A stretch of DNA of 64,000 bases from Amoebophrya sp. A120. Its lineage: Eukaryota > Protista > Dinoflagellata. Every line of letters starts with the position of its first letter. Positions within the stretch are counted from its first letter, which is position 1. The stretch lies in the NCBI GenBank assembly GCA_905178155.1, contig CAJINV010000003.1:6353985-6417984 (forward strand), in the 5' to 3' direction. The notes under the pieces were generated by a model. It worked only from the letters and a program-made list of their open reading frames with translations, did no database searches and was not told where the DNA came from. A program made the position numbers and the translations under genes. Positions 1-64,000 of this stretch are shown one piece after another.

Positions 1-1260
1 CCCCGTGCGTGCGCATATTGGTGCTCTAACTGCTCCAACGCCACTCATGGCGCGGGGGAATTACACGCGCGCAGCTTGCTTCGCCGCGTCGCAGCCTCTC
101 CTCTACAGGAGTAGAGGAGTCGAGCGCCGAACGCTGCGCGTATGCGTCTCATTCCATTGAAAGACGAATCGCGTAGGTGGTCTACCTTCAGTGCGCCGGC
201 GGCCGCCGCTCGGTTGCGAAGCGCGGCCTTCGCTCCGGCAGATCGGCCAGCCGCCCCATCGCGTTCCACCTACTACCCGGCCAAGCGGCGCAAGTCGACG
301 CAGCGGCGCCGGCCGCCTAACCGTAGCGCCAGCACCTTTGCAAAGCCAAACCCTAAAAGGGCCAGACTTGCGCGAACCGGCGCAGGTGGTGGCCGTCTCG
401 TCTTGTCCGATTTGTTTTGCTTGGCTGGCGTCCGCCGCGAGGTATACGAAAAACCGCCAGCCCCCGAACCCCCCGGCCTCTGTGAAGTGTATGCAACTTT
501 CCGCAACAACATTCCGCACCACGCACAACGCGCATCGCGCGGACTCCTGGCGGCTTGGCCAGCCCTTCCCCCCCGGGGCAAGCCTGAAAGCCGGGGAAAC
601 TGGGGCCGCCCCCGCCCGGGCACCGTTTCCGACGTGTAGAAGGTTACCAAGAACGGAAGCGCCCCCGCGTCCGACTGCAATGGCCAAAGCACGAAGCCCA
701 GCTCCCAGCACACCTCCGGAACCACCGAGCGCCGAAGAACGACCGGCCCGGCCGAACACGCCCGCCGAGACCGCGCTCGGCGGGTAGCCCGGGCTTGGCA
801 GTATTGGGCCCGCCCGGCGCCGTGCCGCCGTATCTGGCTTGGCGCACCCACACGGGGGCCGCGTCCCGATCGCGCGGCGGCATAAACTTCCAACAACCCC
901 CATGCGCCCGAAGCTGTCCGCCATCGTCTGCCGCGCCAGGGCCCGGCTTATTATGTTTTTTAGACGCCCGGGCCGGCTGCGCGGACCAAAAAAGGCAGCC
1001 GCCCCGGCTGCGCGGACAGGACAGAGAAGCCGCGCACGCCTTCCCCCCCTGCGCCGCGATTACGGCAGTCCAGCAGTCGCCGCTGAAGCAGATACCCTCC
1101 TCGCCAGAGTGGTGAACTTGATGCAACTTGGGCGCCAAAGCTTTGCCGTCCACAGCGGTCGCTGGCTTCCGCACCACTTTGGCCATTCGCGTGCGCTTAG
1201 GTAAACGCACACGCAACGCCTGCGCGCCATGGATTTCTCCGCTCTTGCGGCGATAGGCGC
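1..1260. repeat. GC-rich, probably non-coding repeat-like block
   Basis: Very GC-rich; overlapping Arg/Pro/Ala/Gly ORFs in all frames with no domain. Short motif GGCGCGnGGGAATTACA at ~48-64 also occurs at ~45191-45207. Confidence 0.3.
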
Positions 1261-1653
1261 CGGCCTGGCAGCCGCGGCCACGATCACGCCGGCCCTCGCC
1301 ATTAATGCTGGTGAGTGAGGCGCAAAAGCTGAGAAAAAGACGTCGAAAAGTTGCCACAAAGTGACTCACAGTGATCACAAGCGCGATGCTTTTATGTGAG
1401 GAGAACCGCTGAAAGCCCACGACGAGCGCATATCGAGCTACCGTCAATGCGGGCCAGTATCTGAGTATCTGTCAACTCTTGTTAGGTCTGGTCTGCTTTT
1501 TCACTTCGCAAGCATGCTGTGGCTGACACGCTACGCAAAAATTTGCTGTCGGCGACAAAGCCCAGCCGGATAAAAATGCAGCGCAAAACCACAATCATGG
1601 ATAGTGTGGCGACATGAAAGTGGCACTACAAAGAACAATGTCCTCATCATCAC

Positions 1654-2910
1654 TCACTGTCGTGTTTCGTGTGCTACTACCGTAGTGCTAGCCGTCGCAA
1701 GCAGTGGCGTAACCTGCGAAAGCAAACTGCTCAATCCGTCTCTGCCGGGTCCCAAAAACTTTAAGGCGCACTGCAGTTTCTCTTCGATGACGCGCGGACT
1801 CGCGGTCACTACCTGACCGCCCCTGTGTTTCTCCCCAGCTCCGGACAGTTCTAAAACGGATTGGCGGAAGACCGCAAGTACCTGCCCGTACTCTGGATTT
1901 TCGTTTTGCAGACCGGCGAAGAGCTCCGGTTGCATACCGCAGTTTCGGCCGACCGAAAGCATCTGTGCCCGGAAAACCGGCGTCGCAAACTGGTACATTT
2001 CAGCGAGGGAAATGTCGGCTTTCTGCAACGTGTCAACGAAGCACAGACTTGTCAGGTGCACCAAACTCTGCGTGACCGCGGTGATCTTGTCGTGCCGCTC
2101 TGGCGTGGTCTGCAACAAGCGGCAATCTTTGAACACGACGTTCTTGAGCCAGTCTAAGGCTCGAGCACCCCGATCATCGCCTCTTGGCTTCTGTGTGGTC
2201 GGTGCCTTCCCTGTTCTGCCGGCTGCTGCGTCGTGGTCACTCCTCGTCTGCGCTACTGACTGCATAGGCTTTGCGCTTTCCAACTTTTGTCGTTTCGCGC
2301 GCGGACTGCTTCCTCGTGGCTCTTTCTCCGTGCAGCTGCTGCTGCTCTTCGACTGGTCCACAAGTGATACCGAGAGGGGGTGATCATCTTGACACGCGAA
2401 ACTTTTGCTGTTTGTCCCTGTAGTTTCTTCGTTCCCGTCGATTCGGACGGGACAAAGAACAAAATTCTGATCCCGCAGGGCGGTCGAAGGTCCGAACATG
2501 GGATGCCCACCTATCACGGTTTGTGCTTTCGTCTGCGCCATGGCGTTGCACGGCTGTACCTTCAGCGAGGTCAAATCCAGCAAGATTTGATCCTCGCGCA
2601 CAAAAGGCGCGAGCCTTTCTATCGTCTTCACGGTTGCACTCAGCGGCACTGCAAATATGACCAGCTCCGCGCTTTCCAGCACGCGCCGGTTCTCCAGCGC
2701 TTGCTGGTGTTCGTCGACCCTTTTTGTGATTTTCCCGTCGCTCGAACTTGAGTTCGAAGAAGTCCAGCAGGTTTTTGTGCACTGCACTTCTGGCACGAAT
2801 TCAGCAAACACTTTCGCGAATACCGCACCCATCCGCCCATCGCCTCCGATAATTCCAACGCTACCAACTGGAGCTTGACTGCCTCCAGTTGCAGCAATCA
2901 TGTTTGCCAT
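1654..2910 (-). CDS. tyrA: Prephenate dehydrogenase (TyrA family), apparently intronless, with a ~100-aa low-complexity insertion
   Basis: Rossmann motif VGIIGGDGRMG, DLTSLK, GGHPMFGP and HDKITAVTQSLVHL match PDH signatures. First ATG is at 2910 (the ORF-track start at 2949 is TTG). Confidence 0.85.
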   Translation of the reverse strand: MANMIAATGGSQAPVGSVGIIGGDGRMGAVFAKVFAEFVPEVQCTKTCWTSSNSSSSDGKITKRVDEHQQALENRRVLESAELVIFAVPLSATVKTIERLAPFVREDQILLDLTSLKVQPCNAMAQTKAQTVIGGHPMFGPSTALRDQNFVLCPVRIDGNEETTGTNSKSFACQDDHPLSVSLVDQSKSSSSCTEKEPRGSSPRAKRQKLESAKPMQSVAQTRSDHDAAAGRTGKAPTTQKPRGDDRGARALDWLKNVVFKDCRLLQTTPERHDKITAVTQSLVHLTSLCFVDTLQKADISLAEMYQFATPVFRAQMLSVGRNCGMQPELFAGLQNENPEYGQVLAVFRQSVLELSGAGEKHRGGQVVTASPRVIEEKLQCALKFLGPGRDGLSSLLSQVTPLLATASTTVVAHETRQ

Positions 2911-3571
2911 CTGATCTTCACACCGAACTAAGATGGATCTCCTGGCCAAAAAAAAATGATCGCGGCAATCTGTGTTTACACTGGTACTACTGTTTCAGAT
3001 TCACTTGAGAGCCTGCTTTGTATCTATACTGAGATGGTCGGATCTTTTCGGAAAAAAAAAATTAGTGCAACCAGTAAACTGCTCACCTACTGAAGCATGA
3101 TACAGTGCGGACCTTTTTTCTTTTTGTCGATGTCTACTTGTCTAGAAGCTACCTCTGGGCCTCGAGCCAAAGTCTTTCGAATTTGTTTTTTTCGCATTTT
3201 TTGATCATGCCAGGGGGCGAGTGTGTCCTCTTTTTCGCGCACTTTGCCGAAAAACCTTGTAGAATCCATGTCTTATTGCGCTTGCAGCGCGCTTGCGGCG
3301 TATTTCAGGAAAAGAAAAACCGTCTTATGTGTAGTATGAATCAAAATCTAAATCATCAAAAGTATTTACACCTATCTTCTGCGCTGTGAAATAAAGCCGA
3401 GAAAAACCATTGCAAAACCGATCTGTAGTTTTTGTGTACAGGTGAACTTATTTTTCAGACACACACTGTGGGCTCCTGCGTCATCAAGTATAAAATAACT
3501 AAGCCGGGTGCTACTTATCAAAAGTGACACAATCAGCACGGGCACTATAATCGCGGCACTGCTCTTCTATA

Positions 3572-6500
3572 CTAGCCCGGTTCCGTGTCTATTCCGGCCG
3601 AGATAGACAGACGCAGGTTAGTGATCTTCTCAACGATGACTTCCGTGTGGGTGGCGATCTTCTTGGTGTTCAAGAACTCCAGCAGGCCGCAGGAGTCGAT
3701 CATGGTCCGAAGATTGCGCTTGTGAATCGCCAACAGCGTCAACAGGGTGGCCAGGTTGATGAACATGTCCAGTAGCGTCGACGTACTGGGCGGGCCGCCG
3801 GGCGTCGCGGAGGAGGAGGACCACAGGCGACCCAGCGGCGTGTTGTTCAGCTCCAGGTCGTTGTAGACCTCGTAGATCTGGCGGAATTCGAGGCAGAGCC
3901 CCTCGAGGGTCCGGGACCCGACGGTGGCCTTGTTCTTCGACGAGTTCACGCACAGCTGCTTCAGGACGAAGTACAGCTTCGACTTCAGCGGCGCGACGAC
4001 CTTGGCGGAGAACTGGAAGTCCTCCAGGGGCAGGTTCTGGTTGCTCGTTTCGAAGGGTTTCTGCCCCGACACGGCGTCGAACATGAACAGACAACAGTCC
4101 AAGATGCTCATGCCGAACACCTCCTGCATGTGTGCCCGGATGTCGTCGTCGTTGGCGAGCTGGCCCAGGATGGCGTTCAACGGGATCAGCAGCTTGTAGC
4201 TGCTGAACGGGGTCGCGTAGTGCGTCAGCAGCGTGTCCACGAGCTCGGGGAGCAGGGTTTGCTGCTTCAGAATCACCTCGCGGAGCTTCGCGGTGGTCGT
4301 CAGGTTCACCAGCAGCAGGAGCGTGTACTCCACGACGTGGTCGTCCTTCCGCCGGAAGAGGTTGTTCTCGAGCAAGAAGAGCACGGAGGACTGGTTTGCC
4401 TGCCCGCCGCCCCCTTCCGCGGACGTCGAGTTTTGTGTGTCCAGGTCGAAGATCAGCATGTTCTTGATGAAAGAAAACGCGTTCGAGAGGTTCACTAACG
4501 CGGCGGTGGCCAGGGCCTGTAGAAAGGTGTTGTCGGGGTCCTTCATGATGTCGATCAGCGACGGAACGATTTCCCGAAGAAAGGCCTGTGTCATGCGGAA
4601 GGTGCCGCTGTTGGCGGAGTGGTGCTGCTCCTCGTCGTCGCCCTCGTCCTTGTCCCCGCCGCCCGCCTCCGGCATCGCCAGCCCGCCGCCGCCCCCCTCG
4701 CCCGGTTGCTGCTCGTCGGCCGCAGCGAGCGCGCACGAATCGATGATCTGCCGACAGATGGTGGCCTTCAGCTGCAGCGAAATCATCCGGTGGCACAGCA
4801 TCTTCTTCAGCAGCTCGGCGTAGTCCGCGTCGTTCTTCTGGCAGACTTCCTGGTACAGAAACAGAGACTCGACCAACACCTGCATCACGGTCTGGTTGAA
4901 CGTGTACCCCTGCGGAATACTGCTGCCCATGCCGTCGCCGTCCCTGTTGTAACTTTTAATATATTCATTTTGGCTCCTACAAAGAAGTACGATTGATGTT
5001 TATTCGCGGAAGATCGAGCGACTGAAGCAGGAAAAGAAAGCCGCGTATAGCGAATGCAAAAACAAGATGAACTTTAACTTCTTCTACCGAGAATTGGATT
5101 TCTAAAAAGAAAATAAAAATAACAAAGGCGGAGGCCGCTCGGTCTATCAAAAAAGACAAAGAGTAGGTATATCTATACGAGGTTGTCACTGCGTCCATGT
5201 CTTTGAGCGGCATTAGCAGCGCGCCGGACTCTATCCAAGAAAAAAACACCATCACAATCACAGTTGGGAAGTTTCGCATCAGAAATTTGTTTCGCATAAC
5301 AAATTTTTCTTGTATTGCAAAAACACAAAGGGAAATCGCCTATAACTCTTGACTGTGATGCAGTTTTGCGCATGACAAAAATTTTTGTATTGCAAAACTG
5401 TGCAAAAGTGATTGTGATGGTGTTTTTTTCTTGGATAGACTCGGAAAAGGGCTTCGCGTAGTTCCTTGGTCGGAGATGAAGCAGAAACTGGACGTATCCT
5501 AAGTGAAAACGTCCCCACCCCAGAGTTGTCATGCAGATTTGCATCCCAAAAAAGTTTCTCACGCGGAGCCTCATGAGAGCCATTTCCTAGTCTTGATTTT
5601 AAACTTGTGATGCTATGATCAGCATGATATCCTAGATCTGTGATGCTTCGGAACTAGCTAAACAGGACTACACTACGAGGACAAACTTGTAATGCAAGGC
5701 AACCATAGCTGGTTGATTTGTCTAGCAGATTTCCCATCTTGACTCTGGTATGGGGACACTTTTACTCAGGATAGGACGACGCGCAAAATCTTCCTCCTGG
5801 CGTCCGCCTGGAGGTGGCCGTTGATGCAGGAATCCACGAGGACTGCCAGGTTGAATTTCTCGGACCGGGCGCCGCAACAGTGGTTGATCTGGTAGCAGAA
5901 GTACTTGCTGACCCGCTCCAGCCACGCGTTGCGTCGCGCGTCGCCGGAACCAGAAGTCTGGTCGGCGGAGACCACCCCCGTGCGGAACCGCGCCATGCGG
6001 TACAAGTCCTGCGCAACGAAGAAGGGATCCTGCACCGTTGGGATGTGGTCCCCGATCTCCCGCAGCACCTCGGGATTCTTCAGCGCGTTCTCGTCGTTGA
6101 GCACCTTCAAGACACCCTTCAAGAACCGCTTCCCCTCCTCCTCCAGCGTGAGCACCACCGACCCCGTGCCCTCGTCCGCCGGGCCCCCGGTGCGGAAGGG
6201 CACGTACCCAGGCGCCAACTTGTAGCGGGTCAGCAGCCAGTGAAAGGCCTCCTCGCTGTACAAGAGCGCGTTCATCTTCGCCTGCACCACATCCCGGTAG
6301 ATAAAGTCGGTCAGACTGGTCACCTGCGCCTCGCTCTCCTCCAGCAGCGCGTCGCTGGTCAGCTGGGTCATCAGCGGGGAAAACGAGTTCGCAGCCATGT
6401 GCACCCAGCTGCTCAGCGTCGTTTGGATCTCCTGCGGCTCCATCAGTCCGAACGGCTTCTCGTTGGTCAGTTTCATGTGTCGCAGGATGATAGCCACGTC

Positions 6501-9500
6501 CTGGGCGGTGTCCAGCAGCGGAGGTAAGAATTGCCGCCTGATCATGTCGTCCAGGCAGGAGTTTTGTTCTGTTCTCGCAGTTGTAAGAATAAGACAATTC
6601 TTATTCTTACAACTGCGAGAACAGAACACGACACATCGAAGAATTTCATTGACTTTTCCGCTGAGACCACTGACTCCTCTTACATGATTCGAAATCAATT
6701 TCATCCAGATGAACACTCAGCATTCTGTACCTCAAAAAGACAGCGGATATGTACTCGCCGGTGGATTTACACTCCAACTCCAGCTCCCAGCCGGTGAATT
6801 GTGCAATATCTTCGGAGAGGTCCATTTTTTTCAGGAACACCTGGCTCTTGAAGATTTGCCAGTGCCTGCCCCGCATGTTGGTAGAGCTGCCGCCTGCCGT
6901 GCTGGACGTGAGGAAGCTTTTGTAGTCCAGGGCGACCCACCGCACGTGCAGGTCCTTGTTGTGAAACGCCATCTCCATCAGACTTGCCTTGGGGTGCACA
7001 AAAACCTCGATGGTCACGCGCTGCAAGTCGTTGACGTACGTCGTGCGATTCCCATTCACACGGGAGTGCGTGAACGAGTCCGGGAGGTAGAAAAAGTAGT
7101 CCCCGAGCATCTCCTCGTGGAACCCGGCAAATGGGGCGACGAAGAGCTGTCGCCTCTTCGACGCCTTTCCCGCTCTCGCCTTCGGCCGCGGCTGCGCCGG
7201 CGTCTTCTGGTTGGAGTTGCTTTCGCTCTGCAGCTATCAAATGCAAAAGTGTCTGGGTCTGGAAGGTGGCAACTTGTCATGCTGTTTTTGGACTCCAAAA
7301 AAATTTGTATTGCGTGACCAGCAAGAAGGGCACAGTTTGTGCTACACGGACAAAGCATTTTTCATGCGGAAGGTGCGTCAGGAAGGGTTCTAAAAACCTG
7401 TGATGCTAGGTCATGCATTACAGGCGTCATGGGTCATGAGAAATATGCATGACAAATCTTGCATTCTTCCAGACCCAGACATATTTTCATTCCATAGCAG
7501 CACTGGTATGTGTGCACACTCGGCCAGCTCCGCCTTCACGTGGGGGAACGTGGCCACCTGCGCAATATGGGAGTGTCAGGATCGAAATCGACAAAGTCGA
7601 AAAATTTGTGATGCTAAAACAACCGCACCGACATTGCCATTGTCCAGCATAGCTGAGGAGGCAAGCCTCCACAGGCTCCGGAACGGCATAGGGTCAGAAC
7701 CGCGAAAACATCGCGAGTATTTCTTCATCCCCGAAAACATCGCGAGTATTTCTTTATCGAAAAATTTGTGATGCGTAAAATGTAGGGCACGCGAGGCCTG
7801 TATTGGGGTGCAGGCAAATGAGACCGATTGTAAGCCTGCTTAGGGGTATGCAATGTGTTGCCAGAGTAGCATGACAGGAGCAGTCTGCTTTGCCCAAACA
7901 GCATGACAGACTGGATTTTGGTGGTCCCAAAATTTGTCATGCGCCACTTGGAAACTGAGGCTCCAACTGGCATCGATTTTGCGCATCACAAATTTTTCGA
8001 TTTTGTCGATTTCGATTCTGACACTTCCATACGCAAACCGCCACATGTAGTCCGAGCACCAGGTGGTCTTCAGAAAGCTCAGCAAAATTGGGCGGTGCCC
8101 GGTCTGGAAGAAAATCCGGGTGGAATCCCATTCCGTTGGCCGATTCTCGTTTAACACGATGCACAAGTCCGTGAACGTGTTTACGTCCTTATCACAAGGG
8201 AAAATCCCCCCCCCCATATCAAGCGGAAGTCTCTGATGCTGGATTTGCGTATACGAATCCGGTTTGTCTTGCGGTAGAGGACTGCAGGCTCCTGCCAAGC
8301 CTGAGCAGAGAGGTTTTGGCCTAGGCGCTTAGCATGAGAAACGTCTATGCTGTAGGCCCAACAGCATCACAAATCGCCTCCATAAGGCGGCGGATTCTTT
8401 GGGTTTGCCTTCTTGCAAGACAGATGTGATTTGTGGCCTCAAATCCGCAACACAAATTTTTGGAAACATACCTTTTCGATATGGGGAGGGGGGATTTTTC
8501 CTCTCAATAGTCCTCGATCACCTGCTCCAGATGCGCGTAGTACAGCTGGCCGCCGGGGAGCACCGCGGACAGATCCTTCCGGATCAAGTGCAGGGCGTGC
8601 TTTCCCACCCCGAGGTAGTATCATGCCAAAAAGTGGTAACGTTAAAGGAATCTCTACAATGACTAGCGAAAGGTGAGAAAACCCATTATTTAATAGTATT
8701 CCGCAATAGAAACAAAGAACAGAAACGAAAAACAAAAACAAAGAATGGAAACGAGAAACGACAACAAACAATGGAAACAAAAAACGAAAACAAAGAATAA
8801 AAACGAAAAACGAAAACAAAGAATGAAAACAAAAAACGAAAACAAAGAATAGAAACGAAAAACAACAACAACGAAATGCTGACAAAGCGCCCAAGCTTCT
8901 AAGCGACGAAGCCTCGAAACGAAGGGGCCTCGAAACGCCGAAGCAGCGAAGCCTCGAAGCAACGAAGAAGCCTCGAAGAGCCGCGAAGCCTCGAAGAGCT
9001 GCAAAGCCTCGAAGGGCCGCGAAGCCTCGAAGAGCCGCAAAGCCTCGAAGAGCGGCGAAGCCGCGAAGCCTCGAAGGAAGCAGCGAAGCCTCGAAGGGAG
9101 CAGCGAAGCCGCGAAGGGAGCAGCGAAGCCGCGAGGGGAGCAGCGAAGCCGCGAGGGGAGCAGCGAAGCCTCGGAGGGGGCAGCGAAGCCTCGAAGGGAG
9201 CAACGAAGCCTCGAAGGAAGCCTCGAAGCAGCAAAGCCTCGAAGCAGCGAAGCCTCGAAGCAGCGAAGCCTCGAAGCAGCGAGGCCTCGAAGCAGCGAAG
9301 CCTCGAAGCGGCGAGGCCTCGAAGGGAGCAGCGAAGCAGCGACGCCTCGAAGCAGCGACGCCTCGAAGCCTCGAAGCGGCGAAGCTCGAAGCGCGCAGCG
9401 ATCGAAGCCTCGAAGCGCGCCGCGAAGCCTCGAAGCGCGCAGCGAAGCCTCGAAGCACGCAGCGAAGCCTCGAAGCACGCAGCGAAGCCTCGAAGCACGC

Positions 9501-12500
9501 GGCGAAGCCTCGAAGCACGCAGCGAAGCCTCGAAGCACGCGGCGAAGCCTCGAAGCACGCGGCGAAGCCTCGAAGCACGCGGCGAAACCTCGAAGCACGC
9601 GGCGAAGCCTCGAAGCACACAGCGAAGCCTCGAAGCAGCGAAGCGTCGAAGCAGCAAAGCCCCGAAGCACCGCCTCAGGCCTCGAAGCAGCGCCTGAGGC
9701 CTCGAAGCAGCGCCTGAAGCCTCGAAGCGGCGTCTGAAGCCTCGAGGCAGCAGCGTGCGAAGCCTCGGGTCAGCAACGTGCGAAACCTCGAGGCAACAGC
9801 GTGAGAAACCTCGAGGCGGCAACGCGCGAAACCTCGAGGCAGCAGCGTGAGAAACCTCGAGGCAGCAGCGTGCGAGGCCCCGAAGCAGCAGCGCGCGACG
9901 CCTCGGGGCAGCAGCGTACGAAACCCCGAGGCAGCAACGTACGAAACCTCGAAGCAGCAACGAACGCACGAAGCCACGGCGCAACAACGTACGAAACAAC
10001 GCGCGAAGCCCCGAAGCCGCGGGGCCCCGAAGCAGTAAAGCCTCGACGAAGCCGCGCCGGCCGGTGCCGGACCATGGCCAAGCCGAGCCGGTGCGTGCCT
10101 GCCGGACCATGGCCAAGCAAGGCGAGCCGGTGCCGGGCCATGAGCAGACCGAGCCGGTGCATGCCGGACCATGGATGGCAAGGCCGGGCCGGTGCGTGCC
10201 GGACCCTGGCAAGGCCAAGCCGGTGCCGGACCATGGCCGAGCCGAGCCGGACTATGCATGGCCAAGCCGAGCCGGTGCCGGACCATGCATGGCCAAGCCG
10301 AGCCGGTGGGTGCCGGACGATGCATGGCCAAGCCGAGCCGGTGCCGGAGCATGCATGGCCAAGCCGAGAAGGTGCCGGACCATGGCCGAGGCGAGCCGGT
10401 GCCGGGCCATTCAGCATGGCCAAGCCGAACCATGGCCAAGACCCGAAGCGAAGATAAAAGCCCCGAAGCAAAGAAGCCGCGAAGCGAAGAGAGATGCCCC
10501 GAAGCGAAGAGAGGCGCCCCGAAGCAAAGGAGCCCCGAGGCGAGGATAGAAGCGAAGATAGAAGCCTCGAAGCCGCAGCGAACGAAGTCTCGAAGCCGCG
10601 GCGAAGCCTCGAAGCCGTAGCGAGGCCTCGAAGCCGCAGCGACGCCCCGAAGCCGCAGCAAAGCCCCGAAGCCTCAGCGACGGCTCGAAGCCGCAGCGAA
10701 GCCTAGAAGCCGCAGCGAAGCCCCGAAGACGCAGCGAAGCCTCGAAGCCGCAGCGCAGGCCGCTCGAAGCCGCAACAAAACCTCGAAGCAACGCGGCCTC
10801 GAAGTAACAACGCCGCAGCGAAGCCGCAGCGGAGCCAGGTCGTGGCCGCGCCGGTGCCAGATCAGGGTCGGGGGGGCCGGTTCCAGGTCGTGGCGAAGCC
10901 TGCCGGTGCCAGGTCATGGCCAAGCCGGTGCCGGGCCAATGGCCTGCCAGCCAAGCCTACCAGCCAACGCCACGTCATTCATAATTGCCGAGCCGGTGCC
11001 AGATCTTGGCCAAGCCAATGCAAGGCCGTGGCCAAGCCGGTGCCAGATCCTTCCTGGCGAAGCCTGCCGGTGCCCGGTCGTGGCCAGGCCGGTCGGTGGC
11101 AGATCATGGCCAAACCAAGCCTGCCGATGGATGCGTGCCAGATCATACACGGCCAAGCCTAGCCGGCCGGTGCCAGATCGGGGCATGCAAAGCCCCCCCC
11201 CCGGCCGGTGCCCGGCAGATCATGACAAAGCCGGTGCCAGATCATGGGCGAGCCTGAGCCACCCAGATCATGGCGTGGCCAAGCCGACGCCAGGTCGTCC
11301 GTGTCCAAGCCTGCCGGTGCGTGCCAGATCATGGCCCGGGTCGCTGGCGCCAGGTCGCGCGCGGTCCGAACCGCCAGGCCAAACAAGCCTGCGTGCCGGC
11401 GCCAGGCCGTGGCCAAACCGGTGCCAGATCATGCCCTCGCCTGCCACCGTCTGCCACCCTGCCCGCCGGCGCCAGATCATGGCCAGGCCGGTTCCGAGTG
11501 ATTCTGGTGGCCAGGCCCGCCGGTGCCGGAACATGGCCAGCCCGCTGCCAGATCACGCCCAAGCCGGTGCCAGGAAGCGGCAAGGCCGTTGCCAGATCAT
11601 GGCCATGCCGGTGCCAGGTGGGTCGTTACCAAGCCGGCGCCATATCATCGCCGAACCGGTGCCAGACAGGTCGCGTCCAAGCGAGCCGGTGCCAGATCAT
11701 GGCCAAGCCGGTGCCAAATCATGGCCACGCCGGTTCCAGGTCGTTGCCAGGCAAGCCGGTGCCGGGTCGCGGCCAAGGCGGTGCCAGGCAGATCATGGCC
11801 AAGCCGGCGCCAGATCACGCCGAAGCCGGCCCCGGGTCGTGGCCAAGCCAGTGCCAGGTCGTGGACAAGCCGGCGCCAGATCATGGCCAAGCCGGTGCCA
11901 GGTTGTAGCCGAGCCGGTGCCAGATCATACACGGCCAAGCCTGCCGGCCTTCCGGTGCCAGATCATGGCCAGGCCGGCCGGTGCCAGATCACAGCAAGGC
12001 CGGTGCTCGCCCATGCCCAAGCCGGTGCCAGGTCATGGCCAAGCCAAGCTGGTTCCGGGTCGTGGCTGAGCCGCAGCCGGTGCCAAATCATGGCCAGGCC
12101 AGCCACCAAGCCGGTGCCTGCCAGATCATGGCAAGGCCAAGCCCTTGCGCCAGATCATGGCCAAGCCGGTGCCGGATGGATCATGGCCAAGCCTGCCTGC
12201 CGGTGTCAGAGCATCGCCAAGCCGGTGCCAAATCACGGCGAAGGTAGGCGGTGCCAGATCATGGCCATGCCGGTGCCCGATCATGCCCAAGCCGGTGCCG
12301 GACCCTGGCCACGCCGGTTTCAGGCCCTGGCTAAGCCGGTGCCAGACCCTGGCCAAGCCGGTGCCCGATCATGCCCGCCCCCCGCCGCCAGATCGCGGCC
12401 CCGCCAGTGCCAGCATGCAAGATGGCGGCAAGGGCCAACCTGCCAGCCGCGCCGGTGCCGGATCGTGGCCATGCCGTTCTGGCGCTTTGAAAATAGCAGG

Positions 12501-12897
12501 CAGATGGGCCTGCCTGTGCTGAAGCGCCGACGACGATTTTCCACAGAGAAACGCTGAGGGCTATTATTCATCTAGCGGAATACTATTAAGTCTGCAGGCT
12601 ACTGGACACGGGAAGCGGGATAAGGCTAGTTTGGCATGCAGGAATGCACGAGAACCAATGCCGAAATTTGTGTTGCATAGCATGCGTGGTAGCGAAAATT
12701 TTTTATGCATGACTGTAATGCCCCAAAACCGCTAACGTTAACGCTTTTTTGCTCGATAGATAGCACTTCTTCTTGATCGACGCGTTCTTTTTCTGCTCGT
12801 TTACCGTTACGTACTTGAGCTGGACCAGCTCCGCGAACCGTAGCTCCACGCCGCACACATGGCTCAGCGACGCCAAGGCGGCAGAGTTTGTCGTCAT
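3572..12897 (-). CDS. ~1064-aa protein of unknown function, 9 exons, C-terminal ARM/HEAT-like helical region
   Basis: Exons 12897-12759, 8613-8510, 8184-8032, 7560-7497, 7229-6731, 6537-5774, 5489-5438, 5226-5179, 4943-3572 sum to 3195 nt (1065 codons) with every junction in frame. Two GT-AG introns (6538-6730, 4944-5178) and six TIR introns. ARM-like motifs ATAALVNLS and LLLLVNLT. Confidence 0.75.
5232..5437. mobile_element. Introner/MITE-like non-canonical intron
   Basis: Perfect ~30-bp TIR (TATCCAAGAAAAAAACACCATCACAATCAC); 5-bp direct repeat GACTC at 5227-5231 and 5438-5442. Removal gives FSES-GALL in frame. Confidence 0.9.
5495..5773. mobile_element. Introner, family B (related to 58742-59020)
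   Basis: TAT...ATA imperfect TIR containing AAAACGTCCCCACCCCA; direct repeat GGACG on both sides; 279 bp. Removal gives LRVV-QFLL. Confidence 0.85.
6565..6628. repeat. Perfect 30-bp inverted repeat with 4-nt loop inside a GT-AG intron
   Basis: TGTTCTGTTCTCGCAGTTGTAAGAATAAGA-CAAT-TCTTATTCTTACAACTGCGAGAACAGAACA. Confidence 0.9.
7235..7496. mobile_element. Introner, family A (TATCAAATG...TGTCTGGGTCTGGAAG TIR)
   Basis: Direct repeat GCAGC on both sides; TIR shared with copies at 38661, 39050, 59892, 60269 and 60675. Removal gives IPVL-QSES. Confidence 0.9.
7566..8031. mobile_element. Introner with ~49-bp TIR
   Basis: TATGGGAGTGTCAGGATCGAAATCGACAAA... pairs with ...TTTGTCGATTTCGATTCTGACACTTCCATA; direct repeat CGCAA. 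Removal gives WRFA-QVAT. Confidence 0.9.
8190..8509. mobile_element. Introner with C-run/G-run TIR
   Basis: TAT...ATA ends with an imperfect TIR; direct repeat GTCCT. Removal gives VIED-VNTF. Confidence 0.85.
8705..8875 (+). repeat. A-rich degenerate microsatellite (AAACGAAAA/ACAAAGAAT units)
   Basis: Directly visible short-period A-rich repeats. Confidence 0.85.
8900..10040 (+). repeat. Tandem minisatellite, ~16-20-nt units around GCAGCGAAGCCTCGAA
   Basis: Dozens of CGAAGCCTCGAAG cores; a related block recurs at ~10440-10830. Confidence 0.9.
10050..12480 (+). repeat. Tandem minisatellite, ~22-nt consensus GCCGGTGCCAGATCATGGCCAA, interrupted by a CGAAGCC block
   Basis: Directly visible degenerate tandem repeats. 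Confidence 0.9.
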
Positions 12898-13759
12898 AGT
12901 AGCGTTCTGGTGTCTCCAGGCAGCTGCCTGCTCATCTCTCTTCGTTTCGCCATGAGTCTGAAATCGCCTACTTCCTGCGAAATTTTGTAAGGACCCGCAC
13001 CGAGGACCTTGCCTCGCAAAGAAAGCTTTCTTGTGTGCAGTGGTATTGAAGTCCTTTTGGGGTCCAGTCGTAGGCAAAAACTGCAACGCTGTACGACTCT
13101 CTCTTTCATCAACTGCAGGTTGATTGGCTTTGGTCTTGTGAAACGCTGTCTCAGAGATGATACCGAATAGTCTAAAAACACTCTCTGAGTTTCTCGCTCC
13201 AGCAGTACATCTTGGGAAACGCTGGAAAGTGTTGAAGGACACTTCTGTCAGCTCATGCTATTTTCAGAAGAGTGCTCCTGCCATTGTCCCAACATGGGTC
13301 GCCGTCCGCCGTTTTCCTTTAATGGATTTCCATTCCTAAAAACTTTTTCCAAGTCCACAGATTTGCAGATACGCTATTTTGTTTTTCGAAACCTGTCACT
13401 TCTACTTTAAATCAAAAATCACTACTGGGAATATGAAACGCTATGCATTTGCTGCATGTTGATTTTATACTCATCGAAAGTAAAAAGCTGCAATGCTTTT
13501 GTCGCATCGCAGCGAAAAAGAAACAAGCAGAACAAGCTGCGTAGTACCAAACTTTACTTCTACATGCTGAATGACAGCTCGACGAAAACTGCATATCGTT
13601 TCCATTGTTCTATCTCTCGTGCGTAACAGATAGGGTTCAAAGCAACTCTCTCGTAGCTGACGCCATTAATATAATAACTCAATTCAAAAGTATACAGCCT
13701 ATCAAGAAAAGTCATCTACAAGTACAACTCTGTTCTTCGTCAAGGAAATGAAACACCTC

Positions 13760-16700
13760 TCAGGCCGACGGCAGAAAGGCCAGGCCGTCCACGAAGATGG
13801 CATTCTCCTGAATCCAAGCGGGGAGGACGTGTAGCTTTTGCCGCGCGCACGTGAGAAAGACGAAGGCGCTACTCTCCTCCGCGACGGGCGCAGATGACAG
13901 GAGCTGCCTGCAAAGGAGCATGGCCCGTACGCTGGTGCTGTCGGTACCAATCACGTTTTTCAGCAAAAGTGCACGCCGGTTTCGTCGCCATGCCGGGACC
14001 TCAAACATAACTTCTGTCTCTGTTTCGACGACACCTGTACTGCCGCGCCGCTCCGCGGCACTAGACGTAGCGATCCGCATGAGCTGGTCGATCTGGTGGC
14101 TCTTCCTCGTGGACGTTCCAGTGCGCTGGGTCGACGGTGTCGTCCCCGCGCAAGAGGACAACAGCGAGCGCACGCGATTATCCAGTTCCCCCAGCTTTGC
14201 TGAGGTTTGAGCCGCGCCCTCCGTGGCCGCTCTCATTCCGCCGCCCGTGAGTCCTTCGCGAAACGTGACACAGTGAAGGTCTGTGCGGTTGGTCGTCGGG
14301 ACCGCAGCACCAGTTGCGATCCTGAACAGCGATCGCAGACACTGCTCCACAAGCAGATTCTCCGATCCGTTCGCCGTCACAAACACCAGAAAGGGTATCC
14401 GCAAAGGTACCATAAATTTCTCACACAGAAACTCGATTCGGTTCGCCAAATGCTCGATCAGTTGCTTCGTCTCGGCCACGCTTTTCGAACTATTACTTGC
14501 GAAAGTGATCACCTTTCCGGGACAAACACTTCGCAGGTCGTTTTTTCTGCTTGCCGTAGCACCCTCGCCGCCGAATGCGCCAAAGAACACCGGGGAGGAC
14601 TCATTCGCAGTGCCTGCCAGTTCGCTATAATTTGCACTACCGATATCATGGTGCAAGAAGAGCTGTACCTCCTTCGCAAACTCATCGACTTTTCCCTCAC
14701 CTTTGTCGCTTTTACTTGTACTCGTATTGGTAGCGGGAAACTGGTGATCCTGCGCTGCACTAGTTGCTATTGGTGCGTTTGTCGTGTACCCTGCTCCTAG
14801 TCCGGAGCGCTGTGCCAAATGTTTGTTTGCAGCAAGGCAGCGCTGCAACAGCGGCCAGCTGCATTTGAAAGCCTCTCCTTTCGCAGCCTGCGCCTCTTCC
14901 AGTTTCCCACAAACGGCACGCGCAATCGGTGCCATGATTTCTCCGGACTCTGTCCAGAGCCGATAAATTATGCGCTTTTTCTCCGACACCGACGTCTCCA
15001 AAGACGTTCGGGTCCTGTGAAAGTTCTCGAGTAGGTCCAGAAACTTCTGGTGCTGCGAGCGCGCGTCGTGCGCTCCTTCGCCAGCACCTAGGGGCGCGGA
15101 TGTAATAACGTAATCTTCCACAAAGGTTCGCAGGATCCGTCCCTCCCCGCGGTCCCGCTCTTCGAGGAGCCTCTGCAAGTCGCGCTGCAAGTCCTCCAAG
15201 GGTGTGGTGGCAGAGCTGCGCAAGTAGGAACGCGGCTCGTCGACTCGCAAGTCGCTGCCGTACGTCAAGTACTCGCACATGACATCAAAAGAGGCTAGAC
15301 CTTGTTCCAGGTGGCCTGCCCTCCTCGTATTTTGTTGCAGATTTTTTTCCGCTCCACTTCTTCCTATGTCATGTGCTACTTCTGCGCTGCGGCTTGATTC
15401 TTTACTCGCCGATGCTGCGCCCTCCGAATGCGGTTGGGGAAGACTGCAGTCTAAAACGCAGAACACGTCCGATGAAGTGAGCGGCGCTTTGCCAAGACGA
15501 CACAAAGCAGTCGCTTGATTCTGCGAAAGTACGACTACAACGTGTAGAGTTGTTGTGAGCGTTGCCAATTCCACCTGTAGCTGCTGCCACAGAAGCTCGA
15601 AGGGCAACAGGATTCTGTCAAAGTCGAATACCCGGATCACAATGAGCTCTTCCACGGCGGCGTGCACGTTTCCCTTTCGGTTTCGCGGGCTCTGGTGCTC
15701 TGCGCCCCCGCCGGCTGCAAACGCGGCCTGCACTCGGGACAAAATTTCCTGCACCACCACCACGACCTGCGCAGCATCGTAGATTGTTAAAAAACACACC
15801 TTCCGCCGCATTTGCAGAAAGCTGGTCGCTTGCAAAAACACGCTCCCAGGATCAACAACTAAGGGAAGCCGATGGCAGAAACGCGGCAACCCGGCGAAGC
15901 AAAGCGCAAGGGTTTCTAGAACATGCCCCGCGAACTTTCCTCGGCCGCCACCCAGGGCCGCACGATAGGCCCAGTGAAGCGGGTGGTCGTTTATTGTTCT
16001 GTGGACTGTTCTTGTTGTAGTTGTACCAGGACCAGATGCTGGGGTGGACTCCCTCGTCCCACTGGCACCACTTCTGTTCGTCGTGATATCCAGGCACTGC
16101 CGCAAAATGCACGTAGAAAAATTTTCCTCAATACTTGGATCACTCTGTGCCAACTCTTTCGAAATCGACTTCAGCACCTTTCGCGGATGTAGGCACGAGC
16201 GGCATTTTGCTTTGACTACCAACTGGATTTTTTCCCGACCCGCAACGTCCATCAGCGCCCCCTCGTACGCGAGGACGGCAGCTGTAACAATGGAATCCAC
16301 CAGAAACTCGAAATTTTCCAGTGACTCGGCATGTGCAACTTCACAGCTGTCTTCAAGACGGCCATCAGTGCCCTGATCATGATCCAGCGAGTTGTGCGTT
16401 AGGTCATTCCTGGAAGCACTTTGACTTTTCCTGTGACCACCCACAAGGGACGACGAGGCATGATGATCTTCCTTGTCACCACGATTGTCGCGGGCCGAGT
16501 GACCACAACTGTCGTCGAGCAGTTGCAAAATCCGCTGCCACTCTGCAATTTGTATCTGCGTGGTCTGGAACTCTGCGTCGAGCCTCTCCCGCTTCGCCCG
16601 CACCTGCTCCACGATGGCTGCAAGTTTCTGCACGCGCTCCTCTGCCAGTTTCGCCAGTTCCATGGCCGTGTCGAGCTGTTTCTGCACTTTCTGCCTACTG

Positions 16701-19700
16701 CTCTCCACTTCCTTCAGCCGCTCGCGCTTCGGCTTCACGTGCTCCGCGACCACCGCGTACCGGTACATGGCACGGGTCCACATGCAGATGGCCTCGCAGG
16801 CCACGCTGGCCTTGCGAATCACCGCGGGCTCGAAGTCCTCGCGGTTGATGTAGCTCTCCAGCTTTTCCCGCGTTTTCGCGGGCAGCGGCGACTCGCGGTC
16901 GTACCCCATCAGGGAGTCCAGCAGCTTCTTCGGGTCGGTCAGCAGCTGCTTCTGCGCCGCCTCCCAGTAGTCCGCAACTACTTCTTTGGTGTTTCCCCCG
17001 TCGGTGGTGCGCTTCACCGGCGGGACCTGGAAGATGATGCAGAGTACCTCCATCGTCATCCGGACGCCACTCGGGGGGTTGAAGAACGCCCGCACCTCGC
17101 GCAAGTGGTCCGTCTTCAGCTTCGACAAGCAGCGGTTGGCTTCCTCCAGCGCGGGGAGCGCCTGGTTCAGTTCCTGCTGCGCCTCCTCCCGCATCTTGCT
17201 GATCTCGCTCAGCATCGCGTTCACGCTCTTTTCCGTGTCCGCGGCTGTCTGCTTGGCCTCCGCCGCCTTCTCGGTCTCGCGCTCCAGCTGCAGCTCCGTT
17301 TCCCCGCACCTCGTCTCCGTCTCTCGCAAAACTGGCTCGAGGTCTCGTTCGCAGCTGTTGCGACTCCTCCTCACGGCGTCCCGCAGCTCCCCTAGTTTCG
17401 CCGCCCGTGCCGCCTGCAGCGTTGCACTCGCGACGCGACGGCGATTTTGCTCCGCGTACAATGCGGTGAACATACGCACAAACTCGAAGTAGCACCTAGC
17501 CCGGTCGGGATGTTGTCGCTCGTCGGCGGCGTGGCCAGCCACGTCCGCTGTCATCTGACGGGTCTTTTCGTTGCCGAAGAAACTGTCTTGCACCTGGGAA
17601 AACAAATCGCAAAACTGCACCCAGAGAAACTTGTCGTCCGTGCTTTCGGTCGCCTGCAAGTCCCGGAGAATAAGCGTCTTCAAAGGTGGTTGTGCAACAC
17701 CTCCTTCATCCTCACCTTTGGAGACTACCACCTGACCGCGCTGCAGATACTCCTCCAGAATCGCGCGCCTTGTTCTCGGATCCCTCAGGCCCGGGTCAAG
17801 GAAATCGCTGAAGCGCACGCAATTGTCAAAAATGCACGGAAAGCGACGCTCCTGCTCCGCCGGCTGCACAGTAGAAGAATCGAAGTCGGGGGATGAAGCC
17901 GTGGCTCCTGTTCGCGAAGCGACAATGATGCGCGTCTTCTTCTTTACTTTCTCCAACAAATCCCGAGCCAAATGCTCACGACATAGTACACCAGTCAGAG
18001 GCCCCGTCCTCTCGGTTCCGTTCTCCGCCGCCGTTGCACCCTTGCCAAGGGTGGAAGTAGTGCCAACTTGGAATTGCTCGTTCCGTGCGGCGATGCGAGC
18101 GTAAAGATCACCCGTAAGGTTGTGCTGGAAAGAACCAGAGGCGGAATCCTCGAAAGCAGCTCGCCCCAGCTCATCCGCAAGAACTCCTGAAATAAATGCC
18201 CTCCCCGCCGTTTCGCCGACGTTTTCTCGTCCCGAAAGCGCTGCACTTTGAGCAGCGGCATTCATCACCGGCGGCACGGGTTCGAAGAAAACAGCGGACA
18301 AAAGGGACAGGCATCGTTGCACCGCGGTGGAGTTTGCATCTACAACGGACATGTAAAGTACTGTCCCGGGGTGGTCGACATCGCTGTCCACCGAAGAGTC
18401 TTCGAGCAGAACGCGTACCTGTCGCGCAAACAGTGGCTTCAAGACGGTGTGCCAGAATTCTTTTTCGGTCGAGACGTAGTCCAGTCGGACGAAGTGAACG
18501 GATTGCTGATTGTGGAAAGCAGCGAGACGCGCGCAGAACTCCTTCCCGCTGTGATCCGGACCCGCAAGTTGCACGACCGGACCGTCCGCCCGACGCAGCG
18601 CGTTTGCGATCTCTCGCACAGAAAGCTCGAACTGCGGATGCAACACAAATTCCTGCCCCATACGAGCACTCCGCAAGGACGGCGCGGACGAGGAGTTTCC
18701 AGTAGATGTACCCTTCAATGCCGAAGCCGCTGGCGAAGACCCGGAGAGCCGCCGCCGCTCCCCAGCCCCAGCCTGCTGAGCTGCATGAAGATCCGCGTAG
18801 GACGTACAAAGGTTTTCTTCGATGAGGTCCAGAAAACTCATTCCCTCGCCCACAGAAGCTGACCGCGTGGTCGTGATCTCTGCTTGCAGAAGAGCAGACG
18901 CGGACGCACGCCAGGGCGCGACCGCGCGCCCTGAACTGTGTGCTGCGGATGTTGATGCCAAAAGCACGTTGCAGCAGCAAAGGCGAATCGGCGACTTGAT
19001 TTGCTCGAGTAGGTCCGCGGTGTACAGGTCTTCAAGCCGCGGTGCCGCTGAGACCGCATTGGTACTCCCAACAGATTGTCGGCGAAGGGTTTGATGTGTG
19101 AGCAAAGTGGCAACCATAGAAGTTGTGGCAGATGAAACTCCTGTGGCTATCCCCTCATTCGACGTCTCTTGCACTTTGTGGCCCGACGATCCGCGCTTCC
19201 CGCGGTTGCCTCCACCGCGACAGGTTCGGAAATCGCTTAGACACGCCACCACCGTGGCTCGGTATGCACGGTGGCTAGAGTGGAAATCCTCCCTCTCTTC
19301 GTCCGTCATTTGAAACGACCGCAGTGCCTTTGAGACCTCCTGGGTGGACAGTTGCAGCGTCTGAGTGCCCCACTGACGCAATCGCTGTTCGAGTTTCGAG
19401 TGATCGTCCACGTCGACGTGATTGTTTCCGGAAGATGATGAATTGTGGCCGACCCACGTCCGGAAGTCCGCTGCAATAGCACGGAAAAAACTTTTCCCCC
19501 ACCCACTGGACTCGACGATGGATGTAACGGCCTCTCTCTGCGAATCGCCGGCCCTCTCCTCCTTGCTCGTCGATGGCGTCGAACTTGTCTGATCTTCGAT
19601 GCAGTCGCCTGCGTTAGCAGCAGATACTTGATTTTTACTTGTGCCTGCGTTGCCTTGCTCGTCTCGTGCGATCTGCTTCGCATCAATTTGGTCCGTCGCC

Positions 19701-22700
19701 TCAAGCACTTTGTCGACAACATTCATCTGCCACTCTTGGGCAGGCAACGCATCCTCGGACAACGTGGCTTTTAACAAGGGGAAGAATGATTGGAGCGCTG
19801 GCCGCAGGTTAGATTTCCCGGAACCCTTGTCGGTCAAAAGTAGAGTTGACAAGCAAAACTTTTGAAAATTCCTGAAAGCATTTGCTTGCAAATGACTCAA
19901 ACTCTCTGCTGCGCCCGGCGAAAGCAACTTCATCTCGGGGCGGTCCAAGCCGTGTGGCGCGTCACGGTCACCTCCATGTTCCAATATTTTCGGTTCCACG
20001 TCTGGAATTACAGAAGGCCGAAACCTCTGCGTGCTGTCCTGAAAGTGCGCGATGGCCCGATCCGCCAAGGCGCCAAAAATTGTGGCCAAACGGTCAATCT
20101 TTTTCGTTTCAAGCGAGAACGGCAGCAAATGCCGAGCCAGGCGCGGGTTTTCTACCATATCAGAGACGACAGCTGATGTCGCCGCGACGCCGGAGCTGGC
20201 CTCTATTTCCCTGTTCCGGCTCCGGGATGTCAGCAGGGTAGCAGCACCAAAACGGGCTGCCTCCCCATGCTCCAGCACAAAACGCACGTCATCGTCTTCA
20301 GCGTTGATGTCGTCCACAAAGTAAACTGCAGGAGCACGCCCCTGCAAGCCGCTCGCAGCAAACATATGCGAATGCGGAGCCGCCCCGGACGTCAGTTGCC
20401 ACTGTTCTCCTCCACACGCGAACTGGTCGATATCTTCTGCCGCTGCGGACCGTCTGCGCTGGAGCACGCGAACGGTTCGTGGTTCCAGGAGATTTTGCAA
20501 CAAAAACGACGCCAGCAGCGTTTTTCCGCATCCTGCAGGCCCTGTCAGACACAGGCTCAGCATTCGGTCCCGAGTGGGATTCTGCCCGGTGGAAAGCACG
20601 CCGCTAACAGGGCTCCTCCGGAAGTCCTCCAAGAATCGCTCCTTCCACATCGCATTGCAGAGCGTTCGTTTCCTTGCAGCTCGCTGCAATTTTTCTAGGT
20701 ACGCATTGGTGGTGGCGAAGCTCTTGGACATTGGCTCGGATGTACGTCGTGTTTCCGGATGATCCGCTATTTTACCCACGGAGCGCAGCAGTCCGACCCG
20801 CCGAAGCAAGTAATGCAGTCGCAGGAATGCGCCTTCGGCAGGCCTGTCCTGCTGCCTCTTCTGTACTCCTGCGGTCGCGGAGGCGGGTGAACGTGTCAAG
20901 CCTTTGCTTCTCCGGCCCGGGTCTCCTCCCTCTCGAAAAATGTCTCCGCAGCTGCCCGCCATCTGTTGCCAGAGAAACAAAGCACGAAAACTGTCGGGCG
21001 TGGGCACGAAGAGTTCGTGCGACCTCAGCAGGCGCCACCCGGTCGTGTCAGCACGATTTGTGAAGCGGTCCCTGAGACTCACCCAGGCCCCCAGTTCAAA
21101 GTCGAAGGCCTTCTCCCCATCCCAGATCTGATTCAGGCACACACCGGCAGCAATTGTGGCCTGCTCGACTAACACGATTCGCGATTTAAATTGGTCGTCC
21201 GCCACCTGGCTGGCAATGCTGCTTTTTACTGTACTGGTGCCAGTGTTGTTCGTAGTATACGGCATAATGTCCCAATGCAGCCTCGAAACCTGCACACGAA
21301 TCTGGTCAACCCCGTGCCGCAACGTCAACCCGTAGTCAGATTCTCGGCAAGGTTGTGATGAGCCACGCCCCGAGTCGTGGTAGTGGCCGTGCATCTTCAT
21401 GCTTGTTCCAGCTCTAAGCGCCGCGGCGTCGTTGGATAGTACACGGTTTTCAACATCGGGCAAAGTTGCATTATCGCGGCGACTTCTACCTGGCGCCTCG
21501 CTTCCATCGCGATTGTTTCCCCCACCGCCCAAAAGCTGCTCCAGGAATGCCTTTGCCCGCTGCCGGTTTTCGTCTTTTTGCTGTTCGAGCAACCGCCGCT
21601 CTTCCTTGTCGCGCTTTTCCCGGCGTTCTCGCTCTTCGCGCTCCCGCTGTTCTCGCTGCTTGAGAGTGGTGAACTTCCGCGCGCTTGCTTTCGGGTTCGG
21701 TCCCACGTCAGCAGTCGCGGGACCGGCGTGGTCACCGGCTGGTGTGTTTTGCGCATAATTCCCTGTGGTCTGCTGCTGTCCGAGTACTAAGGCGTCTGCG
21801 CGCAGGGCAGACGTCGCCTGGGCTTGCCGATCTAACTCCTTGTTGAAACTCTCCAACAAGGCCGGACTCGGTTGCCGAGCCAGGACGTTGCGCAACTCTT
21901 CGCGGACCGACTCCACCAGCAACTCTTTTCGCACCAGGTCCTCGCATACCGTCTTGCGCAGTGCGCGACGAAACCGCTCTTCTGAAGACCCGGTTACGAC
22001 CAACACGGAATACAAAAAGCAGTCGCCAAAAAAGGTATCGAAGCGACGCAGCGCCTTCTCAGCGTCGGTAACTTTCTGCGTGCCCAAGATGGAGTTCAGT
22101 TCCACCGTGCCCCGCCCCTGGTAAGTCCACTGCGCTAACAGCGTCGCCGGCTCGAACGCATCCTTGTTTTTCTGCCCAGATGAAACAATCGGCAGCAGCT
22201 CCTGTAGGCGCTGGCGCGCATACGGCGTGTAGTACCTCGTCACGAAGGTGGCAAACACGGCTAGCACGCGCTTCACAAACTCTGCATTCTGTGAACAATT
22301 CGATTTCATCACTTCAGTGCTGCTGGCTCCAGCAAATGGTGCAGCAGTACTGTTCTCACGACAGTGGTGCACCTGGGCTAGAAGGAAGTCCCGGCAGCAG
22401 TTCTCGAACTTTTGCCCGATCCGCCTCATGGTTTCCAGGCACAACTCGAGGGAGCACTTCAGATTCTTTCTCTGCTGCGAAGATGTCGCTTGTCCAAGGT
22501 TTGGTCCGGCAGCAAAATTTCTGCCGCCGTCGGAAACCGCGGTCCTCTGCTTCGGCAGCGATTCCACCCCCAACGCTTGCCGTTCAACTTTCTGCGCCAG
22601 GACCACCTCCTTGTCCACCTCCGCGTAAAAAAAGAAGAGGTCGCGCGCTCTGCGGAATTGTAGCTCGTGCAGCAAAAAACGTCGACAAAGACACATGCAC

Positions 22701-25700
22701 GCACTGCTCCCTGCTGGCAGGTCGCATGTGAAGGAACAAGGGGCTCTGCCGGAAGTTGGTTTAAATGCTGATCTGTTCTTTGATGGTGTCGGTGATACAA
22801 TATTATCACCGTCAGTTGTTATACTGGCCGCGGCCCGTGGCACATTGACAATTGCGTCCCAGACCAACAATGCTGCATCTGCTTCCGCAGCCTTTACAGA
22901 GTCCAAGGCCAGCGCGTCCGGATGCGCGACACCAGACTCCCCCTCCTCTCCTGAACGAGCGCTCTCCCCCGCTGAGGTTTCGGAGCTCGCAAGGCTCGTG
23001 GCACTGCTCGTCAGGGACTCTCCTTCCTCTGCTTTAGTACTATCTCCAACGACGCCCGGCACGAAATCCTCGCGAAGCGGCACCGGTTCACACGTCGCGT
23101 TGGTTTCGGGAGGAACAGCCACGTTTTGCCCCGCCCTCGTCGCCACGCCATCCTGCTGCCCTTCCGGTTTCCCGTCCGGGGGCATCGCGTCACATTGCAG
23201 CAGCGCGCAACGACTCATAAAGAACGCGGGCGACAAGTGGCGCAAGTCCATCTGTTCGAAGAAGCAGCGCACGTGAGGCGCCTTCTGGAGCCGATACCCA
23301 TTCGCCAGAGGAACCGCAAACCCGTCCAAAAACGGCACCAACAATTCCGTCACAAGAAAGTTGCAGAACACATCGAAAACTAGCCACTGATGCCGAGGGC
23401 CCCCTCCGGGTCTTTCCTCTTCGTATTCCGGACCGCCACCAGCACAGCTTGTTTTCACCGCGCTCGCCGTTTCTGATTGTTGCTGTTCCCCGCGCGGCGC
23501 AGAGACAGACTTCAGGTCGTTTTCAGAACCTGTCGCGAAATTTGCCAGCATCCCCGGCCGCCAATGCGTTCGAGGCTGGTCCCCGGCGACAGTCGGGCGT
23601 GAGGTGGCAAACTGAGTCGCGCTCGCGCCATCAAGGTCTGTGCCGTCGGAAGCCGACGACGAAGAGAGCGCTTCCGTCGGCTCGAAGCTTCCAAAGAGCA
23701 GCGCCTGCAGTAGCTCCTGCATCGAAGCACCGCTGTCCGGCCGAAAGCCTTTCTCGCGCTGCAGCAAGTAGTCGAGGTTCAAAACAGTCACTTCGGTCGG
23801 ATGATAGAGCTTCTCAGGCGGTGACACAGAATCGGTCAAAGATACTGCTCTTTCCCCTTCCGCAGGTGCAAAAGCATCCCTTGATGAGTAGTTCTCGTCT
23901 TTCCTTCGGAGCTCCCCTCGAAACTGTGGATCAACCTTTGCCTGCTTGTTCTCTGGCGACGAGAGATCGTGAACCTTTCCGGGATCAAAATGCACATCTG
24001 TTTTGATTCCCTTCCCGGGGCCCCCAGTGACCGCCGTAAGCTTCTGGGACGCCGTTTCTTTCTGCGACATCGGTTTGACGTTTCTAGCTGAGTAAGGATT
24101 GGACAATTCGTTTTTGGATTTGTGAAACAAGAGAATGGAGTCTGAATCTGCCATGGAACTACTCTTTTCGCTTCTTAATCCTTCTTGCTGTTGAGGTATC
24201 CATGTGGTCCCCACTCCACTGAGAGCTGTCAGAGCCTTCGCGAGCGCGGTGTAGGTGGACGTCTTGCAGCTAAGCATTCCTGCACTACCCGCCAGCACGA
24301 CGGTGGATTGTTCTTTTGGTCCGTGCGCTAGCAATTCGGCAAGGCGGAGAATCTGACCGCACAGCGTTTTCGTTGGGAAAAGTTGCATTTCCGGAAGCAC
24401 GTCGCTCACCAGAACGAGCTGCACATCTCTCTGCCACCGGGCGCCTATCGCTTCGTCGCAGTACGTTCTCCACGTATCGCACGCGGTCAACATTTCCTCG
24501 AGGCCGGACAACGAGCCTGGCGCCGAGACAAGAGATTGCTGCTCCCGCGCAGAAGCAGCCGCTTTCGAGTCCTCAGCATTTTTCTGACCATGCCGAAACG
24601 TCGGAGAAGCGTCCAGAAAGCCCGGCGCTTCCTCCGCCGGTAAAAAATCGCCTAGGCCGGCGTCAAATCCCGCTTTCTCCTCGACGCTGTTGTGAAACGG
24701 GAGCGCTCTGTTGTGCTGGAGAACTTCTACGCCGACGAGTGCACGGGCTGCAGACCCCGCAGTGACCCCCGCTCCATCTTCGAGGAACGGGAAGGAAGCA
24801 AACGCGTCCTCGTCGTCCTCCTCTCCATGTAGAGGCGCGCTCCTGCGAGGACCGCCCTTGCGACTGACCTGCCCCGTTATACCATCGACCTCGAAGCATT
24901 CCGGAAAGAAGTCGGCGAGGAGATACTCATCCAGCTCTTCCAGCCGCTGCCCCCGGTCTGGCGTAACGCCCTCATGGTTCCTTTCGGGGCCCATCCCGCT
25001 TTTGATCTGCTGCTTATGGTCTGCGAGGAAGCCGGTCGCCCAGCCGAGAATCCCGTCCACAGCCAAATCGCAAAACAAACGCAGCAGCCGCTCATCTGGA
25101 CGTCCAGGCTCTGCTCCACTTTCTGACGAAGTAACACCACGAGGACAACTTCCGTTCCAAGACGAAAAATCCGCGCTGAAAAACGTCTTGCGCAAAGCTG
25201 TCACCAATTTCAAAAAGAGAACCCGATTGCCGCCGTCATATCGTTGCTGGTAAGTTGCTTGGAAGAACCGCGCGACCCGTCGACAAACCGATTGCAAGAG
25301 CCCCACAGTGTGGGCAAAGTTCGGCGCACGATCCCCAGCGCGTGCCGCCGTTGCGATCAGCAATCTTGCCTCTAAAATCGGCACCAGGCCTGGCTGCAGG
25401 TAGGTCTCCCGGGCCTTGGTGACAAACGCGGACGCGCTCACCGATGAGGCTACGGAGTCCACGCCTCGCGAGTGTCCGCGAAACAGACTAAGGTCCGAGC
25501 GTCCCGACAGTTCCCGCGACAGGTCCGACCGGCCGGAAATTTGCCTTTCCGAGGAAAACTCGAACAACCCTGCGTCATCTCCAAACATGGGTGGCACGGC
25601 GAGCTGTCCGCTCTGGTCGGACCGTCCGGAAATGTTTCGTGATAACGACGCGGTCGGGTCGGGCACGCAGTCAGCCAAACCCCCGTGGCTGACGGCGTTT

Positions 25701-28700
25701 CCACTCGACTGGCGGCGGGAACCCGGCCCGAGCGCGACGCTGCTGCTCGACTGGCGGCGGGACGGCCCCAGGGGGCCTCCTCCTGACCCGCGCCGCGACA
25801 GGTTGGACTGCCGCCGCGACCGCGCAGTTTCAATATCCGCTACAAGTTCCGCGGGGTCTCCGCCGCATGACGCGGACGATGTTGTGCACAGCAAGAGGGG
25901 GCGGCGCAGAGGTAATTCGAGATCGCCCTCGTCCGACAAATCGCCTATGGTGACCAAATCGCCCCCGTCGTCCCGCGGGACCTTCCTCTCTTCGCGGAAC
26001 AGCGTCAGCACGCACTTCCCGATGTCCTGCAAGGCCCCGATCTCCTCACTGAGCAGAAAGTGCGGCTTCGTAGCCGACCTCGCACTGGAGAACACCAGGA
26101 GGCCGACACAGCCGCTCGCTACGACGCCGCGAAGCCACTGCAGGAAGTCGACGTGCACAAGTGCGCAGTCCAGCACGGACAACGGCCGCCCGACTACGTC
26201 TTCCGCGAAGCTCTGCACGGTGCGCGAGTCCATGTTGTTCTCTACCAGCACGGCCGGGTTCCCCAAACCGCCACCCGCCTGTGCGACGGCCGTGTTGGAG
26301 GTGTTGTCCGCTACATCCACCGAAGCCGCGCTGAACGCCTTGGTCAGTGCCTCCGCGGCCTTCGCCACCCTCAGGAAGCACCGGTCCCGGAGCGGAAACA
26401 CCGACAGCCGCAGATAGGATTCGTGCAACGGCTTCACAACGGGCTCGAAGCCGTAGTCCAAAACCGTTCCCATGCACCGAACCGTGATTTTCTCCCCTCC
26501 CCGTTCGAAGTAGTGTCGCACATGCCGCTCCCATGACGACCGGTTCACGGAGAGTTCGTCGCAGACGCTTACTTGGTGTCGCAGGAGCACGAGCAAAGGC
26601 TCGATGACATGCGCGAAACAAGTTTGGACCCGAAGTCGAGAACAACAGCTGAGGCTACCTTGTTCCTGCTTCGTTCCACTCTGTTGACCGCTGGCGGCGC
26701 CTGCGCCCGCGCGGCCCTGATCAATCTTGGCCTGGAGGACATCTACTACGCCATGTAGTTTAGTCTCTGCTGATGCAGCCTTCGGCGCAGCACCGGGAGC
26801 TTCTTGGTCGAAGAACGCCTCGTGTTTTAAGAACCTGATCAGTGCTTCACACTGCTTGTCTAAGTCGACAGCTGTATTCTTGAACAGCAGCGCCTGTTGA
26901 TTATTTCCGTGATTTCCCGACGCTCCAGGTACTAGCGGCTCCGAACCCGCACTGGTGCGAAAATTCTGAAGTTCAACCTCAACGGCCTCCACAAATCGTA
27001 GCTCCTGCGCAAGGAAGACCGCCTGCGGCGGACACTTCATGTCGATTGCGCGACCACCTTTGCTTTCCTCCTCCGCGGCATCCAGGAGGAGTCTGGGCCG
27101 CGATACAGTGAACAAACTGCCGATGCCACCTTCGTCTCCCAGGGAAGTAAACGACGCGGCGATTGCATGGCGCACGCCACCAACAAACAACTCCTCGAGC
27201 ATCAGCACGAAGCGGTCTGCGGTCATCATCGAAGCGCGTGCAGTTTGCTCCTTCACCGGGCCGAAGGTGAGAAACGGCGTCGCCGCCGAAGTTGTTGGAC
27301 AGTGCAGCACTATGGTATCGTCCAGGGGTGGGTGGGAGACCGTGCTTCTGGCCGATGCGGCCGTGTGCTGTTGCCGGCGAAACTGCACGAAGATACTAGA
27401 AGCAGCCGACGAGTCCCCTTCTTTCTTCCTCCCTGAAGGTGCCGAATCCGAAAGAACAGAAGCTGCATTATTGTGCAGGTGCGGAAAAAGCGTTGGCACG
27501 AACTGGCCCCAAACGTGACGGTTTTTCCAGAAGGAGCTCCGGTCGCGCTTTGACGCAAGTCTGGTCAGGTGCAGCAGCTCTGCCTCCGCTAACCAAAACA
27601 ACCGACCGCACCGGCATCGCGTTCTCTGCAGTGCTTTCCGCACCTGGTACTGCACGCCTTCCAGAACTTGCTGCGACTTCTGCAACCGCGCCAACAGGTC
27701 TGGCTCCGGAAAACTCACCCCTAGCAGCGCCGCCAGTGCGTTGGGGCTCTGCAGGGCCTGGTGCTTCAGCGAATGCCAAAACTCTGTTTCTTTCTCGAAC
27801 TGTCGCTGCGCCTGCTGCAACACCCAGTCCTGCTCTTCCGCATCGAGCTCCGCTTGGCGCACGGCAGCTATCCTAGAGAAAAGCACACCCATAGTTACCA
27901 GAAAAACGGGAGCTTTTGTGTTGCTAAACTCATGGCATCAAAACCTCTGTACTGCGGAGACCCACAGAGAGGCAATGTTCCTCCCTGCAGAAAAATGGCA
28001 GTTCGTGATGCTGGGGTTGGCGACTAAAGAGGTACCAAAAAGAAATTCTGATGCTAGAGAAAAACCGAAGCGACCTAGTTTGTGACACTGAAAATAACCC
28101 CAACACAAGTCAATCACTTTTGAGAAGTGTACTTTTCTGTAGAATAGCAGCCGCTCCCCTCGCGCCCCCGCCTGCACTTGCCGCGTCCTCATTCACAGTT
28201 CCTGTACCACGATCCGCTTCGTCCAACCCTTCCGCGACCAGGTGATCGAAAACCGGCCCCAGATTGCGCCATAGCTCCTGCACCCGCAGCCAGGTTTGCA
28301 CGCAGTGCAGCGCTCGCTTCAGGGCCCCGTCCCACGTCACAATTTCATCGCGATATGCCAAGTTGTACTCCTCGTTCGCGAGCAGCACGGACGTGCGCCC
28401 CACGTGCCGCTGCAGCAAAGCCTCGATCGTGCCGCCGTTCCGAAGGGTCCACGCGCGAAACCGGTTGCTGTTATCAAAATTGAAAACCTCGGCATCAGAC
28501 CGCGGGCTGCCCGGTGCACTGGTACCCGGAAGCTCCTTGGAGCTTTTCTCCGCTGCTTCGAGCTCCTCTCCCGCTAGCACCTCGAGCTCCACGATCTTTC
28601 GCACCAAGCTTTTCTCCACCGCGGCAGCAATGTCGCCTTGCAGAGGACCCGGCCCCCCTGCAGTGCCGGTTCCGCTGCCCGCAGGCTGCAGAGGCACACC

Positions 28701-31700
28701 CTTTTGAAATTCCTCGTCTTGGCGTTTGAGCAGGCGCTCGGCTACCTTCCGCTTTAAAATGGCGGGAATGCTGGACGGCTTCACCTTTGCCCCCTGGAAA
28801 AAGTCTTGAAACAAGAGACACTCTTCCACCGCAGCAGCAGCGGCAAAAGGGCGAGAGCCAGTGCCCCCCCCGGCGGGCGACCCAGTCGCCAAACCTGTGT
28901 GAAGGTCGTGATTCCCTGTACTAGCGACCGTCGTAGCTGCTCCCTCAGCCGCCCCGCCTCCGCTCGGAGAAGGACAAAACGGCGCGTAACAGCCCCACTG
29001 AGCGAACATTTCGAACAATTCGAATTCCATGTCGCGTTCCTGGTCCGCACGGTAAGCGATCTGAATCACGGCGCGTTCCTTGGGAGAACCGAACAGCACT
29101 CCGCCCCTCTTGATTACAGACGATAGGGAGAAAAACTCTTCCACGTCGTTCGGATCCGTTTCCGCCCCTGTTGTAGTAACCGCGCAAAAACCTCTCGTGG
29201 AGAAAAAGCGATCCACTTCGGGGATGCCGGTCGCAGGGTTTCCACCCTCCTCATTCGCCTGTACTTGGTTCACTTCAGTGGAAAAAGTTTTTGAATCGGC
29301 GAGGTCGGACGGAATGTTTCGGCGGTAGGGGTGGATCCAGTGAGGAGTCGGCTCCAACAGCGACACTTCTCGCCAGTGTCGGTCCTTCATGCCCTTGCTT
29401 CGCAGCGCGCACAGGAGAGGCAGCGCCTGCTGGTACTGCAGCAACTCTGCTTCGACCGCCTCCGCTAGCGAAATAATCTCCAGCAGCTGCTCGTTCACAA
29501 TCTCCCCGCGCTCCCGCGCCATCAGGGCTTTCATGCTCTCATCCCCCACCGACCCGCGTCGCTTGTTCGGGGGTAACACCTTTGCGGACGTCGTTGCATT
29601 TGCGCTCCCCGGCACGACCGCCTTTGCTACTTGCTTCATCGACGTCGAACTCGGAGCGGTAGAGCCAATCATGCCCCTGAAATCCTGGACACAACGCGCC
29701 ACCTCGTCTACACCGCGATTGACAAACTCACAGACCTCGTCCGCGTCCAGTAAACCCAGAAAGCCATGCCTGGTAAAAAAAAGTTAGTTGCCGTGTTTGC
29801 ACTGCATCTGAGAAGTTCCAAAAAACTACACAGCACCCTAGTGGACGTCCTGCGAAAGAAGCAGAAGAATCATCTCAAATCATACCACAGTCCGTGCTTC
29901 CGGTCGCGCCACTCGGACGCGACACTCCAGAAAATGCGGTAGGGCTGCCACTCTGCTACAATCTGCGAAAGTTTCGTGGACCGCTCTTCTTGGTTGTTGG
30001 CCTGCGGCACGAACCCCAGCAGCTTCTCGCGAACCTGCAATTTGCGCAACTCCTGCTGACTCTGCTCCAGCCGCTCGGTTACCAAAAATGCGTTTTTCGC
30101 AAGATCAGCCAAGTTCAGCTGCGGGTCATGAGACTCTGATGTTCCGGATGGGGTAATAAAAGAACTGCATGGCTTCGCGGCGCCAGCCACAGGACCCTCT
30201 TTCATCTCGGTCGCTGGCGCCCCTTTCAGCTTTTGCGCCGAGATCTTCCCAGGGCTGCTGCGACCCTGTGGTACTCCGCTGCCGATACTACTCTTCGGCG
30301 ACCTGTCACCCTCCCCACCCGCCTTTCTCGACGACGGCTGCGCGGCGACGTCCACCGTGCCCAAGGCTAGCGGTTTGGTGGTGAAATTGGTGATCAGATC
30401 TTCCAGGTCGCCCAGCTCCTCCACGAACTGCTCGCCGTCTTTCTCCAGCTCCTCCAAAAACAGGCCCTCGCGCCGATCGATCTGCTTCATTTTGGTAAGC
30501 AGAATCTTCTCCGCACGCAAAACGTCCACGAACAGCCGAAACTCGTACTTGGACAGCGAGAGCTGCAAACACGACGCTCGTGTCACCTTCGGCAGCTGCA
30601 GGGGGGATGAAGAAGTTGCATTCTTACTGGCGTTCCGTTTGTTACCGCTCCGGGTAGTACTGTGCGGCTCCGTGAGCAAGGAGAACAGATAGCGGAACAG
30701 ATCCAGACGCGGGGGCTCACGCTCATACACGATCCACTGCCTCAAACGAACCAGATCCTCGATCGAGGTTGGAAGTTGGTCCAACTTGTGATGGTAAGTG
30801 TCGTACGTTTGCAGAATTTGTCCTCCGGTGGCGTTGAACACGTCGAGAATCAGCTCCGTGTTCCGCCGGATGTACTGCGTGTACTTCGCAATTAGCGCAT
30901 TCCGAATATCGTTCACAGAGACTGCAAGCAGGGGTCCAAAAACGCGAAGATGATTTGGTGCGGCAGAAGTCGTGGAGGTCGAAGTGATACGGTCGCACAA
31001 CTGCTGCTCGCATAGGAACAAAGTGATGCGGTCCAGGCTCGCGGAAGCCTCCGCCCCCGACTTCTGCTGGCGATGCGCCGCATGAGGATGGTGCGACCTG
31101 GAGCTGCCGGCGTAGTTGCCCAGGTTCTGATACGGGGCTCTGCTCTGGTTCGCGGTTGTCCTCGAAGTAGTTGCGAAGGGTTCGCTATTTGACGGCAAGA
31201 ATTTCGCGGCACGATCCAGCCGCTCCCGCAACAGCCTGATGTTTGCGGCATACTGCTCGGCCCGCTGATGCAACTGCTCTTCGCTCAGCCTCGGCGGGAC
31301 GGAATGGAACGTGTCGGAATTCGCGTCATACAGGTGGATCCCCTGTAATTCCCTGGAAGGCTCTCCGGTAGAATTTTTCGGCGTGCTCGTAGAGGAAGAT
31401 ATTTGGCCGACGTCATTAGCATCATCTTCCCCTGTAATGTCATCCACATTTTTTTCTGCGATCGACGCCGAGCCCTGCTGTGCGGAAGAAATCTTCTTGG
31501 ACGAGGATGCCGCTGCGTTGCTGCTTTTGCTCACGTCGATTTTCCGAGCCCTTTTTTGAGCGTCTTCCTTCTCCGCCAACGCTTTGTGATACAGAACCAC
31601 CGAGAAACTTGGATCCACGTTCTCGCGGATGTGCTGGGTCAGAAACCCCAACAGTGCAGGCAGCAGTCTGCAGAGGTGCCTTTCCAGTCCGCCTCGCAAT

Positions 31701-34700
31701 GCCTCCTTGCGCTCCACAACCCATTCTTCCTGTGCGCTGGTCACCGCCAGACATTTCGTTTTCTTCGCGTGCGCCTCCCGGGCACGACCTGGTCCCTCTG
31801 TGGTGCTGCGCGCTCTCGGTGGAACAAGCGATGTTGTGCCAGGCACCGAACCAGGTCCTCTGACACTTTTCCCCCCCGTCCTCGCGGTAATATCTTTGTT
31901 TGTCTCGTCCAACGCCACAGGAATCGCTTGCACCTGCTGAAACCCGAAATTGGGAATCTCGTCGCAAAGGAGGGCGAGAAGTTCGTCGACACTGTGAGAG
32001 TACCGAAAATTTTCTTCCTCAAGACAAAACACCACGTCGAGCCGCAGCAGCGCCGGTGCAGCAGAAGCGTGGTTCAAGATGAGTTGATGTACATCCGACG
32101 ATATTAAATCCTGGCGCAGCAGCTGCCCTTCTTGGCCGGTCCCCTCGGACGCGAAGCTGCCTCCAGAGCGATTGGTCACTGTTTCGCACACCTGCAAAAT
32201 CATGCCTGTGCTCTCGCAGTATGTGAACCTCGGTTCGAGCACACGAGAGCAGTCGCTTGTCCCTGCGGCGGGCATCGGGGCCGCTCTTTCGCCGCGCGGG
32301 GATGGTCGCAAGGGGCCCGCCCCGGCCGCCCGCGGATGGTTGTACAGCATATCGCAGTACCCGCGAAACGAGTCTGACACTAATTCGGATACTGCGTGTT
32401 CCATCTGAAATTGAAGTTGTCGCAACACTTTTCTTGCTTTCGAAAACTGGTACAGATCCTGCTTCTCGTGCGGCTGAAGCTGGCTTCCTTCCGACTGGCC
32501 CACCTTGCGCAAGTCGTTTCTCGGCACCCCCTCCATCGCACTGCTACCCGCAGGCGATGCGTAGGCTGCCCCCGCTGCGTGCGACGACGAGTCAACACTG
32601 TTCTTGGCGCACTTCGGATTCTTCCGCTGCGCTACTGCGTGTTGCTCGTGCTGCGGAAGCAGCTGAAACCAGCCCTTACCGATGCTGTCTTTACCCAGAT
32701 GCTTGAGCACCAGTGCCTCGACGTCGGCGTGCCACACGTCGTGAAGATACTTCTTCGAGTCCACCGCGAAACTTCGCTGCCACGATTTGAACTGTTCGAG
32801 CCCGTGCACGGGCAGTGGCTGTCTCGGCACCTCCGACACGGAGATACAATCATTTTTGTCCTCCATCTGTACTAGCCCGCTCAGTCCTGAGGGCGGTGGA
32901 GTACTGGCATTTGTGCGGGGTGATCCGAGCACCAGCACCGGCCGAGAAAGCACGTCAAAGACCGCTAATGACCTGTTGCCCCGCGAGAAGTTGTGCAAGA
33001 ACTCTTGCCGGAATTCCAAGAACAACCGCAGCACTTCCGGTCGGGTGAAAAGAATCCCGTTGCGCACTAATGTCTGCCGCAACAGCTTCTGGTCCGGGAA
33101 GGACTCGCGTAGCGCGCACCGAAACATCTCCCGCCGCAATAGATAACAGTCGCGCGCCAGGACCGAAAACGCACTGGCGCTTCGGAGCGAGGGGTGAAAG
33201 TAGAAACACGACGAGAAATAGGCGCCACTGCTATTTTTATAGTGGTCGAGGGCCTGACTCTTTGCTTTGCGTGCGAAGTTCTTGCGAACTTCATTTTCAT
33301 CTCCTTCCTCCCACCCGTGCAGAGAGAGCGACATTTCGGGCAAAACTGTCAATGTTCGCGGAAAGTTTTTGACGACCTGCAGCGTCTCTACTGCTTCTTC
33401 TCCGCCATGTTGAACGGAATGATCCCGTGCGCCTTTTGTGCGCCCACTCCCCGCGGTCACGGGCCGCTGCACTGAAGCCGTCTCGTCGTCGCTCGAAACG
33501 TAAAAACTTTGATCGTCGAAGTCATGTCCGCTAACGCGAGGATGTAGATCATCTTCAAAAGATTCGCCCTCCTCGGCTTCGCCTCGCTCGTTGTGTCCCA
33601 CGACCACGTCGACCATTTCCATTTCAGCCTGTTGTTGCGCCCAGCGCAGCGGCACCGAACGTGCCTCGGCGCGGCTGCGGAGACGAGCATAAGGATGATC
33701 AGAAACATCCGGCTCAATTCCAATGCAGCCTCGGTCCGCGTTAGAAGACCCAGTTGCTCCTGCCGCACGTGATAGCGTGCAGTGCAATGGAAACAAACCA
33801 ACCGCATTGCTCTCTTCGCCCGTGGCCGCGAAGGAATTTGGCTTGTTTGATGGCATTTGTTTCTCTAGTACGAGCGCGTCCTTGGCGATCCGCGTAAACC
33901 AGTTCGCGATAGCAACGTCGGCAACGAAGTTGCTTTTTGCGTTCAACTCGGCACACCTTCTGCTCCAGGCAACCCCGACGAACATTGGCTCTATTATTCC
34001 ATGGTTGGGCGCGGGCGATGACAGAAGCTCGTGGGCCACATCGGCGCGGCCGTCGTGTCCAGGTTCTTTTCCATCCTCAGCAGGCTGAGTGTTGTCACAC
34101 GCGGGGGCGGTAGAAGACGCCGCGAGAGCCGCCACGCGCTTTTTCCGCTGGAAGGCCTGTAACTGGAGATGGCTCATGGCTCGCTCGAAAACGAGCGCCC
34201 TGTCATCATCCGCGGTCGCGACGCTGGGCATCTGGTCCAGAACCAAACTGTGAAGACACTGCCTTTCGACTTCGCCGCGCAGGCGAAAGGCGTGAAGCAC
34301 CCGGTTCGCGTACAGAACGGGGCTTTCCCCGTACATGTGGACAAACAGCGGCGGAAGAAAGAACACCTGCCCGCGTTTCTGCAGCGCTGCGGGTTTGTCC
34401 CTTTCTTCCTCTGCAGGTGCCCCAGTGCCCGCTGGAAACAGCGAAAAAAAATGAACCTTGTACAAGCCGCGCTGGGCATCGAAACCACTCACTCCGGCAA
34501 CCAGGTCTTCGTAATCCTGCCCGACATAGGTCCCCCGTTCCGGGTGGTAGGCACAAACCCGAAGCATTTTTTGCTGCACCCCGTGAAGCTCTGCTCGGGG
34601 CTCCGCGGGATTTTCATCGTCTCCGTCGTGCATTACGGAGAGCAGAACCGCGCCGCTCGAAGCTGTGTAATTTTGGCTCGCCGAGGTACCACCAGCTGAT

Positions 34701-35788
34701 GCAGAATCGCGCATCGCTCCCTCACGGATCCATTCCTCCGGCGTGCGCTCCCAAAAATCCGTGCTGTCAAAAAGATGCAGTGGCAAGTGGTACAACGGCC
34801 CTTCCACCGCGTTTCCGGCTGGCCTTGCGCCATCGTTCGCAGTTTCGCACGTGGTCATCAGGGAATGCAGCGGGCTTTTCGGGCTCGGAACTACGTGTGC
34901 TGCCATTCCAGGTTCGGAGTAGGCAGCATGTAGGCGTAGCCGCACTGCCTCGGCGACGTCAATCTGCGCGAAGGCGTCTTGCTTTCTCTGCAACGCGACC
35001 TGCTTCGGTTCCCGTTCCCGTGCGTTCGCCGCGTCTGCTTTCTGCAATTTTGGCGGTACGATGTGGAAGTAGCACGAAACAAGTTTTCGAGCAAGCAACC
35101 GATCTGCTCGCCCCGGCGGACCATCTTCTGCTTGTCCCGCGTCAACCAATGTCCTGCGCACTCCTTTGCCGCGCCTGTCTACAACGCCGGCGTCTGCTTG
35201 CTCGCCCGTAAGCCCCGAATCCCACATCCCCTCCCGGGTCGAACGTGAATCGGCGACTGGGACTACGCGCGCATGCAAGTTGATGCCTGGTGGAAAAAAC
35301 AATGGTGACCCTATCCTTTGTTCTTGTGGCGGATCAAGACCAGTTTTCCTCGCAGAAACCAGTCTCGCACCAGGACGCGTGCTCGGCCGTGTGGCGGTGC
35401 TGGGCCGGAGAGGTCCACCTTTCGGGGACGTGATAACCCGGAACTTGCCGGGGCTCGATTGCGGCCGCCCGGATGGCGGACTTCGGCTGCGAGGCACCAC
35501 CTCGCTGCTCGCCACAGAGTTTCCCGCAACGTGGGGGCCGCGCCCTCTTTCCGCAACGCCATGGTCTCCTGAGACCCACCGTCCTTCCCGCGCTGCTGTC
35601 CACGGATTGGATTTTTTTACGTGGTCGGGCGCACTTATGATCGGAAGCTCCACGGTCGGGCATTGCCGTCGCTGTTCTTCCCGTGCGGCATCCGACAAGG
35701 AAAACTTGCTATCCTCGCGGACACCGCGCCCAGGTCGTTGCCCTCGTCCTTTGTGATCATCGAGACCCCGGCTTGGAGACAGCAGCAT
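13760..35788 (-). CDS. Divergent axonemal dynein heavy chain (inner-arm/DNAH1-like), ~7209 aa, 3 exons
   Basis: Exons 35788-29886, 29769-28147 and 27863-13760 total 21630 nt. Motifs: LPLHLFDSTDFWERTPEEW; linker LRSKGMKDRHW and WLRVQELWRNLGPVF; YGFE...PLRDRCF; GPAGCGKT (AAA3); stalk ALPALEEA...PPSGVRMTME...ASVACEAICMW...VKPKR. GT-AG intron at 29770-29885. Confidence 0.85.
27869..28146. mobile_element. Introner in the dynein gene
   Basis: TATCCTAGAGAAAAGCACAC / GTGTACTTTTCTGTAGAATA imperfect TIR; direct repeat GCAGC. Removal joins GAAA-VRQAE. Confidence 0.9.
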
Positions 35789-36179
35789 GATCTGAAATTT
35801 GACGAGGGTTACGCTGCAACGTCTTTCTCTCCATCGGAAGTCAGACTGTTTGATAGCAGCATATGCTACTTAATACCATCTGAAAGGGCAAGCCCTACGC
35901 ATAAACCGACATGGACGCGAAAGTGAAACACGCGCATGTGCAATGCCACGATAACAAACATTCACCGCGAGGGGGGAAGGGCCTTTAGAACATGTTCCAG
36001 GGTTTTCAAACAAGTCTCAGAAGAACGAGATGAATGGCCCCGGTCCGGCGATCACGGCTGTTGCTCTATTTCACTGCATTCAAATACATTTGTGGAATCC
36101 TGTCGAATCTACACTCTCTCCCGAGATCATGGAATGGACCAACTAAACCTTGAAGTAAATCCGAATAAACGGAAAATGT

Positions 36180-37247
36180 TCACGAAGCTCGCCAACTGTC
36201 ATCGCCACTGTGCACAAGTAACCCCTTTTGTTGCATCCCTTTGAGCTGCTTGACGAAACCGGCGCGCACACCTCCGCCCATCTGTGCCGTCTTGGGATCG
36301 TGCCCGAGCGCCAAGAGATAAATCACGCGAAGCCGAAGCGGGCCCTGCGCTTCACGCAGAACGCGGATGACAGCCTCATTTGGTGGATATTCGGGCTTCC
36401 GCTCTGCAGTAGAGTCCCGCAGATTCATCTTACTGATTGCATCCATTAGACTGTCGACATCATCCACCACGGGTTGCGGCTCTGGCACGCTTGGTGTCGG
36501 TGCTGCATGCTTTTTTACCTCTACTTCCTGATCACGACTTCCTCTCTGTGATCTGCTCTGGTCATCTACCCCCCTGTCTGCGGTGGGCTTTATCGCTGCT
36601 CCCGTCCTCTCTGTAGTAACCTGCTCCTTTGTAGTTAGGACCGATTCCGGCCGGTTCAGTGCCTCCTTCGCTACGGGTGCGCTCCGCTTTGGTTCCAGAG
36701 TCTGGATGTGGTGTAGTGCCTGCCGTGCTGCCGAATGCTCAGCTGTTTTCTTGAACGTGTACGTGTCGCCAAACAGCTCCACTGGTTCTTCAAGGTGGTC
36801 GAGACAACAAATGGCTGTAAAAGGTCCTTGATTATGCGGGCGGTGTACCCATCTATAGCGGGGCTCGTTTTTCCGGAGGGGGCGTCCAATGAACTTTGAA
36901 TACGCCGTTTCCAGCGCCCCTTTGCAATTGCCCAAACCTTCAGGATCCGGGGCCGCTGATGCTTTTTTTGCAGTTTCGGTCCAATTTGAGCGGAAACGCG
37001 GAATCTCACCAACTCCATCTGCACCGAGATTCTCGTGCTTTGCCGCGTTGGCGCGTCGATTGACATTTTCGTAGGATCGGAACTCCCCCGCTGAAAGTCG
37101 CAGAGGCCCTCTTTTTTCTTTGTCGCCGTGAGCCATTGCTGCGGATAAATTTTGAAAGGCAGTCCCGAACCTGTCATTTAACGTCTTCAACGCCCGGATC
37201 TGCTCCCCGACGCATTCCTTGCGATGCTCCAGGTCTGAGATATCCAT
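36180..37247 (-). CDS. dsRNA-binding-motif protein with C-terminal winged helix, intronless, 355 aa
   Basis: dsRBD-like NCKGALE...PRY...F...KKTAEHSAARQAL; C-terminal EAVIRVLREAQGPLRLRVI...LKGMQQKGLLVHSGDDSW is wHTH-like. Confidence 0.7.
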   Translation of the reverse strand: MDISDLEHRKECVGEQIRALKTLNDRFGTAFQNLSAAMAHGDKEKRGPLRLSAGEFRSYENVNRRANAAKHENLGADGVGEIPRFRSNWTETAKKASAAPDPEGLGNCKGALETAYSKFIGRPLRKNEPRYRWVHRPHNQGPFTAICCLDHLEEPVELFGDTYTFKKTAEHSAARQALHHIQTLEPKRSAPVAKEALNRPESVLTTKEQVTTERTGAAIKPTADRGVDDQSRSQRGSRDQEVEVKKHAAPTPSVPEPQPVVDDVDSLMDAISKMNLRDSTAERKPEYPPNEAVIRVLREAQGPLRLRVIYLLALGHDPKTAQMGGGVRAGFVKQLKGMQQKGLLVHSGDDSWRAS

Positions 37248-38660
37248 CTTTTACTGTCGTACGGGTACGGCGGTGCATAAGTAATCATATACTTAACCAA
37301 GCAACACCTGGCAATGAGTGGCGTAACTCGAAAACGATACGTTGTACATACAGATCCTTGGTTATCTGCAAAGAACAGAAAAATAAGCTGACTGAAAGTA
37401 AAAAGACCGCTTTTATGTGAGTCGCTCACTATGTTACGCTCAGGTACGAGCACACGACATGTAGGAAACTGCTGCAGGAGCAACCCATGCTTTCATTTGA
37501 CCAATCGCGATCGCGCGACCTTTCAAGGGTATGGAGATCTTCAGCTCGCGCGTCTCACTGTAGATCATGAGCTTGCGCGTGGTGTGACATATTACCCGAG
37601 ATCGCAGCGCACACATGGTCGATGAAGTGCGAAGTTAGCCGCTTTCTCGTGCTTACGCATTTCTTGGCAGCTATTTGTGTTATTCTTTCTTTTTAGTTGC
37701 TTCATTTCGTGTTTTGAAGTTTCTCTGGCTGCACAGCAACTTAGCATCGACGCGGGTGAAGCGGACACGACGTCACATCAAGTGCGCCAGTCCTCTTCCC
37801 CGATTTAAAAATGTTTTCAAAAAGTGTATGCCCTGTATCTATTAAATCTTGCACTTGTTGTTCGACGTATCTAGACAACTCAATATGCTGTGATTCCTAT
37901 ACCATGGTTTAACTTCAGGAGAACGACACAAACTACGTCACTCTCCTACCATTTCTCACGGTATTTTGTAAAAACAGAATACACATATTTAAATCCAGTA
38001 TCAACATCGGATTTAGTCTGATTCCTATAATAAACTGATTCTGATTCCTGCTGATTGTCTATTCCACTGATATTTCTGACTGTAACCATTATTACGTGTC
38101 TCTTTGGTCGTCCGACTTGTCTTTTCTTTTCCATTGACCGCAATAGTTTTTGGTTAGTTTTGCTTTGTCTGATGATGATTCTAAATCGATTCCCCGATTT
38201 TTGTGATGTGTTCTATAAAACCTGTTGGATAGTTGTGAATTGATTACATAGGTGTTTTGAACGAGCTGGAACTAACTATCGAGTCACGACAAATAAAACT
38301 GATCGAAGCAGCTGCTTTCAGTGTGATTTTCTCCGTGACTCTTCACAGCGAAAATCAAAGCCATGATCACACTGAAAAATCTCTAACTACGCAGCGATAC
38401 AAATGCTGATACAGCTTCGATACTGCCTTGTGACTTTTGTGTGTGAAACCTATACTCTTGACCTGTACAGAAAAACGTGCCTGCTTGAGCAATTCTCAAC
38501 GGTGTGGGGTCTTTTCGTCGAATTGCTGGCTACTCCGAATCGCTCCGATGAATTAAGTTCTTCTGCTGTGTACCGTCGGTCTGATACTAGCTTCGTATTG
38601 TACAAAATGCCTCACGACTTGGTCACACAGCTTGCTCCTGTTCTACTTATGTGCTTGGTC

Positions 38661-38913
38661 TATCAACTGTAAAAATGTCTGGGTCTGGGAAGAATTGATG
38701 TTTGTCGTGCTTGTCTGGCATGACTCTTGAATCTGTCATGCACGTTACCCAGGAGCTCTGTCTTTCTGTGATGCAGAAACGCAGTTTGTCATGCAGAATA
38801 GGCAACACCTAGAAGCTCAGAAACTTGTCATGCTGAGCCAGCATTTGCGGCCTCGTCATGAGACGCCACCCAGCATCACAAGTTTCCAGACCCAGACATT
38901 TTTACATTTGATA
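38661..38913. mobile_element. Introner family A copy in non-coding DNA (likely rhodopsin 3' UTR)
   Basis: TATCAACTGTAAAAATGTCTGGGTCTGG / CCAGACCCAGACATTTTTACATTTGATA; direct repeat TGGTC at 38656-38660 and 38914-38918. Confidence 0.9.
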
Positions 38914-38953
38914 TGGTCGGAAGTAGAACAAAAGATAATTCTTGATCCACGAT

Positions 38954-41850
38954 TTACTTGTCCATGCAGGCGGCGGAGTAGATGGCCATGCCGAAGGCAC
39001 CCTTGTTGACCAAGTCCGCGACGTTGTAGACGATGTTGATGTATGCGTTGCAAATATCTCTGGGTCTGGAAACCTGTGCTGCTGCGTCGAATAGTGGCTG
39101 GGTGCTCTGTCATTATACACAGCCAAGCATGAGAAATAACTGCACTGCTTTTGCATGACAAGAGGAGGGCTTTCTTCTTGGACACGCATCACAAGCTTTT
39201 TCTCTAGGTCTAGCCATGCCAGACAGGTGCATGACAAAATTTGCATCCTTCCAGGCCCAGATACTATCTTTGCAGTTGATATGATGACGGACTGGGAGTG
39301 GTAGCCGTAGTAGAAGGCGGTGTTACCGGGGGTGCCCGGCGCGATCAGGTAGGTCACGTAGTAGCCAATCGGGTAGATGGACCAGCCGACGGACACAATC
39401 AGGCGCAGGGTGTTGAAAGCGGACTTCATGGCCACGTTGGTTGACTTTGCGCTGATCTGAGACGCCTCGCCCATGAACACCTGTTTTGGATTTTTTTCAA
39501 ATAACACATCGAACGTCATTAGTTTGGAAAAAAAAATGCGGCTCTCGTGTTGGCACTGAGGTTAATGATACGCAGATTTCTTTTGCATGGCACCTCTTCA
39601 ATACGTCGGAAATAAGAATTTCACAGATGTAGTACCTCGTAGATGATGTAGAGCCAGCACAGCATGCCCGGGACGAAGCCGCAGAGGACGGAGATGATGC
39701 CGGCCTCACCGAACCAGCCGAAGAGCAGCATGCCGACGGACGTGCCCAACAACTTCCAGAACAAGCTGGCGCTGACATCCATGACCGCGGCCAAGATCAG
39801 GTAGAATTCGACGATCTGTATTGAAGAATCCGGATACCAATACAACGAACCAAGCCTTTTTTACTTCAGCTAAAGGAGAGTGAACAAAATTTTGATTTTC
39901 ACTTGATGTGCATTTCTGGTGCAGTACATTCCAGTCCTGTTTTTCTTTTTTTCTCCGGAATGAGACTGCATCGAAGAATAAAATAATTTCCCCAGAACCT
40001 GCAGAGGCACGGTGATCAACCAGTCCGTGTAGCGGTAGGCCGTGGGGGACTGCTGGGTCTTGGACCAGGTGTCCTTCATGTAGATGTAGTTCCAGAAAGC
40101 AACGCCGCACACCAGGGCCGCGACGCAGATGGATCGCTTCCACTCTGTTGTTTTTCAAAAAGTTTTTCCGATACTAGATTTAAATCCTGGGTTCTCGCGT
40201 ACCGAGACCTTTACATCAAACCTCTCTCTTCTGTTGGGGCGTCTCGAGCAGTAGCCAAACATTTTAATTACATCGTCGATTGCATAAGCATCTAGAATGC
40301 CGAAATGCTCTCCAGAATGCACAAAAGGCTTTATATTGAAAACTAAAATCCCAAAGGGAAGTTTGAAAATAAGCACTGTAGCATAGCGAACTGAACTTGA
40401 AAATAAGCAAGGCTTTATACGCTTTGGGACTTCGTACATCTCGACGAGGAAGAAGACGGTGAAGGCGAGCATCGCGTTGCACGCAATCCAGAAGGTGGTG
40501 CCGACGACATCGTGGCTGCCCAACGCCTCGTTGTCAGCCAAGGCCTGGACGATCGGAATGCCCGTGCTGGACAGCGGGAACCCGTAGGGCAGGTATGCGC
40601 GCGAAACAGAAGAGCTGCACTCAAATAATGCAATAAAAATTCTGGTGCGCAATGCAACGCAATAACTATCCACAAAAAGCGTTCGTGATTTGTGGCGCGA
40701 GCCTCACGTAGAGTCGAGCGCGTTTTGCAGCAATACTGATTTCTTCTGCTTAGAAACACAATAAGCCTACCTGGCAGCTTATAAAACACGCAACAGCATA
40801 CAACGTTTTTGCACTTTCGAATTTTTGCGCCGATGATGCAAAATTTTGATTCTCGCCTGCTTCGATCGCGTGGATACGTTGTAGGACAGGGGCTGTCCCG
40901 GGTACTTGTACGGGTAACCCTGGTCGATGAAGTGCGAGTCGTGCAACACCTGACAGTTGTGGCGGCGCGCCGATCATTATTCTTCTATCCTACACACGTG
41001 AAGCCTTTTTTCTCTTAAATTTAGTGCGACAAAAATCCAAACATACGTGATACTAAAATCATCAGTGAGCTCCGTAGTAGTACCTGAGCGGCGACCGGGG
41101 TCTCAAGGGCGCCGACGAGCTCCGATTTGGACACGCCCTCTTCCTGCAGGGCCTTGGTCATGCCCTGCTCGACGGCCTTCACCTGCTCGCTGTTCAAGCC
41201 TCCCTTGGCTGCGGAAAATATGGATTCTAAAACAGTGCTCGTGCGAAATCAAAAGCCTTGTATTGTGCAATGCTGAAGGTGGGAGCACGCGGAAACATAC
41301 GAAAATTTTTTCCGTGTCGTAGCTGCACAATCAGCTTGATCTTTAAATGCGGGCCTCTTTGCATGTCTTGGTCTCTACTTACTCGCTCGAGGAATTTACT
41401 AAATTTCCTTCGCACAAACATTGTCCTTTCAACACGGAACAGTTTTTTTTTTTAGTTTGGTAGCAATCACCTGGGACTCTGACAATCCCGAGTCCTTGAA
41501 CTCCTTCAGGAGGGTTGGCCCGGCCTCCTTTGCAAGTGTTTCCCGCGTAATCGTGTGCTCCAATTCCTGAAGTGTATATTGTGACGCAGAGTGCGGGGTA
41601 AAAAAAAACATGAGCATCAACAGCCAGAGAAAAAAGCGATCGTCAACTGGTTCTTGACCTTAGAATGTTTTAAATCAGCGAAGTGCACCACACGGCCATG
41701 AAAATAGTTCGGTGCGCATGCTCACATTTTCCCAAACCTGCATCTTACCGATCCGATGACTGGAAGTGCCTTTTCGACATAGGCATTGGTGATGTCCGAC
41801 TTGTCCGCCTGGACAGCCGCCGCGAGGGCGATCAAGCTCTTCAATCCCAT
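38954..41850 (-). CDS. Proteorhodopsin-type microbial rhodopsin (DTE, Q105) with signal peptide and long N-terminal extension, 8 exons, ~400 aa
   Basis: Exons approx. 41850-41749, 41566-~41461, 41208-41084, 40949-~40878, ~40592-40421, 40144-39999, 39815-39636, 39480-39283 plus terminal 39049-38954 (nine coding segments if the last introner is counted). Motifs GTTFWIACNAMLAFTVFF, RYTDWLITVPLQIVEF, GWSIYPIGY and retinal Lys in NVADLVNKGAFG. The 7-TM core is secure; linkage of the 5' exons is inferred. Confidence 0.9.
39050..39282. mobile_element. Degenerate family A introner forming the last rhodopsin intron
   Basis: CTGGGTCTGGAA / TTCCAGGCCCAG inverted cores; no GT-AG. Removal gives QSVI-NAYINIVYNVAD. 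Confidence 0.8.
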
Positions 41851-43166
41851 GCTTTTGATTTCTATAACACAATCACTTTTTTTCCTATTCTCTCCTTTCT
41901 TTCTCTCGGAGGTACACTGCTCCGTTCCTAAGTTTTCGTTTTCAAGAGAGAAATATCGACCCTGTGTGCGTTGCGGGACCTCTCAGACCTAAACACAAAC
42001 TCTACGGGGGACTAAGTTCACTCTCACCTCCGGGGCGACTAAATTAAACTTGCGCTTCGCTTCTGTTCCTTACGAACAGACACGCACGGGCCCTGTATTT
42101 GTGTGAAATATCACCAGAGACGTGACATCGCAGACCTAAAAAATAACGGTGGGGTTCGAAGAGTACAGATTGATCGAATCTTACTTACAGCTCTTTACTT
42201 TCAACCGACAGGTTTCACAATCAATACTGAAGTCAGCTCGCCGCCCAAAAAGTCTAGGAGAAAGCAACACACGCTGTAAAGCTCCGAATTTATTCCGCGT
42301 TCTCGCATCATCGTCATCATCTATCCTGCGCGGGGTATTGCGCAGAGGGCGGAAAAGACATTTCAAAAAAAAACACATGAAAAAAAGAACCGATTCAACG
42401 TTGATGTGTACACACATGCCTGCATAAAACCGACTCTGGCGCATCACCAGTGTGAAGCGTCACCGCTTCGCAGTCTGTGATCAAAAACCGAGATAAAAAA
42501 CGCGCGTGGGTCACCGAAATTTAAACACCTCAAACACAAATTTAGCTGCGGCCGTCATTGCCACATGCGAATGTGGTGGGTAGCGCGTCATGGTCATGAG
42601 CCAGGCCTGTGAGTCTTTATCTGCGAAATAAGATTTTCTGTAGCTGCGAAACAGGATTGTTCATCGCAAAAAAAAACACTCTATCTCAGAGTTGCACCAA
42701 AGACCCTTGATGCTAGATTCGTTCTTGGGTCGGCGCTGCTTTTCGTGCGCACGAGAAGCGAGGAGGGTCCTGTTCATCAGTTATCCTCGCAAAAATTTTC
42801 ATCCGCCCTTGCATACATAAAGCCGGCAGGTGTGCTCGCTTCTAAAACGCGTACACATGCAACCAATTGTGTGCTCGCTTCTTCAGGCGAGCGAGTTACT
42901 TACTGTCAAACTCACTATCTATATTCCTGCTTGTAGGTAGCTAGCAACCAGTGTCTCAACCGGATGTCACCAAGATCGTACACATAAAACCAATACGCAT
43001 TGCAAAAGAATCGTACTCGTAGTAATTGCATACCCTAACTGGCTCACGATTCTCCTCAACATCTGACTCCTGTCTGAGTTACCAGTCAAGGGTTACTCTG
43101 TCCAGACCTACCCCAAACCCCGCGCTCTTCGCTACAATCCGCACTCTCCTCCACAATCCTCCAGGT

Positions 43167-44736
43167 TTAAACCATCGCCCCTCTCCACTCCGCACTCCTG
43201 TAAAAGAAGAGCACCAAGGAGGTACCGGCAGCCGCGACGACGGCGGAGAGAGCGGTGGAGGTGGCACCGGATGACAGATTGGCAAAATGATCGCACATGT
43301 TGGTCGGCGTGGGGCACGCATTAGATACAATTCTGTAGCAAAAATTGTAAACGCTGCTCCCGCACGCGCCATTCACAGCAATTGCCGCCGTGTCGGCACA
43401 ACCACTGCTGGTACCGGCGTCCATTTCGGTCATGCTACCATCATAACGCCATTTGACAGCGGGGCGGTTGTCGGTGATATCCAGGCAGCCCAACGCACCG
43501 CAGCTGTAAGTCACGGAGGGAAACGCGCAACTCCCGCCATCGCCGACGGTCATAACACCAACATTCCCGCTGGAGCCGTCCGCCCCCCCGGAGAAAACGG
43601 CGCAAAAAGGAGCCTTCCGCGGAACTCGTCAGGTCCTCGCGAGCCGGGGCCGTGCACCACGGCTGGTACACAAACAGCGGGTAGCGGCTCAGCAAACTGC
43701 AGACGCAGTACAGCACTAGGGAAACCGTAAAGATAAGTCCCTCCGGCGAGTGCTGGACTTGGCACACGGAGGACAAGGTTCCCCGCGTCAGGAAATCCCA
43801 CGGGAACAACGGCTCTCCGGTGGAAAGATGCTTTGGCACAAACACCTGGCGAATCGGAAGCACTGTGCCGATTAACATGACTGCGTATCCGAACGTGAGC
43901 AGAAAAAAGCAGGTGATGCCGTTTACTCGGCTGTATCCGCGCTCCCGAACGGCCAGTTGGTAGATCCATCGGTTGCTCACTGCTCCGAATCCGCGCGCGT
44001 GGTCCAATCCGCCGGCCACCTTCTGTTCGGTCTGTTCCAACTTGACTTGCTGTTCGCGTAAAGAGTCCTTCAGTCCGTTCAATTCTTCCCGCAGGCTCTG
44101 GATAAGCACCCGAGGATCTTCTGGCTCATCCAGCATCTTCTCTGAGGCCGTTATCTCTACTAGCGCCTGTGGTTTGGCGGCCGATGGGTGAGCAAGAGTC
44201 CCACCTCCGTCATCCTCGATCGGTTCCGGAGACCACATCTCATCGTCGCGGGCTGCTGCACCACCCTTGATCTCGTACGCTTCAGCCTCCCACGTTTCGG
44301 CGGATTGCTCTGCCGTAGGTGTCAGCGTGAGCATCAGTGTTGAAGACGACGCCGGGCTGCGACCCTCCTCCGCCTGCTGCGCTTGCACGAACAGAGCGCC
44401 ACCGGTCGACGAGAACGCCGTGCGTTCATGTGACAAGGACTGAGCAGCTCCCCCTGCTTCGCTTTCGGGCGGCGAGTGCATCCGGCCCTCCTGCGATCCG
44501 TGGTGTTGTTCTGCGACATCAGCAGTGGAAGCAGTAGTGTCACCTTCCGATGCTACCAGATTCTGGTTTCCGGGCTGCGTCAGCGCGCGTATAACCTGCA
44601 CGCAGGGGAGAAGAAGAGCGGAGCGCGGCCATGTGCATTTCCACGCGGTGAGGAGGATCTTCCCTGACGTGGCGCGAGGGCCGCGTCGGCGGTCATCCTT
44701 CGCCGACGACCCACATGCGCGCGGTAGGGACTTCAC
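43167..44736 (-). CDS. Membrane/surface protein: coiled coil, two hydrophobic helices, Cys-rich C-terminal part with hydrophobic tail; two ORFs meeting at a C7 run
   Basis: ORFs 43441-44736 and 43167-43553 overlap; removing one base in the run 43583-43589 joins them. Confidence 0.45.
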
Positions 44737-44759
44737 ACCTCTTCAAAGAATCTAAATAT

Positions 44760-47700
44760 TTGCGAAGTGGTCCTTCAGAAAGTCGCGAAATCCGCCTACG
44801 CTCCTCGGGAGACCGTTCGCTCTTCTGGGGCGGTCTTCACTCCGCGCAAGACTCCGCGCAAACGTCGACCTTATTTCATTCTATGCTTGTCCTTGTCCTC
44901 TGTCCTCCTCTCGGCTCTCCGGCATGAACACCATGGCGATGCATTCTTCTTTTCCCACATTCTCGGGAGCAAATATCGCAAATCTTTGCCCCTTGTGGCG
45001 GATTCGCACGAGCCCGCGGAGGACGCCCGGCTCCGGAATGAAGTCCCGGTCTTCTGCGAGACACACACAATAAATCGTGGCGCCGCCCGCGGAGCAAAAT
45101 TGGGTGCACCTCGCACTGCCCGAGTAAGAATGAAACGATCGTCGGAGAGTCCGGCGCGTGGCGGTGCAGCCGCCTTGTCCTACTCAACCAGGCGCGAGGG
45201 AATTACAAGCAAGTCGTGCGCGCTAATTGCAAGGTCGATTATCGCCCTCCGGCCTCGGCATCGCTCCTCCAGTCCACGACATCCCAAGGAGTCTGCGCGC
45301 CGGCGGGAGCAGCGCGGGCGCGCCTTCCGGCGGGCCCGGTTAGTGCAGAACCGTAGGTATCGGGGCCAGTCTTTTCCGCGGTCCTTTGCCGGGGCAGGAA
45401 GGAGCGGAATCGGCCACCGCGGCTCCCCACCCTTTCCTAGAAGGCGATGGGAGCCCACCCGTTCAAGAGGCCCGGTGCGGCTTGCCGGTGCCCCAGAAGG
45501 CCGGCCGCCGAAGGCGTTCGACACGCGCGCCATGCGGCCCCCGACTCAACCACTTGGCCCTAGGCACCATGCGCACAGGGGTCCGGAGGGTCCACGTCTG
45601 TGGGGGCATTGGTGTCAGAATGTGCGGCCGGCGGCGCACAGCATACCTGGGGACTGTTTATCTTAAAGCAATGCCCCCCCTGGAAAGCAAAGCACATGCG
45701 CGCCAAGGAAAGGGATGATGGTGAAGGGGGGGTTGGGGGCAGGGGGCAGCATTAGGAGAGATGGCGGAAGGAGGAGGCTTGGGGGTCCGTCATCCAAGTC
45801 GTCGCCCAAGTCTTGAGACTGGTTGTATAGTGTCTATAAATTACAGGAATCATGGACTTTTTTCATCTTCTTTATAAAATGCACCGCTGGACATCCAAGA
45901 AGTCTTGCCCTCGAATGAGTTATAAAAATCCTCAAAATTCTGGAAATTTTTTAAATCAGAAAAAAAAACCAGTAAAAGTGAAAGGCTATAATATTCCGGT
46001 AGGTTAGTGTTCGAATTCGATATTTTTATGACGTTTATTAAGCATAGAAAAGAGCCACGCTGGGGCTCTTTGTATTTTTCAAAATTTTTAAGATTTTTCA
46101 AAAGTTTACAATTTGAAAAAAATGCAAAACGTGGGTGGATAAGGACTGCACTTATGTCAGTTTGTAAGTTTTTCGATTATATGGTGGATCTTTGTGTCTA
46201 TTTAAACTTTTAATGTTTGCAAATGTGTGGCTTTGGATTTTTTGAAAATTTTTTAAAAAAGGAAAAAATCAGTGCAGCAATCATCTAGAGATTTAATTCG
46301 GATTCTGTATGCAGAACATAAGCAATATTATGATTTTTGTGAGATCGTACTGTTTTGGATATCCATACTTATAAGATGTTCCCTATTTTTCAGAATTTTC
46401 AAAAGATTTAAAAATTGCGCATGATGTGAGTGCCACCATTATAATTGTATTTAGCTCCATAATTTCTTTGCTAATAAGTATAGAGTACATATATGATACC
46501 GAATAGAGACAGGGTTTGGTTTTTCCTTCAGTATTTGGAATCATGTTTAGAAATTTAAAAATTTGAGGAATTTTTTTTTAGATGGACCACCCCCAGAAAA
46601 TCGGAAAAAAATTGCCAACCTTGAGCAGATTCTCTCTCGATCTTGGCAATTTGGTCTCTTGAGCCAATTTTTTAAAGAGCTCCAAAGTCCGGAAAACGCA
46701 AACCATTGCCATGCTCATAAACCTCCGCGATCGCGTCCGAGAGGCAGCGCCGTCCTGCCCAGGGTCCTGGACCCCATCCGCAGGGGGGGCTGTGCCGACT
46801 TAAGGAAGGGCGCGTCAAATACGCTGCCGAAAGCCCCACCGGACAAGGCGCATACTGCATCCGGCGACGCATGCTGCCCGGGGGAGCACCGCGTGCCGAC
46901 CCGGAAAGGCCGAGCCAGGCAGGGCGCAGCAGGCCGGACTGGACGGGGCGCTGTACGGCGAACCGAGCAAGGTGCCACCGGTCGGGCTTGGCCGTACGCC
47001 CACCGAACGCGCCCCGTGGCCCCTGCCTGTTGCGCCGCCTTCCAAATCGCACGCTCCCGATCGGGGGGCACACGGGGCCGAGCCGCAAAGTGCGCCGCGC
47101 CCGGGTGCCGCGGTGGCATCATCCGTTCCCCCTCCGCCCGCCCCGTTCGTGGCCGCCGAAAGGGCTATCGGAGTCGCCGGAGGGGAAGGGGGGCCCCGGG
47201 AGGCTCGGGCGACCCCGCGCGGAAGGCCCCGGTCGCGGGACCAGGAAATGCCAGCGCCTGCGCGGGGAGGGTAGAATAGCGCGGCGGGCGAGCGGGAAGC
47301 AATAGAAGCGCGCTCCGTGCGGTGCGCGGGGTGCCATAGAGACGCGCCCCGGAGCAGCGGGGGCGGGGAATAGAAGCCCGCCCGGCCCGGTGCAACGCGC
47401 TCCAGAAGGCGGCGGTCTTTGCAAGCCGGCGCCGCTGCTGGACACTGTGTTTTTTCGGCGCTGAGCGACACCACGGGCTATGCCACTGCGGAGACCAAAA
47501 AAAAAACGCGCCCGAGCCGCGGATAGCCAGGGAAGTTGGGACATGTCTCGATCCATGGTGCCCAGGTACTCGCTTGACCACGAGCAGCAATCCAATCGCT
47601 TCGCAAAAAGGTTTGCATCCTGAGCACGAGACCCGTACTCATCGGAATCGAATCGAACTGGGAACAAATCGCTTCGCAATAAGATTTGTATGCTGAGCAC

Positions 47701-47900
47701 GAGACCCGTACTTGTCGGAATCGAATCGAACCGGGAACAAATCGCTTCGCAATAAGATTTGTATGCTGAGCACGAGACTCGTACTCGTCGGAATCGAATC
47801 GAACTGGGAAAAAGCCGTGAAGGCTGAGCGTCCTCCTTAAGTTGCTCCATCGAACTGCTTTGGTCCGTAGCTCAGCAAGCACCCGCCCCCGCGTCCGATT
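44760..47900. other. Divergent strand-switch region with GC-rich / AT-rich / GC-rich architecture
   Basis: All rebuilt genes to the left are minus strand and all to the right are plus strand; AT-rich core at ~45830-46680. Confidence 0.55.
47594..47810 (+). repeat. 73-bp tandem repeat, ~3 copies
   Basis: TGAGCACGAGAC starts at 47621, 47694 and 47767. Confidence 0.9.
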
Positions 47901-48005
47901 TTCACACTCAGCAGAGGAATCGTGAATCGCACTTCCGTAGTAGTGCCGAGGCTTCGGGAACAGCCATTTAAATATACCGACACATTCTGAGAGAAGCAAA
48001 AGACC

Positions 48006-51000
48006 ATGATGGCTCGTCTGCACAGCACCGCGGCGCAAAATCCTTGCCCGCACGCCTTCTCTCGAAGGGTAGCCCTTTTAACGTTTTTGCTCCGCGAACA
48101 CATTTGCGCAGACAGCAAGCCACATCTTCGGGGAACCGTTGCTATAAGCGCAGAAAATCAAACGGCTACCGAAGGCCCCGACGCCGGCGCCTGGTTAGCG
48201 AAACAGGAAGCAGATGCGTTTCTCGACTTGAATGTACACTCTCCGCCCCGCGGGAGTTGCGATTCGGAGGGGGTCGCCTCGGAGTGGCCTTGTGCAGAGT
48301 GGGCTGCACCGGCGTATGTTCCAACAACGGGGTCGGTTGCGAAAGACTCGGCGAGTCTCGTTCAGATAGCAGAGGTTGTGCAGCCACAGCTCGAGTTGCG
48401 CACAGGCGGGGAAGATGAAGAGGCCACGCTGGCATCTCGGGTGAAGAGTACCGCTTCGGGCACCACCAAATTGGGGGGGCGAATCAAGGACGCGGCACTG
48501 TCCAAAGATCACGGACTTGCCATGCTGATCCAGCTTCTCGGCAATCCCGCCAGCCTCGTGAATAGCATGTTCCGCGGCAGCAAAGAACTAATGCTGTCGC
48601 AAATCGAGGAAAACGTTGGAAAAGTTGTCGGGGGGGGCGGAAGTCCGCACCTTGGGTGCGACCCTCGTGAAACAAATTTTGGCGACCGCGAGTATGGTGC
48701 TACGAATAGTGGTTACCAGTGCAGCCGGACCCTGGGGCGTGCTGGTGAACATGTTTCTTACCGACGTGCTTTTGCTGCAGCTAGGAAAAAGCATGAAGAG
48801 GTTTGCGGATCGCGACCGGTCCAAAAATGGTTACGACCTGCCCGGGCTTCTAGAGATTCGAATGGGTGAGTTTCCCCGTGCGCTAGCTACGTTTGCGAAG
48901 GCCTACCTGAATTCTGAAGCATTCGCGGGCACCATGCAGGAACTGCTGGACAAAGTGAAGGATCTCGCCTCCAACGCGATCGCGAACTCGAAGGATGCGG
49001 CGTTGCGGGCCGTGGGTCAGGCTGGCGCAAAATTGCAGGCCTTGCGCGCGAACGGCATAAATCTCTCCGGACCCACGGACGAAGAGAAGAAGGGCGCAGA
49101 CGAAGGCGGCGGCAAGGACCGTCTTGCGCGAGCGCGCGGCTCCGCAGCTGGGGCAGCCGCGGCCTTCCGCGAGAAAGCTACGGGCGCTGTAGCGGCGGTG
49201 AAGAATGCGGACCGCGAGGCGCTGGCGCAAAGGGCGAAAGGTGCGGCCTCGACCGCGCTCGACTTGGGTGCGCAAGCCAAAGAAAAGCTGGCGAAGACAG
49301 TGGAGCAGCAGAAGAAGAAGATGAGCGATCCCGCGTACCAGAAGCAATGTTCCGACGAAGCAAAAGCGGTTCTCGGCAAGTTAGCGAGTGCCGCGGGCAG
49401 CGCAAAAGACCTGACCGCTGCTGCAATGACCGACTTCATGAAAAACATGCCACCCGACGCGATGTTGAATCAACTCAGCGGGGAGCGCCGAGCGAAGCTG
49501 CAGAAGCTATTGGCGAACGACGCGGAAACTGTGGACCAGGAGGAGAGTAAACGGAACACGCCGGCCGGGAAAGAGGAAGACGCCAGCCGATTGCAAGAAA
49601 CGAAAACCTTCTTGGGGGAAAAGCTCGGGGCCATCGCAAGCAAGCTCCGGACTGCCTTACCTTCACCTGCCGATATCGTGCCGACGCTGGTTAGTACGGT
49701 GGAAAGCACCATCGCACAGCTCCAGCACTCCGCCATGAGCGGTCTCGGCTTTATGATCGTCGAGGCACCCGGGAAGGCTCTGACGCAAAAAATCATTGGC
49801 GACCTTGCATCTTTTCTCGCCGAGGTTCTCGGTGCGTTCCTTCGCATCACCTTCCCGATGCTTCCGCTGGCGACGCTGGTTGGCACCGCCGCACAGCCCA
49901 TCCTGGCGGCCGGAATGGAAACGCGGACGCGGGAGCGGCCCCGAGAGCCCTGTGACCGCGTAAAATCAAGCGACGAGGAGATGATGGCAGCGGATCCCTG
50001 CCTCAATCTCGAAGGGCTGATCAACCGTCATTTCCGTCCGATAACGGGTATGGTAGTCCCCAACTTTTTGCTCCAGTTCGTGAAAGCCGAATCCGCGATG
50101 CTCGTCGAAAATCTCCAGTCCGTGGTGCTGAATGCCGTCGAAAAGCTCCAGACGAGTGCCAAGGTACGGGCCGCAGCGGGTCTGCGACCGGACCTAGATG
50201 TTGCGACCTGGGGCATCGCCACGACGCAAAGTTCTTGGTTGTGGGACAGCCTCGCCGGGATTTTCTCCCGGGTCTTTACACCAGAGCCGCCGGTGACGAC
50301 GTTTCGGCAGTACGAGATGGTTGCGGGCGGGAAGCAGGCGGCGGAAAAGGACGTCGGCGGAATCAGTGACCAGTGCAGCGCAGACGTGGATTCGAAGGCG
50401 CAGCTGACGTTCGGCGAGCACGCCGGGCGCGGGCTCGTGAGCGTGCTCGAAAACACGTTCGCGGGAATGCCGGGGGAAGTCATCACGGACAATCTCGTTC
50501 GCACGGCCGCGAACCTGATCGCCACCATCGTGAGCTTCACCGCGGGGCCGCTCACCGCACTAATTCCGGGCGCTTCGCTTGCCGTCCAGAACATGGCGGC
50601 GAACCAGGTGCACAAGAGTTTCGCGGACTGGGTGGCTACGAAGCCGGGCGGCCTTGACATTGCGCATGAGGTGAACTACCTGTTTGTGAGCGAGTTCCTG
50701 CCGCTGCTCGCGAAGTTTCTGCAGGTGTACTGGCGCGACATCTTCAGCGCCATAAAAAAGAACTCTCCCCTCGCCTCGTTTACGTTCGGCGGTGGCAGCG
50801 TCGAAACAGCACCGCCCGAGGACACCGCAACAACGCCGGCACTATCTCTGGCAACGGCCACAGAGGAGCCGATTTCCGAGGCCGACCGAGAAGCGGTGTT
50901 TGGCGCCGAGGCCAGCAAAAATCTTCCTTCGGTGGAACAAATTCGGGATAAACAAAAGGACTACGACGAGGCCCAGAGCGAGACTCCACCGCACCGCTGG

Positions 51001-62486: not shown

Positions 62487-63432
62487 GTACTAGCTGAATA
62501 CGACGTCATGGAGTACTTCTAGTGTCTCATGTCATTTTGTTAGCTGAGTGGTCTGAGTGAGTCTAAGTGCGTAAGTGAAGAACTTTTTTCAAAAGAGCTA
62601 GTAAGTAATGCTTATTTGCAAAAAATAAATATCGAATACTAGAAAACGAAAAAGAACGGAAGAAACCGATCATGAAAATATAGGTGACTGAAATTGCCAG
62701 GAAGCATTCGAATTGCAAATCGTCTAGCAAGATAGGAAGGAACGTTCCCTAGTGAGAAATTGTCAACCAATGCGGCGTGTGCTTGCATTGCGCAGCGATA
62801 GAAGGAAAGCAGGTTTGCTGCGCATCCATTGCAGCGAATGAGACTTCTGCAAATAAATCTTGCGAGCGCGCTTCCTAGATCTCTCTGTGCAAACTTGATA
62901 GACTCGTATGATCTTCCGGTCGTCACGTCAAGATGTGGAACAGAGATCAAAAGCGCACGATCTGGGTCGCAGAGATCAAAAGCACGCGGTCTGAAGTCTG
63001 AAAGAATGATCCCCGCGCAACCACACCGCTGAGATCTTGTTGACAAACAAACTGCATACACAATGTTCCCGCTGATCCAAATCTCACTTCGATCGAAAGC
63101 TGTCAAGACGCAAGCGCAACGGTCGTTGCGCAGAGTTGATGTAGGCGTTTTTACCATAAAGTTTCATGAAGCCTCGTCATCGTCTGGTAATATCACAGTA
63201 GCTTTTGCTTCATGCCCTACTTATCGACACAGGTTCTAGAAAATTATAGTGGTAAAGCGCCCTTTATTTTTGTGCATGCAATCGGAGCATATCCATAACC
63301 AACGTATGTGAAGTTTATTGAGACAAATAAATCGTTTATCTCTTCATCTGATGCTGAAACTCGTACAATAAGAAGCCGGCCTGCGGACGAACGTATAAGT
63401 GTCATCCCCGCATCAAGACGAAAGCTCTGTCG

Positions 63433-64000
63433 ATGATGACGTCCTCAATCCTGCAACAGCAGCTGCTCCGGTTGCGCGAGGCGCACCCGACCACGTCTCG
63501 GTCGCTGAAGGCCGGCAAAAGCAAGGCGGCGTTCACCTTCCGGCAGAAGGACTTTACCTCGGCGCAGGAGCGGGCGGAGTACTTTTCGGAGATCAAGGAG
63601 CACTCGCTGGAAATCTTCCACGAGGTCCAGGCGCTCGATCCGGAGTTCGCGCAGTTTGAATCCCTGTTCCACCTGAATCAGAAGCAGCGCCAGTTTCTGA
63701 CGCCCGAGGAGATCAAAAATCGGGATGGACTGGTGGAAAAGTTCCTCCTCCTGCTCTCCCCGTTCCTGGCCTCCTCCGAGGTCGCCGTGGTCCTGCTGGA
63801 CCTGGTGGTGGACACGTTCGAGTGCTGCAGTTTCCACCTGGACGCCCTGCTGCAGTGCCTGTTGCCCTACCACGATCTGCACCAGTTCGCGCGGCTGTTG
63901 CAGGTGCTGGAAAACATCCCGTCGAACAGCCGGTGGCTCTTCCTGGCGGACCTGAAAAAAAACCAGTTTGGACTGAAGCGACAGGTGCTCGTCCACATGT
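63433..64000 (+). CDS. UTP10: U3 snoRNA-associated protein 10 / HEATR1, N-terminus (runs off the window)
   Basis: Open frame absent from the ORF track: MMTSSILQQQLLRL...LDPEFAQFE-SLF...FLLLLSPF...LLQCLLPYHDLHQFARLLQ...RWLFL matches the UTP10/HEATR1 N-terminal pattern. Confidence 0.8.
   Translation, partial: MMTSSILQQQLLRLREAHPTTSRSLKAGKSKAAFTFRQKDFTSAQERAEYFSEIKEHSLEIFHEVQALDPEFAQFESLFHLNQKQRQFLTPEEIKNRDGLVEKFLLLLSPFLASSEVAVVLLDLVVDTFECCSFHLDALLQCLLPYHDLHQFARLLQVLENIPSNSRWLFLADLKKNQFGLKRQVLVHM

Follow-up and report, generated by a model that had tools for sequence, protein, structure and literature searches.

A proteorhodopsin-clade gene with a long N-terminal extension in the parasite Amoebophrya sp. 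A120

Gene structure, transcript and introns

The window, i.e. the whole 64,000-nucleotide stretch that was analyzed, carries on its minus strand, from 41850 to 38954, an Amoebophrya sp. A120 gene with nine coding exons and a 394-residue protein product. The C-terminal 234 residues form the proteorhodopsin part, and the 160 residues ahead of them fall into three parts: a signal-peptide-like start (residues 1–15), an acidic helical stretch (16–112) and a Tyr/Pro-rich segment adjoining the membrane (113–160). The start ATG at 41850 and the TAA stop at 38956–38954 are those given by the first-pass annotation. Exon 1 (41749–41929) holds the 5′UTR and codons 1–34 (41850–41749), of which residues 1–15 (41850–41806) are signal-peptide-like; the RNA contigs reach 5′ as far as 41929, and the stretch from there to 41850 contains no earlier ATG. 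Exons 2 (41463–41566, residues 35–69) and 3 (41084–41213, residues 69/70–112, with GLSxxQV-type motifs) encode the helical acidic region, and the conserved juxtamembrane segment, rich in Tyr and Pro, has its first half in exon 4 (40878–40949, residues 113–136). The NPYGFPLSSTGIPIVQ motif and helix A follow in exon 5 (40421–40589, residues 137–192/193); helices B and C, with N211 (the His75 position), R230, D233 (40025–40023), T237 and Q241, in exon 6 (39999–40144, residues 193/194–241); helices C to E, with the predicted proton donor E244 (39809–39807), in exon 7 (39636–39815, residues 242–301); and helix F and the F–G loop, with a 9-residue lineage-specific insertion, in exon 8 (39282–39480, residues 302–367/368). 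Exon 9 (38914–39036) encodes residues 368/369–394 (39036–38954), including D375 and the retinal lysine K379 (39004–39002), and begins the 3′UTR, which continues in exon 10 (38400–38655), with RNA contigs extending at least 700–800 nt past 38400. The coding parts sum to 1185 nt, or 394 codons plus the stop.

Spliced RNA contigs place all exons in one message, from exon 1 to the 3′UTR. One contig of 1159 nt (X1) joins exons 1 to 8 with the introns removed and with uniform depth, and a second of 1980 nt (X2) runs from exon 5 past 38400; additionally, each of three 3′ junctions is covered by 100–122 raw RNA reads (X21), the 3′UTR junction 38914/38655 by 122, a number similar to those of the two coding junctions upstream. 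The reading frame is unbroken at every exon junction, and the exon translations are successive parts of P0114 ("unnamed protein product, Amoebophrya sp. A120"). The first-pass annotation had proposed a single transcript and had guessed the splicing; the guesses gave the correct protein despite non-canonical borders, and the single transcript is borne out by the contigs, by the raw-read junctions and by an independent and complete MMETSP transcript from a different Amoebophrya strain (P0113), whose architecture is identical to that of P0114. The A25 genome annotation shows the same extended architecture. Contrary to the earlier claim, the gene is not hidden, for the exact 394-residue model is already present in NCBI, nr and EukProt. 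Given that the RNA runs past the TAA, stop-codon reassignment was considered as well and was rejected because three of three orthologs share the same ...MDK end and nothing coding-like lies downstream of the TAA.

The RNA-defined introns, together with the roughly 12-Mb contig, confirm the proposal of an intron-containing eukaryotic gene. There are nine introns, the last in the 3′UTR, and four intron borders are non-canonical and so escape GT-AG rules. In Amoebophrya, introners are marked by non-canonical borders, direct repeats of 3–5 nt, terminal inverted repeats and many copies (Farhat 2021, PMC7789003). Intron 9 (38656–38913, 258 nt) is an introner of this kind, young and present in many copies; its terminal inverted repeats measure 40 nt and its direct repeat 5 nt (GACCA), and at least 40 near-full-length copies of it exist in the genome (40 scored, from 2607 candidates at first look), nearly all of them 94–96% identical. 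Intron 8 (39037–39281, 245 nt), a diverged member of the intron 9 family, is likewise an introner: it has terminal inverted repeats, and a direct repeat of 5 nt (CATCA) marks its borders. Introns 2 (41214–41462, 249 nt, borders TA..TC) and 4 (40590–40877, 288 nt, borders GT..TG) are present in the genome in a single copy and in essentially a single copy, respectively, and neither has terminal inverted repeats according to a repeat scan; they are therefore non-canonical introns and not introners.

Rhodopsin core and N-terminal tail

The features that the first-pass annotation had named are present in the protein: a signal-peptide-like start, an acidic helical region, a Tyr/Pro/Gly-rich linker, and a seven-helix rhodopsin with the D/T/E residues and the retinal lysine. 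Pfam Bac_rhodopsin (PF01036) matches residues 166–388 of the whole protein with an E-value of 1.5e-37, and four Bac_rhodopsin matches, each on a separate exon, lie far above chance. Among solved structures, the Med12 blue proteorhodopsin 4jq6 ranks first (1.2e-70), followed by a green proteorhodopsin (2e-60) and, more weakly, by xanthorhodopsin 3ddl (1.5e-15) and bacteriorhodopsin (∼1e-7). In the rhodopsin phylogeny the protein is nested among bacterial proteorhodopsins. AlphaFold2 (AF2) models the core with a pLDDT around 90, and Foldseek returns TM-scores of 0.88–0.94 against proteorhodopsin structures. Taken together, these comparisons identify the protein as a member of the proteorhodopsin clade, apparently of the proton-pump type.

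The residues that pumping would require are in place. Among 46 relatives, R230, D233, T237, E244, D375 and K379 are invariant and Q241 is nearly so; the spacing of R230, D233, T237 and E244 is that of Arg94, D97, T101 and E108 of proteorhodopsin, and K379 and D375 align with the Schiff-base Lys and Asp of solved proteorhodopsins (K231 and D227 of green proteorhodopsin). Hydrogen bonding of His75 to the acceptor Asp is a hallmark of the proteorhodopsin/xanthorhodopsin group; the corresponding residue is N211, an Asn, as it is in 18 of 18 eukaryote-type rows of the alignment, and 4jq6 and three of three bacterial-type rows (P0004, P0001 and P0029) have His. The acceptor pKa may be altered by this replacement. 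Q241 is a Gln at the blue-tuning position L/Q105, predicting a blue-absorbing subtype, and a blue-tuned Amoebophrya proteorhodopsin has already been named (Coesel 2021, PMC8017926). Proteorhodopsin is not new to this lineage; that paper and a report assigning a large proton-pump cluster partly to Syndiniales (Carradec 2018, PMC5785536) both precede the present analysis. The genome contains at least six proteorhodopsin-clade loci, co-linear Blh, CrtB, CrtI and lycopene-cyclase domains on the same contig, and RPE65-type genes. The lineage is plastid-less (Farhat 2021, PMC7789003), as the first-pass annotation had assumed.

The literature on Syndiniales and Amoebophrya proteorhodopsins does not mention an N-terminal extension; what is new here is this long extension, limited to the genus Amoebophrya, and not the gene itself or the occurrence of proteorhodopsins in the lineage. 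The first 15 residues are only 33–40% identical among the three long orthologs, all of which keep a Lys (K4 here), a hydrophobic core of 10–11 residues (Kyte–Doolittle 9-mer 2.5–3.1) and small residues at −3/−1, with V-x-A or A-x-A ahead of Asp-Lys in three of three. These features were scored by hand, and the hydrophobic core is short; relatives with tails of 75–85 residues have no such core (Kyte–Doolittle 0.3–1.7). Two other readings of residues 1–15, as a mitochondrial presequence or as an eighth transmembrane helix, were rejected because the segment has only one Lys, is directly followed by acidic residues, and is hydrophobic over only 10–11 residues.

Residues 16–112 carry a net charge of −6 and are helical in the AF2 model, and in a set of 5.8 billion proteins they occur in three Amoebophrya strains only; a word-index search with residues 16–125 returned the three Amoebophrya orthologs and nothing else. 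Pfam, searched with each N-terminal exon and with the whole protein, has no match in residues 1–165, NCBIfam has no match, and the ESM Atlas holds no usable match to residues 16–136. The structural comparison, informative for the core, says nothing about the tail because AF2 gives residues 1–160 no confident fold (pLDDT 36–60). An exhaustive phmmer search with exon 3 (43 residues) against 1.84 billion representatives produced two matches, a Gram-positive surface protein with atypical Rib repeats and a HEAT-repeat protein, which were rejected as homologs; both scores are sums over 4–5 repeats of a short "LT/SxEQ..AV" helix motif. A test for a 34-residue duplication within the tail is suggestive only, with 9 and 6 of 500 shuffles reaching the score in two orthologs and 76 of 500 in the third.

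The pattern of conservation along the tail is uneven. Between strains, identity is 57–75% over residues 16–112, 92–96% over residues 113–160, and 88–92% over the core; in other words, the Tyr/Pro-rich segment, which is common to the shorter environmental relatives, is more conserved than the pump core. Protein similarity between two of these Amoebophrya genomes is reported to be low (Farhat 2021, PMC7789003), and residues 16–112 can be aligned over three divergent strains with just 2–4 gapped columns. Judged by these alignments, the tail appears to be under constraint, and under very strong constraint over residues 113–160. Residues 16–112 evolve much faster than the core, a behavior that would also fit a spacer or a removable pro-region, and the tail lacks both Cys and N-glycosylation sites, which is unusual in an extracellular domain.

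Possible roles of the extended rhodopsin

What might such a protein do? On balance, and by a modest preference, we take it to be a light-driven proton pump that binds retinal and absorbs blue light, with a long N-terminal tail that a signal peptide would bring to the luminal or extracellular side. Proteorhodopsins have an outward-facing N-terminus, and the N-tail of ∼145 residues must therefore cross the ER membrane. In multi-spanning proteins such as GPCRs, short N-tails reportedly cross without a signal peptide and long ones usually have one, a finding said to go back to Wallin and von Heijne in 1995. Residues 1–15 would then be a cleavable signal peptide that enables translocation of the tail, and in the mature protein the tail would face the lumen or the cell exterior, the proton-release side. 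This putative module would combine the acidic, helical, Cys-free residues 16–112, found in Amoebophrya only, with the Tyr/Pro segment 113–160 of the wider environmental eukaryote-type clade, and its candidate roles include oligomer contacts, docking and sorting. Retinal can be made, we propose, from the parasite's own CrtI-CrtB-CrtY-Blh locus.

There are other ways to read the extension, and the most serious, which we consider unlikely, is that it serves chiefly for targeting or as a pro-sequence: a signal peptide and a removable sorting region would direct the protein to a secretory or endomembrane compartment, leaving a mature pump of ordinary size that perhaps keeps the Tyr/Pro segment. Residues 16–112 evolve faster than the core (57% versus 88% identity), have no homolog beyond the genus, and combine low pLDDT with the lack of Cys and glycosylation sites, all of which would suit such a sequence, and bipartite leaders are, as a matter of general knowledge, common in myzozoans. 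Known N-extensions of eukaryotic pumps are, moreover, targeting peptides, e.g. the 30 residues of FcR1 (PMC10627834). The region is, however, acidic and helical, unlike transit peptides; its ∼100 residues can nevertheless be aligned across three divergent strains with almost no gaps; and the organism has no plastid as a target (PMC7789003). Furthermore, paralogs and sister forms that have no signal peptide still have tails of 75–85 residues, so in this clade the mature protein seems to include a tail of some kind.

The first-pass annotation had left the choice between a pump and a light sensor open, and it is the pump type that the residues support. As a sensor, serving for example dinospore orientation or timing, the protein would use the N-tail and the enlarged F–G loop as a signaling or partner-binding surface; by homology with proteorhodopsin topology, the tail and the 9-residue insert should share the outer face, the proton acceptor has lost its His75 partner, and the six or more proteorhodopsin-clade loci leave room for subfunctionalization. 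Sensory rhodopsins usually have no carboxylate donor, but here the full pump triad, including the donor E244, is invariant, and a sensor is less likely because this donor is kept. Additionally, Pfam finds no fused transducer-like domain in the whole protein, and the partners of known sensory rhodopsins bind on the membrane or cytoplasmic side rather than the outer face; we regard a sensor as distinctly improbable. Hardly credible at all is an annotation or assembly artefact, in which the upstream exons (41850–40878) would belong to a separate transcript, a case that the first-pass annotation itself had raised, or the locus would be bacterial contamination. The RNA label of X1 and X2 is only a guess, and assembled contigs can fuse adjacent genes; yet one evenly covered contig joins exons 1–8 with all introns out, contradicting a separate transcript, the frame is continuous over all junctions, an independent transcriptome and the A25 annotation have the same architecture, and the rhodopsin part itself is split by spliceosomal introns and introners on an 11.99-Mb contig.

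If the tailed-pump reading is taken further, one can entertain, tentatively, a broader picture. The putative signal peptide, the acidic helical tail and an outer loop enlarged by the insert may together form a luminal or extracellular module that fits a bacterial-type pump to a membrane of the parasite (dinospore surface, vacuolar or host-facing); with its own four-enzyme retinal gene, a plastid-less parasite might thereby be a self-sufficient photoheterotroph in its non-feeding, free-swimming stage. Syndiniales are among the ocean's most abundant parasites, and a link between photoheterotrophy and parasitism has been called possible and flagged as unexplored (Carradec 2018, PMC5785536). The present locus offers a concrete, expressed, full-length pump-type gene in a culturable strain, with the retinal pathway and several paralogs in the same genome, and the long, presumably outer tail behind a putative signal peptide distinguishes it from bacterial pumps and from shorter sister forms. 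The claim is a modest one, the gene being already in databases, but it touches on wider questions: do free dinospores use light for survival or infectivity, and how is a bacterial membrane protein refitted to the eukaryotic secretory pathway?

Comparison with known systems

The bacterial blue proteorhodopsins, Med12 BPR (4jq6) and HOT75 BPR (4kly), share the seven-helix core (∼55–60% identity to 4jq6 in the printed alignment), R/D/T/Q/E and D/K residues that match in identity and spacing, the Gln at the tuning site, and a predicted fold with a TM-score of 0.9. Unlike them, the Amoebophrya gene is eukaryotic and nuclear with nine introns, and its protein has an N-terminal part of 160 residues in place of a leader of ∼20, Asn for His75, and the 9-residue F–G loop insert. 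Closer still are environmental eukaryote-type proteorhodopsins of 304–311 residues (P0107, P0007, P0006 and P0108–P0112), a sister clade (tree support 91) with 65–69% identity over the full alignment, the same Asn at the His75 position and the same Gln. These forms share a segment of ∼45 residues, HFIDxGyPYxY...NPYGFPLSSTGIPIVQ, ahead of helix A, but their tails of 75–85 residues have neither a hydrophobic signal-peptide-like start nor an equivalent of residues ∼16–100. They probably represent the alveolate/Syndiniales "cluster 2" of Tara Oceans (Carradec 2018, PMC5785536).

The pumps of Oxyrrhis, Prorocentrum and other dinoflagellates (Slamovits 2011; reviewed in PMC11453091) are likewise bacterial-origin pump rhodopsins in the dinoflagellate lineage; supplementary light energy has been proposed as their function, and plasma, endosomal and vacuolar membranes have been reported as their locations. 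In the Tara analysis, the main dinoflagellate, stramenopile and haptophyte pumps fall in a xanthorhodopsin-like cluster (Carradec 2018, PMC5785536), and this clustering sets them apart from the Amoebophrya protein, which matches true proteorhodopsins (1e-70) far better than it does xanthorhodopsin 3ddl (1.5e-15). The diatom xanthorhodopsin FcR1 is also a eukaryotic pump with an N-extension that includes a putative cleaved signal peptide (Strauss 2023, PMC10627834). Its extension, however, is 30 residues long and serves plastid targeting, whereas that of Amoebophrya has ∼160 residues in a plastid-less host, with a membrane-proximal third more conserved than the pump. Channelrhodopsins, as in the C1C2 structure, have a signal peptide and then an extracellular N-domain before helix 1. 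They resemble the Amoebophrya protein, by analogy only, as eukaryotic microbial rhodopsins with an extra N-terminal part, which in Amoebophrya would likewise follow a signal peptide; they belong to another clade, are channels and not pumps, use Cys in the N-domain for dimerization, in contrast to the Cys-free Amoebophrya tail, and have no known sequence similarity to it.

Transcript and introns of the rhodopsin gene

Between 42000 and 38800 on the minus strand, the sequence reads as short coding blocks with AT-richer spacers between them, and the Pfam domain Bac_rhodopsin is found on four separate coding blocks of the gene. Two assembled RNA contig sets and two raw RNA-seq runs from the same organism were mapped to 38400–42600 of the window (4201 letters). 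A contig of the first set, X1 (1159 nt, depth ∼830), runs from 41907 to 39282 across eight exons, and a contig of the second, X2 (1980 nt), runs from 40589 to 38914, crosses one further intron to 38655, and continues past 38400; since their joints lack the introns, these sets, beforehand assigned to RNA only by guess, are RNA. In the raw run X21, the junctions 39634/39478, 39282/39036 and 38914/38655 are supported by 104, 100 and 122 reads, respectively. Coverage by this run is confined to the 3′ part of the gene: at 39701, 55 of its reads end and continue into what reads as the SMART template-switch oligo in reverse complement, and we therefore take the 3′ bias to be a technical artefact.

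The RNA junctions define nine coding exons that sum to 1185 nt, i.e. 394 codons plus a TAA at 38956–38954, and each exon, translated in its own phase, gives a consecutive block of P0114, a 394-aa protein that was retrieved by a search with the N-terminal region of a relative and on which the whole-protein analyses were run. The first-pass annotation had proposed one spliced transcript at 41850–38954, and the X1 and X2 contigs and the continuous match to P0114 bear this out. It had also called the gene hidden; the gene is already annotated in the databases, where P0114 carries the title 'unnamed protein product [Amoebophrya sp. A120]'. Downstream of the stop codon, the mRNA runs on for at least 1.1 kb (37250–38655, minus strand) without a long ORF, and a co-oriented dsRBD gene (ORF 37247–36180) lies ahead of the extended message; this RNA may be a long 3′UTR or may be read-through/polycistronic.

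Five introns have GT..AG borders, and introns 2 (TA..TC) and 4 (GT..TG) are non-canonical and single-copy in the genome. Intron 8 (39037–39281, minus strand), within the coding region, and intron 9 (38656–38913, minus strand), within the 3′UTR, both begin TATCAA, carry inverted repeats at their termini, and lie between 5-nt direct repeats (CATCA for intron 8, GACCA for intron 9) that resemble target-site repeats. Intron 9 gave 2607 candidate genome copies at first look; 40 scored candidates yielded ∼40 near-full-length copies, nearly all 94–96% identical and on many contigs, and intron 9 is, as judged from these copies, a member of a young family. The two introns form one introner family, the coding-region copy being far more diverged than the 3′UTR copy, and they match the introner elements reported for the Amoebophrya genome (Farhat et al. 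2021, PMC7789003).

The rhodopsin core and its chromophore

The Bac_rhodopsin domain spans residues 166–388 of P0114 (1.5e-37). By sequence match, the closest solved structure is the Med12 blue proteorhodopsin 4jq6 (1.2e-70), with the HOT75 blue and green proteorhodopsins behind it (∼1e-60) and weaker matches to xanthorhodopsin (1.5e-15) and bacteriorhodopsin (∼1e-7). The core of the AF2 model has a pLDDT of ∼90 and TM-scores of 0.88–0.94 against proteorhodopsin structures. Residues R230/D233/T237/Q241/E244/D375/K379 align with R94/D97/T101/Q105/E108/D227/K231; Q241 is nearly invariant, and the other six are unchanged across 46 relatives. As the donor and acceptor residues are complete, proton pumping is expected, and Gln241 leads us to expect blue-light absorption. 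We consider P0114 to be a genuine member of the proteorhodopsin clade of pumps.

Residue 211 (40091–40089) is Asn; in proteorhodopsins this position holds a His paired with the acceptor Asp. In our rhodopsin alignment, Asn occupies this position in 18/18 eukaryote-type rows, and His is kept in 4jq6 and three bacterial-type rows (P0004, P0001 and P0029). Such a replacement may reduce the pKa of the acceptor, an effect of consequence should the pump face an acidic compartment. Additionally, a Pro/Gly/Tyr-rich 9-residue insert in the F–G loop (residues 349–359, exon 8, about 39339–39307) is limited in the alignment to the three long Amoebophrya proteins; by homology, insert and N-terminal tail would be on the same outer face.

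What supplies the retinal? Domains for CrtI, CrtB (SQS_PSY), two lycopene-cyclase CarR units and Blh (loci L017, L018 and L019–L023) are co-linear on the minus strand of contig C3, to which the window belongs, at a distance of 4.7 Mb (C3:1647821–1656976), and RPE65-type genes are also present in the genome. The domain order is identical to that of the four-enzyme retinal protein of Thecamonas (Rius 2023), a paper in which Amoebophrya is not mentioned. Going by this gene content, the parasite can probably make its own chromophore.

The genome of A120, a syndinean parasite (115.5 Mb, of which contig C3 makes up 11,993,425 bases), holds at least five further proteorhodopsin-clade loci, every one intron-split (L001–L007; C3:1400852, C8:4176145–4176804, C8:4249862, C13:2466166 and C4:6136178). 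Since P0067, a 311-aa A120 protein, exactly matches none of them, the family has at least seven members.

The N-terminal extension and its origin

Residues 1–160 of P0114 have no match in Pfam, NCBIfam, PDB or Atlas. Comparison with relatives, including the long orthologs P0113 (an MMETSP transcript, 396 aa) and P0118 (strain A25, 398 aa), divides them into three parts. Residues 1–15 are 33–40% identical among the three orthologs, each of which has one Lys, a 10–11-residue hydrophobic core, and V/A-x-A ahead of Asp-Lys; judged by hand, these features follow a signal-peptide pattern, and such a hydrophobic start is absent from relatives with shorter tails. Residues 16–112 are acidic (net charge −6), have no Cys and no N-glycosylation sites, are predicted helical at low confidence in the AF2 model, and show 57–75% inter-strain identity; among 5.8 billion proteins searched by word index, only P0114, P0113 and P0118 matched them. 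The stretch also hints weakly at an internal duplication of 34 aa. With exon 3 as query, an exhaustive phmmer search gave only two matches, P0119 and P0120 (a bacterial atypical-Rib surface protein and a HEAT-repeat protein); both are repeat proteins with the tail's motif L-T/S-x-E-Q-x-x-A-V in each repeat, and we rejected them as homologs, taking the short shared helix motif as convergence. Residues 113–160 are Tyr/Pro-rich, end in NPYGFPLSSTGIPIVQ right before helix A, and are 92–96% identical between strains, versus 88–92% for the seven-helix core. This segment is common to environmental proteins of 304–311 aa and partly present in those of 256–259 aa and in the C8 paralog at 4.25 Mb, which has the motif NPYGFPLSSTG.

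The signal-peptide-like start, acidic helical region and Tyr/Pro-rich linker noted in the first-pass annotation are all seen in residues 1–160, and its 7-TM rhodopsin with D97/T101/E108 and the retinal Lys agrees with the aligned, invariant D233, T237, E244 and K379. Its observations are confirmed, and its interpretation stands in part only. The tail is genus-specific and led by the signal-peptide-like start.

In a quick maximum-likelihood tree (46 proteins, 250 columns, the tails dropped by a fill filter), a eukaryote-type clade (support 99) is nested within bacterial proteorhodopsins. The three long Amoebophrya proteins group together inside it (support 99), their sister (support 91) being ∼306-aa forms with the common Tyr/Pro segment. 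P0067 and P0082, 311-aa proteins whose 85-aa tail is different, make up a second Amoebophrya lineage elsewhere in the clade. The simplest reading would be that an ∼80-aa tail is common in the clade and the juxtamembrane motif old, with the signal peptide and residues ∼16–100 added in the Amoebophrya lineage. Loss of these same parts in the sister group is a possible reading as well, because the tree is unrooted except for our choice of outgroup.

A possible role for the tail

By homology with proteorhodopsin, the N-terminus of P0114 would lie on the outer (periplasmic) side, which in a eukaryote would be the ER lumen and later the extracellular or luminal face, and protons would be pumped toward the tail-bearing side. 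In multi-spanning membrane proteins, the first helix alone can translocate short N-tails, whereas a signal peptide is generally required for long ones; the restriction of the signal-peptide-like start to the form with a 160-residue tail fits this requirement. The extreme conservation of residues 113–160 suggests that they serve structurally on the pump's outer face; the acidic helices, which evolve faster, may act as a spacer, as a docking surface, or as a sorting/pro-region.

One large cluster of proton-pump rhodopsins has been attributed in part to Syndiniales (Carradec et al. 2018, PMC5785536), and a blue-tuned proteorhodopsin from Amoebophrya is present in a reference database (Coesel et al. 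2021, PMC8017926). A full-text search of the Amoebophrya genome paper (PMC7789003) found no mention of rhodopsin, carotenoid or retinal, and among 11 papers naming both Amoebophrya and rhodopsin we found no description of this N-terminal extension. Literature on N-extensions of proton-pumping rhodopsins yielded nothing beyond short targeting peptides, the kind known from eukaryotic pumps; for example, the extension of the diatom rhodopsin FcR1 is 30 aa (PMC10627834), whereas 160 residues stand ahead of the P0114 core.
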